A stretch of DNA of 64,000 bases from Deferribacterales bacterium (GCA_050253335.1 JBFWJG010000001.1:1-64000); one strand, 5' to 3'. Positions 1-64,000 are shown, numbered from the stretch's first letter. Program-made: numbers and translations. Notes: generated by a model from the letters alone, not told the origin.

Positions 1-910
1 TTATGCCGTTGCGGCTGAGCTTGCCATGGCGGATAAAAACACCGAGATGATGGATCCCGAGATTCTCCTCCGCAGCATAGAAAAACAGTGCGAGCAGGGG
101 ATCGACTACATCACGGTTCACTGCGGAGTGACCAAGGAATCAGTCGCCAGAATGGACAGAACAGACAGGGTCTGCGGAATAGTGAGCAGGGGCGGGTCAA
201 TCACAGCTAACTGGATCCGCAGAAACGGCAAAGAAAACCCGCTTTATGAATACTACGAAGATCTTCTGGATATAGCATATAAATATGATGTAACACTGAG
301 CCTTGGTGACGGCTTCCGTCCGGGCGCAATCGTTGACGCGTCCGACAGAGCCCAGATAGACGAGCTCATAATCCTCGGCGAACTTGCCAAGAGAGCGAAG
401 GAGCGCAATGTTCAGGTAATTATCGAAGGCCCCGGGCATGTTCCCCTTAACCAGATTGAGGCGAACATGACACTGCAGAAAACCCTCTGCGACGGTGCGC
501 CCTTCTATATCCTCGGCCCGCTCCCCACTGACATAGCCCCCGGCTACGACCATATAACCGCGGCAATCGGCGGAGCCATAGCGGGAGCCGCGGGTGCGGA
601 TTTCCTCTGCTATGTCACTCCGGCGGAGCATCTCTGCCTTCCGGATGAAAACGATGTGCGTGAAGGGGTTATTGCCTCCCGCATCGCAGGGCACATAGCA
701 GACATCGCAAAAGGCTACCCGGGTGCGATGGAACGTAATATACTTATGAGTAAATACAGAAAAGAGCTTAACTGGGAGGGGATGTTCTCCCTCGCCATAG
801 ACCCCGTTAAGGCAAGAGAAAAATTCGAAAGGAACAGGGATGTTGATTCCTGCTCCATGTGCGGGAAATTATGCGCAGTGAAGATAGACAAAAAGCTTCC
901 GACTATTTAA
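1..910 (+). CDS. thiC: Phosphomethylpyrimidine synthase ThiC (5' truncated by window edge)
   Basis: [30 protein letters not shown] and C-terminal CSMCGKLC Fe-S motif; frame open from position 2; next to thiE/thiL. Confidence 0.93.
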
Positions 911-1515
911 GGCTTTACCTCGTTTTTGAGGAAGACATGCTCCAAGTGCCGCTGGATGAGTTTATTCCGGCGGTTATTGAGGGTGGTGTAACGGCAATCC
1001 AGCTCCGCAACAAGGGGGCTGACCTCCGCCGGACGCTCATTACCGGACACAGGATAATGGAGCTCATAGAAGGCACGGGCACTCTGTTTGTGGTGAATGA
1101 CAGAGTTGATCTTGCCCTTGCTCTGGGTGCTGAGGCTGTGCATCTTGGGATAAAGGACATCCCCCTTGAGGCGGCCGTGAACACATGGCCTGAAACGGTC
1201 TACGGCTATTCCTGCAACTGCTTAACGGATCTGGAAACGGCGGTGAACGGCGGTGCGTCATACATAGGCGTGGGGCCGGCGTTTAATACTGATACGAAGA
1301 AGGATCTCCGCCCTGTCATCGGGCCGGAGGGGATAAGGCTCATAACGGAAAGAAGCCCTCTGCCCGCCATCGCCATAGGCGGCATAAAGGCTTCTAACAT
1401 AAAGAATCTCAAAGGGATGGGGCTCTCCGGCGTGGCGGTTTCATCCGCACTTTGCGCCTCGGGCGATCCTTACTGCGATGCTAAGCTGATGCGTGAGCTT
1501 GCGGAGGAGCTTTGA
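871..1515 (+). CDS. thiE: Thiamine-phosphate synthase
   Basis: QLRNK, VNDRVD, VHLG, T-x-TK, AIGGI motifs; ATG at 871 overlaps thiC end. Confidence 0.92.
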
Positions 1516-2375
1516 AGGAATTTGCCTTTATCGAAAGCCTGAAAAGCCTGAGCCCAAAGGGCGGTCTGCACGGAATAGGCGATGATGCCGTTCTTGCTGA
1601 CGGGCTTCTGATAGCCAAGGATATTGTGACGGAGGGAGTGCACTTCACCGAAGGCGCTCCCCTGCAAAACATAATTTTCAGGCTTTTCACCGCGAATGTA
1701 AGCGACATAGCGGCAATGGGCGGAAGGGCGGAGAAGGCTCTCCTCGGTGTTGCCCTGCCGGAGTTTCTGGACAAGGCTAAGCTCGCTGAGGCCGTTCGCT
1801 ACGCATGTTCGTATTATGATATAAAACTCATCGGCGGGGACACCACCTCCTCCGTCTCGCACTTTTTCGCATCCCTTACCATAATCGGCTCCCCTTCGGA
1901 GAATGTTCTCGTGAGAAGCGGGGCAAAAGAGGGGGACGAGGTATATCTCTCCAGACCTGTGGGCGGGGCAGCGGCTATGCTTGCCCGTGAGCTTGCGGGG
2001 GAGAGGGTGTACGACCATTATCTTTACAAGGCGGAAACGGAGCTTGGGGAATACCTCGGCAGTTTCGGCGTTAATTCCTGCATAGATATAAGCGACGGTC
2101 TGGGGCGGGATGCCTCGCACATAGCAGAAGCAAGCGGAGTGCGCATCGAGCTTGATTCAAGGCTGATTCCCGAATACGGAATATCTGATGCAGTCAGCTC
2201 CGGCGAGGAATTCGCCCTCCTTTTTACAGTGCCCGAAAGCCGCGCGAAGGAGATGGAGGAACTCATCCACCGTGACCTCAAACGTCCTGTTTACCACATA
2301 GGCAAGGTCACAAAGGGCTCAGGAGTTTTCATGGACGGAGAGGATATTTCAGAAAAAGGGTGGGAGCACGCTTAG
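1512..2375 (+). CDS. thiL: Thiamine-monophosphate kinase
   Basis: GIGDDA, EGVHF, NVSDIAAMGG, GGDT, DISDGL, GEEFALLF, GWEH motifs; TTG start overlapping thiE stop. Confidence 0.93.
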   Translation: MKEFAFIESLKSLSPKGGLHGIGDDAVLADGLLIAKDIVTEGVHFTEGAPLQNIIFRLFTANVSDIAAMGGRAEKALLGVALPEFLDKAKLAEAVRYACSYYDIKLIGGDTTSSVSHFFASLTIIGSPSENVLVRSGAKEGDEVYLSRPVGGAAAMLARELAGERVYDHYLYKAETELGEYLGSFGVNSCIDISDGLGRDASHIAEASGVRIELDSRLIPEYGISDAVSSGEEFALLFTVPESRAKEMEELIHRDLKRPVYHIGKVTKGSGVFMDGEDISEKGWEHA

Positions 2376-2484
2376 AATCACATGCCTGCCCATTCAGCCC
2401 CTTTCTCTCCTTAACATTCCTTGCCTTTTCATTTAATTGCGTTTACCTTAAAATATCCGTTATCCAGAGAAATTAAGGAGCAAA

Positions 2485-4125
2485 ATGAGGGCATCAGTTG
2501 CCGTACTCGGCGGAGTAGGCGAAATCGGCATGAATATGTATGTTTATGAGACCGAGGACACGGCAGTTATAGTTGACTGCGGTGTGATGTTCGCGGACTA
2601 CACATACCCCGGTGTGGACTACATAATCCCCGACTTTACATACATAAGAGAGATACAGCACAAGCTTAAAGCGGTTCTTGTTTCCCACGGGCATGAGGAT
2701 CACATAGGCGCCCTGCCTTATTTCCTCAGCGAGTTCAATGTGCCTGTCTACGGCGGAAAGCTCTCACTGGGAATACTCGCCGCCAAGCTCGGCTCAAAGA
2801 GGGAGAAGGTGAGCCTGCTCCCTGTTGAATCGAGGGAAACGGTGAAAATAGCTGATTTCTCCGTGACCTTTCTCCCAGTCACCCACTCCATAGGGGACAC
2901 CTTTGCCATATATATAAAGCACGGGCCGTTCTCCGCCCTGCACTGCTCGGACTTCAAGATAGATTACACCCCCGTCTCAGGCGAACCCTTCAGGGAGGAC
3001 GATTTTGCGCCGCTCTCTGCGGGCGGGCTTACCTGCCTCCTGCTTGACTCCACAAACTCGCAGAACGAAGGGTTCACCAACTCCGAATCATCCATAAAGG
3101 CAGAGCTCAAGGACATAATCCGCAGTTCCCCCGGGCGTGTGTTTTTCACCACATTCTCCTCAAACCTTGACAGGCTCAGGCAGGTGATAGAAGCCGCCGA
3201 GGAGCTGGGGCGCAAGGTGGTTCTGGAAGGAGCCTCCATTGAGCGCAATGTGGACATAGCAAAGAAGATAGGCTATCTGGAGATACCTCCCAAGGCTGTG
3301 ATACAGCTTTCCACAGGCAAAAAAATGCCTGAAAACAAAGTCGTTTACATAATCACCGGCTGTCAGGGGGAAACCCAGAGCACCCTTTACCGCATAGCCT
3401 CCCGCGAGCGCAGAGATCTGAAAGTGGAACCCGGCGACACCTTCATAATCTCCTCCCGTGTTATCCCGGGAAATGAAAAGAACCTGAACAGGCTCATAAA
3501 CCTGATATATGAAAACGGCGGCGAGGTCATAGACACTGCCGCGCGGAAGATACACGTCTCCGGCCATGCTTCCCGAGGGGAGCTGACAAAAATGATGAAC
3601 CTTACCAGACCCTCGTACCTCATACCCGTACACGGCGAGGAGATGCATCTGGCTCACATGCGCAAAACCGCGATGAAGACAGGACATTTCGAACGGGAAA
3701 GCATTCTGCCTGTCAAAGACGGAATGAAGGCTGTTTTTGAGGGAGGAAAACTCGTAGCCGTTGACGATGTGCCCCACGGGGCTGTATATATTGACCAGCG
3801 GGGCAGAACCGTGATAGACGAGGAGCTGCTGAAAGACCGCAAAAGCCTTTGCCGTGACGGTGCAGTTGCCGTTACCGTGCTTTACAGCCCGCTTTACGAG
3901 AAGCTTGAGATGCCCCCCGTGATCAGGATAAAAGGCTTCCGCATAGACGACCGCACAACATTTGAGCTCAGAAAATATCTGAGCGACAACATGGCAAGCC
4001 TCATAGAAGAGGCGGACGGGGATTATGCCCTGCTAGAAGATTTTATTGAAAAACTTGTCAGGCGTTTTTTCAGAAAAAGTATGGACAGAAGGCCCGCAGT
4101 GGCGGCCGCTGTCGTGGAGGTATAA
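2485..4125 (+). CDS. rnj: Ribonuclease J
   Basis: LGGVGEIGMN, HGHEDHIG, DFKID, HVSGHA, PVHGE (MBL/beta-CASP); AAGGAG SD. Confidence 0.95.
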   Translation: MRASVAVLGGVGEIGMNMYVYETEDTAVIVDCGVMFADYTYPGVDYIIPDFTYIREIQHKLKAVLVSHGHEDHIGALPYFLSEFNVPVYGGKLSLGILAAKLGSKREKVSLLPVESRETVKIADFSVTFLPVTHSIGDTFAIYIKHGPFSALHCSDFKIDYTPVSGEPFREDDFAPLSAGGLTCLLLDSTNSQNEGFTNSESSIKAELKDIIRSSPGRVFFTTFSSNLDRLRQVIEAAEELGRKVVLEGASIERNVDIAKKIGYLEIPPKAVIQLSTGKKMPENKVVYIITGCQGETQSTLYRIASRERRDLKVEPGDTFIISSRVIPGNEKNLNRLINLIYENGGEVIDTAARKIHVSGHASRGELTKMMNLTRPSYLIPVHGEEMHLAHMRKTAMKTGHFERESILPVKDGMKAVFEGGKLVAVDDVPHGAVYIDQRGRTVIDEELLKDRKSLCRDGAVAVTVLYSPLYEKLEMPPVIRIKGFRIDDRTTFELRKYLSDNMASLIEEADGDYALLEDFIEKLVRRFFRKSMDRRPAVAAAVVEV

Positions 4126-4917
4126 ATGACAACAGGTATGGCTGTTCTGCTCGGGTTTATTCAGGGGCTCACAGAGTTTCTCCCCGTAAGCAGTTCAGGG
4201 CATCTTGTGCTTGCCCAGTCCCTTATGAGCGGGTTTTCCCAGCCGGGGCTTCTTTTTGACACTCTTCTCCATCTGGCGACACTTTTCGCAGTTCTCCTTT
4301 TCTTCCGTGAAAGGGTGAAGAACCTTATGCTGGCTTTTTTCGGCATATTTTTTCAGCAGCACAGGATAACTTACTATCAGAATAAAAACTTTCTCTGGGG
4401 AATAGTGATTGCCAGCATCCCTACGGCAATAATCGGACTTTCCCTTGAGCAAACAACCGAGCGTTTTTTTACAACCCCTTCTTTTGTGGGATATTTTCTT
4501 ATAGTCACGTCACTGCTTCTTGTTTTTTCGGATAAAATGAAGCCCAAAGGCGAGCTCAACCTGCCCCAATCGTTTATAATCGGCATAGTTCAGGGCATTG
4601 CGGTTATTCCGGGGATATCCCGCTCAGGCTCAACTGTGGCTGCGGGACTTTTTCTCGGTGTAAAAAGGGAGGACATGGCGGAGTTTTCGTTCCTTATGTC
4701 AGTTCCCGCGATATTCGGCGCGGCTCTTCTTCAGGTGCGCCATCTGGAGACTCTGCCCGTTGAACAGCTTCCCGCTTACGGCGCCGGAATGCTGGCGGCC
4801 TTTCTGAGCGGTCTTTGCGCAATCAGCTTTATGGTATATTTTATAAAGAAGGCGAGCCTCAGAATATTCGCACTTTACTGCCTCATACTGGGTATAACAG
4901 CTATAATATGGATGTAA
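4126..4917 (+). CDS. uppP: Undecaprenyl-diphosphate phosphatase (BacA)
   Basis: QGLTEFLPVSSSGH and PGISRSG motifs; hydrophobic. Confidence 0.95.
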   Translation: MTTGMAVLLGFIQGLTEFLPVSSSGHLVLAQSLMSGFSQPGLLFDTLLHLATLFAVLLFFRERVKNLMLAFFGIFFQQHRITYYQNKNFLWGIVIASIPTAIIGLSLEQTTERFFTTPSFVGYFLIVTSLLLVFSDKMKPKGELNLPQSFIIGIVQGIAVIPGISRSGSTVAAGLFLGVKREDMAEFSFLMSVPAIFGAALLQVRHLETLPVEQLPAYGAGMLAAFLSGLCAISFMVYFIKKASLRIFALYCLILGITAIIWM

Positions 4918-7166
4918 AAAGCAAAAAGAGCCTGCCCCTTGACATAATTTTTCTGCTGAGCATCGCCGCGCTGATTTTTCTGACGCTGTCCATATATTCC
5001 TACTCTCCGTCCGATCCGTCGTTTTCCCACATAATTTTCAGCGACTACGAGCTGAGGGTGAACAACCTTTTCGGGAAAACCGGAGCATATTTTGCCGACT
5101 TGGCTGGAACTTTCTTCGGCTGGGCGGCTTTGTGCATCCCCGTGTTTTTCTCAGGCACAGTCTACAGGCTGTATCTGCTGAGAAGCGGCAGGGAGGAAGG
5201 ACGCTTAGGCGCTGTTTACTCATTCATTGCCATGACGGTTTTTGTTTTCCTGCTTTCTGTTATGTCGGGCTTTTTCGGCGGGCAGGACTTTTTCTTCGAA
5301 TCCCAGTACACAGGGGGCATCTCCGGCAAGGCATCGTCAGATATTCTTGTATCTCTCCTCGGCAAAGCGGGGGGGATGATTGCCGCTTTCTTCCTGCTTG
5401 TCATCTCATTTATGGTTTTCTTCGCCGTGACCCTCAGCGACATGAAACAGGCGTTTCTCCGTGTTAAAACCGGAGTCAGTGAAGGAACAGGGAGCAAAGG
5501 GTTCAGGGGAATGTTCATCAACTCCAAACGCAATGTTGAAACCGCAGGGACGGAGAATACGGACGGCGGAATATATGAGGAGCCTGACGAAGACTATGTT
5601 CCTGTCACCAAACCTCTGGGGGATGAGTACTTCAAACAGGCTGAACCCGAAGAGGAGCAGTCTGTTTTCTCTGCCGCGGAAGAGGCTGAAGAAGAATTAT
5701 CCGAGCCTGCATCATTCCCCGCAAACGGCATAGACATCAAACCCAAGGAAACAGTGGAGCAGACAAGCGTTAAGTACGATGTTCCGTTAAACCTGCTGGA
5801 CAAACCCACGGGCAAGGTGCGCGGCGAATCGGACGAGGAACTGAAGCAGAAGGCCTCCATACTGGAGCAGAAGCTGAAAGACTTCGGAGTTCTGGGGAAA
5901 GTTCGGGAAATACGCCCGGGTCCTGTGGTGACCCTGTTTGAGTTTGAACCCGCACCCGGAATCAAAATAAACAAGATAGCAAACCTCTCTGATGATCTGG
6001 CTCTCGCCATGAGCGCCCTCAGCGTGAGGATAATAGCCCCCATCCCCGGTAAGTCCGTGGTGGGTATAGAGCTTCCCAACGAGAACAGGGAATCGGTGGT
6101 GCTGAGCGAACTGCTCACCTCGGTGAAATTCGCCGAAAGCCAGTCTCCGCTGACATTCGCCATGGGCAAGGATGCTTCCGGCAAGCCGTACATCTCCGAC
6201 CTTACAAAAATGCCCCACCTGCTCATAGCGGGCACAACAGGCAGCGGCAAATCAGTCTCTGTGAACGCCATGATCTGCTCTGTTCTGTATAAGTCATCGC
6301 CTCAGATGGTGAAGTTTGTAATGATCGACCCGAAAATGGTGGAGCTCAGCATATACGAAGGGATACCCCACCTCGCAGCACCGGTTGTGGTGGATGTGCG
6401 CAAGGCGGCTACCGTTCTCAAGAACGTTGTGCAGGAGATGGAATCCCGCTACAGCCTCCTTGCGGAAAGCAAGGTGAGAAATATAGACTCCTACAATCAG
6501 AAGTCAACTGCCGACGGGCATCCGAAAATGCCTTATCTCATTGTGGTTGTGGATGAGTTCGCGGATCTTATGATGGTTGCGGGCAAAGAGGTGGAGCAGT
6601 CGATCATCCGCATAGCACAGATGGCGCGCGCAGTGGGCATACACCTGATTCTCGCCACGCAGAGGCCGTCCGTCAACGTTATAACAGGAATAATCAAGGC
6701 GAACATGCCCGCCAGACTCTCGTTTAAGGTTTCATCAAAGATAGATTCCAGAACAATCATCGATTCCAACGGCGCGGAACTCCTCCTCGGCAGGGGCGAC
6801 AGCCTCTTCATCCCGCCCGGAACAAGCGAAACTGTCCGTGTCCACGGCTGTTTCGTCAGTGACGATGAGGTGGGCAGGATAACGGAACACCTCAAAACCC
6901 TCGGTGAACCGGAATACAACATGGATCTGGTGAAGGATGAGGAAGCGGGATTTGACGAGATAGACGAAGCGGAAATAGACGATAAATACTTCGAGGCGCT
7001 GGAACTGGTCAGACAGAAGGGCTTCGCCTCCATATCCATGATACAGCGATACCTGCGCATAGGCTACAACCGCGCAGCCCGTATAGTCGAGATTATGGAA
7101 CAGAAGGGTATAGTCGCTCCCTCAGACGGCACATCCAAACCCAGAGAAGTGATCAGGAAGGATTAG
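4908..7166 (+). CDS. ftsK: DNA translocase FtsK/SpoIIIE
   Basis: N-terminal TM domain, acidic linker, Walker A GTTGSGKS, VVVDEFAD, LATQRPS, gamma domain QRYLRIGYNRAAR; ATG 4908 chosen over 4815. Confidence 0.95.
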   Translation: MDVKSKKSLPLDIIFLLSIAALIFLTLSIYSYSPSDPSFSHIIFSDYELRVNNLFGKTGAYFADLAGTFFGWAALCIPVFFSGTVYRLYLLRSGREEGRLGAVYSFIAMTVFVFLLSVMSGFFGGQDFFFESQYTGGISGKASSDILVSLLGKAGGMIAAFFLLVISFMVFFAVTLSDMKQAFLRVKTGVSEGTGSKGFRGMFINSKRNVETAGTENTDGGIYEEPDEDYVPVTKPLGDEYFKQAEPEEEQSVFSAAEEAEEELSEPASFPANGIDIKPKETVEQTSVKYDVPLNLLDKPTGKVRGESDEELKQKASILEQKLKDFGVLGKVREIRPGPVVTLFEFEPAPGIKINKIANLSDDLALAMSALSVRIIAPIPGKSVVGIELPNENRESVVLSELLTSVKFAESQSPLTFAMGKDASGKPYISDLTKMPHLLIAGTTGSGKSVSVNAMICSVLYKSSPQMVKFVMIDPKMVELSIYEGIPHLAAPVVVDVRKAATVLKNVVQEMESRYSLLAESKVRNIDSYNQKSTADGHPKMPYLIVVVDEFADLMMVAGKEVEQSIIRIAQMARAVGIHLILATQRPSVNVITGIIKANMPARLSFKVSSKIDSRTIIDSNGAELLLGRGDSLFIPPGTSETVRVHGCFVSDDEVGRITEHLKTLGEPEYNMDLVKDEEAGFDEIDEAEIDDKYFEALELVRQKGFASISMIQRYLRIGYNRAARIVEIMEQKGIVAPSDGTSKPREVIRKD

Positions 7167-7347
7167 CATTCCCATGGAAGGGAATGCGCCGTGCGTAGCG
7201 AAGCCGTGTTCAGCACGGCGCGAGCGTGTGGAATAATCCGACAGGATGTACGGATTATTCCGGTAAGGACAGAACAGAAGGGTATAGTCGCCCCCTCAGA
7301 CGGCACATCCAAACCCAGAGAAGTGATCAGGAAGGATTAGCATTCCC
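7098..7347 (+). repeat. 76-bp direct repeat of the ftsK 3' end (7098-7173 and 7272-7347; period 174 bp)
   Basis: Identical except T7118/C7292 (GCT vs GCC, Ala). Confidence 0.95.
7166..7263 (+). repeat. GGA-loop multi-hairpin interspersed repeat, copy A
   Basis: GCATTCCC-ATGGAA-GGGAATGC; GCCGTGCGTAGCGAAGCC core; GGAATAATCCG-ACAGGATGTA-CGGATTATTCC; homologous to copies at 16.9, 18.9 and 56.7 kb. Confidence 0.9.
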
Positions 7348-7425
7348 TGCATTATGTGCGGATTATTCCGGCAAAAAAAGCGCGGGTTTTTGTATATTTC
7401 TATAGTTTTTTTGAGTGTCGATGCC

Positions 7426-7506
7426 GTCATTCTGAGGCTTCAGCCGAAGAATCTCTCAGTATTTATTGAGATTCTTCACTCCGCCAGCGGATGTCATGCT
7501 GATGAC
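7426..7506. repeat. REP-like GTCATTCTGAG...GAAGAATC element with inverted partner (GAGATTCTTCAC...GATGAC)
   Basis: Same motif at 17016, 18906, 56519; GAAGAATCTC/GAGATTCTTC inverted repeat. Confidence 0.8.
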
Positions 7507-7594
7507 ACAAGTATTTTCATACGGTATTTCTGGCTTTACTGCCCATAACACAATATAATAAAATTACCTGAAAAACTCATTTAAGGAAGGAACT

Positions 7595-8575
7595 ATGGCT
7601 GATTTAAGCGTGAACTACATGGGGCTCAAGCTGAAAAGCCCGATAATTCTCGGAAGCTCCACCATGTCCAAAACCACTGATAATATGAAAGCGGCAGAAA
7701 GCGAAGGGGCTGGCGCCGTTATTCTTAAATCTCTTTTCGAGGAAGAACTCAGGCAGGGGGATGCAGGCTACTCCGACAGCTTTCACCCGGAAGCCTACGA
7801 ATACATAATGAAAGATGCCCTGATGGTTTACGGAACAAAAGGGTACACCGAAAATATAGAAAAAACGAAAAAGGCCGTGCAGATCCCCGTTATCGCCAGC
7901 ATAAACTGCATGGGCGGCAAATGGTGGGCAGGCTTCGCCAAGGACATTGAAAACGCAGGGGCTGACGCCGTTGAACTTAACATAGCCTATGTGCCGTTCA
8001 GCATCAAAGATGACCCCAGAGAGGTCGAGCAGAGATACATAGACACCGTAAAGGCTGTGAAGTCCGAAGTGAAGATACCCGTTGCGGTTAAAATAGGCCC
8101 CAACTTCACATCAATCCCCTATATGGCGGCAAAACTGAAGGAAGCGGGCGCGGACAGCCTCACTCTCTTCAACAGATACTACCAAATGGCGATAGACACC
8201 GATACTCTGAAGCTCAAACCCGTGCACTACTACAGCACCGAGAACGAAACCTATAATGTTCTGCGTTGGGTGTCCGTGATAACTTCGCAGCTCGGCATAA
8301 ATGTCAGTTCCTCCACGGGCGTGCATACCGCCTCAGCGGTTCTCCAGCATGTCCTTGCGGGTGCTTCCGCCGTGCAGATGGTTTCAGAGGTTTATAAAAA
8401 CGGCTTCGGGCGCATCTCCGCAATACTCGAAGAGGTTGACCAGTGGCTTGAACTCCGCAAAAAAGCATCCCTCGCCGATATACGCGGCCTTGCATCCAAG
8501 AAGAACGCAGGGGAGCACATGGGCTTTGAGCGTACTCAGTACATGAAAATAGCCGAGGCAATGCTTGTTCAGTAG
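7595..8575 (+). CDS. Dihydroorotate dehydrogenase-like FMN oxidoreductase
   Basis: MGLKLKSPI, GAGAVILKSLFEE, PVIASIN, ELNI, PVAVK, LAGASAVQ. Confidence 0.85.
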   Translation: MADLSVNYMGLKLKSPIILGSSTMSKTTDNMKAAESEGAGAVILKSLFEEELRQGDAGYSDSFHPEAYEYIMKDALMVYGTKGYTENIEKTKKAVQIPVIASINCMGGKWWAGFAKDIENAGADAVELNIAYVPFSIKDDPREVEQRYIDTVKAVKSEVKIPVAVKIGPNFTSIPYMAAKLKEAGADSLTLFNRYYQMAIDTDTLKLKPVHYYSTENETYNVLRWVSVITSQLGINVSSSTGVHTASAVLQHVLAGASAVQMVSEVYKNGFGRISAILEEVDQWLELRKKASLADIRGLASKKNAGEHMGFERTQYMKIAEAMLVQ

Positions 8576-8584
8576 GCAGAATTA

Positions 8585-9925
8585 ATGAAGATATTCATAG
8601 CAGGCGCAGGCGAGGTGGGGTTCCACATCGCCGAACAGCTTATACTTGAAAACCGCGATGTGGTCGTTATCGAACGTGACAAGGAGCGTGCCAAACACGC
8701 TTCAAATCACCTTGACTGCATGGTGATAAATGATGACGCAACCAATATTGAAGTACTGAAAGAGGCGGGGCTCGCCAGAGCTTCCGCCTTTATTTCCGCC
8801 ACCGATTCCGACGAAGTGAACATGATAAGCTGTTTTGTTGTGGCAAGCGAGTTCAATGTTCCGCTGAAAATTGCCCGAGTAAAAAGCCTTAAATACACCG
8901 GAACCCGCATATTCAGCGGCGGCTACGGGGTGGATTATATAGTCAATCCCGAAATCGAGGCGGCGAAAGCCATCATAAACAACATTCAGCACGGCGCGAC
9001 AAGCGACATTTTCAGCTTTGATGACAGTGATATACAGCTCCGTGATATTTATATCGATGATGAGCACTTCCTTCTAGGCAAAAAGCTCAAAGAGATAAAA
9101 GGCACGCTGAAGGAAGAGTTTATCGTGGCGGGGATAATCCGTGACGATGAAATAATAATTCCCGACGGCGAAACGGTTATCGGAGAGGGGGATCATGTGT
9201 TTATCGTGGCTTCCGTTTCCACTTTCGAGAAAATCCTTGCCAAGACCGGAACTCCCAAGAAGCGTATAAAGACTGTGGTCATAGTCGGTGCGGGAAGGAT
9301 GGGCAGGTATGTCACGGAGAAGCTTCTAAGGCTCGGCCGCAGGGTCAAGATTGTTGACAGGGATTACGAACTCTGCAAGAGAGTCGCCTCAGACTTTCCG
9401 GACGCTCTGGTCATAAACGGGGATATATCAGACAAAAGTGTCTTTGAGGATGAAGCTTTTGCGGACAATGACCTGATAGTCACCACCACAAGCAACGAAG
9501 AGCTTAATATCCTCACGGCTATTTACGCCAAATCCCTCGGCGTCAAAAAAGCCATAGCTCTGGTAAACAAGACAAACTATCTTCATATCTCCGCTGAGCT
9601 GGGGCTGAACGCCACTGTGAGCCCTAAGCTGAGCTCCGTAAACGCTATTCTCAAGTTCATGCGTCAGGGGAATATTCTCAATGTTTTCAAAATTTTCGAC
9701 GGCAGGGCGGAGGTTACGGAATTCAGCCTTTCAGCAAAGAACGAACTCTGCGGAAAGACGCTGAAGGATGTGAAATTTCCGGCCGGTTCTCTTGTGGCGG
9801 CTGTTTCCAGAGGCTCCAGAAACCTTATCCCTGACGGAAACTTTGTCTTCAGGGAAAAGGACAGGATTGTCACTTTCTCGGTCAAGGAAGCGTCCTCCTC
9901 GCTGTCAGAGATGTTTTCCGGCTGA
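8585..9925 (+). CDS. trkA: Trk potassium uptake regulatory subunit (two RCK domains)
   Basis: Two GAGxxG Rossmann motifs each followed by TrkA_C; upstream of trkH. Confidence 0.93.
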   Translation: MKIFIAGAGEVGFHIAEQLILENRDVVVIERDKERAKHASNHLDCMVINDDATNIEVLKEAGLARASAFISATDSDEVNMISCFVVASEFNVPLKIARVKSLKYTGTRIFSGGYGVDYIVNPEIEAAKAIINNIQHGATSDIFSFDDSDIQLRDIYIDDEHFLLGKKLKEIKGTLKEEFIVAGIIRDDEIIIPDGETVIGEGDHVFIVASVSTFEKILAKTGTPKKRIKTVVIVGAGRMGRYVTEKLLRLGRRVKIVDRDYELCKRVASDFPDALVINGDISDKSVFEDEAFADNDLIVTTTSNEELNILTAIYAKSLGVKKAIALVNKTNYLHISAELGLNATVSPKLSSVNAILKFMRQGNILNVFKIFDGRAEVTEFSLSAKNELCGKTLKDVKFPAGSLVAAVSRGSRNLIPDGNFVFREKDRIVTFSVKEASSSLSEMFSG

Positions 9926-9929
9926 TTCC

Positions 9930-11381
9930 ATGCATTTTAAGATAATTTTCAAAACCGTTTCGGTTCTCATACTCATTCTGGATATATTCCTTCTTCTCTG
10001 CGCAGGTGTGGGCGCTTATTATGAAGAATGGGCGGCGGTTCAGAGCTTTCTGCTTTCCATAGCCATAAGCGGGTGCATAAGCCTGGGCATACTCTTTGTT
10101 TTCAGGCGCGATAAGCAGAAAACCCTCTCCACCAGAGACGGACTTGTAACTGTTACCCTGAGCTGGATGGTCGCTTCCACTGTCGCGGCATTCCCGTATA
10201 TCTTTGACGGCGGAATGCTCACCGTTACAGACGCGATTTTCGAAACCATGTCCGGATTCTCCACAACCGGAGCAACTATCCTGACAGATATAGAAAAAAT
10301 GCCCAAATCACTCCTTCTGTGGCGTTCGCTTACCCACTGGCTGGGCGGTATGGGTATTGTAGTTCTCGGTGTCGCCATTCTCCCGCTTCTGGGAATCGGG
10401 GGAATGCAGCTTATGCAGGCCGAGGCTCCGGGGCCCACTGTGGACAAGATAACCCCACGCATAGCGGAGACCGCCAAATATCTCTGGTATGTCTATGTCG
10501 GGTTCACCGCTCTTCAGACCTTTCTCCTTGTCTGCGGAGGGATGACTTTTTTTGACTCCCTTAACCACAGCTTCAGCACCCTCGCAACCGGCGGCTTCTC
10601 CACAAAGAACCTCAGCGTGGGGCATTATGACTCGGCTTATATTGACGGCGTGGTCACCTTTTTCATGGTGGTTGCCGGAATGAACTTCACACTGCACTTC
10701 AGGCTGATGAGCGGAAACTTCAAAGGGATATTCCGAAATACAGAGCTCAAGGCATATTTGCTCATATTTCTTTCCGCAAGTGCTGTGATTGCGCTCAGCC
10801 TTTACGGCAGAATATATGACAGCGCATGGCAGAGCATACGCTACGCATCCTTTCAGGCCGCCTCTATTCTATCTACCACAGGCTTTGCCACTGCGGATTA
10901 TGAATACTGGACATATCTGGGTCAGGTGACTCTGTTTGTGCTCATGTTTGTGGGCGGCTGCTCCGGATCCACTGCGGGCGGAATCAAGGTGATAAGGATC
11001 GCCACCCTGTTCAAGCAGGGGTTCAATGAGATGAAGTTCCTTGTTCACCCCAGAGGCGTGTTTGTGCTGAAAATAAGCGGTTTTCCGGTGCGCAAAAATA
11101 TTGTTTACGCCATAAGCGGCTTTTTCTTTCTTTATGTCTGCACGGTTTTGCTGGTTACGTCCGCACTGGCTGCTTCCGGTATTGATCTGCTTACTTCGTT
11201 AACCGCCGCTCTGGCTAGTGTGGGGAACATAGGCCCAGGCTTCGGCAGTGTCGGCCCTGCTGAGAACTATGCCTTCATGCCGGATCATGTTAAATGGATT
11301 CTCAGCTTTGCCATGATGGCGGGCAGGCTTGAGCTTTATACTGTGTTCGTGCTGTTTACGCCCATGTTCTGGAAGAAATGA
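9930..11381 (+). CDS. trkH: Trk potassium uptake permease
   Basis: Pore loops FETMSGFSTTGA, ATGGFS, STTGF, GNIGPG; GGCSGSTAGGIK; GRLE. Confidence 0.94.
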   Translation: MHFKIIFKTVSVLILILDIFLLLCAGVGAYYEEWAAVQSFLLSIAISGCISLGILFVFRRDKQKTLSTRDGLVTVTLSWMVASTVAAFPYIFDGGMLTVTDAIFETMSGFSTTGATILTDIEKMPKSLLLWRSLTHWLGGMGIVVLGVAILPLLGIGGMQLMQAEAPGPTVDKITPRIAETAKYLWYVYVGFTALQTFLLVCGGMTFFDSLNHSFSTLATGGFSTKNLSVGHYDSAYIDGVVTFFMVVAGMNFTLHFRLMSGNFKGIFRNTELKAYLLIFLSASAVIALSLYGRIYDSAWQSIRYASFQAASILSTTGFATADYEYWTYLGQVTLFVLMFVGGCSGSTAGGIKVIRIATLFKQGFNEMKFLVHPRGVFVLKISGFPVRKNIVYAISGFFFLYVCTVLLVTSALAASGIDLLTSLTAALASVGNIGPGFGSVGPAENYAFMPDHVKWILSFAMMAGRLELYTVFVLFTPMFWKK

Positions 11382-13606
11382 CAAATACTTACATAATAAG
11401 AATCAAGGGAATTGTGCAGGGGGTGGGCTTCCGTCCGTTTGTTTATAACCTTGCCGCTGCGCGCGGCCTCAGGGGCTATGTCCTTAATAGCACCAAAGGC
11501 GTGGAGATAGGGCTGGAATGCTCTGATGCTGATGTCCGGAAGTTTGCGGAGGATATCAGGAGGCTTGCGCCGCCGCTGTCTCACATAGCTTCTATTGAGA
11601 TAACGGAAGGTGCCGAACAGGGCTTTACAGGCTTTGAGATCAGAACATCCGAAAATACGGACGGCCTGACCCTTGTTTCGCCTGATGTGGCTCTCTGCCC
11701 CGACTGCCGCAGGGAGCTGTTTGACGAAACTGACAGGCGTTACCATTACCCGTTCATCAACTGCACAAACTGCGGCCCCAGATATTCCATAATCGAATCC
11801 ATTCCATATGACCGCAGAATGACCACAATGAAAGAGTTTGACATGTGCGCCGAATGCACATCCGAATATAAAAATCCCGCAGACAGGCGTTTTCACGCTC
11901 AGCCGGACTGCTGTTCTGCCTGCGGGCCCGATGTGCACGGATTCGGGCTGACGGGTGAGAACGCTCTCTTAAAAGCCGCAGAAGTTGTTAATTCAGGCGG
12001 AATCCTTGCCCTGAAAGGCCTCGGCGGTTATCACCTCATATGTGACGCGCTGAATGAGACAGCGGTGAAAAAACTCCGTGAACTCAAGTGCAGGGGTGAA
12101 AAACCCTTTGCAGTGATGTGTGCGGATGTTCAGACCCTTGAGAAATACCGCCCGCTGACGGACGCCGAGCGGAACATCATCTCAAGTCCGCAGGCTCCAG
12201 TTCTGCTTCTGGACTGGAATAATCCTCCTTTTTCCTGCTTGGTGAATCCAATGGGGAACAATGTGGGCGTAATGACCGCCTACACCCCGCTTCATGCGCT
12301 CCTCATGAGCCGTCTTGATACCGACTTCGTAATAGCCACCAGCGGCAACCTGCGGGATGAACCCATCTGCATTGACGAAGCTGACGCGGAGCAGAGGCTG
12401 AAACATTACACTGACAATTTTCTCCATCATAACAGACCCATACATAACAGAGTAGACGATTCCGTTGTGGCTTCGGCGGAAGGTTTCCCCTATGTCCTGC
12501 GCCGTGCGCGGGGCTTTGCGCCTTATCCCGTTATGCTCCCCTTTGAGACGGAGAAACCCCTGGCGGGAGCGGGGGCGCATCTCAAGAACGGAATATGCTT
12601 CGCATCAGGCGCTTACGCGTTTCAGAGCCAGTACATAGGCGATCTGGATAACCCTGAGACAAGGGACTTCTACACCGAGACATGGGGAAAAATGAAGCAC
12701 CTTCTGGGGATAGAGCCTGAAACAGTGATTACTGACCTTCACCCCGATTATTTCAGCACCCGATATGCCGCGGAAACCGGAGCGGAGGTCATTACTTTAC
12801 AGCACCATCTTGCGCATTTTTACGCCGTTCTGGGTGAAAACGGACACAAAGGGGATGCCCTCGGGCTGATCCTTGACGGAACCGGCCTCGGAACGGACAA
12901 AAGGATTTGGGGCGGAGAACTGTTTGTCAGAAAAGATAAAAAAATGACACGGGCGGCTCATTTGCCCTACATCTTGCAGCCCGCGATGGACACGGCTGCG
13001 AAGAAGCCTGCGATGATGCTTGTTTCCGCAATGAAGGCTTACGGACTTGAAAAATATGCGGATTTCCTGTACAGCAGGTTTCCTGAAATGCATGCCGCAC
13101 TCAGGCTGACAGAAAAGATGGTGGAAACAGGGCTGAACTCCATAGAAACCTCAAGTACCGGCAGGCTTTTTGAGGCGGCGGGAGCTCTGGTTTCAGGGCT
13201 TGCGGAGAATGATTTCGAGGCGCATCTTGCCATCAGGCTGGAATATGCGGCTGACAAAACAGTAACGGACTATTACCGCACGGAACCCATGAGCCCCGCA
13301 GGGCTCTTTGAGGGGCTGTTTGCGGATCTCGTTTCGGGGGTAAGCCCCGCTGTCTGCTCCGCAAGGTTCCACAACGGGTTTGCCCGAATGCTCACGGATG
13401 CCTGCTTGAAATATGCGGACGGAATAAAAACCGTTGCCCTCTCCGGCGGAGTGTTCCAGAATATGCTTCTGCTGAAAAGGGTTACGTCTCTGCTCCGCCA
13501 GAACGGGTTCACCCCCCTAATCCACGGACGCATCCCCGCCAATGACGGGTGTATCTCTCTGGGGCAGGTTTGCGGATATTTGTATAATGATAGAATAGAA
13601 GTTTAA
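11378..13606 (+). CDS. hypF: [NiFe] hydrogenase maturation carbamoyltransferase
   Basis: GIVQGVGFRPF acylphosphatase domain, two CxxC-x18-CxxC Zn fingers, KGLGGYHL, QHHLAH, LSGGVFQN, PANDG. Confidence 0.95.
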   Translation: MTNTYIIRIKGIVQGVGFRPFVYNLAAARGLRGYVLNSTKGVEIGLECSDADVRKFAEDIRRLAPPLSHIASIEITEGAEQGFTGFEIRTSENTDGLTLVSPDVALCPDCRRELFDETDRRYHYPFINCTNCGPRYSIIESIPYDRRMTTMKEFDMCAECTSEYKNPADRRFHAQPDCCSACGPDVHGFGLTGENALLKAAEVVNSGGILALKGLGGYHLICDALNETAVKKLRELKCRGEKPFAVMCADVQTLEKYRPLTDAERNIISSPQAPVLLLDWNNPPFSCLVNPMGNNVGVMTAYTPLHALLMSRLDTDFVIATSGNLRDEPICIDEADAEQRLKHYTDNFLHHNRPIHNRVDDSVVASAEGFPYVLRRARGFAPYPVMLPFETEKPLAGAGAHLKNGICFASGAYAFQSQYIGDLDNPETRDFYTETWGKMKHLLGIEPETVITDLHPDYFSTRYAAETGAEVITLQHHLAHFYAVLGENGHKGDALGLILDGTGLGTDKRIWGGELFVRKDKKMTRAAHLPYILQPAMDTAAKKPAMMLVSAMKAYGLEKYADFLYSRFPEMHAALRLTEKMVETGLNSIETSSTGRLFEAAGALVSGLAENDFEAHLAIRLEYAADKTVTDYYRTEPMSPAGLFEGLFADLVSGVSPAVCSARFHNGFARMLTDACLKYADGIKTVALSGGVFQNMLLLKRVTSLLRQNGFTPLIHGRIPANDGCISLGQVCGYLYNDRIEV

Positions 13607-13684
13607 AGGAAAAGCAACAGCCGGACAACGCTTGCCGAACAGACGGCTTTACCTTGGGTTTTCCTATGGCGGTATATATTGACT

Positions 13685-15178
13685 ATGAATAATAAGGCAG
13701 ATATGAAAAACCTGTTTCATGCGGCGGCGCTGCTGTTTTCATCGGTAATGCTCCTCACTCTGGCATCCCCGGGGATGGACAGGGGGTTTCTGGCATGGTT
13801 TGCTCTTGTGCCTTTGTTTATTCTTGCGGAAAAAAGATACATCCGTCCTTTTTGGGCAGGGCTTCTGTTCGGAGAGTTTTATTACTTTTTCGGAATTTCA
13901 TGGCTGTCTTTTCCTCTGACTGACATAGGCAGTGCGCCCCTTTTTGTATCATGGATAGTTACCGCGGTTTTTGCCGCTTATCTCGGCCTCTATTACGGGC
14001 TGACAGCATATGTTTTTGCACGGAGCAGGGGTTCCCTGCTTTTTGTGCCCGTGGTTTTCGCGGCGGGAGAGTTTTTCAGGGGGATTTTTCTCACCGGTTT
14101 TCCGTGGCTTACTTTGGGGCAGACTCAGTACCTCTACCCTGAGATACTCACTGTGACATCGTTTATCGGTGAATACGGGCTGAGTTTCCTGATTGTTGCC
14201 GGAAACCTTCTGGTTTATCACGGTGTGCGGGGCAGAAGGCACATTATGTTTGCGGCGGGGATTTTTCTCCCTGTTCTGCTTTATCTGGCCGGCTCTGCAA
14301 TGCCCGAACCGTCTTCCGAAGCTTCCGTAAGGGTGCGGCTTATCCAGACGGGGGTGGCGCAGGAAGAAAAGTGGGACGAGGAAAAAAAAGAGCGTGTGAT
14401 AAGCACTGTCCAGCAGATGGTGCTCGGAAGCGGGTTTAAGGATTTTGATCTCCTTGTTCTGCCCGAAACCGCTTATCCGGTTCTGGTGCAGGATGACGCT
14501 GTAATAGACCTGACGCTGTCCACCATAGGGAAAGATACTCCGGTTCTTGTAGGCGTTATGCGCAGGGAGGAGACCGGGGACGAAAGGAGATACTACAACA
14601 GTGCCGCCCTTTACGCGGGGCAGGGTTCCGCCGTTTATGACAAGGTGCATCTTGTTCCTTTCGGCGAATATTTCCCCATGAGCGGCCTGTTTAAGGCGAT
14701 AGACGATTTCTTCTTCAACGGGGCTCACGATTACAGCAAGGGCGAAAAATTAAGCGTCTTTGACCTCGGGAAGATGAAGATAGCCCCCATGATCTGCTAT
14801 GAGGGCGCTTTTTACCGCCAGCTTGCGGCGCAGACAGCCGCAGGGGCAAACATGGTGGTGATAATTTCGAACGACAGCTGGTTCGGCTTTTCCCACGGGC
14901 GTTATCAGCACCTTGCTGTGGACGTTATGCGGGCATCCGAATTCGGCAGATGGATTGTGCGCTGCACTCAGTCCGGAATATCCGCCTATATCGACCCCAA
15001 AGGGCGCATTAAATCCGTCATGGGTGTGGGTGAGAGCGGTTATCTGGACAGTGAAGTGAACCTTGCGCATGAGCGGACTTTCTTTGGTATATACGGCTAC
15101 GCGTGGCTCGGAGCGCTTTTATTTGTCAGTGCATCGGCATTGCTTATGAAGCGGATTCGCAGACATAATAAGCCTTGA
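13685..15178 (+). CDS. lnt: Apolipoprotein N-acyltransferase
   Basis: TM N-terminus, GFPW, nitrilase triad (PET, YDKVHLVPFGEY, ICYE), NDSWF; start uncertain (13685/13703). Confidence 0.93.
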   Translation: MNNKADMKNLFHAAALLFSSVMLLTLASPGMDRGFLAWFALVPLFILAEKRYIRPFWAGLLFGEFYYFFGISWLSFPLTDIGSAPLFVSWIVTAVFAAYLGLYYGLTAYVFARSRGSLLFVPVVFAAGEFFRGIFLTGFPWLTLGQTQYLYPEILTVTSFIGEYGLSFLIVAGNLLVYHGVRGRRHIMFAAGIFLPVLLYLAGSAMPEPSSEASVRVRLIQTGVAQEEKWDEEKKERVISTVQQMVLGSGFKDFDLLVLPETAYPVLVQDDAVIDLTLSTIGKDTPVLVGVMRREETGDERRYYNSAALYAGQGSAVYDKVHLVPFGEYFPMSGLFKAIDDFFFNGAHDYSKGEKLSVFDLGKMKIAPMICYEGAFYRQLAAQTAAGANMVVIISNDSWFGFSHGRYQHLAVDVMRASEFGRWIVRCTQSGISAYIDPKGRIKSVMGVGESGYLDSEVNLAHERTFFGIYGYAWLGALLFVSASALLMKRIRRHNKP

Positions 15179-15227
15179 ATAAATGGACGATGTATATTAA
15201 TGTTCATACATCTTTAGGAGGCAAAGT

Positions 15228-15434
15228 ATGGGTTCAGTAGGTTCTCAGCAGATTCTGATCATCCTTATAATCGCGCTGGTAATATTCGGTGCGGGCAAAC
15301 TTCCTCAGATCGGCGACGGTCTGGGAAAAGCCATAAGAAACTTTAAAAAGTCAGCAAAGGATGCAGAAGACGCCCTCGATATCACTCCGGAAACGGATAA
15401 AAAGAAAATCGAGAACGAAAACAAAGACGCCTGA
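15228..15434 (+). CDS. tatA: Twin-arginine translocase TatA/E
   Basis: TM helix-FGAGKLP-amphipathic LGKAIRNFK; AGGAGG SD. Confidence 0.93.
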   Translation: MGSVGSQQILIILIIALVIFGAGKLPQIGDGLGKAIRNFKKSAKDAEDALDITPETDKKKIENENKDA

Positions 15435-15467
15435 TAAAATCAGGGCTGTCTGACGGTGCGGTTTTAA

Positions 15468-16151
15468 GTGGCTGGCGGAGCTTTCGGTTCTTATATAGAC
15501 TCTGATTCCCCCCTGCACAGGCTGCATCCCGCTGTTAAGGCGGTTTCTGTTATTATATTGACGATTACGGCCGGAACGGTGAAATCCTCTTCCGGCCTGT
15601 TTTATTTCTGGGGAGTGTTTGCGGCTGTTCTCCTTTTTTCAAGGATAAACCCGCTTCTTTTTCTCAGGGCTCTTATTCCTCTTTCCCCTGTGCTGGCGGC
15701 ATCTTTCGCCAGCCACTGGTTTTTCGGCGTGCGTGACGGCGGGCATTCTCTGTTCATTGTGTTCAGGCTGACGCTTCTGATATTTTTCTCATCACTGCTT
15801 ACTTTTCTGATCAGAACAGAACATCTCACGGCTCTTTTTTACCGCCTGTTCCGCATGGCTCCGTTTACAGATGCCAGAGGGTTAAGTGTTTCCCTCGGTT
15901 GCGCCCTGAGTTTTGTTCCCGTATTCTTCTCGTTTTTCAGACCGCAGGGTGAGAGGCGCATAGGCAGGCTGTTTTCAGTGAAGGAGTTTTTCGCTCCCCT
16001 CGCGGAGAAGGCTCTCAGCCATTCGAAAAACACTGTTCTTGAGATGTTCGAAAACTTCGAGGCAAGGATGAGGCTTCCGGATATGCGCTCCGCGGATTAT
16101 ACTGCCTTCTTGGTTGCAATAATTATTTCCGTCGGCGGGTATTATGTATAA
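15468..16151 (+). CDS. ECF transporter T component (CbiQ/EcfT family), divergent
   Basis: N-terminal YIDSDSPLHRLHPAVK, several TM helices, ALSFVP; precedes truA. Confidence 0.65.
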   Translation: MAGGAFGSYIDSDSPLHRLHPAVKAVSVIILTITAGTVKSSSGLFYFWGVFAAVLLFSRINPLLFLRALIPLSPVLAASFASHWFFGVRDGGHSLFIVFRLTLLIFFSSLLTFLIRTEHLTALFYRLFRMAPFTDARGLSVSLGCALSFVPVFFSFFRPQGERRIGRLFSVKEFFAPLAEKALSHSKNTVLEMFENFEARMRLPDMRSADYTAFLVAIIISVGGYYV

Positions 16152-16881
16152 CAGAAAATGCATTGTGGAATATGACGGGACAGAGTTCTGCGGATGGCAG
16201 GCGCAGAAAGAGGTCCGCACTGTTCAGGCTGAGATAGAAAAAGCACTGGAAACCATGTATAAAACAAAGCTTTTTGCCATCGGCTCCGGAAGGACTGATG
16301 CCGGGGTACATGCTCTTAATCAGGTTTTTAATTTCCGCACGGAGAGCTATATCCCGCTGAACGGCTTTATCATGGGGCTGAACACACTTCTGCCAGGGGA
16401 TATTGCAGTGAAATCCGCCGAGGATGTCCACGAGGATTTTCACTCCCAGAAGTCGGCAGTGAGCAAAACATATATGTACAGGCTTCTCGCGCGGTGGACA
16501 CCTTCCGCTCTGGACAGAAACAGGGCATGGTGGCTGAAGAAAAGGCCGGATGTCGGGCTGATGCGTGAGCTTCTGCGGGCTGTAGAGGGCGAGCATGATT
16601 TCGCCTGTTTCTGCGCCGCGGAGGGGATGAAGGAAAACACGGTAAGAACCATTTACCATACAAAGGTCTATGAAGACGGTGATTACATTAATCTCGAAAT
16701 AAACGGCAGCGGCTTTCTGCATATGATGATACGCATAATAACCGGCACTGTAGTCAGGGGTGCTTTCAGAAGGCAGACGCCAGAGGACATACGGAAGATC
16801 ATTCAGGGAAAAGACAGGAGAAAAGCGGGGATGACCGCCCCCGCCTGCGGACTGTATCTGAAAGAAGTGTTCTATTTGTGA
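16144..16881 (+). CDS. truA: tRNA pseudouridine(38-40) synthase
   Basis: YDGTEFCGWQ, GRTDAGVHA, GEHDF, GFLHMMIR, TAPACGLYL. Confidence 0.96.
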   Translation: MYNRKCIVEYDGTEFCGWQAQKEVRTVQAEIEKALETMYKTKLFAIGSGRTDAGVHALNQVFNFRTESYIPLNGFIMGLNTLLPGDIAVKSAEDVHEDFHSQKSAVSKTYMYRLLARWTPSALDRNRAWWLKKRPDVGLMRELLRAVEGEHDFACFCAAEGMKENTVRTIYHTKVYEDGDYINLEINGSGFLHMMIRIITGTVVRGAFRRQTPEDIRKIIQGKDRRKAGMTAPACGLYLKEVFYL

Positions 16882-17011
16882 TAGTTCAGAAACGGTACAT
16901 CCTGCTGCCTTGATTATCCAAAATTTGCCGTCCATGGAAATTTTGGACACACGCTCGCGCCGTGGTAAACACGGCTTCGCTTCGCACGGCGCAGTTCCGT
17001 CCATGGAACTG
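16874..17011 (-). repeat. GGA-loop multi-hairpin repeat, copy B
   Basis: Minus strand: CAGTTCC-ATGGAC-GGAACTG, GCCGTGCGAAGCGAAGCC, TCCAAAATTT..ATGGAC..AAATTTTGGA, tail CAGGATGTACCGTTTCTGAACTATCA. Confidence 0.88.
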
Positions 17012-17015
17012 TTTG

Positions 17016-17044
17016 TGTCATTCTGAGCGTCAGTGAAGAATCTC
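17016..17044 (+). repeat. REP-like GTCATTCTGAG...GAAGAATC element
   Basis: TGTCATTCTGAGCGTCAGTGAAGAATCTC. Confidence 0.8.
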
Positions 17045-17104
17045 TAAAGTATGGGCAGTTCAAGGATGTACATTTTCCGCACACGCTCACGGGGAGCATT
17101 TATG

Positions 17105-17671
17105 TCATTTGTGGAAAATGTCCTTTACCATGCCGTTTTCATCAAAGCTTATGTATGTTTTCTGGAGCAGATTCAGGCGGTAGATCCACGCATCGCTGTT
17201 CAGCGAAGGTGTCAGATCCGCAGGCGGATTGCCCAAGGCTTTCAGCAGAATCTCTTTTGTCATTCCTTTGGCGGCTTCGCCGTTTCTGATAAACGCCTGT
17301 GCCTGCTCGGAGAAGGCCGACAGATCAGCTTTTTCCGTGCTGAGGAGCCTGCTTCGGTAATCCGTGAGGCTCATCCCGCTGTTGTCTTTGTCGTTTGACA
17401 CCACAATCTTATGCCTTCCGTCGACTGTCCGTATTTCGAAGGATTCGTCCCCTGTGAGGTCATAGCCGCCGATTGAGCGTATTTTCACGGGTGTGTTTAT
17501 CGGCACGAGGGTTCCCTCACGGTAATTGGCGGATTTGTGTATGCCCGCTTTATAAAAGAAGGAATACTGCGTGTAGTATGTCGTGTCGTCCATGGATGTG
17601 GTTTTTTTGCCCACAGTAACGCAGGCGGCAACCGAGATGACCACCGCCAGCATTATAAGAATCCGCTTCAT
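17105..17671 (-). CDS. Hypothetical lipoprotein with C-terminal SmpA/BamE-like motif
   Basis: Signal peptide with lipobox VAAC; GMTKEILLKALGNP...WIY...F-ENG-V pattern. Confidence 0.7.
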   Translation of the reverse strand: MKRILIMLAVVISVAACVTVGKKTTSMDDTTYYTQYSFFYKAGIHKSANYREGTLVPINTPVKIRSIGGYDLTGDESFEIRTVDGRHKIVVSNDKDNSGMSLTDYRSRLLSTEKADLSAFSEQAQAFIRNGEAAKGMTKEILLKALGNPPADLTPSLNSDAWIYRLNLLQKTYISFDENGMVKDIFHK

Positions 17672-17682
17672 TCTGTTCTCCG

Positions 17683-17916
17683 TTACCCTTCGCAGGGTTT
17701 TATGAAAATTTTTGTTTCAACGTCAATATATTCAGCATACCAGACAGCAAAACCGTCCTCGATCCATTTCAAATCGCTTTCACTCATTTTCTGCGTGAGT
17801 TTTTCGTACTCTGCCTCACGGTCTCTTGCCACCTGTTTTTCGCCTTCGGTAAGTTCTTCCCAGTCATCCTTCATGCGGGTGAATTCCTTTTTGAGTTCAA
17901 GAGCTTTTTCTTTCAT
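17683..17916 (-). CDS. Hypothetical acidic protein, 77 aa
   Basis: GGAGG SD upstream; fills gap before lipoprotein gene. Confidence 0.75.
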   Translation of the reverse strand: MKEKALELKKEFTRMKDDWEELTEGEKQVARDREAEYEKLTQKMSESDLKWIEDGFAVWYAEYIDVETKIFIKPCEG

Positions 17917-17995
17917 GACAGTTACCTCCGGTTTATGTTCATTTGTTAGCGGATATTAATACCATAATTATCTTAATATCTTTTGTCAACACCTC

Positions 17996-18024
17996 TTGCG
18001 GAAATGAACCGCCGCTACTACTAT
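17996..18024 (+). promoter_or_regulatory. Putative sigma70 promoter, probably leaderless transcript
   Basis: TTGCGG-17-TACTAT, 6 nt before ATG 18031; no SD. Confidence 0.45.
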
Positions 18025-18030
18025 ATTAGC

Positions 18031-18870
18031 ATGAAAACTATAACGGTTCTTGCCGCTGTTTTACTGTGCTTTCTGCCGGAGTCCGCATTCGCATGGGGGT
18101 TTCAGACCCATCTTTCCATAGCAAACAGTATCCTTGCGTCCGCAGAGGGTGTAATAAAAGCATACCCCGCCCACTTCATGCTGGGCAACATATTTCCGGA
18201 CTTTTTCCTGTTTCTGAAGGATTTTTCAGAATATAAGCGCAATCTGGAAACTCATTCATGGAAGACCGTTTCGTCTCTTTTCGCAGGTGTGAAGAGTGAC
18301 GGGGATCAGGCCTTCGCTCACGGCTACGCCGCCCATCTCTCAGCGGATATTGTTGCTCACAACCGTTTTGTACCTCAGCACCTCATGTATATGGGCAAGG
18401 GGCGCATGGGCTCGCACCTTATGCTTGAGTATGCGGAGGAAGCCCTGCACAACAACCGTTTCAGCGGCACAATGATGAAGCTGATGACCGACGCGGAGGA
18501 GCTTGGGGATCTGTTCATAAGGGTTATGAACATTGACCCCGCATTCTTCACGAAGGAGATGCACACCCTTCGCCTTGCACTGAGCTACCAGAAAATGTTC
18601 AGGCTCCAGAAGGCGGTGAAGGCCTATAAGCTTGCCACCATGCCCTCGTTTAAGGAACACTGCGTCAGCTTCCGCATTGAGGCGGAAAAGCTGGCGGGGC
18701 TTTCTGTCTCCAAGGGGTTTGAACACCTCAGCGATTACGACCCCACAGGAAAAGCCGCCATGGAAAAAGCGCGGGAAAAACACGACAGACTGGTGAAGAA
18801 TGTCGGCATACGCAAGATGAAGGAACGCTACCGCAACGGGAATGTTTATTCATACACCCCGACTGATTAG
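18031..18870 (+). CDS. Zinc-dependent phospholipase C/P1 nuclease family protein
   Basis: Signal peptide AFA then WGFQTH; GNIFPD; GYAAHLSADIVAHN; H-x3-E. Confidence 0.8.
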   Translation: MKTITVLAAVLLCFLPESAFAWGFQTHLSIANSILASAEGVIKAYPAHFMLGNIFPDFFLFLKDFSEYKRNLETHSWKTVSSLFAGVKSDGDQAFAHGYAAHLSADIVAHNRFVPQHLMYMGKGRMGSHLMLEYAEEALHNNRFSGTMMKLMTDAEELGDLFIRVMNIDPAFFTKEMHTLRLALSYQKMFRLQKAVKAYKLATMPSFKEHCVSFRIEAEKLAGLSVSKGFEHLSDYDPTGKAAMEKAREKHDRLVKNVGIRKMKERYRNGNVYSYTPTD

Positions 18871-18905
18871 GTTTAAAATTACGCTGCGACTGCGTCACAA
18901 TTTAG

Positions 18906-18934
18906 TGTCACTCTGAGCGCGGACGAAGAGTCTC
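18906..18934 (+). repeat. REP-like element, compensatory variant (ACTCT/AGAGT)
   Basis: TGTCACTCTGAGCGCGGACGAAGAGTCTC. Confidence 0.72.
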
Positions 18935-18938
18935 AGAA

Positions 18939-19027
18939 CCATAGATGGAGTTGCGCCGTGCGAAGCGGAGGCGAGTTTATCCCGACGCGAGCGTGTGGCT
19001 AAAACTGATAAGATGTACAGTTTTAGC
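18939..19027 (+). repeat. GGA-loop multi-hairpin repeat, copy C (degenerate)
   Basis: TGCGCCGTGCGAAGCG, GCGAGCGTGTG, GCTAAAACTG-ATAAGATGTA-CAGTTTTAGC. Confidence 0.8.
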
Positions 19028-19069
19028 TATTAAGTTGACTTTCATCCATCATTAACCTATATCTGACAG

Positions 19070-19891
19070 ATGATTGAAATAATGCAGCTTATCCCGGTGG
19101 GGATACTTGCGGGCATTCTCGGCTATCTGCTGGGCATAGGCGGCGGAGTGCTGATAGTTCCCGTTCTGGTTCTTATATTCGGCTACCCTGTTCACACCGC
19201 TGTGGCGGCTTCCCTTGCGTCCATAACAGTGGGAAGCGTGCTCATATCCGCCTCCAACCTGAACAGGAATCTCGTCAATATTCCTCTGGCTGTCACCCTT
19301 GAGACAGTGACCATTTTCGGCGCTCTTATCGGAGGCTATATCAGCGTTTCCGTCAGCGAAAAGCCGATTCTCATAATGTTTTCCATTATCACCCTTACCA
19401 CCGCCTATCTCATGTGGAAAAAAACCGTCAGCGCCGAAGATGCGGAAACACCGCCTGATGAGGGCAACGGGTTCTATTCCGGCTCATACATGGACGAGGT
19501 GCGCGGAAGGGTCATACACTACAGGGTGAAGAAGGTGCATCTCTCCATGATGGTTTCCGCTTTTGCGGGCGTGATCTCCAGTATGCTCGGCGTGGGGGGC
19601 GGTTTTTTCAAGGTTCCCGCCATGAATATTCTCTCAGGTGTGCCTCTCCGTGTTGCCACCGCGACAAGCAACTTTATGATAGGCTTCACCGCCGCCGCGG
19701 GTTCCGTGGCGTATCTTTTTCACGGCTATGTCCGTCCTCAGATTGCGGGTTCGATAATAGTCGGCGTTCTGATAGGCTCTTCTTTTGCAACCGCAAAGCT
19801 CCGCAAGCTGACTGACAACAGAATCAAGAAGATTTTCATAGCAGTCCTTCTGCTCATAGCGGTGCAGATGTTCTATAAGGCGATGGGGTGA
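19070..19891 (+). CDS. Sulfite exporter TauE/SafE family protein
   Basis: Duplicated GxLGIGGG / MLGVGGG..VP motifs; ATATSNFMIG. Confidence 0.9.
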   Translation: MIEIMQLIPVGILAGILGYLLGIGGGVLIVPVLVLIFGYPVHTAVAASLASITVGSVLISASNLNRNLVNIPLAVTLETVTIFGALIGGYISVSVSEKPILIMFSIITLTTAYLMWKKTVSAEDAETPPDEGNGFYSGSYMDEVRGRVIHYRVKKVHLSMMVSAFAGVISSMLGVGGGFFKVPAMNILSGVPLRVATATSNFMIGFTAAAGSVAYLFHGYVRPQIAGSIIVGVLIGSSFATAKLRKLTDNRIKKIFIAVLLLIAVQMFYKAMG

Positions 19892-19895
19892 TTTC

Positions 19896-20213
19896 ATGGA
19901 AAAAACCTTAGGCAGTCTGCTTAAATATATAGGCCTCACCGGTGTCTGGACGGTTATTCTCGGTCTGGCTGAGAGTGTTCTGGGGCTTGGCTCCGGATAT
20001 GTAAACAAGAGTATCGCCGGACATATAGCCGGTGCGTTCGCTCTGAACGGCGCAGATACCGTAATGACGGGAATATGGATTGTGATGGCGGCTCCCGCCG
20101 CGGGGATACTCTACGTGCTTGTGCAAGGTCTCAGAAGCAGGAATTACAGGCTTGCCGCCATGTGTTTTATAATAACTGCCATGCTCTGCGTGGTTATGAT
20201 TGCGGGGGAATAG
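19896..20213 (+). CDS. Small membrane protein, DUF1634-like (TauE partner)
   Basis: 3 hydrophobic segments, GIWIVMAAP; position directly after TauE gene. Confidence 0.6.
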   Translation: MEKTLGSLLKYIGLTGVWTVILGLAESVLGLGSGYVNKSIAGHIAGAFALNGADTVMTGIWIVMAAPAAGILYVLVQGLRSRNYRLAAMCFIITAMLCVVMIAGE

Positions 20214-20216
20214 GTC

Positions 20217-20999
20217 ATGGGATGTTTTGCTCAGTCAGTTTCAGGCAGAGCGGCAATTATCACGCTTCATAAGAAATGCACTGATCCGCAGGCTCTCTGC
20301 CGTGTTCTGGAAGAGGCAGAGGCGGACAGAAATGTTGACTTCATCCGCCTGAAAGGAACAGACGGAAGCTTCTCCATAGGGCGTTCGGTGAGCGAACTCG
20401 GCTCTTTCGGCGAGAAGGAGGCAAGGGTTTATGCCGAACGCGGGCAAAGACTTGTGAAAACCATGCGCGGTCTGAAAAAACTCATAATAGCAGAGGTGGA
20501 TGGAGAGGCCTTCGGCCCCGGGTTTGAGATTGCTCTCGCCTCTGATCTGATATTCGCTACATCATCATCAAAGTTCGCATTCCCTGAGGTTAATCTGGGG
20601 ATTATTCCCGGTTTCGGCGGAACACAGCTTGCCGCCCGCAAGGTTTATGAGACATTTGTGAAATACCTTGTTTTCACGGGTGATGCCGTCACAGCGGAGG
20701 AGATGTACGCAAAAGGCATAATCAACGCTGTTTTTGCCGATGCCGCCCTTATGTATTCCCATGTTGATTCTCTCTGCGCAAACCTTTCGGAGAAAAGCAA
20801 TTTTATCCTCGGTCTGGCTAAGGAGACTGTGAACTCCGGAATCGAGATGGATTTTGACAAGGCGCTCCTGTTCGAGCAGAACGCATTCACCTTCTCATTC
20901 TCCTGCGAGGATAAGAGGGAGGGGATGGGCGCCTTCATCGAAAAACGCAAGCCTGTTTTCAGAAACCGCTGGGAAGACCTGAGATTTGAGGAGGAGTGA
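20217..20999 (+). CDS. Enoyl-CoA hydratase/isomerase family protein
   Basis: IIAEVDGEAFGPGFE, FPEVNLGIIPGFGGTQ, EDKREGMGAFIEKRKPVF. Confidence 0.88.
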   Translation: MGCFAQSVSGRAAIITLHKKCTDPQALCRVLEEAEADRNVDFIRLKGTDGSFSIGRSVSELGSFGEKEARVYAERGQRLVKTMRGLKKLIIAEVDGEAFGPGFEIALASDLIFATSSSKFAFPEVNLGIIPGFGGTQLAARKVYETFVKYLVFTGDAVTAEEMYAKGIINAVFADAALMYSHVDSLCANLSEKSNFILGLAKETVNSGIEMDFDKALLFEQNAFTFSFSCEDKREGMGAFIEKRKPVFRNRWEDLRFEEE

Positions 21000-21646
21000 T
21001 GATAAGCCTCAGCCTGAAGGATTTAACGGCAACTCTTAAGCTCACCCCGCCGGAGGGCAGGTTCACCCTGCTTGACGCACCTGCCATAAAGAAAATAATC
21101 AGAACACTTAACGAGGCATCGCAGACTCCTGCGAAGGTAATCCGCATTCAGGGCGGTTCAGGCTGTTTTGCCGTGGGGGCTGATCTCAAGACAATGTATG
21201 ACTATGACGGCTTCACCGCGAAGGGCTTTTCCATGCTGGGGAACTCCTTGTTTAACCTGATGCGCACCGTTCCGCAGGTCATAATCGCTGAGGTGGACGG
21301 CTACTGCATGGGGGGCGGGATGGACTTTGCCGCCGCCTGCGATTTCCGGCTGGCCACCGCAGAAAGCGTGTTCGCACACCCGGGAACAAAACTGGGCATA
21401 ATCACAGGCTTCGGCGGAACACAGGCTATCCCCAGAATAATGAAGCCCGCCGCATCTGCTGAGTTCTTTTACACAGGGAAGATGTTCCGCGCGGAGGAGA
21501 TGAAGCGGGGCGGTTTTCTCACGGAGTGTTTCTCATCGTCAGCGGATATGGATTCCTATGCCTCGCACCTGAGTTCGAAAATTGCGGCGAAGGACAGGGA
21601 ACTTCTCAGCCGCATGAAAAAAGACTTTTTTCACAAAGGATTATAA
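20996..21646 (+). CDS. Enoyl-CoA hydratase/isomerase family protein (atypical, short)
   Basis: FAVGADL, IIAEVDGYCMGGGMD, HPGTKLGIITGFGGTQ. Confidence 0.85.
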   Translation: MMISLSLKDLTATLKLTPPEGRFTLLDAPAIKKIIRTLNEASQTPAKVIRIQGGSGCFAVGADLKTMYDYDGFTAKGFSMLGNSLFNLMRTVPQVIIAEVDGYCMGGGMDFAAACDFRLATAESVFAHPGTKLGIITGFGGTQAIPRIMKPAASAEFFYTGKMFRAEEMKRGGFLTECFSSSADMDSYASHLSSKIAAKDRELLSRMKKDFFHKGL

Positions 21647-21683
21647 GTTTTATTATTTTTTTGTCATTTTTTGTAAAAAGCTC

Positions 21684-21710
21684 TCAAGTTTTTTCCGTTT
21701 TGGCCGATAA
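21684..21710 (+). promoter_or_regulatory. Sigma28 (FliA) promoter
   Basis: TCAAGTTT-N11-GCCGATAA vs consensus TAAAGTTT-N11-GCCGATAA. Confidence 0.8.
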
Positions 21711-21717
21711 GAAAGAA

Positions 21718-21768
21718 GCACGGATGCAATTTTTCTACAGGGATGTTGCCGTAGAGGTGCGTCCGTGC
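21718..21768 (+). promoter_or_regulatory. Structured leader with two CsrA/RsmA-type sites
   Basis: GC-ACGGAT-GC (21718-27), CTAC-AGGGAT-GT (21735-46); alternative long hairpin GCACGGATGCA/TGCGTCCGTGC. Confidence 0.6.
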
Positions 21769-21853
21769 GCAGAACCCCTTTCTTATCAGGTTGTTAAGGC
21801 CTTCGGAGAGTTCCCGCACAGTTTTTCGCACCCTGTTTTTCAGGGGGTCATGT

Positions 21854-22228
21854 ATGAAGATCGAACGCAGTAGCGCAGTTGAACAGCCGGTGAGCCGAAA
21901 TTCATCGGACGAGGTTACGAAGTTCCAGAATTCCGCAATTGCTGAAACCGTCAGCCGCATTGAGGATAAGCGCCGTATGCGCATTGCCGAATATGACGCT
22001 ATGGAATATCACAAGGAGCTCAGGATCAAGGATTTCAAAAGGATGGACAAGACAAAGCTTCTCCGTCTGGCGGAATACGGCGAAATAATGGAAGAGAGAG
22101 CCGAAGTTAAGCAGTTTCTTGTTAAGCTTGAGGAGAAGAAGGACGAGCGCCTGACCAAAGAATACAGGGAACAGCAGTATCTGACAGAGCTTTTCATGAA
22201 AGGGATGTATTTTGATACACTGGCCTGA
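21854..22228 (+). CDS. Hypothetical charged helical protein, probably flagellar regulon
   Basis: ATG with GGGGG SD; downstream of sigma28 promoter; MKI start, KGMYFDTLA end. Confidence 0.75.
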   Translation: MKIERSSAVEQPVSRNSSDEVTKFQNSAIAETVSRIEDKRRMRIAEYDAMEYHKELRIKDFKRMDKTKLLRLAEYGEIMEERAEVKQFLVKLEEKKDERLTKEYREQQYLTELFMKGMYFDTLA

Positions 22229-22298
22229 GGCCTTTTTTCTTGCGGGGTTTTAAAAGGGCTGTTATAACTCCCTCTATTCATAAGCAAAGGGAAGGAAC

Positions 22299-22982
22299 AT
22301 GATAATACACGGCAGAAACACGGTTGCTGAAGCGCTCAAACTCGGACTGGTAAAAAACTTATTTCTCCGCAAAGGCTCCACGTTCAGGGAGAAGCCTGCG
22401 GATATGGAAGCTGCGGAGTTCGGCAGAAAGGAGTTTGAACACCGCTTCGGTGACGAGGCGCAGGGAGTGGCCGCCGAAATAAACGATATAGAGCCCAAGG
22501 ATTTTGTCCGCCACAGAAAATCGATCAGCGGGCATGTGCTCATTCTGGACAGGATTCAGGATCCGCACAACTACGGAACAATAATCCGCGCCGCCAACTG
22601 CTTCGGCGTTAAGACAATAATAGTCGCCAGATACCATCAGGCTCCCATAACGGCGGCAGTATGCAAAGCCTCCAGCGGGACGCTTTTCCATGCAGACATT
22701 TATGAAACCACAAATATAAGCTCAGCGGCGGAGGATCTCCAGAGCATGGGATATAAGATATACGCAGCGGATATAGACGGCGACAAGGTGCTGAACGATG
22801 TGCAGTTCGCTGAGCAGTCGGCAGTGATCCTCGGCTCCGAGGGGAAGGGAATACGCCCCGGGGTTCTGGAAAAGGCCGATACCGCCTTCCGTATCCCCAT
22901 GTGCGGCGATATAGACTCTCTGAATGTTTCACAGAGCGCGGCCATAATCCTCCACGCCCTGTACAGCTCAAAGCTTACTTAA
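22299..22982 (+). CDS. rlmB: TrmH/SpoU family RNA 2'-O-methyltransferase (RlmB-like)
   Basis: IHGRNTVAEAL, LDRIQDPHNYGTIIR, LGSEGKG, IPMCGDIDSLNVS. Confidence 0.8.
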   Translation: MIIHGRNTVAEALKLGLVKNLFLRKGSTFREKPADMEAAEFGRKEFEHRFGDEAQGVAAEINDIEPKDFVRHRKSISGHVLILDRIQDPHNYGTIIRAANCFGVKTIIVARYHQAPITAAVCKASSGTLFHADIYETTNISSAAEDLQSMGYKIYAADIDGDKVLNDVQFAEQSAVILGSEGKGIRPGVLEKADTAFRIPMCGDIDSLNVSQSAAIILHALYSSKLT

Positions 22983-23490
22983 CGGATTCCTCAAGCTCAT
23001 CGAACGCGTTCCCTGCGCGTTCGTGGGACAGGGAGTATTTCAGCTTCTCAAGCCTCTCCTCCTGATAGCTGATCAGCTCATTCTTTTCAATGCACGCCTT
23101 GGAGAAGGCTGTCTGTATGTCTTTGTCATAGACAATGTTTCTGAATTTCATCGTCTTTGTTATGAACACCGGCAGTTCCGCATCCTTCATGAACGCTTTC
23201 ACGAATTCCTTTTCCTTGGGGTCTTTCAGCTCCCTGTAGTTGTCATACACCGCCACCTGAAGTATGCCGTCTATCTTTTCTGCCATGAGCGTGCTCGATC
23301 TGCCCCTGAGGGCATCCACGGCATTGTAGCCGCCTCGTTCATGGGCAAAGACGCATATCTCGCTGGAGGATTCCTTGTAGTACCATCCGGGCGCGCCTTC
23401 TATTTTCACAACGGGCGTCGCCATGACGTAATATTTGAAAAGATAAGTGGCAAGAGCCTTTGCCAGAGCCAGAGCAATTGATTCGAACAT
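22975..23490 (-). CDS. Hypothetical protein
   Basis: 171-aa ORF, coding-like composition, GGCGGTG SD-like upstream. Confidence 0.7.
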   Translation of the reverse strand: MFESIALALAKALATYLFKYYVMATPVVKIEGAPGWYYKESSSEICVFAHERGGYNAVDALRGRSSTLMAEKIDGILQVAVYDNYRELKDPKEKEFVKAFMKDAELPVFITKTMKFRNIVYDKDIQTAFSKACIEKNELISYQEERLEKLKYSLSHERAGNAFDELEESVK

Positions 23491-23571
23491 GGGCGCACCG
23501 CCTTTTAAAGATGTTTATGTCAGATTATACAGCGGAAAAGGGCGGACGGCAGGGTAATTTTACTTGAAATG

Positions 23572-23598
23572 AAAAAGCCTCCGTATTTTACGGAGGCT
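23572..23598 (-). terminator. Intrinsic terminator of ccm operon
   Basis: AGCCTCCGTA/TACGGAGGCT stem with A5 (U-tract on minus strand), 12 bp after ccmC stop. Confidence 0.8.
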
Positions 23599-23610
23599 CA
23601 GGGCGGTGAA

Positions 23611-24276
23611 TCAGGCCGCTCTTTCCAGAGCGTCGAATCTGCGTTTTGCCCTTGCGAGGCGAACTCTCTTAATCAGCAGGCTGAAATACAGCAGAGTGAA
23701 GATAAGGAGTGCACACAGCATGGCGTGGAGCATCATGGGGTGAAGTCCGCCGCCCCCTTTCTGGACTACGTTGGGGTGTATGGTATTTTTCCAGATGCGG
23801 ATTGAGAAGAAGACTATGGGCACGTCAATGAAGCCGATTATGCCCACTGCGGCGGCGAATCTGGCTCTTTTGCTGTCTTCGTCTATGAACTTTCTTAGCA
23901 TTATATAGCCGACATAGATGAACCAGAGGATCGCCGTTGTGGTGAGTCTGGGATCCCATGTCCACCATGCGCCCCATGCCGCCTTGCCCCAGATGGGCCC
24001 TGTGGTGAGGACAATTGTGCAGAAGAGCAGGCCTATCTCTGCGGAGCTTTCGGCAATATCGTCAAAGCGGAAGTCATCCTTAATCAGGTAGGCTATGCTG
24101 GCGCAGAAGGTTACGAAAAACGCGAAAAATGAAATCCACGCGGAAGCCACATGGAAGTAGAAAATCTTCTGGTTCGGGCCGAGGGATTTAGCCACCGGCG
24201 CATAGATAAACGCCATATAAAGCCCTACAGGAACAAGAACAATAAGGGCTGCGTCAAGGATTTTTTCTTTGCTCAT
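23611..24276 (-). CDS. ccmC: Heme exporter / cytochrome c maturation CcmC
   Basis: IFYFHV, WGAWWTWDPRLT (WWD), TIHP. Confidence 0.93.
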   Translation of the reverse strand: MSKEKILDAALIVLVPVGLYMAFIYAPVAKSLGPNQKIFYFHVASAWISFFAFFVTFCASIAYLIKDDFRFDDIAESSAEIGLLFCTIVLTTGPIWGKAAWGAWWTWDPRLTTTAILWFIYVGYIMLRKFIDEDSKRARFAAAVGIIGFIDVPIVFFSIRIWKNTIHPNVVQKGGGGLHPMMLHAMLCALLIFTLLYFSLLIKRVRLARAKRRFDALERAA

Positions 24277-24279
24277 AAT

Positions 24280-24957
24280 TTATTCCTCTACTATGAAGTC
24301 AAACACCGCAAACACAACGGCGGTGAAAATAATGTCGAAAAGAAGGAGAATTTTAAGCCATGGGTACGCAAGGGCGTGATCATGACCGAGAACGAAAATA
24401 TTAAGACTCTGCACAGAGGCAAGAATCACCGGAACAAGTATCGGCAGAAGCAGAAGAGGAAGCATGACCTCCCTTGTTCTGGTGTTTACGGAAATTAGCG
24501 AGAACAGAGTTCCGAGCACTGCGAATCCGTATGTGCCGAGGAAGAAGACCGCAGCCGTCAGCGCTCCGCCCGCGAATATGTTGACATTGTAAAGCACTGT
24601 GAAAATAGGAATGGTGATTATCTCCACCAGAGCCATGAACGTGAAGTTGCTTATGACTTTGCCGAAAAAAACCGAACTCGGGTCAACGGGTGAGAGCAGA
24701 AGAGCCTGAAGGTTGCCCCCCTGAACCTCTGTCATCATTGACTTATTCAGCCCCAGTAGCCCCGCGAAAACGAAGCTCATCCACAGTATGCCGCCGACAA
24801 CCTCGTTCTTCATATCACTGCCGGGTTCAAAGATGAAGCTGAAAACCACAACCACAAGGAGCGAGAAGACAAGCATGGAGTTAACCACTTCCTTAGACTT
24901 GAACTCCTCAAGAATATCTTTTCTGAAAATGCAGAGAACAGTGTTGAAATAGCTCAT
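24280..24957 (-). CDS. ccmB: Heme exporter CcmB
   Basis: KDILEEF, FFGK, REVMLPLLLLPILVP; between ccmA and ccmC. Confidence 0.9.
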   Translation of the reverse strand: MSYFNTVLCIFRKDILEEFKSKEVVNSMLVFSLLVVVVFSFIFEPGSDMKNEVVGGILWMSFVFAGLLGLNKSMMTEVQGGNLQALLLSPVDPSSVFFGKVISNFTFMALVEIITIPIFTVLYNVNIFAGGALTAAVFFLGTYGFAVLGTLFSLISVNTRTREVMLPLLLLPILVPVILASVQSLNIFVLGHDHALAYPWLKILLLFDIIFTAVVFAVFDFIVEE

Positions 24958-24958
24958 C

Positions 24959-25666
24959 TCAGCTCACCGCCTGCATGTATATTTCCTCGAACTCTTTCTC
25001 CGGCACTTCTTCCTTCTTTTTGTCCAGAGTGAATTTGCCGCCTTTGACAACGACAATCCTTGAGGCAAGTTCATAGCCTCTGGGAAGGTTGTGGGTGACC
25101 ATCACAATGGTTTTTTTGAGGGAGAACTGTTCCTTGAGAATACCCGTGAGAACGAGGGATGCGTGCTGATCAAGCCCTGTGTAGGGTTCATCAAGCAGAA
25201 TAATATCGGGATCATGCATGAGCGCGCGGGCTATGGAAAGCCTCTGCAGCATACCCCTTGAGAATGTTCTGACCCTGTCATGCTTTCTTGAAAGGAGCTC
25301 CACTCTTTTCAGGAGAAAATCCGCCCGTGCGGAAACATCCTTTATTCCGTAGAGCCTCCCGTAAAAGACAAGATTTTCAAGCGCGCTCAGGTTTTCATAT
25401 AAAAATGGCTGGTGAGAGATAACCCCGAAATGCTTTCTGAAATCATCCTTCATTTTCTTTATGGGCGTGCCCTTAAAAAAAATATCACCCTCACTCGGTT
25501 TGGTGAGGGTGGAAAGGATTTTCAGAAGGGTTGACTTGCCTGCGCCGTTAGGACCGAACACGGACATGAAATCCCCTTCTGCAAGTTCGAAGGTCACACC
25601 TTTAAGCGCTTCGGTGTGACCGTATCTCTTTTTAACATTATCCAGCCTGAAAATTGGTTCAGGCAT
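24959..25666 (-). CDS. ccmA: Heme ABC exporter ATPase CcmA
   Basis: GPNGAGKST, FSRGMLQR, LLDEPYTGLD; ATG 25666. Confidence 0.88.
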   Translation of the reverse strand: MPEPIFRLDNVKKRYGHTEALKGVTFELAEGDFMSVFGPNGAGKSTLLKILSTLTKPSEGDIFFKGTPIKKMKDDFRKHFGVISHQPFLYENLSALENLVFYGRLYGIKDVSARADFLLKRVELLSRKHDRVRTFSRGMLQRLSIARALMHDPDIILLDEPYTGLDQHASLVLTGILKEQFSLKKTIVMVTHNLPRGYELASRIVVVKGGKFTLDKKKEEVPEKEFEEIYMQAVS

Positions 25667-27599
25667 TTTTTCTCCTGCCGGTAACAGTGTAGAAAGCGCC
25701 GATGCACATAATACCGCAGCCAATCCACAGCCAAACGAGAAGAGGCTCGTAAACCACCTGAATGCCTATGTAGTTTTCAGGTTTGGAGTAGCTGGCGAGT
25801 ATGAAGTAAAGGTCGCCTTTCAGTTTGGAGTAGATAGCAACCTCCGCCCATGCTTCCTCGCGTTTTTCGTAGAAGCGTCTTTCCGGAGCGACGGTAACTA
25901 TCTCCTTACCGTTTTCTGTTACTTTAACAGGAGCGTAAACAGATGTAAAGTTATGACCTTGATTTACGGTGAGTTCACCTACGTGCATTTCATACTTGCC
26001 GAAGGTGAAGCTTTCGCCGGGAGCCACAACGTGTTCGTCTTTAACATTGTAGAAGGATGAGGCGATTATTCCGTAAGCCATGATAACAACGCCGATGTGA
26101 ACCAGAAGACCGCCGTAATGTCTGCGCTGAGTAAGCATTACTTTGGGGCCGTTGTTTTTTACGGAGACTGCGATTCTTGTAATGATGGTTGCCAGTGAAA
26201 GAGTGGTCACACCGGTGAGTATAAGGGGGATGGGAAGAGTGTATCCCTTCACGTACATGATCACCATTGACGCAAGCGCAGCTATCACAGCGGGGATGAT
26301 CTTTTTATAGAAGCTTTCGCCTATCTCTTTGCCGTACTGAGCCATGGGGGCTATACCTGCAAAAAGGAGTATAAGTATGAAGAACGGCGTGGAAACCTTG
26401 TTGAAGTAGGGGATATTAACTGTAAGCTTGTTGCCCACCACTCCGAAAACGCCCATTACCGCATAGTAAGCCTGAGAGATCAGAGGCATAGTAGTTCCCA
26501 CAAGGACAACTATCATAAGCCCGAGGAAAAGCCAGTTTGCTATGAAGAACATACCTTCTCTGGACGAGAAGTGGAAGTCTTTCTCTTCGGGGTCTTTGTA
26601 GAGCTTGAGGTTGTTAAAAAGGACAATGGCGTATGCTATTGTGGAAACCACCATGAACACTACAAAGAAAGCGCCGAGGCTTGATTTTCCGAAGGAGTGT
26701 ACAGATTCTATAACGCCGCTTCTGGTGAGGAAGGTTCCGAATATACAAAGTATGAAGGATGTCATAAGAAGTGTATGAGTCCATACTTTCAGCTTGTTTC
26801 TCTGCTCGTATATAAGAGCGGAGTGAAGGTAAGCAGTGCCTGTTATCCAGGGGAGAAGAGAAGCATTTTCAACGGGATCCCATGCCCAGTAGCCGCCCCA
26901 GCCAAGCTCAACATATGCCCACTGGCCGCCGAGAACTATGCCTATAGTAAGGAAAACCCATGTGATGATCGCCCAGCCTCTGCTCTCTTTTACCCAGAGA
27001 TTGGAGCCGTCGTTTGTCATCATGGAAGCTACAGCGTGCCCGAGGGGAACTGTGAAGCCCGCATAGCCGATGAAGAGTGTAGGCGGATGGTATATCATGC
27101 CGGGGTTCTGGAGCAGGGGGTTCATACCCACGCCGTCCTGAGGCATGAAGCCGAGTTCCGAAAAGGGGTTGGTCACGAAACAGGTAAGTATAAGGAAGAA
27201 GGAGGATGATACGCATATGACAAAGAGCACTGAGCTTTTGTATCTTGTATCGAGATCCCTGAGACGTATCATTTCAATTATGGCGAAAATAACAAGGAGA
27301 AGCCCCCAGAAAAGGAGCGAGCCCGCCTGCCCTGCCCAGAAAGCGCTGAGCTTATAAGCCATGGGGAGTGCAAGATCCGTATACTGCGCCACATATTCAA
27401 TTTTAAAATTGCTTGTGATAAGCGCAAGAAGAAGAACCAGAGAGGCAAGACCTATTGCCGCCGTCTGTGCTATGAGGAAATATCCTCCGATTTTATCGTA
27501 AATTTTGTTTTCGCTTCTCATCCCCGTTAAGTAGAAGTAAGAAGCACCTGCGCCCGCAATAAGCGCAAGGAGCATAAACAAAAACCCTGCTCCGCCCAC
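25659..27599 (-). CDS. ccmF: Cytochrome c heme lyase CcmF
   Basis: WAGQAGS, NPLLQ, HPP, WAYVELGWGGYWAWDPVEN, SVHSF; GTG start. Confidence 0.95.
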   Translation of the reverse strand: MGGAGFLFMLLALIAGAGASYFYLTGMRSENKIYDKIGGYFLIAQTAAIGLASLVLLLALITSNFKIEYVAQYTDLALPMAYKLSAFWAGQAGSLLFWGLLLVIFAIIEMIRLRDLDTRYKSSVLFVICVSSSFFLILTCFVTNPFSELGFMPQDGVGMNPLLQNPGMIYHPPTLFIGYAGFTVPLGHAVASMMTNDGSNLWVKESRGWAIITWVFLTIGIVLGGQWAYVELGWGGYWAWDPVENASLLPWITGTAYLHSALIYEQRNKLKVWTHTLLMTSFILCIFGTFLTRSGVIESVHSFGKSSLGAFFVVFMVVSTIAYAIVLFNNLKLYKDPEEKDFHFSSREGMFFIANWLFLGLMIVVLVGTTMPLISQAYYAVMGVFGVVGNKLTVNIPYFNKVSTPFFILILLFAGIAPMAQYGKEIGESFYKKIIPAVIAALASMVIMYVKGYTLPIPLILTGVTTLSLATIITRIAVSVKNNGPKVMLTQRRHYGGLLVHIGVVIMAYGIIASSFYNVKDEHVVAPGESFTFGKYEMHVGELTVNQGHNFTSVYAPVKVTENGKEIVTVAPERRFYEKREEAWAEVAIYSKLKGDLYFILASYSKPENYIGIQVVYEPLLVWLWIGCGIMCIGAFYTVTGRRKNA

Positions 27600-27751
27600 T
27601 GTTCACCTCGAAAATTTAAGATTTGCAAAACATCACCGTGAGTTCCGCCTTCTGCGGCGAAACCCGCCTGCCGTAACAAATTTTGCATAGTATACTAAGT
27701 TGATATGGAATTGTATAAAAAGTTCTTTAAAGGATCGTTAAATTATAAGAA

Positions 27752-28174
27752 TTATCCTTTAGCTGCCTCTTCCTCAGGGTCTACCTCGTATTTAGAGGGA
27801 CATTTTGTAAGAAGGGTTTTAGCAATAAACTTTTTATTTTCAATGTCGTAGTTGCCTTCAATGATGACGTGGATTTCCTCTTTGAAGGTATCGGGGATTA
27901 TGCCCTTGTAATCAACGGTCATTACCGCGCCGCCCTCTTCAACATCCACAATATCAAAGACAAGGTGTCTTTCCTTTGTGTTTTTGGTGATTGTTCCGGG
28001 GATAACCTCACCGCTTACGCGCATCCCTTTCTGGTTGAGTTTTTCAGGGTTGTGAAGAACTTCGCCCACGGTGAGATAGTACACGCCTTCTGACTTGAAG
28101 CCGCTGAAAAGCATGAATGAAATGGCGATTACAACAACAGCAGTGGCAACGAGAAACTTCTTGTTTTTGTTCAT
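27752..28174 (-). CDS. ccmE: Heme chaperone CcmE (CxxxY variant)
   Basis: N-terminal TM, YYLTV, YKGIIPDTF, LLTKCPSKY. Confidence 0.9.
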   Translation of the reverse strand: MNKNKKFLVATAVVVIAISFMLFSGFKSEGVYYLTVGEVLHNPEKLNQKGMRVSGEVIPGTITKNTKERHLVFDIVDVEEGGAVMTVDYKGIIPDTFKEEIHVIIEGNYDIENKKFIAKTLLTKCPSKYEVDPEEEAAKG

Positions 28175-28394
28175 TGGCTGACTCCGTAACGTCTTGACTT
28201 TGATTTTTATAATGTACATAATCCGACCGTTGATCAAGGAAAAAGTTTTGTAAAAGATATTAATAAATCCAAGTTTTAAAAGGTTTTGAGTATTGTTTTA
28301 ACGCAATATCTGAATATAATATATGCCTTGCAGGGAACATTTCCGCAGCATGTCTGTCTTAAACCTGTGAAAAAAACAGTATAAGGTAGTTATT

Positions 28395-29135
28395 ATGAAT
28401 GAAATAGGATTTATCACGGCTTTCACCGCGGGTGTGCTTTCTTTTCTCTCCCCCTGCGTGCTCCCCCTTCTCCCCGCTTATCTGTCTTTTATATCCGGCG
28501 AGACCATAGACACCCTCACATCCGGCGAATCGAAAAAAGCCAGAGCTAAGGCTGTTCTGGGCGCTGTCTTTTTCGGACTGGGCTTTCTTCTTGTATTCGT
28601 GATTCTCGGAGCGAGCGCCACAGCGGTCGGCAAGGCGCTGGCACAGCATAAAATGCTCCTCGGGCGCATAGCCGGAGTGCTTATCATTGTGCTTGGCCTG
28701 CATATGTCAGGAGTTTTCCGCATAAACAGGCTTCTTGTTCAGAAAAAGTGGAATTATCAGCGCAGATCCGGCGCGCCGTTTCTTGTTCAGGCGTTTTTTC
28801 TCGGCATCGCCCTCGTTCTCGGCTGGTCGCCCTGTCTCGGGCCGGTGATAGCCGCCATATTCGCCATGGCTTCACAGCAGGAGACAGTGGGGCAGGGGAT
28901 AGGCCTGCTTGTGACATTCGGTTTCGGGCTTTGGATTCCGTTTCTGCTTGCGGCTCTTGCGGTCGGGCATGTTATCTCAGGCATGAAGAAGGCGGGCAGA
29001 GTGGTGATGGTTGTGGAGAAAATATCAGGCGCTCTTCTTATCGTTATCGGTCTTCTCATGGCAACAAACAGCATGAGCACGATGAGCGCTTATCTTGTAA
29101 GGTGGTTTCCTTTCCTCGGCAGCATAAACTTTTAG
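28395..29135 (+). CDS. ccdA: Cytochrome c biogenesis CcdA (DsbD beta domain)
   Basis: SFLSPCVLPLLPAY and WSPCLGP. Confidence 0.92.
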   Translation: MNEIGFITAFTAGVLSFLSPCVLPLLPAYLSFISGETIDTLTSGESKKARAKAVLGAVFFGLGFLLVFVILGASATAVGKALAQHKMLLGRIAGVLIIVLGLHMSGVFRINRLLVQKKWNYQRRSGAPFLVQAFFLGIALVLGWSPCLGPVIAAIFAMASQQETVGQGIGLLVTFGFGLWIPFLLAALAVGHVISGMKKAGRVVMVVEKISGALLIVIGLLMATNSMSTMSAYLVRWFPFLGSINF

Positions 29136-29279
29136 GTGCTTTTAGGCGATTTTATCCTTTTTTTGGAGCCGGATTTATAATAATATATTCTGCTTTTTTT
29201 GACTTGCCCGTTTTTATGCGGGCGCGCGAAGCGGTCTGAAAGATAAAAAAATTTATATTTATAAAGGAGCATTTTCGGT

Positions 29280-30029
29280 ATGGCAGGACATAGTAAGTGG
29301 GCGAATATTAAACACAGAAAAGCGGCTCAGGACGCAAAAAAGGGCAAAGTTTTCACCAAGGTTGCCCGCGAGATCACGGTTGCGGCAAAGGAAGGGGGCG
29401 GCGATCCCGACATGAACCCCCGCCTCAGGCTGGCGCTTGATAAGGCAAAAGCCGTGAACCTGCCCAAGGACAATGTTGACAGAGCGATAAAGAAAGGAAC
29501 GGGCGAAGGCAACGAAGCCGCTTACGAGGATGTGACATACGAAGGCTACGGCCCCGGCGGTGTGGCTATTCTTGTCAAAACCCTGACAGATAACAGAAAC
29601 AGGACAGTAGCCGAAGTGCGCAGCACCATGACGAAAAAAGGCGGCAGCATGGGCGAGGCCGGATGCGTTGCTTGGATATTCGAGCAGAAAGGCATACTTG
29701 AAATATCAAAAACCAAGGCGGATGAGGACAAACTTCTGGAAGAAGCCCTTGAGGCCGGAGCTGAGGATGTTGTTGATGACGGTGATGTTTTCTCAGTTCA
29801 GTGCGCATACGCCGACTTTATGGATGTAAAAACCGAGCTTGAAGGCAAAGGATACGCGTTCGAGTTTGCGGAGATCACCATGAAGCCCAAGAACACGGTT
29901 CCCGTCAGTGTTGAAGACCTGCGCAAAATCATGACCATCACCGACGCCCTTGAGGATCTGGATGATGTTCAGGAAGTTTTCTCAAACTTTGAGGCTGACG
30001 ACGAAGTTATGTCCCAGCTTGAGGACTAG
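29280..30029 (+). CDS. yebC: YebC/PmpR family protein
   Basis: MAGHSKWANIKHRK, YEGYGPGG, TDNRNRT, DDVQEVFSN. Confidence 0.96.
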   Translation: MAGHSKWANIKHRKAAQDAKKGKVFTKVAREITVAAKEGGGDPDMNPRLRLALDKAKAVNLPKDNVDRAIKKGTGEGNEAAYEDVTYEGYGPGGVAILVKTLTDNRNRTVAEVRSTMTKKGGSMGEAGCVAWIFEQKGILEISKTKADEDKLLEEALEAGAEDVVDDGDVFSVQCAYADFMDVKTELEGKGYAFEFAEITMKPKNTVPVSVEDLRKIMTITDALEDLDDVQEVFSNFEADDEVMSQLED

Positions 30030-30518
30030 TTGTCCCGTATAGTTATCGGAATAGATCCCGGCCTTAACTGCACAGGCGTGGGCATTGTGCGGGCTTGGCC
30101 GGGGAAGGTGGAGCATGTTTTTCACGGCGTGCTCCGCACAGACAGCAAAAGACCCCTGCCCGAGCGTCTCGGCGTTATATGCGCCGGACTGAGGGAGATA
30201 ATAGCGGAGTACAGGCCGGAAGTGTCCGCCGTTGAGGATGTTTTCCAGTCTGTAAACATAAAAAGCGCCATGCTTCTGGGGCAGACAAGGGGCGCGATAA
30301 TCGCCACCCTGCTCTCCTGTGGGATGCCCGTGAACGAATATACGGCGCTTCAGGTGAAAAAGTCCGTTGTGGGCTACGGCAAGGCGGATAAGGAGCAGGT
30401 GCGCCACATGGTGGAGGTTCTGCTCGGAATTAAGATGGGCAAAACCCCGCTGGACGCGTCAGATGCGCTTGCTGTGGCTGTCTGCATGGGTCTTGACATA
30501 ACCGGGAGGCGGTATTGA
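30030..30518 (+). CDS. ruvC: Holliday junction resolvase
   Basis: GIDPG, GYGKADKEQV, DASDALAVA; TTG start. Confidence 0.95.
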   Translation: MSRIVIGIDPGLNCTGVGIVRAWPGKVEHVFHGVLRTDSKRPLPERLGVICAGLREIIAEYRPEVSAVEDVFQSVNIKSAMLLGQTRGAIIATLLSCGMPVNEYTALQVKKSVVGYGKADKEQVRHMVEVLLGIKMGKTPLDASDALAVAVCMGLDITGRRY

Positions 30519-31087
30519 TCTACAGAGTTAAGGGCGAGCTTCTGGAAAAGCACCCCGATTTCGCGGTAATAGACACGGGAGCGGTCGCTTTCCGGGTGGG
30601 AATCTCCATGCAGAGCTTCGCCTCCCTGCCTGATATAGGGGAAAAGGCTTCTCTTTATACGCTGATGAATGTCCGTGAGGACGATATAAGCCTGTTCGGC
30701 TTTGTCACCCTCGAGGAGAAGAAGCTGTTCACGCTCCTCACCTCCATAAGCAAGGTGGGGCCCAAGATGGCGCTTGCGATCCTTTCAGGACTTGATGTTA
30801 AGTCATTTGAGAAGGCTGTTGTCTCTGGTGATGTGGTGAAGATCAAGGGCATTCCCGGCATAGGGCTGAAAACGGCGGAGAGGATTATATTAGAGCTTAA
30901 AGACAAATTTGATCTCGTGTTCAAGACAGAGGCCAGACCTGATGACAACTCGGAAGATGTGGTGAGCGCCCTGTGCAACCTCGGCTACTCAAGAAAGGAC
31001 GCCGAAAACGCCGTCCGCGCCTCATACTCCGGCGAAAACTCATTTGAGGAAAACCTCAAGAAAGCTCTCAGAGGGCTTTCCGGATAG
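30515..31087 (+). CDS. ruvA: Holliday junction branch migration protein
   Basis: VREDDISLFGF, KVGPKMAL, IPGIGLKTAERIILEL, ALCNLGY. Confidence 0.95.
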   Translation: MIYRVKGELLEKHPDFAVIDTGAVAFRVGISMQSFASLPDIGEKASLYTLMNVREDDISLFGFVTLEEKKLFTLLTSISKVGPKMALAILSGLDVKSFEKAVVSGDVVKIKGIPGIGLKTAERIILELKDKFDLVFKTEARPDDNSEDVVSALCNLGYSRKDAENAVRASYSGENSFEENLKKALRGLSG

Positions 31088-31295
31088 CTTAAACTGTTTG
31101 TATATAAATATTTAGTATTATTTTTATTGACTTGCAGAGGCGAGAGGAATATAAACTCCGCATGCAAACTGTCGGATGTTCACATAAGAACACAGTAGTT
31201 TCAGATCTAAAAGCGGCACTTACTCCGCAAACATCATCAATCTTTCACACTCTTTTTCAGGGAAAAATTCAGCCTTAAAAATTTCAGGAGAATGT

Positions 31296-32603
31296 ATGCG
31301 ATTTGTATCGGGATTGAAGCCTTTTCAGTTTCTTGTACTGGGATTTTTATCCTATGTTGTTATCGGAACAGCCTTTTTATCTCTGCCGGTCTCTCAGGTA
31401 ACTGACGTAAAAGTAATAGACAATCTTTTTAATGTTACATCTGCCGTTTCCACAACAGGATTGAGCACTGTCAGTGTATCTGATTCATATACGCTTTTCG
31501 GACAGATAGTTATTCTGGTCTTATTCCAGCTTGGGGGGATAGGCTATATGACCCTGACTTCGTTTATCATACTCGCCAGAGGCAGGCAGCTTTCAAATGT
31601 GAGAAACGGAATACTGGGAACTGAATTCAGCCTCCCTTCAGAGTTTAAAATACATAGCTTTATTTTTCAGGTTGCAGTTTTTACAATGATAATTGAGTTT
31701 ATCGGAACTCTGATCCTGTTTCTGGAGTTCAGGGCAACAGGCGTGGAGTCTCCGCTGTGGATGGCTTTATTTCATGCGGTGTCCGCATTTACAACATCCG
31801 GCTTCAGCACTTTCAATAACAGCATGGAGAGTTTTAAGGGTAACTGGGTGATATGTGCCACCATCGGCTCACTCTGCTATATGGGTTCTATAGGGTTTAT
31901 TGTTCTGCATGACGCGTTTCTGGCGGTAAAGAGCAGGGCATACAGAATAACCTTCACATCAAAGGTTATTCTGGTGCTTACAGCACTGATCTTCTTCGTT
32001 TGCGTACCTCTTTTTTATCTGTCCGAGCCATCGCTGAGAAACGCCGGATTCGCGGAAGGAATTCTCATTTCGTCTTTCCAGGTTATGACCGCCTCAACAA
32101 CAGCCGGGTTTAACACCGTGCCCATCGGCGATCTTACCCCTGCCTCTCTTACTCTTCTAATTATAGCTATGGTAATCGGAGCATCGCCAAGCGGCACTGG
32201 CGGCGGGATAAAAACAACATCCGTGTCCTCCTGCATAGGCATAGTGATGAGTATTTTAAGGGGCAGAAGCACGGTAACCTTTTTCGGACACTCAATTCCC
32301 GACATAAGACTTATGACAGCGGTTGCTTCAGTATCTATTTATATGGGGGTGCTTGCTGCCGGAGTTTTCACGCTGAGCATGGCGGAGGAGCAGGAATATA
32401 TTAAACTTGTGTTTGAGGCAGCCTCAGCATTGGGTACAGTAGGACTAAGCATGGGAATAACCGGTGAACTGGGAAATACGGGGAAAATCATTGTAACGCT
32501 TCTTATGTTTTTGGGAAGGGTCGGACCGCTTACAGTAGGGCTTTCTCTTTTCCATTCGGGCAAAGAGTTGGGGAAAAACAAGAAGAGTGATTTGGCAGTT
32601 TAA
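31296..32603 (+). CDS. KtrB/TrkH family cation transporter
   Basis: TSAVSTTGL, SAFTTSGF, TTAGF, GTGGGIKTT, SALGTVGLS, GRVGP. Confidence 0.9.
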   Translation: MRFVSGLKPFQFLVLGFLSYVVIGTAFLSLPVSQVTDVKVIDNLFNVTSAVSTTGLSTVSVSDSYTLFGQIVILVLFQLGGIGYMTLTSFIILARGRQLSNVRNGILGTEFSLPSEFKIHSFIFQVAVFTMIIEFIGTLILFLEFRATGVESPLWMALFHAVSAFTTSGFSTFNNSMESFKGNWVICATIGSLCYMGSIGFIVLHDAFLAVKSRAYRITFTSKVILVLTALIFFVCVPLFYLSEPSLRNAGFAEGILISSFQVMTASTTAGFNTVPIGDLTPASLTLLIIAMVIGASPSGTGGGIKTTSVSSCIGIVMSILRGRSTVTFFGHSIPDIRLMTAVASVSIYMGVLAAGVFTLSMAEEQEYIKLVFEAASALGTVGLSMGITGELGNTGKIIVTLLMFLGRVGPLTVGLSLFHSGKELGKNKKSDLAV

Positions 32604-32650
32604 TTTTAACGTCTCTTCCGTTGCTGAACACAGCGGAAGAGACTATCGTC

Positions 32651-32902
32651 TTATTCCACTCTTTTTCCGGTTTCCGAATCTATGAGATGCAGGTCGCCGT
32701 TTGTTATGCCGATGCCCACTTCAAGGCAGCTGTAAACGAATTCTTCAAAGCTCATGCCGTTTACTTCGCAAGCCTGATTGATTTCGTCCATAAATTCTTT
32801 CTCCATGGCAAAAGCCATGCTCACCATATTCTCTTCATCAATTTCGTGGTCATGGTCGTGGCTGCCGCAGCCGCCGCTTCCGCATCCGCATTTGTCGCTC
32901 AT
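32651..32902 (-). CDS. Hypothetical 83-aa protein with Cys/His-rich N-terminus
   Basis: AAGGAG SD; CGCGSGGCGSHDHDH. Confidence 0.75.
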   Translation of the reverse strand: MSDKCGCGSGGCGSHDHDHEIDEENMVSMAFAMEKEFMDEINQACEVNGMSFEEFVYSCLEVGIGITNGDLHLIDSETGKRVE

Positions 32903-32911
32903 GTTTTCTCC

Positions 32912-35068
32912 TTATATGAATCCGGTGAAATTATCTATCGTTCCGGTTAATGAGTCAATATCGAACTCTTTTGCATCTTTTGCAAGTTTTTCCGCCCAGT
33001 TTTTCAATTCTTTTATATTTTCCCTTTCGGCAATGGAAAGGGCAAGCGCGGCGAAGCTCTCCATATCGCTTATTACGAACCTGCGTGAGATCTTCTGCCA
33101 TTTGTCATGCAGTTCGCGGCGGATAATCTCCCGCTGTTCGTCCGTTATGTCGGCTGGGGTTGCTGCTTCTGCCTGCTCATTCCGGCTGACTGACCTGTGC
33201 CTGAGGAAGGCTTTCAGCGCGCCCGTAAGTTCAGACGGAATTATGGGTTTTTTCACATATGCCGAGCAGCCGCAGGCGAATGCCTCTTCCATCCTGTCAC
33301 TCAGCACATCCGCCGAAACCGCTATGAGCGGTATATGCGCTGTTGCCTGGTCGCTTTTAAAAAGCTTCGCCGCGGAATAGCCGTCCGTTCCGGGCATTTT
33401 CATATCAAGCAGAACGATATCCGGCAGGTGCGCCGCCGCCTTTTCATAGGCTTCCTGCCCGTTTTCCGCCTCTATGAATGTAAAAGGGTGTTCCCTGAGA
33501 AGCAGCCGGATCAGGAAACGGTTCTGCGGACTGTCATCCGCTATGAGGATAGCGGCAGGCTCAAATATGACCTGCTCATTCTCTTTTGTTGCCTGTGCCA
33601 AGGAGCCGCATACCCCGACATCCCTGAATGTCACTGTGAAAAGGGAGCCTTCGCCCTTGACGCTTGAAAGGCTTATTGTGCCGTTCATGGCTTCCGTGAG
33701 TTTTTTTGTTATGGCGAGCCCCAATCCTGTTCCCCCGTATTTTGCGTGATCCTGCCCCTGCTGCTGGGTAAAGTTGTCAAAAATTCTCTCAAGCTGGCTT
33801 TCGTCAATCCCTATGCCCGTATCCTGAACCGTTATGATTATGGAGCATAGCCCGCTTTCAGTTTTTTCTTCTGTGCAGGAGAGCTTTATGAAACCTTTGT
33901 GAGTGAACTTGACCGAATTCCCCACAAGGTTGAAAAGAATCTGCCTGAGTCTTGTTCCGTCGAAAAGCACGGTGCTTCCGCATTTTTCGGTATCCTTAAT
34001 GAGCCTGATCCCTTTCTGCCTGACGGTTTCGGAGAAAATTTCCGCAGTTTCGTCAAACACGCTGCATATATTAAGCGGCGCAGGGTTTATATCTATTCTG
34101 CCGGATTCTATTTTAGAGAGATCCAGCAGGTCGTTGATAAGCTTCATGAGGGTTTCGCCGCTGTTTTTGATTGAGTTCAGAAGGTTAGCGTGTTCAGGTT
34201 CCTTTATGTCCCTGCTCAGCATCTCGGCAAAACCAAGGATGATGTTCATCGGGGTGCGTATCTCATGGCTGATGTTGGCGAGAAACTCGCTTTTTGCTCT
34301 GTTGGCTGCATCCGCCGCTTCCTTGGCGGCTTTCAGCTCCTCTGTCCTGCTGACTTTCAGCAGGTTGTCGTGATAGCGGGCAAAGAGGATGTTCAGTGAT
34401 TCCGTGAGAACCCCGAGCTCATCCTTTGCGTGCCTCTCGGATATATTGATGCTGTATATTGACTGGTTTGAGGGGTCGGCTCCGGCGAGCTTTTCAGCGA
34501 TTTTCTGGATCTGCCGGACAAGGGTGATGTGAAACGAGACGGCGTAGAGAAGGGAGAGAACGGCGGTTACAAGAAATGTGCTTATGATTACCGTTCCCGC
34601 GTGAGCCGCGAAATCACCGGCTATGTTGGCTGTGTCCGGGTATATCTCGGCATAGCCTGCGTAGTGCCAGTTTTTGCCGTAAATCAGAGGAAACCGGAAC
34701 GACTCCTTTCCGGTATAAAGGCTCTTTATTATTTCCACAGAAAAGCTTGTTTCTCTGTCGGGCGCTCTGCTTTCCGCCAGAGTCTCTTCCCTGTCGTTAA
34801 TAAGACGGACTTTTTTCACTATCCCGACTTCGGTGAGTCCGTCCGTTATGCTCTGGGCAAGGCTTTTGTTCCCTGTCACAAGGGCGTGTCCCGCCGTCTG
34901 GGACATCATGGAGGTTATTTTCTGAAGACGGTTTTCCACCCCTTCCTGCTCTCTTCTGAAATCGAACCAGAGCAGGACTATGCTGAGCAGAAGCCCGAGG
35001 GTGAAGGCAATGAAAAAGGTCATCTTCGCCTGCTTGTAGGGCAGGCTCTGGGTGAATTTAACTTTCAT
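32912..35068 (-). CDS. Membrane hybrid sensor histidine kinase (HAMP-HisKA-HATPase-REC, Hpt-like tail)
   Basis: Two TM, DELG, KSEFLANISHEIRTP, NLVGNSVKFT, GTGLGL, ADD/LLDMKMP/KP. Confidence 0.92.
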   Translation of the reverse strand: MKVKFTQSLPYKQAKMTFFIAFTLGLLLSIVLLWFDFRREQEGVENRLQKITSMMSQTAGHALVTGNKSLAQSITDGLTEVGIVKKVRLINDREETLAESRAPDRETSFSVEIIKSLYTGKESFRFPLIYGKNWHYAGYAEIYPDTANIAGDFAAHAGTVIISTFLVTAVLSLLYAVSFHITLVRQIQKIAEKLAGADPSNQSIYSINISERHAKDELGVLTESLNILFARYHDNLLKVSRTEELKAAKEAADAANRAKSEFLANISHEIRTPMNIILGFAEMLSRDIKEPEHANLLNSIKNSGETLMKLINDLLDLSKIESGRIDINPAPLNICSVFDETAEIFSETVRQKGIRLIKDTEKCGSTVLFDGTRLRQILFNLVGNSVKFTHKGFIKLSCTEEKTESGLCSIIITVQDTGIGIDESQLERIFDNFTQQQGQDHAKYGGTGLGLAITKKLTEAMNGTISLSSVKGEGSLFTVTFRDVGVCGSLAQATKENEQVIFEPAAILIADDSPQNRFLIRLLLREHPFTFIEAENGQEAYEKAAAHLPDIVLLDMKMPGTDGYSAAKLFKSDQATAHIPLIAVSADVLSDRMEEAFACGCSAYVKKPIIPSELTGALKAFLRHRSVSRNEQAEAATPADITDEQREIIRRELHDKWQKISRRFVISDMESFAALALSIAERENIKELKNWAEKLAKDAKEFDIDSLTGTIDNFTGFI

Positions 35069-35129
35069 AGCCCATGATCAGACAGAACAGGGAAATTATC
35101 AATATAAAAGTGTATTTAAACAGTGCTTT

Positions 35130-36116
35130 TCAAAGTATAACCACTGTACGGCCTGAGGCTTCTCCGGCGATCATGGCTTTAATTTTTTCATCCAGTCCGC
35201 CGAGGCCTGTTTCCGTTGTGATTTCAGCGAGGCGGGCAGGCTTCCATTCCCCCGCCAGCCTGTTCCAAGCTCTGATCCGCTTATCCTTGGGGCACTCCAC
35301 GGAGTCAATGCCGATGAGACTTACCCCGCGGAGAATGAAGGGAAAAACGTTGATATTAAGCTCCGGTGAAAACGCCAGACCGCAGCAGGAGACAGCACCG
35401 CCGTACTTAACTGATTTCAGCAGAGCAGACAGGGCGTTTCCGCCGAGAACATCTATCCCGCCGTCCCATACGGGCTTCATGAGCGGCTTTTCCGAACCCG
35501 CAGTGAAGTCGGTGCGGGAGATGATGCTTTCTGCTCCGAGGCTTCTGAGAAAAGGCTCAAGGTCAGGCTTGCCTGTGACTGCGCACGGGGAAAAGCCTTC
35601 GGCAGCCAGAATGGAGAGTGCAATGCTTCCCACACCGCCTGTCGCCCCTGTAACAGCTATGCGGCCGCCCCTGAGCCCCATATGCAGCAGACCGTCAACG
35701 CAGAGAGCGGCGGTGAGCCCCGCTGTTCCGAGGGACATGCTTTCCTTCATTGTAAGCCCGTCCGGCAGGGGCAGAACCCACGCGGACGGGACACGTATAT
35801 ACTCTCCGAAGCCGCCTGAGGTGTTCATGCCGAGGTCGTAACCTGTGACAATTACCCTGTCGCCTTCTCTGAAGCTGCCGTCCGTGCACTCAGCCACCTC
35901 TCCGGCGGCGTCAATGCCCGGAGTGTGCGGATATTTTTTCGTTACTCCCTTATTGCCGGAGGCAGACAGGGCGTCCTTATAGTTCAGGGACGAACAGCGG
36001 ACACGGATAAGCACTTCTCCCGACGGAAGATCATCGGTGCTGCGTTCTGTTATCCCGCAGGAATATGTTCCGTCCGTGTTTTCAGATGTAACGTAAGCCC
36101 TGAACAAGGTTCCCAT
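35130..36116 (-). CDS. YhdH/YhfP (AcuI-like) MDR oxidoreductase
   Basis: SSLNYKDAL, PGIDAAG, GTAGLTA, TGATGGVGS, PFILRGVSLIGIDSV. Confidence 0.9.
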   Translation of the reverse strand: MGTLFRAYVTSENTDGTYSCGITERSTDDLPSGEVLIRVRCSSLNYKDALSASGNKGVTKKYPHTPGIDAAGEVAECTDGSFREGDRVIVTGYDLGMNTSGGFGEYIRVPSAWVLPLPDGLTMKESMSLGTAGLTAALCVDGLLHMGLRGGRIAVTGATGGVGSIALSILAAEGFSPCAVTGKPDLEPFLRSLGAESIISRTDFTAGSEKPLMKPVWDGGIDVLGGNALSALLKSVKYGGAVSCCGLAFSPELNINVFPFILRGVSLIGIDSVECPKDKRIRAWNRLAGEWKPARLAEITTETGLGGLDEKIKAMIAGEASGRTVVIL

Positions 36117-36127
36117 ATTTTCCTCCG

Positions 36128-37294
36128 TCAGTATGCCATCTTGAGAATGGCAAGGATATCTTTTGATTTAAGCTTTCTGAACTCGCCTATTTCCCCGAAG
36201 CGCACGGCTCCTTCGGCCATTTTCTGGAGCGAATCCTCCTCCACTCCGGTTTCCGAAAGCCTCGCCGGAAGACCGATTGAAGTGTAGAAAGCTCTCAGGC
36301 GGTCTATCCCTTCAAGGGCGGCCGCTTTTTTATCAGCATTTTCCGGAACACCGAAAACATTCACGGCAAGATTGTAAAACTTGTCTGCATTGCTGTCGTC
36401 CATCACATATTTCATCCAGTTCGGGAAAAGGATCGCAAGCCCCGCTCCGTGGGATATGTCGAATATGGCACTCACCTCATGCTCTATCACATGATTTGCC
36501 CAGTCCCCCTCCCTGCCGAGTGAAAGGAGCGTGTTCAGGGCAAGGTTGCCCGCCCAGAGGATCTCCGCCCTCGCTGTGTAGTCTCGGGGGTTTTCCAAAA
36601 CGATCGGCGCGTATTTCAGGCATGTTTTCAGCAGGGCTTCACACAGCCTGTCCTGAGTGAAGGTGTCCGGCGTGGGCGAGAAATACTGCTCGAATATGTG
36701 GCTCATAATGTCTGCCACCCCTGCCGCGGTGTGGAAGGGGGGAACGGTGTAGGTGTATTCCGGGTCGAGTATGGAAAACTTAGGCCAGAGTATCGGGGAA
36801 TAAACCGCCAGCTTCTGGTTTGTTTCGATGTTGGATATTACTGCGTTTCCGTTTGATTCGGAGCCTGTGGCGGCAAGGGTGAGAACCGTGCCTATGGGCA
36901 GTGCCTTGTTTATGGCCGCTTTGCGCAGGCAGAAGTCCCACGGATCGCCGTCATAGCTGACTGAGCCCGCTATGAGCTTGGCGCAGTCTATCACGCTGCC
37001 GCCGCCCACGGCGAGGATGAAGTCTATGTTCTCCTCCCTGCAGATGCGCACCCCTTCGCGCACGCTGGTTATGCGGGGGTTAGGCTCGATTCCGCCCAGC
37101 TCTGTGTAAAAGAGACCTCTGTCCGTGAGTTTGTCGGTTATAGTCTGAAAAAGTCCGTCCTGTTTTATCCTTTTGCTTCCGTAGCAGATGAGCACCCTTG
37201 TCGCGCCGTATTTTTCCATCTGTCTGCCGAGAACCTTTATCTGGTTTCTGCCGAAGAAAATTTTTGTGGGGATGTTCAGTGTGAAATTGTCCAT
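36128..37294 (-). CDS. Iron-containing alcohol dehydrogenase (butanol dehydrogenase/YqhD-like)
   Basis: GIEPNP, AVGGGSVIDCAK, TLAATGSE, DIMSH, HVIEH, HGAGLA. Confidence 0.92.
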   Translation of the reverse strand: MDNFTLNIPTKIFFGRNQIKVLGRQMEKYGATRVLICYGSKRIKQDGLFQTITDKLTDRGLFYTELGGIEPNPRITSVREGVRICREENIDFILAVGGGSVIDCAKLIAGSVSYDGDPWDFCLRKAAINKALPIGTVLTLAATGSESNGNAVISNIETNQKLAVYSPILWPKFSILDPEYTYTVPPFHTAAGVADIMSHIFEQYFSPTPDTFTQDRLCEALLKTCLKYAPIVLENPRDYTARAEILWAGNLALNTLLSLGREGDWANHVIEHEVSAIFDISHGAGLAILFPNWMKYVMDDSNADKFYNLAVNVFGVPENADKKAAALEGIDRLRAFYTSIGLPARLSETGVEEDSLQKMAEGAVRFGEIGEFRKLKSKDILAILKMAY

Positions 37295-37317
37295 TCTTTG
37301 TCCTCCGTATTAATATA

Positions 37318-37345
37318 AGGATAGCATGTATACGGATTGGTTCAA
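37318..37345 (-). promoter_or_regulatory. Putative sigma70 promoter of Fe-ADH operon
   Basis: Minus strand TTGAAC-16-TATCCT with TG extension; GGAGG SD downstream. Confidence 0.5.
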
Positions 37346-37414
37346 GCCCCGTGTTCCCTATATTGCCTTTACTGTGAGCCTTTATTCTGGTATTAATCCG
37401 TTTAAGAGGGCGCT

Positions 37415-38272
37415 ATGAAGAAAAACATAGGGAAAATAACAATAAAGATAATAATGGTTCTGCTGATCCTCGGTCTGGTCGGCAGGGCGGTTTATGTTCT
37501 CAGCGGAGCGGAAGGCGGTCATCTTCCGGAAAACACCGTGGCGGAGCTTTCAATAACCGGAATAATTTACGAGGCTGATTCTGTTATAGAAACCCTTGAG
37601 GAGCTTTCCAAGAACGAGAAGGTCAAGGGGATAATACTCAGGGTGAACAGCCCGGGCGGAGTGATTACGCCGACCAAGGAAATTTTCGACTATATCCAGA
37701 CAATCAACAAGCCTGTCTATGCCTCCATGGAGAGCGTGGCGGCCTCCGGCGGATATTACGTTTCCGCGGCGTGCGACCGCATATTTGCCATGCCGACCAC
37801 GATTACGGGGAGCATAGGCGTCATCATGCAGCTTTCAAACTATGAAAAACTCATGAACACCATAGGCATAAAAAACTTTGCCCTGAAAAGCGGCGAGTTT
37901 AAGGATATAGGTTCGCCTGACAGGGAAATGACGGATGCGGAGAGGGATATCCTCATGAGCACTGTTATGGATATGTACGAACAGTTTATAGAGGACATCC
38001 AGAAGCGCAGAAACATGGATGAGGCTGTTCTCCGCGCACAGGCGGACGGCAGGGTCTTCACGGGGAAGCGCGCCTTTGAGATGGGTTTTGTGGACAACCT
38101 CGGCAGCAGAAGAGACGCCTTCGAGGAGATGAAGAACGAACTCAGGCTTGAGAATGTCGAGCTGAAAAATTTTGATAAAAAGCTTACCGTCTGGGACAAG
38201 TTCTTCGGCAGGGTCGAGGGGCTCAACCTCGGGGGCGGGGCTCATTTCATGTATCTGTACAAAGGGTACTGA
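37415..38272 (+). CDS. sppA: Signal peptide peptidase SppA (S49, 36K type)
   Basis: RVNSPGG, AASGGYY, TGSIGV, KSGEFKD, DGRVFTG. Confidence 0.92.
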   Translation: MKKNIGKITIKIIMVLLILGLVGRAVYVLSGAEGGHLPENTVAELSITGIIYEADSVIETLEELSKNEKVKGIILRVNSPGGVITPTKEIFDYIQTINKPVYASMESVAASGGYYVSAACDRIFAMPTTITGSIGVIMQLSNYEKLMNTIGIKNFALKSGEFKDIGSPDREMTDAERDILMSTVMDMYEQFIEDIQKRRNMDEAVLRAQADGRVFTGKRAFEMGFVDNLGSRRDAFEEMKNELRLENVELKNFDKKLTVWDKFFGRVEGLNLGGGAHFMYLYKGY

Positions 38273-38274
38273 GA

Positions 38275-38466
38275 ATGCGTGTTTCACTTCTGTTCGTGCT
38301 TGTGCTCGCTTTTCTGCTCTCTTCGTGCTCCAAAAGGGGCGTTTATGAAAGCATGATGCAGAACGAGCGCAGGCAGTGCGACGAACTCAGAGGCGCAGAC
38401 AGGGAAGACTGTCTTATCAGAACGGAAAAATCATACAGCGACTATATGCGTGATATGGGGAAATAG
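38275..38466 (+). CDS. Small lipoprotein, 63 aa
   Basis: Hydrophobic leader with lipobox LSSC; two further Cys; follows sppA. Confidence 0.7.
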   Translation: MRVSLLFVLVLAFLLSSCSKRGVYESMMQNERRQCDELRGADREDCLIRTEKSYSDYMRDMGK

Positions 38467-38471
38467 AGGGC

Positions 38472-40112
38472 TCAGAGACTGCTCAGCCGCACAGCGGTTC
38501 TGTTTGCCTCGTCCTTGCATATATGCTTTCTTGCGTGGGCAAAGGCTCCGCCCAGAGTGGGGAAAATATGCTGAGGCGGGAGATACCCGCTTATCTCAAG
38601 ATCAATAAGCCTTTCCTTCAGCGCGTCATTAGCCACTATCATGGCTATTATGCCGCTCTCTTTAATATTCACCAGCATTTCCGTGAGGGCGAAAAATCCC
38701 GAATAATCTATGAACGGAACCTTTGAGCAGTTGAAGATCACAACCTCGTTATCCAGTATGCTCCCCACCTTTCCCACAACCTGAGTGGCAGAACCGAAAA
38801 AGAACGGTCCGCTCACATCCACAACCCTTATCAGATGCCTGCTTCCCTCTCCTGAACCGCAGGGGGCGGAATCCGCCGTGTCCAGATCCACATCGTCCAC
38901 CTGAGTCTGCGTCTGTTTTGCTATGCGGTAGGTGAGAAGAACCGAAGCCGCCACAAGCCCCACGCCGACAGCCACAATGAGATCCACAAAAACCGTGAGC
39001 ACAAGGACAATGGCCATCACCGCTATGTCGTGTCTCGGAGCCTTTTTAATTATCTTGAGGAAGCGGTAGTCGACTATGTCAAACCCTACCTTGATCAGTA
39101 TCCCCGCCAGAACAGAGAGTGGAACCTTTTCCGCCTGCTCGCCGAAGCCGAGAACAAACCCTAGCAGAAGAAGAGCGTGAACAACGCCGGAAAGTCTTGT
39201 TGTTCCGCCTGATTTAACGTTTATTACTGTGCGCATGGTTGCTCCCGCCCCGGGGATTCCTCCGGCGAGGGCGGAAAGCATGTTCCCCAGTCCCTGACCG
39301 AAAAGCTCTTTATCCGGCTTATGTTTTGTGCGGGTGAGGGAATCGGCGACGAGGGAGGTGAGCAGGCTGTCTATGGAGCCGAGAACGGCAAGGCTCAGGG
39401 CGGTTGTGACAATGAAGGTAAGCTGGCCAATGGAAAATTCCGGAAGGTGAAGCGAGGGCAGACCCGAGGGGATGTCTCCTATGACCGCCGTGTCTATCCC
39501 TGCGGTGACAGCAAGCAGGGTCATCCCCGTGAGCGCAATAAGCGGAGAGGGGAGAACGGCTGTAACTTTTTTCGGGGTAAGAAATACAATGGCGAGAGTC
39601 AAAAGCCCCAGAGCGAGGTCGTTCGGGCTGAAGTCAGTGAAAATCCTCCCTGCCTCGGAAACCGCCATAAGCGGGGAGCGGACGCTTCCTGCTCCAGTGA
39701 GCGGGTGAAGCTGGAGAAGGATTATAATGATGCCGATTCCGGTCATGAAGCCGGATATAACAGGATAGGGGATGTAGCGGATAAGTCCGCCGATTCGGCA
39801 GAAACCGAGAAGCATCTGGAAAAGTCCGCCGAGGAAGATGATTGTTACCACAAAGGTCATGTCTCCGTGGTAGAGGGCGACAGCGGATGCGGTGACAACG
39901 GTCATCGGGCCTGTGGGGCCTGAGATCTGAACCGGAGTTCCGCCGAAAAGGGCTGCCGTGAGCCCCAGAATTATTGCGCCGTAAAGCCCCGCCTGAGCAC
40001 CTGCTCCGCTTGCCACTCCGAAAGCCAGCGCAAGGGGAAGGGCGATAACCCCCGCGGTTATCCCTCCGTATAAATCTCCTGCCAGTCGCTTCGTGTAGTC
40101 TCTCTTTCTCAT
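38472..40112 (-). CDS. SulP/SLC26 anion transporter with STAS domain (BicA-like)
   Basis: LPLALAFGVASG, QISGPTGPM, GAGATMRT, GPFFFG. Confidence 0.92.
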   Translation of the reverse strand: MRKRDYTKRLAGDLYGGITAGVIALPLALAFGVASGAGAQAGLYGAIILGLTAALFGGTPVQISGPTGPMTVVTASAVALYHGDMTFVVTIIFLGGLFQMLLGFCRIGGLIRYIPYPVISGFMTGIGIIIILLQLHPLTGAGSVRSPLMAVSEAGRIFTDFSPNDLALGLLTLAIVFLTPKKVTAVLPSPLIALTGMTLLAVTAGIDTAVIGDIPSGLPSLHLPEFSIGQLTFIVTTALSLAVLGSIDSLLTSLVADSLTRTKHKPDKELFGQGLGNMLSALAGGIPGAGATMRTVINVKSGGTTRLSGVVHALLLLGFVLGFGEQAEKVPLSVLAGILIKVGFDIVDYRFLKIIKKAPRHDIAVMAIVLVLTVFVDLIVAVGVGLVAASVLLTYRIAKQTQTQVDDVDLDTADSAPCGSGEGSRHLIRVVDVSGPFFFGSATQVVGKVGSILDNEVVIFNCSKVPFIDYSGFFALTEMLVNIKESGIIAMIVANDALKERLIDLEISGYLPPQHIFPTLGGAFAHARKHICKDEANRTAVRLSSL

Positions 40113-40388
40113 AGGTTTGCCCCGCCTGTATGGGAAAGCTGTGTTTCTGCGCGCGCGGTGGTTATGAACAATGACTTATAACGGATTTTCCCTGTTTGCG
40201 TCCTTTGTGTCAACTGGTTTTCAGTGAAATGTTAAAAAAATATCACTGCTGTATAAGTTAAAATTTAATAAGGTTCGATATAGGTTAACTGAATCCGTTT
40301 TGACGAAAAAAAGGAACAGCCCTTTGCTATTGAATATTTCCGGTTTATTGACATATACTCCCATATTGTGACGGATTACGGAGGGGAG

Positions 40389-41912
40389 ATGTTCTGCCGG
40401 ATTTTTTCCGCCCATGTGGCAGGGATCGAAGGGGTTCTCATTGAGGTTGAGGTGGATACGGCAAATGTCGGTCTTCCGTCTTTCAGCATGGTGGGGCTTG
40501 CGGAAGCCTCCGTCCGTGAAAGCAGGGATAGGGTGCGTTCCGCTCTGAAAAACATGGGCTTTTCCATTTTCAACAAGCCGATCACGATTAACTTTGCTCC
40601 CGCGGACTTCCGCAAGGAGGGGACGGGGTTTGATCTGCCTGTAGCGGTCGGCCTTCTCAAATCCGCAGGGCACACGGACGCGGACACTGATAAAACTCTT
40701 TTCATAGGAGAGCTTTCGCTGGACGGCAGGCTCCGCCCCGTGAGCGGGGTTTTGTCCGTGACCTATGCCGCCCGTGAGAAGGGGTTCGAAACCGTCATAC
40801 TGCCTAAAGAGAATGTGGCAGAGGCTTCCCTCGTCAGCGGCATCAGGATCGGCGGGGCGGAAAGCCTCTCGGAAGTGCTTGCATGGCTTGGGGGAAACGG
40901 CGGGGTTTCATTCGCCGGAAACACAGGGACGCAAAAGAAGCCGGCGGTCGAGCCCCTGCACGACTTCAGGGATGTAAAAGGCCAGTTCACAGCCCGCCGC
41001 GCGGCGGAGGTCGCCGCCGCCGGAATGCACAATATCCTCATGATAGGCCCCCCGGGAAGCGGGAAGACAATGATCGCCCGCAGACTGCCCGGGATTCTGC
41101 CTCCGCTGGATATGGAAGAGGCGATAGAGACCCTCAAGATTCATTCAGTTGCGGGGCTGGTGAGGAATGTTTCCGATATAAGTTTTGAGCGCCCTTTTGT
41201 CTCCCCGCATCACACAAGCAGTTCCGTCTCCATTGTGGGCGGAACCTCCCGCGCCAAACCCGGTCAGGTGAGCATAGCCCACAACGGAATACTCTTCATG
41301 GACGAGTTTCTGGAGTTTAACCGCAGTGTTCTGGAAACCCTCCGCCAGCCCATGGAGGACAAGGAAGTGACTGTGGCCAGAGCGGACAGAACAGTGAAGT
41401 ACCCTGCTTCGTTCATGCTTGTTGCCGCCTGCAACCCCTGCCCCTGCGGCTACTACGGCGATTCCAGACGGGAGTGCGCCTGCTCGCCCTCTCAGGTTCA
41501 GAAATACCGCACACGCCTCTCCGGCCCCTTGCTGGACAGGATAGATATACACATGGAAGTGAAGGCGGTTGACCTGAAGGAACTCGCCGGACTTGACGAC
41601 GGCGAATCATCCGAAAGCATGAGAGAAAGAGTGATGAACGCCCACAGGATGCAGAAGGAGCGTTTCAGGGGGGATAAGATTCTCCTAAACTCCCAGATGG
41701 GTGAAAAGCAGATAAAGAAATACTGCAGGCTTGATGATAAAAGCATGAAGCTTCTGGAAAACGCCTGCGACCGTTTCGGCTATTCCGCCAGGGCATATTC
41801 CAAAATCCTTAAAGTCGCACGCACACTGGCTGATATGGATAACAGTTCTGATATTCAGTCTAAGCATGTTCTGGAGGCGCTCCATTACAGACTTCTGGAC
41901 AGGGAAGTCTGA
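40389..41912 (+). CDS. comM: YifB/ComM Mg-chelatase-like AAA+ ATPase
   Basis: ESRDRVRSA, GELSLDG, GPPGSGKT, PHH, NPCPCG, SGPLLDRID. Confidence 0.92.
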   Translation: MFCRIFSAHVAGIEGVLIEVEVDTANVGLPSFSMVGLAEASVRESRDRVRSALKNMGFSIFNKPITINFAPADFRKEGTGFDLPVAVGLLKSAGHTDADTDKTLFIGELSLDGRLRPVSGVLSVTYAAREKGFETVILPKENVAEASLVSGIRIGGAESLSEVLAWLGGNGGVSFAGNTGTQKKPAVEPLHDFRDVKGQFTARRAAEVAAAGMHNILMIGPPGSGKTMIARRLPGILPPLDMEEAIETLKIHSVAGLVRNVSDISFERPFVSPHHTSSSVSIVGGTSRAKPGQVSIAHNGILFMDEFLEFNRSVLETLRQPMEDKEVTVARADRTVKYPASFMLVAACNPCPCGYYGDSRRECACSPSQVQKYRTRLSGPLLDRIDIHMEVKAVDLKELAGLDDGESSESMRERVMNAHRMQKERFRGDKILLNSQMGEKQIKKYCRLDDKSMKLLENACDRFGYSARAYSKILKVARTLADMDNSSDIQSKHVLEALHYRLLDREV

Positions 41913-42070
41913 TATCCGCATCTTGCGGGGAAGAAAACACTTTTTCACCCATAGCCGATGAATCACACTCATTATTAACTAGTAAATTATTTTCGTTAAT
42001 CGAGCATATCCGCATGTATGTTTTCCTGAAATATGATATTATAAATCATAATTAACAGCTAGGGTTTAAC

Positions 42071-44107
42071 TTGGAATCTGATAATGTAATTTTAAATAAA
42101 AACGTGCTCTTTGAGCTTCTTCAGCGTTCATTCGAAAACACATCCGCGCCTCTTATCTGGCAGTCGGAAAACGGTGATATCCTGAGAGTGAATGAAGCCG
42201 CCTCCCATTATTTCGGCTACTCAAAAGAGGAGATGACCGGAATGAACGCAGTAAGCCTTTGCCCTGATCTTGATTCAGCGGCGATGAAGGCCGAGTGGGA
42301 TGAGATAAGCCGCAGCGGCAGCCTTCATGTCTGTACACGCAATGTCTGTGCGGACGGCAGAATGAAACACGCCGAAATAAGCAAAACCCTTATAACCGCA
42401 GGCGGGCAGAAATTTGCCCTTGTTTCCCTTGAAAATATAAGCCCCCTTAAAAAGAAGACCGATGAGGTTCAGTTCCTTTACGGAATAATGGACATGTCAA
42501 ACGATGCGATCTTCGTTATACGGGCTTTTGACCGCAATGTCGTGTACGCCAATGAAAAAGCCTGCATAAGTCTGGGTTATTGTGCTGATGAACTGAATAA
42601 TATGAATCTGGATTCTTTCCTTGTGCCAGAGTCTGAATGGGGCTGGTTTTCCTCCTACCTCAACAGGCTCGCAGGCTCTAACTGCAATATGCTTTACAGC
42701 GTTCACAGACGGAAGGACGGCACCCTCTACCCGGCGGAAACAAGCCTCAAGTCGTTTGTAAGGGATGATGAGGAATATAATATAGCAGTGGTGAGGGATA
42801 TCAGCGAGAGACTGCGCTTTTTCAGTGAGCTTGAGGAAAAAAACAGGGCGCTGGAAAAGCTGAACGGCATACTTTCCGCAGAGGTTGCGGAGAGAACAAA
42901 AGAGCTTCACTCCACAGAGGAGAAGTACAGAACCTATGTGGGGAACGCCCCTGATCCCATCTTCTTCTCCGATGTGAAGGGGATGCTCAAAGATGTCAAC
43001 TCTGCTCTGTGTCTCATAACCGGATATTCCGGAGAGGAGCTTCTTTCCATGGACTTCTTAGGGCTTACGGCGGCTGAAAGCATACATGATGCCGAGACCG
43101 CGTTCTCCGACATGCTCAAAACAGGAAAGGCATCCGCTTCCCTGAAGCTTGCGAAGAAAAGCGGCGAGAAGTTTTATGTCCATCTCAACATGGCTGAGGT
43201 GGAGACAGGGGTTTACATGGGCATCTGCAAGGATGTCACCCGGAGCGTTTTGCTTGAGGAAGCCCTCAAAAAGCTCAACGAGGAGCTGTCGGAGCGTGTG
43301 CGGGAGGAGGTCGCCCTCAGGCAGAAGCAGGAAGGCTTTCTTTTTGAACAGAAAAAGCTTGAGGACATGGGGCTTCTCATAAACGCCATAGCCCACCAGT
43401 GGCGCCAGCCGATAAATGCTCTTATTCTTTATATTCAGGATATAATGGACACTTACGAATCCGGCGAGCTTTCTGACGAATACATCCGGACATTCGAAAC
43501 AGTCTGCAAGGATCTGGTTCTGCACATGTCCAAAACCATTGACGATTTCAGGACATTTTTCGCTCCGGACAAGACCAGAACCAACTTTGATGTTTCCGCC
43601 GAGATAATAAAGCTTATGAAGCTGCTTCGTGTTCAGATGCAGGACAGAAACATAAGCTACAGGATCCGCTGTGTCTGCGGAGAGGAAACAGCCGACTGCA
43701 CGGAAGAGGCAAGATGGGGCGACTGTCCAGGCGGAAAGACGCTTATCTACGGCTATCTGGATGAGTTTAAGCAGGCGCTGATGAACATTGTCTACAACTC
43801 AGTGGATGCCATAGAGGATAATATCGAAGCGGGAAAGATACGCAAAGGCTTTATTAATATTGATATAGAAAACCTGAACAGGCATGTTGCGGTCAGGATA
43901 AAAGACAACGGCACGGGGATCAGCCCGGAAAAGCTTCCGAAGGTTTTTGACCCGTATTTCACCACAAAAGAGGAAGGCAAAGGAACCGGAATAGGGCTTT
44001 ATATGACGAAAATGGTCATAGAGAAGCACAACGGCGGCAGAATCAGCGCCGGAAACTCAGGGGAAGGAGCTGTCTTTGAGATACTTATTCCCAAGGCGGA
44101 TGCTTAA
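42071..44107 (+). CDS. Cytoplasmic triple-PAS sensor histidine kinase
   Basis: 3 PAS repeats, IAHQWRQP H-box, DNGTG, FTTK, GTGIGL; TTG start. Confidence 0.9.
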   Translation: MESDNVILNKNVLFELLQRSFENTSAPLIWQSENGDILRVNEAASHYFGYSKEEMTGMNAVSLCPDLDSAAMKAEWDEISRSGSLHVCTRNVCADGRMKHAEISKTLITAGGQKFALVSLENISPLKKKTDEVQFLYGIMDMSNDAIFVIRAFDRNVVYANEKACISLGYCADELNNMNLDSFLVPESEWGWFSSYLNRLAGSNCNMLYSVHRRKDGTLYPAETSLKSFVRDDEEYNIAVVRDISERLRFFSELEEKNRALEKLNGILSAEVAERTKELHSTEEKYRTYVGNAPDPIFFSDVKGMLKDVNSALCLITGYSGEELLSMDFLGLTAAESIHDAETAFSDMLKTGKASASLKLAKKSGEKFYVHLNMAEVETGVYMGICKDVTRSVLLEEALKKLNEELSERVREEVALRQKQEGFLFEQKKLEDMGLLINAIAHQWRQPINALILYIQDIMDTYESGELSDEYIRTFETVCKDLVLHMSKTIDDFRTFFAPDKTRTNFDVSAEIIKLMKLLRVQMQDRNISYRIRCVCGEETADCTEEARWGDCPGGKTLIYGYLDEFKQALMNIVYNSVDAIEDNIEAGKIRKGFINIDIENLNRHVAVRIKDNGTGISPEKLPKVFDPYFTTKEEGKGTGIGLYMTKMVIEKHNGGRISAGNSGEGAVFEILIPKADA

Positions 44108-44454
44108 CTTTTCCCCAGTTCCCTGAGGCACTTGAAAAACTCATCCCTGTCTATGGGCTTAAACAGCTTCCGTACGCCGGTAACCCTGTCAGCCTCTTCC
44201 CTGTATGCGGTGGTGACAACTATCTGTGTTTCGGGGCTTTCTTCCCTGATTTTTTCAACAAGCTCAAAACCGCTCATCTCAGGCATTGCGAGATCAGTAA
44301 TGACTATATCCGGACTGTGCTCACGGAATGCCGCCAGGGCTTCACGTCCGTTTTTCACCGTATATACCTTTTTGAACTCTCTGGCGAGGATCATTGACAT
44401 GATTTTGCTCACCATAACATCGTCTTCGGCATAAAGAACGGTTTTATTCTTCAT
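44104..44454 (-). CDS. Single-domain response regulator
   Basis: YAEDD, ITDLAMPEMSG, TTA, KP. Confidence 0.9.
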   Translation of the reverse strand: MKNKTVLYAEDDVMVSKIMSMILAREFKKVYTVKNGREALAAFREHSPDIVITDLAMPEMSGFELVEKIREESPETQIVVTTAYREEADRVTGVRKLFKPIDRDEFFKCLRELGKS

Positions 44455-46528
44455 CACAGCCCCCCTGTTTCGGAAGATTTATTGTGAAGCGCGCGCCTTT
44501 TTCCGTGTTGGAGGCTGTTATTCTGCCTCCCATGTGCTGTTCAATCAGAAGCTTTGTCATATAAAGACCTATTCCCGTTCCCTTTCCTTCCTCCTTCGTG
44601 GTGAAGTAGGGCTCGAATATTTTTATAATGTATTCTTCGGGTATGCCGGTTCCGTTGTCGCTGACTGTTATCTTCAGTGAGCTTTCCGAATCTTCCAGAT
44701 CTATGCTTATTTCTCCGCGGAAGTCTTTTCCCCTGCTCTGCTTTGCGCCCTCGATTGCGTCGGCGGCGTTGTATATTATGTTTATCACAGCCTGCTTGAA
44801 CTCGCCGGCATAGCCGTAAACAAGGTTTTTGCTCCGGTCTTCGCCTGCTCCGGATTCCGGCTGTTTTCCGTTGATTTTAATATCAATGTGACGGGAGGCG
44901 AGCTGAACCTCTATTAGGCTTGCCAGTTCGTTCACTTCCTTCGCCGCGTCATAGTATGTTTTTTTCTTGTCAGGGGCGAAGAACAGCCTGAAGTCGTCTA
45001 TGGTGGAGGATATATGCCTGATTATCCCCATACATGTGTCTGCGAACGAGTCCATGTAGGCATCATTCAGGAGCTTCCTTCTCCAACACTCATGGGCGTC
45101 CTGAATATAGAGCCCCAGAGCGTTTATGGGCTGTCGCCACTGATGGGCTATGGCGTTGATCATCTGCCCCATGTCCGCGAGTTTTTTCTGCTCCTGTATT
45201 ATCTGTTCCTGACGCCTTCTCGCCTCCACTTCCGTTCTTACCTGCTCCTTGAGGTTCCTGTTCATTTTTTTCAGCTCTTCCTCAAGCTTGACGGTCGATG
45301 TGGCATCCTGACAGAAGCCTATGTATCTGTTCTCCGCTATTTTGATGACCGAAATGCGCATGAAGAAGGTTTCCTTGTTTTTTCTCATGAACTTCAGCGT
45401 TCCGGAAACAACTCCCTGCTCGAAGAGAACCTCTTCCGCTTTCCGCGCGTTTTCCACAGCGTCCGGAGGCCAGAGATCCATCACATTCATGGTGAGCAGT
45501 TCCTTTTCGGTGTAGCCCGTTATACGGCAGGCCTCCTTGTTTACTTCCACAATGAGGCCGTTGTGGTCGGATATGAATATGCTGATCGGTGCGTTGTTTA
45601 CGTATGTGCGGTATTTATTCTCGCTGTATTCCAGCGCCTTCTGCCTTTCCATTATCTCCTTATGGAAAAACTTGGAATCCAGCCAGCCTTTCAGCGCCGG
45701 AGCGAGGAGCATCGCCGCTTTATTGATTATTTTAACATCAAATTCATTGAATCCGTCTTCTTTCTGCGCCAGAACAATTTCTCCCAGAAGAAGGTTCTTG
45801 TGAATAACGGGAGCTGCTATGCAGTTGTCGATTTTTTTGTGCCACGCCGGTGTGTCGATACCGTCATTCTGCATCGCCGTTTTTCTTTTTTCCAGAGCTT
45901 CCCCCCATGTGCCGCTCCATTTCTCACGGGGAAAGCTCAGGGCTGCCGTTCTTTCGCCTGTGTAAATGAGGGATGGGCAGACAAGAGTGCCGTCTATGTC
46001 AATGTATCCTGTAAAGCCGTAAAGGCAGTCGATCTCCTTCTTGATCACTCTGAGGATGCTGTCGAATATATCTCCTTCGTCATTAAGGAGAAACGAGTTC
46101 ATAAGCTCTGCGTGGAGCCTGTTGTCAATCTCGGAGAGGGTCTTTTCCGTTATGTCGTGGAATATGTTGAAAACATAGGGTTTATCATCTGAAAAGAACA
46201 CTGATGAGTGAAATTCCAGATAATGCAGACCGCCTGCGGAGTCGACATGGCAGGTGGTCACGGTGTCCACTCTTTTTTCAAGCACGCGGTTCACCAGCTC
46301 CATTGTCTTTTCGGGTTTGGACATGGTGAGATCCAGTATTCTTTTTGAGGTGAGTTCTTCAAAACTGTAGCCGTAGAGCCTGCATGCGGCCTCGTTGGCG
46401 TCTGTTATTCTTGTGCTTTCCGGTTCGAATGTAAGCATGCACGCGTTGGCGTGTCTGAAAATACGGCCGTAGTCCGGAGCCTGCTCCGCCTTTGTCCGGC
46501 AGATGTCCGTTGAATTAAGATATGTCAT
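44444..46528 (-). CDS. PAS-GAF-PAS sensor histidine kinase
   Basis: PAS, GAF-like segment, PAS, IAHQWRQP, DNGTG, GTGIGL. Confidence 0.9.
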   Translation of the reverse strand: MTYLNSTDICRTKAEQAPDYGRIFRHANACMLTFEPESTRITDANEAACRLYGYSFEELTSKRILDLTMSKPEKTMELVNRVLEKRVDTVTTCHVDSAGGLHYLEFHSSVFFSDDKPYVFNIFHDITEKTLSEIDNRLHAELMNSFLLNDEGDIFDSILRVIKKEIDCLYGFTGYIDIDGTLVCPSLIYTGERTAALSFPREKWSGTWGEALEKRKTAMQNDGIDTPAWHKKIDNCIAAPVIHKNLLLGEIVLAQKEDGFNEFDVKIINKAAMLLAPALKGWLDSKFFHKEIMERQKALEYSENKYRTYVNNAPISIFISDHNGLIVEVNKEACRITGYTEKELLTMNVMDLWPPDAVENARKAEEVLFEQGVVSGTLKFMRKNKETFFMRISVIKIAENRYIGFCQDATSTVKLEEELKKMNRNLKEQVRTEVEARRRQEQIIQEQKKLADMGQMINAIAHQWRQPINALGLYIQDAHECWRRKLLNDAYMDSFADTCMGIIRHISSTIDDFRLFFAPDKKKTYYDAAKEVNELASLIEVQLASRHIDIKINGKQPESGAGEDRSKNLVYGYAGEFKQAVINIIYNAADAIEGAKQSRGKDFRGEISIDLEDSESSLKITVSDNGTGIPEEYIIKIFEPYFTTKEEGKGTGIGLYMTKLLIEQHMGGRITASNTEKGARFTINLPKQGGCDEE

Positions 46529-46630
46529 TTCCTGTCCTTGGTTTGTGTATCTGATAAATCATATATAGAGCGCAGGCAAAAGCAATACAAAACTGGGACA
46601 GGAAATGGGGAAGTTAAGGGCGCTGAGTGT

Positions 46631-47464
46631 TCAGCACCCTGAAAATTTGTACCAGATGTTCATGGTTTCCGTTCCGCCGCAGATGTTTGTGTTATTGATC
46701 AGCCTGCCGCCGAATCTGTAGCCCCGCTTGGAAAAAGTTATATTCATTCCGTAAGAAAGCGAGCGGGCTATGGTGTAAAACGTGCTTATCCCCAGATGCG
46801 GCACTTCCTGCTCCATTTTGGCAAGGAGAGCTGAGGCATAGCCTTTTCCCCTCGCTTCAGGCAGGGTCGCGAAGTCTGTCATCTCTGCCGCTTTGATATG
46901 CGGGTTCATCTCCGCACTCGCCAGAGCGGTTATCCTGCCGTTCTCCCTTATGCCGAAATATGCCACGGATTCCCTCATTGTCTGTCTGATATAGTCCGCT
47001 TCATGTATGGGAAAAGGGTATGATTCAAAAACCTGCCTGTAAACCCCGGCCATTTCATCCGCATCGGCGGGCGCCATCCTTTCGCAGGCTTCAGTGAAAG
47101 GAGGCTCGCTCTCTTCCGGTTTGTAGCTGAGCGCCTTCAGCAATATGTCGGACTGAAGCTTTCTCTCCTTCTCCTCCCTCCGTTCAGGATTGGTGAATTT
47201 GGAGAGGAAGACGGCTTTTTCATAAGGTGCGCCGCTGAGAGGAAGCTCCGCCTCGGTGACGAAGCCTCTCTGCATGAAAATATCCGCTTTCTCAGCCGGA
47301 ACTTTTGCAATTATTTTGGAATATCCGTTCTGCCCTGCCAGAAGCTCCGCCTTCGCGGCGGTTTCGTCCCCGCAGGAATCAGGGAATGAGAGAATGTAGA
47401 CCCTGTCGCTGAATTTGCCGTGGTGAACCTGCGCTCCGTCCAGATTTATGATTTCATCCGTCAT
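46631..47464 (-). CDS. ablB: Beta-lysine N-acetyltransferase
   Basis: [44 protein letters not shown]; downstream of ablA. Confidence 0.9.
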
Positions 47465-48770
47465 CGTTTCTTCTCCTCAGCCTCTCCGTGTCTTCCGGTA
47501 TGAGGGTTATCTGATCGTCATAATCCGCCATGAGCCTCTCAATGCCTATGGCCGCGGGGTTCTCCTCCCCTGTCACATTAAGCACGAGGCTGCATGTGTC
47601 GCATTTTCTGTCGCAGAAAACAGGCTCGTAAGAATCCGGCTCCTTGTAAGAGCAGATAACCCCTTCATAGTTTCGGAGTATAACCTTGTTGGTGGACCAT
47701 GACACCACATAATTGGGGCTGACGGGTATTTTCCCTCCGCCTCCGGGAGCGTCGATAACATAAACAGGAACGGCGAACCCGCTTGTGTGTCCCCTCAGTG
47801 ATTCAATTATCTCTATACCCTTGCCCACGGGAGTGCGGAAGTGCGAAAGCCCTTCGGAAAGGTCGCACTGATAAAGGTAATAAGGGCGGACACGGTGGCT
47901 GACCAGCTTCTGAACCAGCTTTCTCATGATGTAGGGGCAGTCGTTCACCCCTGCGAGAAGAACGGACTGATTGCCCAGAGGCACTCCCGCCGAGGAGAGC
48001 CTGCGCAGTGCGGCGGCTGAGGAATCGGTTATTTCTCTGGGGTGGTTGAAGTGGGTATTCAGCCAAAGATTAGGATAGCTCCCCAGAAGCGCCGCGAGCT
48101 CCTCCGTGATTCTGTAGGGGAGGACAACGGGCATCCTTGTCCCTATGCGGATCACCTCCACATGCTCAATTGCGCTGAGCTCATCGAGAATCCATTCAAT
48201 GGCGGAATCTGTCAGCATGAGCGGATCCCCGCCTGATATAAGAACGTCCCTTACTTCGGGGGTCTTTCTGATGTAGGCAAGCCCTTTCTCAAGGGTGTCC
48301 CTGCCGGGGATGAAGTCCTTGTCCCCGACCTTGCGCTTTCTTGTGCAGTGACGGCAGTACATAGCGCACATGTTGCTTACATGAAAAAGAACCCTGTCCG
48401 GGTAGCGGTGGGTGATGCATTCCGCGGGGCTGTCCACATCTTCGGACAGGGGGTCGCTCATCTCCCAGCTTTCGGTTATAAGTTCGTTAACGGACGGAAA
48501 TGCCTGTCTGAAAACGGGATCATCCCGCCAGTTTTCCCTGTCTATGAGGGAGGCGTAGTAGGGGGTGATTGCTATGGGGAACTTTTCCGCAGTCATTTCA
48601 AGGTGCTTGCGCTCTTCCGGAGTAAAGCTTATCCCCAGAACCTCTTCAAAGGTTTTTATGTCCTTAATCGTTCTGCGGAGCTGCCAGTGCCAGTTTTTCC
48701 AGTCCTGCAGACCCGAATCGGGCTGGATGGATTCGGCTATGGACTTTTGGTTCGGTGTATATATACTCAC
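47454..48770 (-). CDS. ablA: Lysine 2,3-aminomutase (radical SAM)
   Basis: [32 protein letters not shown]-terminal [11 protein letters not shown] start with GGAGG SD. Confidence 0.93.
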
Positions 48771-48795
48771 TGTTTCCTCCTTGATATTATGACCA

Positions 48796-48823
48796 ATTAT
48801 ACCTTATATTGACATATTTTCAA
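48796..48823 (-). promoter_or_regulatory. Sigma70 promoter of ablAB
   Basis: Minus strand TTGAAA-16-TATAAT, 25 nt upstream of start. Confidence 0.7.
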
Positions 48824-48977
48824 CATGAAATATAAATATGTGCAGTAATAATGCCCCGATAAATAGGCATAAAAGGCTGTTTTACGGCTTTTCGGGATTA
48901 TTTTGATGTTAAAAGTTCCTCAAATGTGCCGTTCTTGGTTGACAAACAGATAGCCCTCTGATATTTCCGTTTAATTT

Positions 48978-49409
48978 ATGAAACTGAAGATCGTAATGTC
49001 CTCGCGGATACGAGACAAAGCCGTGGAAGAACTGACGGCGGAATATGTGAAAAGAATCGGCGCATATGCCGAGTGTTCCGTGGTTGAGGCTTTTTCGGCC
49101 AATAAGGCAAAGCAGCTTCCTCTCCTGCTCAGGGCGGGCGAAGGCGCTCTGGTGGGCATGGACCCGAAAGGGAAAAGATTCACCAGCGAAAAATTTGCAG
49201 GCTGGCTCGAAAAAAAGCTTGAAGAAAACGGCGCGGTTACTTTTTTTATCGGCGAGGCGGACGGACTGCACGAAGAGCTTAAAGCCCGTTTGGACGATAC
49301 CGTCTCTCTCTCGGAAATGACAATGGCGCACAGGATAAGCCTTGTTGTTCTCGCGGAGCAGCTTTACAGGGCATTAACAATAATTAAGGGTCATCCCTAC
49401 CATAAATAG
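48978..49409 (+). CDS. rlmH: 23S rRNA m3-psi1915 methyltransferase
   Basis: GKRFTSEKFA, FFIGEADG, SLSEMTMAH, EQLYRA, HPYHK. Confidence 0.93.
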   Translation: MKLKIVMSSRIRDKAVEELTAEYVKRIGAYAECSVVEAFSANKAKQLPLLLRAGEGALVGMDPKGKRFTSEKFAGWLEKKLEENGAVTFFIGEADGLHEELKARLDDTVSLSEMTMAHRISLVVLAEQLYRALTIIKGHPYHK

Positions 49410-49421
49410 GAGGGTTAATGT

Positions 49422-49787
49422 ATGATGGATGCTGAAAGGTTAAGCTACCATAGACAGAAACTTCTCGATATGAAGAAAGAACTTATCGAGAAGCTGAACG
49501 AAAAGTATAACGAAGCGATCAAGCTCGGTACTGAAGGGGTTCAGGATTCCGCTGACGAGGCTTACAACATCTACAACAAAAACCTCATGCTCGGTAAGGT
49601 CGAAACCGATGCGCTTAAACTCAGGCTGGTTGAGCAGGCTCTCCAGCGCATAGCGACCGGAACCTACGGAGTGTGCATTGAGTGCGAGGAGGAGATCGAG
49701 CAGAAAAGGCTTGAGTATGTCCCCTTCGCAAGGTACTGCACCGACTGCAAATCCGAACTGGAAAAAAAGGGTCTCATAAAAATGTAG
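49422..49787 (+). CDS. dksA: DksA/TraR C4 zinc-finger protein
   Basis: DSADEA coiled-coil tip, YGVCIEC...RL...P.ARYCTDC. Confidence 0.8.
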   Translation: MMDAERLSYHRQKLLDMKKELIEKLNEKYNEAIKLGTEGVQDSADEAYNIYNKNLMLGKVETDALKLRLVEQALQRIATGTYGVCIECEEEIEQKRLEYVPFARYCTDCKSELEKKGLIKM

Positions 49788-49792
49788 CATAA

Positions 49793-49838
49793 GCCCCGCG
49801 GGAGCAGGTTTTCTTCTTCCGCGGGCAGTTTGTTTATT
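49793..49838 (+). terminator. Putative terminator after dksA
   Basis: CCCGCGGGAG/CTTCCGCGGG stem followed by T-rich tract. Confidence 0.55.
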
Positions 49839-50049
49839 TCGGCTTAAATCAGGTCTTTTTCTGTTGCCGTTTTTCACCGCCTCTATTATCTTAACGCTTG
49901 CGCGCGCATTTCGCGAGAATGTGGTTTTGCTGAAAATCATTCTCCGCTGTTCTGTGTGTCCTCCGTGCAGCCGGACCTTGTTTATCAGGGTGCGGGCGTG
50001 TATGGAAATTCTCATGGCTGAAGAATTTTTTTGTTAATGAAGGTGCATT

Positions 50050-51573
50050 ATGGCAGCAAGACTCATTTTACTGATACTCGACGGCTGGGGCTGCCGCGAA
50101 GATGAAAGAAACAACGCGGTTTCCCTGTCCCGTCCGGCTAATTTTCTGAAGCTGATGAAAACATGCCCCCACACCCTGCTTGATGCCAGCGAGGAGAGGG
50201 TCGGACTGCCCGCGGGGCAGATGGGCAACTCCGAGGTCGGGCACACCAACATAGGCGCGGGACGCATAGTCTATCAGGATTTCCTGAAAATCAGCATGGA
50301 TGTCCGCTCCGGCGAGATTGAAAAAAACACAAATATAAATACATTCTTTGAAGACACGCTCAAAGGTTCAGGCAGGCTGCACTTCTTCGGTCTGCTTTCA
50401 GACGGCGGAGTACACAGTCACATCGACCACCTGAAAGGTCTGGTGAAAATGGCGCAGGCAAAAGGTATTTCGCATATCTTCATCCACGCCTTCACCGACG
50501 GCAGGGACACCCCCCCTAAAAGCGGCATAGATTACGTCAGGGAGATTGAAGCATTCCTTGAGGAAACCGGGGCAGGGCGGATCGCCACTGTCTGCGGCAG
50601 GTATTACGCCATGGACAGGGACAAAAGATGGGACAGAGTGGAAAAGGCTTACAACATGCTCCGTCTGGGAGAGGGACGAAAGGTTCAGTCAGCTTCTCAG
50701 GCAGTGCTCGATTCCTACGCGGGCAGTGAGACGGACGAGTTCATTCAGCCCTCAGTCATTCAGGGTGTTGACGGAAAAGTGAAGGACGGGGATTTTGTCT
50801 TTTTCTATAACTTCCGTGCCGACAGAGCCAGAGAACTCTGCCTCGCCTTCAATGACCGCAGCTTCGGCGGTTTTGCCCGCAAAGACCACCCGCATGTGAA
50901 CTTCATGACCCTCACCAGATATGAGAAGAACTACACCTTCCCCGTGGCCTATCCGCCGGAGGAGCTTAACGAGATATTCGGCGAGGTCATCAGCCGAGAA
51001 GGCTTAAAACAGCTCCGCATAGCCGAAACCGAGAAATACGCCCACGTGACGTACTTCTTCAACGGCGGGCGGGAGACCGTTTTTGAGGGTGAGGAGCGCG
51101 AGCTTATTGAATCCCCCAAGGACGTGCCCACTTATGACAAAAAACCTGAGATGAGCGTTTATAAAGTCGCTGAAAAATTCAGGGAAGTTTTCCTGAAAGG
51201 TGATGTTGACGTGGCTGTTATGAACTTCGCAAACCCCGACATGGTGGGGCACACCGGAGTTGAGGAAGCGGCGGTTAACGCCTGCCGCGCCGTGGATGAA
51301 TGCCTGGGCGAAGTAATCCGCATCGCGGATGAAACAGGCGCGGTTCTTGCCGTTACGGCGGATCACGGCAACTGTGAGCAGATGTGGGATTATGAAAACG
51401 ATCAGCCCCACACTGCACATACCTTGAATCCTGTGCCGTTTATAGTTTATAATTATAAATGCGTACTTCAGAGCGAAAAAGGCAAGCTGGCGGACATTGC
51501 GCCGACCCTGCTTGACATCATGGGAATAAACCAGCCGGAAGCAATGACCGGAAAGTCGCTTCTGGTAAAATAA
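50050..51573 (+). CDS. gpmI: 2,3-bisphosphoglycerate-independent phosphoglycerate mutase
   Basis: LDGWG, GQMGNSEVGH, DGRD, AETEKYAHVT, NPDMVGHTG, ADHGN. Confidence 0.96.
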   Translation: MAARLILLILDGWGCREDERNNAVSLSRPANFLKLMKTCPHTLLDASEERVGLPAGQMGNSEVGHTNIGAGRIVYQDFLKISMDVRSGEIEKNTNINTFFEDTLKGSGRLHFFGLLSDGGVHSHIDHLKGLVKMAQAKGISHIFIHAFTDGRDTPPKSGIDYVREIEAFLEETGAGRIATVCGRYYAMDRDKRWDRVEKAYNMLRLGEGRKVQSASQAVLDSYAGSETDEFIQPSVIQGVDGKVKDGDFVFFYNFRADRARELCLAFNDRSFGGFARKDHPHVNFMTLTRYEKNYTFPVAYPPEELNEIFGEVISREGLKQLRIAETEKYAHVTYFFNGGRETVFEGEERELIESPKDVPTYDKKPEMSVYKVAEKFREVFLKGDVDVAVMNFANPDMVGHTGVEEAAVNACRAVDECLGEVIRIADETGAVLAVTADHGNCEQMWDYENDQPHTAHTLNPVPFIVYNYKCVLQSEKGKLADIAPTLLDIMGINQPEAMTGKSLLVK

Positions 51574-51598
51574 ATTTTTAAAGGGGGCGGGACAGAAT

Positions 51599-52261
51599 AT
51601 GTTTTCTGAAATTTTCCGCCCCGTTTGCGCCGCCTGCGGCGAGGACTCGCCGGAGGGTATTTTCTGCGCGGAATGCGGGGAAAGCCTGCGCCGCCTGAAG
51701 ATGTTCTGCCGTACATGCGGACATCCGCTGAATGTTGACGCTCTGACGTGCGGTTTCTGCCCGTCAAGGCGCTATGACAGGCTTTTTACCGACTACCTCT
51801 ATGCTCCGCCGGTTAAGGAACTGCTTAAAAAGATCAAGTTTGCTTACGGTGTGAGAGGTATTTTTCATCTTGGTGAACTGATTAGGCAGCCGGCGGAGAT
51901 GTTTTCGGTGTATGATGTAATTACACCCGTGCCTTCGCACTACACACGGAAGCTTCGCAGGATAATGCATCCGGCGGATATTCTGGCGGCGCACATAGCC
52001 TCCGCGGCGGGAAAAAAAGCTGAAAGGCTCATAGTCCGCCGTAGAAAGACCGGCTATCAGTGGAAACTGAAAAAAAAGCAGAGAATAAGGAACGTAAGCG
52101 GAGCCTTCGCCCTTAACGGTGAATGTTCGGGAAAGAAAATCCTCATTGTTGACGATATTTACACAACCGGTTCCACCGTCAACGAATGCGCAGGGGTTCT
52201 CAAAATAAACGGAGCGGAGCTTGTGGACGTATACGCCCTGAGCTGCACAGGATATTATTAA
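51599..52261 (+). CDS. comF: ComF family (double zinc ribbon + PRTase)
   Basis: Four CxxC pairs; LIVDDIYTTGST. Confidence 0.85.
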   Translation: MFSEIFRPVCAACGEDSPEGIFCAECGESLRRLKMFCRTCGHPLNVDALTCGFCPSRRYDRLFTDYLYAPPVKELLKKIKFAYGVRGIFHLGELIRQPAEMFSVYDVITPVPSHYTRKLRRIMHPADILAAHIASAAGKKAERLIVRRRKTGYQWKLKKKQRIRNVSGAFALNGECSGKKILIVDDIYTTGSTVNECAGVLKINGAELVDVYALSCTGYY

Positions 52262-52274
52262 TGGAGTTTTTCAG

Positions 52275-53924
52275 ATGAAGATGCTGGACATGCTCGCATC
52301 CAACCTTGCGGGGCTGGATTTTCCCATGTTTGCATATCTCCCGCGTACGGGGAAAATGTACCGCCTTGACGGGGGGAAAACATCGCCCATGCCTGTTCCC
52401 GAAACGATCAGGCCGGGGCTTGAGGATGAAACCAAGTCTGTTATATATTTCAGGAAGGGAGAGGAGATTATTGTCTTCTTCTTTTTCCGGATTGAGGCGG
52501 AAGGGAGTGAAATAATCCTCGTTATTCAGGACGGCAAAGGGGGGCAGCGTCCGGCAAGGGTGCTCTCTGTTTTTGCCTCTAAGGCGCTCACGGAGAAGCC
52601 GGTTCCCGCACCGGAGCCTGTTTTCAGGAATTACTCCGCGGATGATTCGCTCCGCCGCGAGCTTGAGCGGATGGTGGGCAGGGTCACCGAGCTTGAGATA
52701 AGCCTCACCGAGAAAGACGCCAGACTTATGGAGCTTCAGCGCAGGCTGTTTGTTCAGAACGAGCTTCTGGACAAGATGGAGAGCGCGGAAAGCAAGGATG
52801 AAGGGCGCCTTGAAGAGATAATGGAGCTGAAAGAGCAGATTGTGGCCAAAAATGAGGAGATAGCAAGCCTCGAAGCGGAGATTCAGTCGCTCCAGATTGA
52901 GGCCGAATCCCTGAACGGCAAGCTCAGCAGCTATGACGATGTTCTTTCGGATAATGATGTCAAGATACACGAGCTTGAGGCCGAGCTCGAAAATCAGGGC
53001 GAAGAACTGGCAAAAGCAGAAGATCTCAACGGCATTCTTAAAACCAGCCGAAACAAGATAAGAAAGCTCATGGACGGACTGCCCATGCCGCTTTTCTCTG
53101 TGGATAAACACTATATTGTCAAAAACGTCAACCGTGCCGCCGGAGATTTTGCCGGAAACGGACCCCTCAACGAAATTGTCGGTCAGGAGTGCTACAAAGC
53201 TTTCTACGGATTTGACGCGCCCTGTTCGTGGTGCCACCTTTCGGATGCTCTGGAAGGGAAGGAAACCACGGAGCATATAGATGTGTATAAAAAGGACAAG
53301 CTTCTCAAGATAGAGCAGCAGATGTACCCTGTGCACAATAACGAAGGCGAAGTGGACGAGGCGGGCGAGCATCTCTTTGACATGACGGAGCAATATGAGC
53401 TGATAAACTCCCTTGAAACATACAGAGGGCAGATTAAGAAGTATAAAATGTCAAAGCTCAATGATATTAACGAGATAGAAGAACTTAAAAAAGAATATAC
53501 CACCCTGAACGAAAGCTATGAGGAACTTCAGGCTAAGTTTCAGAAAATGCGCGTGACTCTGGAAAGGCTTCTCTCCGAAGATAAGATGAATGAGCTTCTG
53601 CGTACCAGAAACGAAAACGCCGAGCTGAGAAACAAGCTCACCCGTGCCGCCAGCGCACTCAGAAACTATCAGGTTAACCTTGACGACAGCAAAACCAGAT
53701 ACACCGAGCTGAATAAAAAGACGGTTTACCAGCTTGAGAGGCTGATAAACGTGCTCAATAACAAGGCAACCCTCAAACAGCCCGATATGGAACAGAGTCT
53801 CGCTTTCATCAACAGCGAGATTGCCCGCCTTAAACGTGATTATGATAAACTTTGTGGTGGAAAAACAGCCAAAACAAGTGTAAATGTTAGTGACGCCCCG
53901 GAAGGCGCGCCGGAAGCGGATTGA
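52275..53924 (+). CDS. Hypothetical coiled-coil protein with central PAS-like domain
   Basis: Long heptad segments flanking LMDGLPMPLFSVD...VN...GQECY...PCSWCH...MYPV. Confidence 0.75.
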   Translation: MKMLDMLASNLAGLDFPMFAYLPRTGKMYRLDGGKTSPMPVPETIRPGLEDETKSVIYFRKGEEIIVFFFFRIEAEGSEIILVIQDGKGGQRPARVLSVFASKALTEKPVPAPEPVFRNYSADDSLRRELERMVGRVTELEISLTEKDARLMELQRRLFVQNELLDKMESAESKDEGRLEEIMELKEQIVAKNEEIASLEAEIQSLQIEAESLNGKLSSYDDVLSDNDVKIHELEAELENQGEELAKAEDLNGILKTSRNKIRKLMDGLPMPLFSVDKHYIVKNVNRAAGDFAGNGPLNEIVGQECYKAFYGFDAPCSWCHLSDALEGKETTEHIDVYKKDKLLKIEQQMYPVHNNEGEVDEAGEHLFDMTEQYELINSLETYRGQIKKYKMSKLNDINEIEELKKEYTTLNESYEELQAKFQKMRVTLERLLSEDKMNELLRTRNENAELRNKLTRAASALRNYQVNLDDSKTRYTELNKKTVYQLERLINVLNNKATLKQPDMEQSLAFINSEIARLKRDYDKLCGGKTAKTSVNVSDAPEGAPEAD

Positions 53925-54047
53925 CAGTGTTTTTTCCAGAACGCTGTCTCGTTTTCGGGACGGGCAGAGTTTTATCCGTACAGGCGCACAGGGACGGTAT
54001 GCTGACTCCGTTTAAGCGGAGTTTTTCAGTTTAATGTAAAAAATTAA

Positions 54048-55064
<1,017 letters not shown>

Positions 55065-55085
55065 TCCGGCAGCGGACAGAACGAA

Positions 55086-56255
55086 ATGGCTAAGAGCATA
55101 AAGGATCTTGAATTAAAAGGAAGAAGGCTGTTCATGAGGGTGGATTTCAACATCCCCCTCAAAGACGGCGTGGTTCAGGACGATACGCGCATACGCGAGG
55201 CTTTGGAATCCATCAGGTACGCCAAGGACGCGGGGGCGAGGGTTATTCTCGCCTCCCATCTGGGCAGACCCAAAGGCGAGAGAAATCCGGCGTATTCCCT
55301 TGAACCTGTTGCGGAATATATCAGCAAGAACTACTTCCATGTGGATTTCATAGACGACTGCATCGGCGAAAAAGTGCAGCAGACGGTCGGCAGGATGCGC
55401 GACGGCGAGGTTCTGCTTCTGGAAAACCTGCGCTTTTATAAAGGCGAGGAGAAAAACCTCCCCGAGTTCACTGCTGAACTTGCGAAGCTTGCGGATGCTT
55501 ATGTGAACGATGCCTTCGGCACATGCCACAGAAAGCACGCCTCCGTTTACGGACTTCCCGAACTTGTTCAGGACAAGGCGGCCGGCTTCTTGGTTGAAAG
55601 AGAGATAAAATATTTCGAAAAGCTGCTGAAAAACGCCGACAGGCCATTCGCGGCTATCCTCGGCGGAGCTAAGGTTTCGGATAAGATAGGCGTTATCGAA
55701 TCCCTGATCGAGCTTGCGGACAGAATCTTCATCGGCGGCGCCATGGCTTACACTTTCCTTAAATTCAAGGGAATTAAGACGGGCATTTCCCTTGTCGAGT
55801 CGGATCAGGATGAAACTGTGGACAAAATCCTCAGAAAAGCGGCCGAGAAGGGAGTGCAGATATATCTTCCCGTTGATCATGTTGTTGCGCCTGAATTTAA
55901 CTCATTATCAGGTATAATCACTGAGGGTGCGGACATAGCTGACGGAATGATGGGACTTGATATAGGCTCTAAAACTACTCAGTTGTACATCAAGGCGCTT
56001 GAGGAGTGCAGAACAGTGCTCTGGAACGGACCTATGGGCGTATTTGAGAAGGAGCAGTTCTCCAAGGGAACATTCTCGCTGGCGAGGGCTCTGGGCGACA
56101 GTGACGCTGTGGTTGTTGTAGGCGGGGGTGACTCTGTTTCCGCTGCCTGTCAGGCGGGCGTTGCGGACAAGCTGGCGCATATCTCCACCGGCGGCGGCGC
56201 TTCTCTGGAATATATAGAGTTCGGCAGACTGCCCGGAATCGAAATTTTAGGATAA
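55086..56255 (+). CDS. pgk: Phosphoglycerate kinase
   Basis: [37 protein letters not shown]. Confidence 0.97.
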
Positions 56256-56308
56256 AAAAATAAAGTCTCTGCTTCATTTGTGAAGCAGGTCAAAGTTTTT
56301 AAGGTTTT

Positions 56309-56346
56309 TTGGGGAAGCTTTTTTTAAAAGTTTCCCCAATTTTTTT
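56309..56346 (+). terminator. Putative terminator after pgk
   Basis: TTGGGGAAGCTTTT/AAAAGTTTCCCCAA hairpin followed by T7. Confidence 0.65.
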
Positions 56347-56347
56347 G

Positions 56348-56384
56348 GCTTAATTTCTGATAGTTCGGAAGCGGTACGTCCTGT
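56348..56384 (-). repeat. Truncated 3' tail of GGA-loop repeat
   Basis: GCTTAATTTCTGATAGTTCGGAAGCGGTACGTCCTGT matches 56766-56802 with 2 mismatches. Confidence 0.85.
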
Positions 56385-56390
56385 TATGAT

Positions 56391-56485
56391 AAATCCCCCT
56401 CTTATCCCCCTTTTATAAAGGGGGAGGTTATTTCAGATAAACGAAAAACACCCTCCTTTTGCAAAAGGAGGGCAAGGGAGGATTT
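56391..56485. repeat. Inverted pair of CCCCCTT/AAGGGGG-type palindromes (REP-like)
   Basis: TCCCCCTTT..AAAGGGGGA and CCCTCCTTTTGCAAAAGGAGGG hairpins with outer AAATCC/GGATTT. Confidence 0.7.
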
Positions 56486-56518
56486 CTGCCGATAGGTATG
56501 TCTTTTTAATTGCTGAAA

Positions 56519-56599
56519 TGTCTTTCTGAGCGTCAGCGAAGAATCATCGGACGACTGCCTGCATATGAGATCCTTCACCCCTTTAGGGTTCAGGATGAC
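56519..56599. repeat. REP-like GTC(A/T)TTCTGAG...GAAGAATC element with inverted partner
   Basis: TGTCTTTCTGAGCGTCAGCGAAGAATC ... GAGATCCTTCAC...TTCAGGATGAC. Confidence 0.78.
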
Positions 56600-56612
56600 T
56601 CATTGAGCAGCC

Positions 56613-56897
56613 TTACTTTCCGCCGCTGACCTTGGTTGATTTCTGATAGTTCGGAAGCGGTACGTCCTGTCCGTTTCTTTACACGCTCACGCCTTGCAGA
56701 GCAAGGCTTCGCTTCGCACGGCGCATTCCCATCCATGGGAGTGTTTACTTTCCGCCGCTGACCTTGCTTAATTTCTGATAGTTCAGAAACGGTACGTCCT
56801 GTCCGTTTCTTCACACGCTCGCGCCTTGCAGAGCAAGGCTTCGCTCCGCACGGCGCACTCCCATCCATGGGAGTGTTTATTTCCCGCCGCTGACCTT
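56613..56897 (-). repeat. 132-bp tandem repeat: two GGA-loop elements (copies D1/D2) plus three copies of the PilZ gene 3' end
   Basis: Stop-codon triplets at 56613, 56745, 56877; CACTCCC-ATGGAT-GGGA(G/A)TG and AGAAACGG-ACAGGACGTA-CCG(T/C)TTC hairpins. Confidence 0.93.
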
Positions 56898-57308
56898 ATC
56901 AAGGGCCATGTCGTTGATTTTCTTTTCGTCCCCTTTTCTGATTGAGGTGAACTGGATTCCGCAGAGCTTATGTGTGCGCCATGCAACACGCCCGCGTATT
57001 ATGTCGCTGGCGAAAATATCTGCCGTAAGCGGCATGTTGGGGCATTTGAGGCAGGCAAGTTTTTTAAGGGAGTGCTTGTTCCCTATTTCAACTTCCTCGC
57101 CTTCAAGCAGGTTGCTGTTGTGGAAAATACAGAGACCGCCCGCGCTGTAGTCGTGCACACGGGCAATAAAGCATGTGGAGGGTTCTTTCAGCCCTGTTTT
57201 CTTGTCTGTTTTCAAAACCGCAACGCAGAGTCTGAAGCCGCCGGGCGCACGCCTGAAGTTTCTCTTGCGCTCCCCTTTTCCGATTAAACCTTTTAATTTA
57301 TCCAGCAT
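56877..57308 (-). CDS. Stand-alone PilZ domain protein
   Basis: RxxxR (RNFRR), DYSAGG, GRVAW, GIQF. Confidence 0.8.
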   Translation of the reverse strand: MLDKLKGLIGKGERKRNFRRAPGGFRLCVAVLKTDKKTGLKEPSTCFIARVHDYSAGGLCIFHNSNLLEGEEVEIGNKHSLKKLACLKCPNMPLTADIFASDIIRGRVAWRTHKLCGIQFTSIRKGDEKKINDMALDKVSGGK

Positions 57309-57382
57309 TGTGTATGAACCTATAAATATTTATACAATTCTACATGAAATTGTTATAAAATTACAAGACTTCGGAGAAAAAA

Positions 57383-57778
57383 ATGACAGATGTTGCGGCA
57401 GCGGTGATTTTTAAGGACAACAAAGTATTTCTGGCAAGAAGAAAACCTAACCAGAGGCTGGGCGGGTTCTGGGAATTTCCCGGAGGAAAGATTGAACAGG
57501 GCGAATCCGGCGCGGAGGCTATCATCCGCGAGATAAAAGAGGAGCTCGGAATCAATGTTCAGGTTGGCGGGCTCATAGGCCAGTGCATCCACCATTATGA
57601 CACATGGTCTATCCGTCTTATTGTGTATGAGTGCGACTGGGTTTCAGGGCGTCTTGTGCCGAGGGTGCATGACGATACTGCGTGGGTGGATGCTGACGAA
57701 CTGGCTTCCTACAGCCTCGCTCCGGCGGATGTGCATTTTGTCGAGCCTGTGCGCGCGATAATGCTCAGCAGAGCCTAA
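57383..57778 (+). CDS. MutT/NudG-like NUDIX hydrolase
   Basis: WEFPGGKIEQGESGAEAIIREIKEELG Nudix box; LAPAD. Confidence 0.9.
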   Translation: MTDVAAAVIFKDNKVFLARRKPNQRLGGFWEFPGGKIEQGESGAEAIIREIKEELGINVQVGGLIGQCIHHYDTWSIRLIVYECDWVSGRLVPRVHDDTAWVDADELASYSLAPADVHFVEPVRAIMLSRA

Positions 57779-58506
57779 GCCTTGTCCAGAAGCATCTGCA
57801 CAGCGAACTGTTTCGCTATTCTTCCGCTTCTTCCGCCCCTGTCCATGGCGTAGTTTTCAGCCAGCCTCTGCCAGTCCTCAATATTAAGTCCGAATTTTTT
57901 CAGATAATGCTCCGCTATGTGCAGGTAAGCCTCCCTGCGCATGGGGTAGAAGCCTATGTTTATGGCGAAGCGTGATTTGAGTGAGGTTCTCTCATTCTCT
58001 TCGTCACGGTCGTAGATGTCGTTTGTGTCTGCCGCTTTGTCCGGAACCATGTGGCGCATGTTTGAGGTGGCGACTATCATGCAGTTTGACGGACGCTTCT
58101 CCAGCCCGCCCTCAAGAACGGACTTGAACCTTCTGAAAAGAGTGTCGTTTTTATCGAATGATATGTCATCAAAGAAAATCATGTAATAGTGTCTTGTGTC
58201 CCTTCGGATCGAGGAGTAAAGAGCGGGAAGCTCCGTGATGTCCTCCTGACGGAACTCAACGGCGCGCAAGCCTTTTTCGTGATATTCGGTAAGAAGCATT
58301 TTGATTATGGAAGACTTACCGGCGCCTCTTTCACCCCAGAGGAGCATATCAAGATGGGCTCCTCCGGAAACGAAAGAGCGGATGTTCCGCTCGGCCTTTT
58401 CAATCTGGCTTTCAAGATCCACAAGGTCGCCCCTGCGGACGGAGTCCGTCTCCTCTATGGTTTCAAGCGCTCCGCCCTTCCATCTGAAAGCGTATATCCC
58501 GTCCAT
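57775..58506 (-). CDS. DUF815 family AAA+ ATPase
   Basis: LLWGERGAGKSS, IFFDDISF, KSVLEGG, ATSNMRH, GGRSGRIA. Confidence 0.85.
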   Translation of the reverse strand: MDGIYAFRWKGGALETIEETDSVRRGDLVDLESQIEKAERNIRSFVSGGAHLDMLLWGERGAGKSSIIKMLLTEYHEKGLRAVEFRQEDITELPALYSSIRRDTRHYYMIFFDDISFDKNDTLFRRFKSVLEGGLEKRPSNCMIVATSNMRHMVPDKAADTNDIYDRDEENERTSLKSRFAINIGFYPMRREAYLHIAEHYLKKFGLNIEDWQRLAENYAMDRGGRSGRIAKQFAVQMLLDKA

Positions 58507-58510
58507 ATGT

Positions 58511-59479
58511 TTAAAGCAGCCTTGCCGCATCCTTAGCGAAATAGGTGAGGATCAGCTTGGCTCCTGCTCTTTTCATGGAGAGCAGGGATTCGAACATCAC
58601 TCTTTCATAGTCCAGCCAGCCTCTCTGGGCGGCGGCGTGTATCATGGCGTATTCACCGCTTACGTTGTATGCGGCGATGGGTTTGTCAAAGTTGTCGGCA
58701 AGTTCGCGTATTATATCGAGGTAAGGCAGACCGGGCTTAACCATGAGGATGTCCGCGCCCTCCTCAACATCCGTCATAGCCTCGCGCAGAGCCTCACGCC
58801 TGTTTGCGGGGTCCATCTGGTAGGTTTTGCGGTCGCCGAATGCGGGGGTGCTTTCCGCGGCCTCACGGAAGGGGCCGTAAAACGCGGAGCTGTATTTGAC
58901 GGCGTAGCTCATTATGGGGATATTGTGGTAGCCGTTGCCGTCCAGAATGTCCCTGATGGTGATTATGCGTCCGTCCATCATGTCGCTGGGGGCAACCATA
59001 TCCGCGCCCGCCTCGGCGTGGCTGAGGGCTTCAAGGGCGAGATATTTCAGGGTTTCGTCATTATCCACATCGTTGTTTTTTATTATTCCGCAGTGGCCGT
59101 GGTCGGTGTATTCGCACATGCAGACATCTGTTATAACATACATTTCGGGCACTTCGTGCTTTATGGCTCTTATGGCGTTCTGTATAACGCCGTGCTTGTC
59201 ATAAGCCTGTGAGCCTTCAGCATCCTTGTGCTGGGGGATTCCGAAAAGGATTACAGAGGGAACGCCCAGTGCCTTGAGCTTCTGGCATTCCGTGACGATG
59301 TGCTCGATGCTCATCTGATAAACGCCGGGCATTGAGGAGATCTCCTTCTTGATGCCTTCGCCTTCTGCAACGAAAAGCGGATAGATCAGATCATCAACGG
59401 AGACCTGATTCTCTCTCACCATTCTTCTTATAGCGGGGTTGCTTCTGAGTCTTCTGCCTCTGTCTATGGGGAATGCCAT
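58511..59479 (-). CDS. hemB: Porphobilinogen synthase
   Basis: [40 protein letters not shown]. Confidence 0.97.
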
Positions 59480-59480
59480 G

Positions 59481-60182
59481 TCAAACTCCTTTGTAAAGAT
59501 TAGATATAAGCTCCGTCATGCCCTCAATGGTCTGCACCTGCGGGTAAACGGATTCGTGCCCCCTCTCCCTGAGATACTGCCATGTGGTTTTCCCTATACT
59601 GACAAGGGTGACCTCGTGAAGGTTCTCTGCCTGCGCCAGAAGGCTTTCTGCGGCGCTTGGGGCGGTGAGGGTTATTATGTCTATGCCGTTTTCTTTTATA
59701 TATCTGTCAACGAAGCCTTTTTCGTATATAACCGGAGATGTTTTGTAGGTGCTTATCTTATCTACCTCGGCTCCCCGCTCTTCAAGGTATCCGCAGAGAT
59801 CCCCCGCGCGCTTCTCCGCACCGGGCGAGAGAACTTTCATCCCCTTAACCTCAATTTCGGAAAACATGCGGATAAGTCCCTCCGCGGAAAATTCATCCGG
59901 CACGCCGTCCGGAGTTATGCCATACTCCTGAAGCTTTTTAGCGGTCTTCGTGCCGACTGCCACTGTATAGCGGAACTTCACTCTGCCGAAATTCTGTGCG
60001 AAGGTTTCCACCGACACGGGGCTGGTGAATACCGCCACATCATAATCCTTATCAGGGATCGGTGCGCCCGTCGGAACTGTCTCAATCAGCGGGAGAGAAA
60101 AGACCTGAAAGCCATCCTTCTCAAGGAGCCCGACAAGCTCCGCCGACTGGCTTTTCTGTCTGGTTACAAGAACCTGCCTCAT
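59481..60182 (-). CDS. hemD: Uroporphyrinogen-III synthase
   Basis: VLVTRQ, FTSP, AVGTKTA, SAEGL, TAPS, SIGKTT; ATG 60182 overlapping hemC stop. Confidence 0.88.
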
Positions 60183-61099
60183 TTTGAGTATATTTCGTCC
60201 AGAATTTCTTTTCCGCCTGCGGCGAGTATGGATTCCGCGAGTTCGTAGCCAATTTCCGCCGCGTCTTTCACGCTGCCTTTGTTCTCGGCTTCGATGTATG
60301 TTTCGCCTATAAGGTCGGAAACAAGGCCTTTCATTATGATGCGGTCGCCTTCTATAACGGAATGCCCGGCTATGGGAGCCTGACATCCGCCCTCAAGCCT
60401 TCTGAGGAAGGTTCTTTCGCATCTTACCCTTGTTTCTGTTGGTTCGTGGCGGAGGAAGTCAAGGAGCTTCTTGCTCTCAGTGTCATCACTGCGGACTTCT
60501 ATTCCGAGAATCCCCTGACAAACGGCGGGGAGCATGTCCTCAACGGAGATCACGTCTGTAACCCTGTCGTGGTATTCAAGACGCACAAGCCCCGCACGGG
60601 CAAGGATTATCGCGTCATATTCCCCATCGTCGAGCTTTCTCAGGCGGGTGTTCACGTTTCCTCTGAGGTCTTTTATCTCAAGATCCGGACGGAGGCGGGC
60701 AAGCTGAACCTTCCTGCGGAGGCTGCTTGTGCCGACCACTGCGTTCTGAGGGAGATCGGCTATTGTTTTATATTTTACTGAGACGAAAGCGTCCTCCGGT
60801 GTTTCCCCTTCGGGGCTTGCGTAAAGCTCCAGCCCTTCGGGAAGGAGCATCGGGACATCCTTCATGCTGTGCACGGCTATGTCAGCCTGATTTTCAAGCA
60901 GAGCGGTCTCTATCTCTTTCACGAAGAGCCCCTTGCCGCCTATTTTGGCCAGAGGCACATCGAGTATTTTGTCACCCTGAGTTTTGATTACAAGGAGTTC
61001 GCATTCGACCTTGTGCTCCTTCTCAAGCAGAGCCTTGATGTGATTGGCCTGCCACAGAGCGAGCATGCTTCCCCTTGTTGCGATTCTTACTTTTTTCAT
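60179..61099 (-). CDS. hemC: Hydroxymethylbilane synthase
   Basis: ATRGSMLALWQ, GKGLFVKE, VHSMKD, GTSSLRR, LEGGCQAP. Confidence 0.97.
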   Translation of the reverse strand: MKKVRIATRGSMLALWQANHIKALLEKEHKVECELLVIKTQGDKILDVPLAKIGGKGLFVKEIETALLENQADIAVHSMKDVPMLLPEGLELYASPEGETPEDAFVSVKYKTIADLPQNAVVGTSSLRRKVQLARLRPDLEIKDLRGNVNTRLRKLDDGEYDAIILARAGLVRLEYHDRVTDVISVEDMLPAVCQGILGIEVRSDDTESKKLLDFLRHEPTETRVRCERTFLRRLEGGCQAPIAGHSVIEGDRIIMKGLVSDLIGETYIEAENKGSVKDAAEIGYELAESILAAGGKEILDEIYSK

Positions 61100-61114
61100 T
61101 ATCTATCCCCTGAT

Positions 61115-62380
61115 TTAATCTTTTAAGTCGAAAATAATTTTTACTGCTTCATCAAGGCTGTAGCGCTCCTTGCCGGGAGCCAGATCCTTGAGGTTGTTAA
61201 GCGGAGTGTGCAGAACCTTGTTCATAAAAGCGCTGAGGAGGTATTCCAGCTTCCTGCGCTCGCCTGCGTCCGCTACCTTGAACTTGTCGCAGAAGCGGTC
61301 AAGCTCAAGCATGCGCTTTTCATCAAAACTTTCACGCAGGGCTTTTATCACAGGCACAATCTTCATGGATTCCACCCAGCGGTAAAAGTCCGCCACGCCT
61401 GTTTCGATGTATTCCATAGCCTTTACGGCCTCTTTCTGGCGGAGTTTTTTGTTTGATTCCACCACGGCTTTCAGGTCGTCTATGTCGTAAACATATGCGT
61501 TTTCGATGTCCGCCACGGCGGGGTCAATGTCTCTGGGTACTGCTATATCTATGAAGAACATGGGCTTATGCTTGCGTCTGATCATAACGGGCTTTATGTC
61601 TGCCGCTTCGATCATGTAGCCGCTTGCTCCGGTGGAGGAGAGCACTATATCCGCGTGGGCGAGTTCCTCACGGAACTGATCAAGGGGAACTGCTTTTCCG
61701 CCGACTTCCGCCGCGAGTTTTTCCGCCTTTTCGAATGTTCTATTTGTGACCGTTATCCCTCCGATGTCTGCACCCCGGAGGTGTTTACAGGCTATCTCGC
61801 ACATTTCGCCCGCGCCTACCACGAGTGCATGCTTATCTTCAAGACTGCCGAAGATTTTGGAGGCGAGCTCAACAGCGGCTGAACTCACGGAGACGGGATT
61901 ATCGCCTATGCCTGTATTGGTTCTGACCTTTTTGGTGGTTTTGATAACGAATTCTTCCAGCTTGCGGATGAATGTTTTCGCCGCGCCGAACTTTCGGGAG
62001 TTCTCGAAAGCGTCCTTCACCTGACCGAAGATCTGCGGTTCGCCCATAACCAGAGAATCAAGCCCGCCTGCCACACGGAAAATGTGACGCACGGATTCCT
62101 CTCCGCAGTGGATATAGGTGTATTTCTGGAGAATACTGCGGTCGATTTTGCATTGTTCAGCGATTATTTTGAGAACACTGTCCACGTTACAGAGAAAATC
62201 GTCAGTGACTATGTAATATTCCACCCTGTTGCAGGTGGAGATCACCATCGCCTCGTATATTCTGTCATTCTGGAGGATGTCGCCGTAAAGCTCCTCCAGC
62301 ACCGCTTCGGCTACTGCCAAAGTTTCCCGCACCTCGACAGGGGCGGTATTATGATTAAGTCCTACAACTGCCAACTGCAT
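61115..62380 (-). CDS. hemA: Glutamyl-tRNA reductase
   Basis: STCNRVE, GLDSLVMGEPQI, GAGEM, DIAVPRD. Confidence 0.97.
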   Translation of the reverse strand: MQLAVVGLNHNTAPVEVRETLAVAEAVLEELYGDILQNDRIYEAMVISTCNRVEYYIVTDDFLCNVDSVLKIIAEQCKIDRSILQKYTYIHCGEESVRHIFRVAGGLDSLVMGEPQIFGQVKDAFENSRKFGAAKTFIRKLEEFVIKTTKKVRTNTGIGDNPVSVSSAAVELASKIFGSLEDKHALVVGAGEMCEIACKHLRGADIGGITVTNRTFEKAEKLAAEVGGKAVPLDQFREELAHADIVLSSTGASGYMIEAADIKPVMIRRKHKPMFFIDIAVPRDIDPAVADIENAYVYDIDDLKAVVESNKKLRQKEAVKAMEYIETGVADFYRWVESMKIVPVIKALRESFDEKRMLELDRFCDKFKVADAGERRKLEYLLSAFMNKVLHTPLNNLKDLAPGKERYSLDEAVKIIFDLKD

Positions 62381-62386
62381 CTATAT

Positions 62387-63178
62387 TCAGCCCATGAGAA
62401 AAAACGCGACACCGGCGTATGTCACTACGACGGAAATAAAACCCGCCAGAGTGGAGTAAGCGGTGCTTCTAGGCGTCATGCCTCTGTATTTTTTTAGATA
62501 TGTTATCAGGCCGAATATCACCCATGTGACAACGGCAAATATCATCTTTGGAAGAATGATCCCGATCCGTTCAGGCTCGTAAATCATCCAGACGAAGCCT
62601 GAGATCAGGCCCACGCTGAAAAAGTAAAACCCTAGAAGGAGGTTTACCGCGGTCAGGCGGTCGATCTGATTCAGCGGCGGAAAGCGTTTGAAGATTATCC
62701 CGAAGTTTTTGCGCTTGAGCTCTCTCTCCTGCAAAAAGTACATAATGCTGGCGACTGTGGCGAACATGAAGAACGCTGTGCCGATCACGGTGAAGGGCAG
62801 GTGGATAAGAAGCCATATGCTGCTTATTCCCGCTGCGTCCTTAGGTGCGGCGGAAGGCAGGATGAGAACAAGAACGCTGAGTATTATCACTATCGGGAAT
62901 ATGAAAAGCCCCAGCAGAGGGCGCCTGTATTTCATGAACAGTATCAGGTAAATAAGAGTAAGCGTCAGAGAGACCATGGCAAACAGATCCCCGAGGGAAT
63001 ATGACGGGAAATGGCCGAAATGCTTCCAGTGTGTGGCTATGCTCCCCGCGAAAAGCAGGAATGCAAGCACCGCGAACAGGTTTGTAAGGTGCTGAAGATA
63101 CCTGTTCCCCAGAAAAAGATAAAGCGTGATATGTATAAAAGCGAGGATCGCCGCGCCCAGAGCAAAATCAAAGTGCAT
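62387..63178 (-). CDS. Cytochrome c assembly family membrane protein (CcsA/HemX/YpjD-like)
   Basis: About 8 TM, WLLIH, YFLQERELK, FPPL..ID; no WWD motif; first gene of hem operon. Confidence 0.75.
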   Translation of the reverse strand: MHFDFALGAAILAFIHITLYLFLGNRYLQHLTNLFAVLAFLLFAGSIATHWKHFGHFPSYSLGDLFAMVSLTLTLIYLILFMKYRRPLLGLFIFPIVIILSVLVLILPSAAPKDAAGISSIWLLIHLPFTVIGTAFFMFATVASIMYFLQERELKRKNFGIIFKRFPPLNQIDRLTAVNLLLGFYFFSVGLISGFVWMIYEPERIGIILPKMIFAVVTWVIFGLITYLKKYRGMTPRSTAYSTLAGFISVVVTYAGVAFFLMG

Positions 63179-63377
63179 TTTTTCTCCTGCTTAATCCGAT
63201 GATTCGTAAGTTACAAAAATTATCCTGTTTTGTGAAGCCCGAATATTATTATATAAAATTTTCCCGCTTGCGTAAGCTTTTATTTTGACAGCCCTGTTTT
63301 ATTAAGGTTCAGGGCTGAGGCGGCACTGCCTTGTGTGCTTTTTTTCCCGCTGTAAATGATGTAAATATTATTTCCCA

Positions 63378-63406
63378 TTGAAAGAGGACCGCCCTTGTAG
63401 TATTTT
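63378..63406 (+). promoter_or_regulatory. Putative sigma70 promoter (short or leaderless mRNA)
   Basis: TTGAAA-17-TATTTT, 8 nt before ATG 63415; no SD. Confidence 0.45.
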
Positions 63407-63414
63407 CATCTGCT

Positions 63415-64000
63415 ATGATTTGGGAAAAAATAGACCTTCACCATAAAGACGTTCTGTATGAAAGATTCCGCAATATATCGGAACCTCTTTCAGAGTATAC
63501 CTTTGCGAACATCTTCCTTTTCAGGGGAACGCATGAATATGAAATAGGGCGCAACGGCGAGCCTGTTCTCCGAGGCAGAACCTATGACGGCAAGCCGTAT
63601 ATTCAGCCGGTGAATAACCTACAGGCGTATCCGAAAGAAAAACTCCTTGAACTGCAGAAAGATGCGGATTTTTTCTTCCCCGTGTCGGAAGAAAGTCTGG
63701 CTCTGCTTGATCCGGAATCAATAGAATACACCAGCGATGAGGCCGACTCCGACTATATATACACCAGAGAAAAAATGGCCACCTACGCCGGACGCAAACT
63801 GCACAAGAAGCGAAACCTTATGAAACAGTTCCGTGAAGAATATGCCGGAACCAGCCGCCCGATATGCGGCGAGGTGAAGGAGGACGCGCTCTATATCCTT
63901 GAAAAATGGCAGGAGCAGGCGGATCTCCCGAAGGAGCAGACAGACTACAGAGCCTGTCTGGAGGCGCTGACCCACTGCGAGGAGCTTGTGCTCTGCGGGG
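63415..64000 (+). CDS. DUF2156 / aminoacyl-PG synthase C-terminal-like protein (runs off window)
   Basis: Manual translation MIWEKIDL...SEYTFANIF...DYIY...GRKLHKKRN, open to the end; absent from ORF track because there is no stop. Confidence 0.8.
   Translation, partial: MIWEKIDLHHKDVLYERFRNISEPLSEYTFANIFLFRGTHEYEIGRNGEPVLRGRTYDGKPYIQPVNNLQAYPKEKLLELQKDADFFFPVSEESLALLDPESIEYTSDEADSDYIYTREKMATYAGRKLHKKRNLMKQFREEYAGTSRPICGEVKEDALYILEKWQEQADLPKEQTDYRACLEALTHCEELVLCG

Follow-up and report, generated by a model that had tools for sequence, protein, structure and literature searches.

Behind ftsK, in the window analyzed here (a stretch of 64,000 nucleotides), lies a small structured repeat whose hairpin loops look like sites for CsrA. 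What is this repeat, and do its loops serve the host or the repeat itself? A sequence-only reading had offered two answers, a distributed 3'-UTR CsrA sponge or stability element and a non-autonomous mobile unit of the HUH/REP type. We found that the repeat is real, uncatalogued, and of genus-level distribution. It probably represents a non-autonomous mobile element that is copied at staggered breaks and whose outer loops are predicted to bind CsrA on the RNA. We consider it likely mobile because it often sits between two copies of the neighboring 14 to 89 bases.

The site behind ftsK shows this arrangement. Copy A matches the family profile at 7163-7275 on the + strand and folds into three hairpins (z = -5.45), which is the layout that had been claimed for it. 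The last 69 nt of ftsK, including the stop codon, make up the upstream copy of the target stretch, T (7098..7166, +). Hairpin 1 (7167..7186, +) has a 7-bp stem and an ATGGAA loop. The conserved core (7187..7229, +) holds hairpin 2 (7203-7219), which is extended by two G-C pairs and predicted tandem G.A pairs, and the GCGAGCGTGT arm. Hairpin 3 (7230..7263, +) is a long stem with one 3' bulge and an AGGAT loop with AC/GT closing. The 3' tail (7264..7271, +) holds the right breakpoint of the duplication. The downstream copy of T (7272..7347, +) is the ftsK 3' end again, 99% identical, and it runs into the 5' arm of a second hairpin 1, so that 7098-7173 recurs at 7272-7347. The earlier reading had overlooked this repetition. 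The second element (7341..7372, +) is internally deleted, with its hairpin-1 5' arm fused to a hairpin-3 3' arm.

All five copies claimed for the window were found, at 77 to 95 bits against the profile, and z was -2.7 or lower in four of them and -1.08 in the fifth. Copy B (profile match 16904..17014, -) has a third hairpin of the CC-ATGGAC-GG type, the loop that had been described for it. Copy C (18934..19035, +, profile match) has two decayed outer loops, again as described. Copies D (56772..56878, -) and E (56644..56746, -), both profile matches, are units 1 and 2 of a 132-nt tandem duplication. The T of this array is the 3' end of a PilZ-domain gene (56877..56897, -), and it recurs at 56745-56765 and 56613-56633. 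Only the 3' end of a third unit is left (56348..56384, -), its middle having been replaced by other repeat families. The fragments reported near 7354, about 17060, and 56348 were confirmed; the one near 17060 consists of GTGAGCGTGT and a hairpin-3 5' arm upstream of copy B (17050..17090, -). Position 16874, in contrast, is not the end of copy B but belongs to an extra hairpin-3 3' half that abuts it (16874..16904, -). A further decayed copy scored 17 bits (49976..50032, +), and the one in the orthologous spacer of genome G029 is better preserved.

The host is very likely a Geovibrio, because the window proteins cluster at 90% with Geovibrio proteins. In the source genome, G000, the 105-nt, three-hairpin unit occupies about 100 intergenic sites. 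A family profile built from 126 seed copies gave 188 matches in G000 and none in the reversed genome, which served as the control. At 30 bits or more, 161 matches fell in 100 loci, and 45 of these loci were same-strand arrays. A strict core pattern matched 111 times in G000, 112 in G027, 84 in G028, and 258 in G029, the four genus genomes. Two genomes of the sister genus had 2 and 3 matches, and the pattern was absent from 62 of 68 genomes of the phylum; CsrA is encoded in 60 of the 68. A covariance-model scan agreed with these counts and gave just single or double weak matches outside the genus. We also found a second, longer subfamily with identical outer loops (17 cores in G000). In two compost metatranscriptomes from one study, contigs of a relative pile up on the repeats; such contigs give neither strand nor level. 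Viral contigs, scanned for phage carriage, had no pattern matches. Among the matches listed from a scan of a genome collection, 23 lay outside the family, and all of them were without the outer hairpins and were taken as chance. Rfam searches at gathering and E-value thresholds returned nothing meaningful. The literature covered, which did not extend to subscription journals, held no description of the Geovibrio repeat family or of its footprint in bacteria.

The stems of the repeat keep pairing while their sequences change. Taking one copy per locus, selected by loop or length only, we found Watson-Crick pairing in hairpin 1 of 0.97 in G000 (63 loci) and 0.93 in G029 (87 loci), against 0.64 and 0.63 for shuffled arms. 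The corresponding values were 0.98 (81 loci) and 0.96 (118 loci) for hairpin 2, against 0.49 and 0.48, and 0.91 (58 loci) and 0.87 (81 loci) for hairpin 3, against 0.47 and 0.46. In an alignment of 43 mutually related copies, picked because their loops were intact and their length was standard, 25 of 28 pairs change on both sides; 93.7% of cells pair, a level matched by none of 500 shuffles. The covariation that had been asked of the stems is thus there. The stems had been called wholly different between copies yet still paired. The pairing stood up, but the stems come out of a repertoire, with 33 different arms of hairpin 1 over 68 loci and 20 of hairpin 2 over 81 loci, and copies A and B have a hairpin-2 stem in common. 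Stem lengths are fixed, and stem sequence is free. The stems are nearly pure Watson-Crick, and G.T exceeds A.C by only 36 to 20 (p = 0.044, with loci that are non-independent). Assortment among the three hairpins is close to independent (2 of 6 tests fell below p = 0.05), and at 48 orthologous loci their versions differ in 19, 19, and 22 cases. Together, these two observations suggest exchange through the conserved core.

The outer loops keep the motif A-N-G-G-A-N. Over 68 loci, the first position of the hairpin-1 loop is A in 68, the third G in 64, the fourth G in 67, and the fifth A in 67, so that positions 1, 3, 4, and 5 are fixed at 94 to 100% and positions 2 and 6 are free. The same motif is kept in both types of hairpin-3 loop and in the second subfamily. 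The top of hairpin 3 is most often ACAGGATGT (38 of 83), which is close to RUACARGGAUGU, given as the SELEX consensus for CsrA in the passages cited of PMC7652899. The csrA gene lies directly behind fliW, and its product aligns with solved CsrA/RsmE chains. We therefore predict from sequence that the loops of the outer hairpins bind CsrA. Pairing statistics, loop conservation, and the SELEX match together support the earlier proposal of a selected single-stranded structure with CsrA-type loops.

We then placed the loci relative to genes called with an ORF scorer (2389 in G000 and 2442 in 2.8 Mb of the 3.0 Mb of G029). In G000, where 10 contig-end loci were dropped, 76 of 90 scorable loci had the GGA strand in sense to the upstream gene, as did 105 of 134 loci in G029. 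Sense orientation is thus preferred. Every copy had been said to be sense; this is true within the window, but genome-wide the share is 78 to 84%. Loci with both strands were rare (0 of 100 in G000 and 2 of 134 in G029). In G029, 44 of the 105 sense loci begin within 25 nt of the stop codon, and there are 40 loci for 111 convergent spacers, 84 for 497 tandem spacers, and 10 for 240 divergent spacers. The leading strand carries 91 of the 134 loci, and in lagging-strand operons 12 of 19 loci follow the direction of the gene. Between G000 and G029, 1769 spacers are syntenic; 53 are occupied in both genomes, 40 in G029 only, and 8 in G000 only. Several of the "empty" spacers retain remnants of the element and so represent losses. 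Most insertions are old: of the 61 syntenic spacers that hold the element in G000, 53 hold it in G029 too, and orientation is the same at 52 of the 53 shared sites across about 8% protein divergence. Since the insertions mostly predate the split of G000 and G029, the continued conservation of the loops may reflect host selection.

The 3' end of the element is fixed, and a copy of the DNA upstream of the element often comes right after it. We scored this footprint on first elements whose hairpin-1 loop was intact and whose upstream 130 nt were free of remnants, the G028 sample being 44 loci. An own-flank copy followed the element in 12 of 37 cases in G000, 19 of 56 in G029, and 8 of 14 in G028 (39 of 107 in total, some loci being orthologous and so counted in more than one genome). 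With the flank of another locus as the null, the rate was 0.7 to 1.4%. The right break fell 17 to 30 nt past the hairpin-3 loop in 27 of the 39, and the copied stretch started 14 to 89 nt before hairpin 1. We found no target motif beyond a weak GA start. We also searched every spacer of 80 to 900 nt for at least 13 nt of the gene's coding end recurring inside. Such copies occurred on 47 of 296 sides of element-bearing spacers (24 of 125 plus 23 of 171), on 0 of 114 sides with other repeats only, and on 0 of 1033 sides without repeats (0 of 1147 together). Flank duplication as a general habit of repeats was rejected on the basis of those 114 sides and of CGTC-type sites (0 of 33). Counts of 5' transduction from a donor locus were 2, untraced, and prove nothing.

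In same-strand arrays, the repeat unit is T plus the element. Among 29 loci with a junction, the last part is a bare T in 15, a T continuing into hairpin 1 in 5, and the element in 9. The 14 that end in the element or in hairpin 1 point to tandem duplication of an existing copy or to later deletion. This mixture requires both a target duplication followed by recombination and a re-duplication anchored at the tail (or later deletion). The target-element-target (T-E-T) arrangement can also arise by duplication plus deletion instead, which counts against formation in one step.

Sites that are filled in one genome and empty in another bear on this question. The ftsK site is empty in G028 and G024 and filled in G000, G027, and G029. 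The three filled sites have the same right end, and their left ends lie at 69 nt in G000 and at about 6 nt in G027 and G029. At locus L186 of G028, the element lies within the 5' end of a gene, and the orthologous site in G000 is cleanly empty. The T at L186 is 53 nt long, holds the ribosome site and ten codons, and ends at the base of hairpin 1. Duplications of such start regions were found at 3 of 40 testable loci in G029 and in 2 true cases among 26 in G000, where a third match lay within the element. G023 and G026 have one copy of the gatC/gatA overlap, and each of the four genus genomes has two, with an insert between them. This example is not clean, because in three of the four the insert between the copies of T now belongs to a different repeat family. 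Copying of the stems from the target was rejected at L186; at gatC/gatA it is possible. Where an element interrupts a gene start or the gatC/gatA overlap and that start is present twice, insertion in one step with a long and variable target duplication is favored. Filled and empty sites and flanking duplications thus support the non-autonomous mobile unit that had been proposed.

Which enzyme could move it? We looked for genes of the RVT_1, Y1_Tnp, GIY-YIG, DUF559, Cas1, LigD, and IS110 families and found none that tracks with the repeat. RVT_1 occurs in one of the four genus genomes, as a solitary 500-aa enzyme that is below every curated cut-off and not beside an element. RAYT (Y1_Tnp, PF01797) occurs in none of the four, Cas1 in two, and DUF559 in two, and IS110 and LigD in none of five genomes. 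GIY-YIG is represented by UvrC only, except for one small gene in one of the four genomes (G027), which is flanked by another repeat. A RAYT/TnpA or GIY-YIG gene flanked by copies, which the sequence-only reading had suggested looking for, was thus absent from the four genus genomes. We found no transposase among 129 of the 258 neighboring genes of G029 (those of up to 330 aa that do not cross a sequence boundary, with six orthologues of window genes left out), and no candidate among lineage-specific neighbors was flanked on both sides. Two candidates were set aside. One is a GIY-YIG-like gene near L190, which follows a tRNA; the other, a toxin-antitoxin-like pair near two loci, does not have the element on both sides. 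The small GIY-YIG and DUF559 genes carry their own palindromes at their flanks. These palindrome families are enriched in element-bearing spacers (40 of 133 versus 16 of 719, and 19 of 133 versus 10 of 719), and on their own they have no flank copy.

We propose the following route for a mobile element of this kind. The 3' tail would be joined to, or would prime at, a nick, and the unit would be copied. A second nick 14 to 89 nt away and gap filling would then give T-E-T in one step. Recombination between the copies of T would produce (T-E)n-T arrays or loss, and tail-anchored copying in cis would duplicate the unit in tandem with a different left end, as proposed for the ftsK site. Hairpins would be swapped between copies by recombination through the conserved core. 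CsrA on the loops would protect the RNA, and any titration of CsrA would be a side effect or a later co-option. The mobilizing enzyme may have been lost, may be transient, or may be a host protein. The failure of any enzyme to track with the repeat, the nearly pure Watson-Crick stems with their slight excess of G.T over A.C, and the age of most insertions count against this reading. Within this route, an RNA template seems slightly likelier than a single-stranded DNA template, and each taken alone is a tentative proposal. A more specific version has a SINE-like bacterial element, a noncoding RNA of 105 nt, coated protectively by CsrA at both outer loops and copied by target priming into transcribed gene ends with no dedicated resident enzyme; taken as a whole, it is speculative and rather unlikely to be right. 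In that version, long variable target duplications would allow harmless entry even into overlapping essential genes.

The loops could instead be there for the host. Under this explanation, the repeats form a distributed CsrA sponge or 3'-end stabilizer, selected to place at least 2 CsrA sites on each of about 100 transcripts and to buffer CsrA beside FliW, and polymerase slippage at hairpins yields the spread and the flank duplication as by-products. The loops fit the SELEX consensus, the only positions at which they vary are ones that it leaves open, csrA lies beside fliW, most loci are sense (76 of 90 and 105 of 134), convergent spacers are favored over divergent ones (40 of 111 versus 10 of 240), and orientation persists at 52 of 53 shared sites. 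However, loops kept by the host in 3' UTRs should be better kept in sense copies, and they are not. Hairpin-1 loops were intact at 61 of 75 sense loci and 23 of 23 other loci in G029 (p = 0.036) and at 42 of 46 and 13 of 14 in G000, and hairpins 2 and 3 showed no difference in intactness between sense and non-sense loci. Upstream genes did not differ in codon bias, a crude proxy for expression based on 17 reference genes only (0.618 versus 0.607, p = 0.22). The core pattern is missing from 62 of 68 phylum genomes though 60 have CsrA, and slippage in two steps would not easily place an element in a gene start together with the duplication that restores it. With 16 to 22% of loci non-sense, their loops no less intact, and codon bias equal, the pure 3'-UTR sponge is weakened. 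We regard host selection of this kind as an unlikely main explanation, and these comparisons favor loops that belong to the propagating unit, although the host may still select on insertions that mostly predate the split of G000 and G029.

Two further explanations account for less. In one, the repeat is a REPIN-type single-stranded DNA element whose RAYT/HUH transposase has since been lost by the genus. Nearly pure Watson-Crick stems and the 91 of 134 loci on the leading strand agree with it, and the nucleases of other repeat families in the genus are likewise patchy. Peel-and-paste transposition is not expected to duplicate its target, which counts against this explanation, and the RNA-protein type of loop is left unexplained by it. 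Tandem clusters that include the flank are also known from REPINs, in the passages cited of PMC3116915. However, Y1_Tnp is found in 0 of 4 genus genomes, mixed-strand loci number 0 of 100 and 2 of 134, and the 43-copy consensus has neither a terminal palindrome nor the GTAG/CGTC tag, as such tags are described in part of PMC3733652. With no Y1 transposase in the genus and no inverted doublets, the HUH/REP form of the mobile unit that had been suggested is not supported, and we consider a lost transposase of this type improbable. In the other, the repeats have no function; their palindromes are kept perfect by template switching and their loops are kept by gene conversion, and the loops resemble CsrA sites by coincidence. 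Conversion is probably active, since hairpin versions differ at 19 to 22 of 48 orthologous loci and their assortment is close to independent, and decayed copies do exist (copy C and the one at 49976). Yet loop positions 1, 3, 4, and 5 stay at 94 to 100% over 68 loci while 2 and 6 are free, two types of hairpin-3 loop and a second subfamily keep the motif, and stem lengths are fixed despite free sequence. Absence of function is the least probable of the explanations. A mobile element copied at staggered breaks, with outer loops predicted to bind CsrA, is thus the reading that we prefer. It offers a footprint that can be tested: the 3' end is fixed, the target copies are long and vary in length, sites in four genomes are known both filled and empty, and relatives can be cultured. 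One-step formation of the footprint would point to a copying route that REPINs and MITEs do not use. If the loops bind CsrA, a host of the FliW type would carry about 300 extra RNA sites.

Among known systems, the closest in concept is TwoAYGGAY (RF01731). Both are dispersed and intergenic, with two CsrA-type GGA loops, tandem G.A pairs, and large differences in copy number. TwoAYGGAY also has a proposed sponge role and an unexplained, mobile-like spread (PMC2864571, PMC4333381, and bioRxiv 10.64898/2026.09.22.753630, in the portions cited), and a passage of that preprint calls the spread of such CsrA-type hairpin repeats unresolved. By the comparisons made here, the Geovibrio repeat is not RF01731, whose best score was 22.4 bits against a gathering cut-off of 43, on a lone loop-hairpin fragment; across the whole genome, the model matched no array. 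TwoAYGGAY has two adjacent hairpins on a common basal stem, whereas the Geovibrio repeat has a third hairpin between the two GGA hairpins. A circular permutation of TwoAYGGAY was rejected, as a natural array with hairpin 3 beside hairpin 1 fails RF01731. The Pseudomonas form occurs mostly as divergent doublets and the Geovibrio repeat as same-strand arrays. Compared with AYGGAY, the Geovibrio loops are ANGGAN or AGGAN; a purine stands at position 2 in 16 of 68 and at position 6 in 23 of 68. Thirty RF01731 loci from Pseudomonadota gave no match to the Geovibrio profile and no comparable flank copy (4 of 30 had brackets, three of which were one shared short repeat). Variant structures in figures S26-S29 of the preprint's supplement may be relevant to relatedness.

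SINEs are non-coding and spread by target-primed reverse transcription, with a fixed 3' end, a short tail, a variable target duplication, and occasional 5' truncation. The Geovibrio repeat has the fixed 3' end and the variable target duplication, although some cases may reflect duplication plus deletion. Unlike SINEs, it lives in a bacterium and lacks poly(A), we found no reverse transcriptase as its partner, and its RNA intermediate is hypothetical. REPINs are likewise small, non-autonomous, intergenic hairpin repeats, and in their clusters a unit made of 5' flank, element, and short 3' flank is repeated in tandem (Bertels and Rainey 2011, PMC3116915, in the sections cited). The Geovibrio repeat differs from them by its CsrA-type loops and its long target copies of variable length; it forms no inverted doublets, and its genus has no RAYT. 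The bcr1 repeat of the Bacillus cereus group is also lineage-restricted and structured, with compensatory changes, non-conserved positions, and direct-repeat flanks. Those direct repeats are 5 bp, and MITEs have terminal inverted repeats and duplications that are likewise short and fixed, against 14 to 89 nt in Geovibrio (for both, the part cited of PMC3184786). A MITE was rejected in view of the variable T and a consensus with no inverted ends. The small RNAs CsrB and RsmZ also present GGA in hairpin loops closed by AC/GU or C/G, as excerpted from PMC7652899. They carry many sites in one gene, whereas the Geovibrio repeat places two sites per unit at about 100 loci, on long stable stems, in a host that uses FliW.

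We found a second subfamily of the GGA element, the three-hairpin repeat with CsrA-type outer loops, which has the same outer loops and a longer core. The source genome (G000) contains 17 such cores, and copies lie at C8:47018 and C21:29946 and on contigs C23, C32, C41 and C121, among others. At the PilZ-gene site of the genus genome G028, we found a second-subfamily copy in which T, the upstream stretch duplicated on both sides of the element, has a start identical to that of the type in the window.

On the minus strand of G000:C4 (about 37900-37990), what is left of an element, its hairpin 1 and core, continues in frame into the beginning of the gene downstream, so that the N-terminus of this gene is repeat-derived. 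We take this gene to be murG-like from its N-terminal motif. The counterpart site in G029 has a complete GGA element, and the gene start is duplicated. At L212 and G000:C47, the downstream gene-end copy tracks its own genome's version of that gene, and in G028 every difference between copy and gene falls at a third codon position.

Other repeats accompany the element. A further hairpin family, marked by long runs of A and of T (window 56290-56345), frequently follows it and, at the duplicated gatC/gatA overlap, takes the place of its middle in three genomes. Poly-C/poly-G palindromes lie at window 56390-56490 and L265:1450-2400; they border a DUF559 gene, and an array of them stands behind the DUF559 gene in G029.

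Among the relatives, G028 encodes a solitary reverse transcriptase of 500 aa (L231:1219-2721), which scores under every curated cut-off. G024 encodes a retron-like reverse transcriptase (L232:1026-2262) with a small helix-turn-helix-like gene upstream.

CGTC-type palindromic repeats occur at window 7425-7508, 17016-17042, 18906-18932 and 56519-56590. In G027, G025 and G026, repeats of this family stand on either side of small GIY-YIG genes. By contrast, a dedicated enzyme for repeats of the CGTC type is not reported in PMC3733652.
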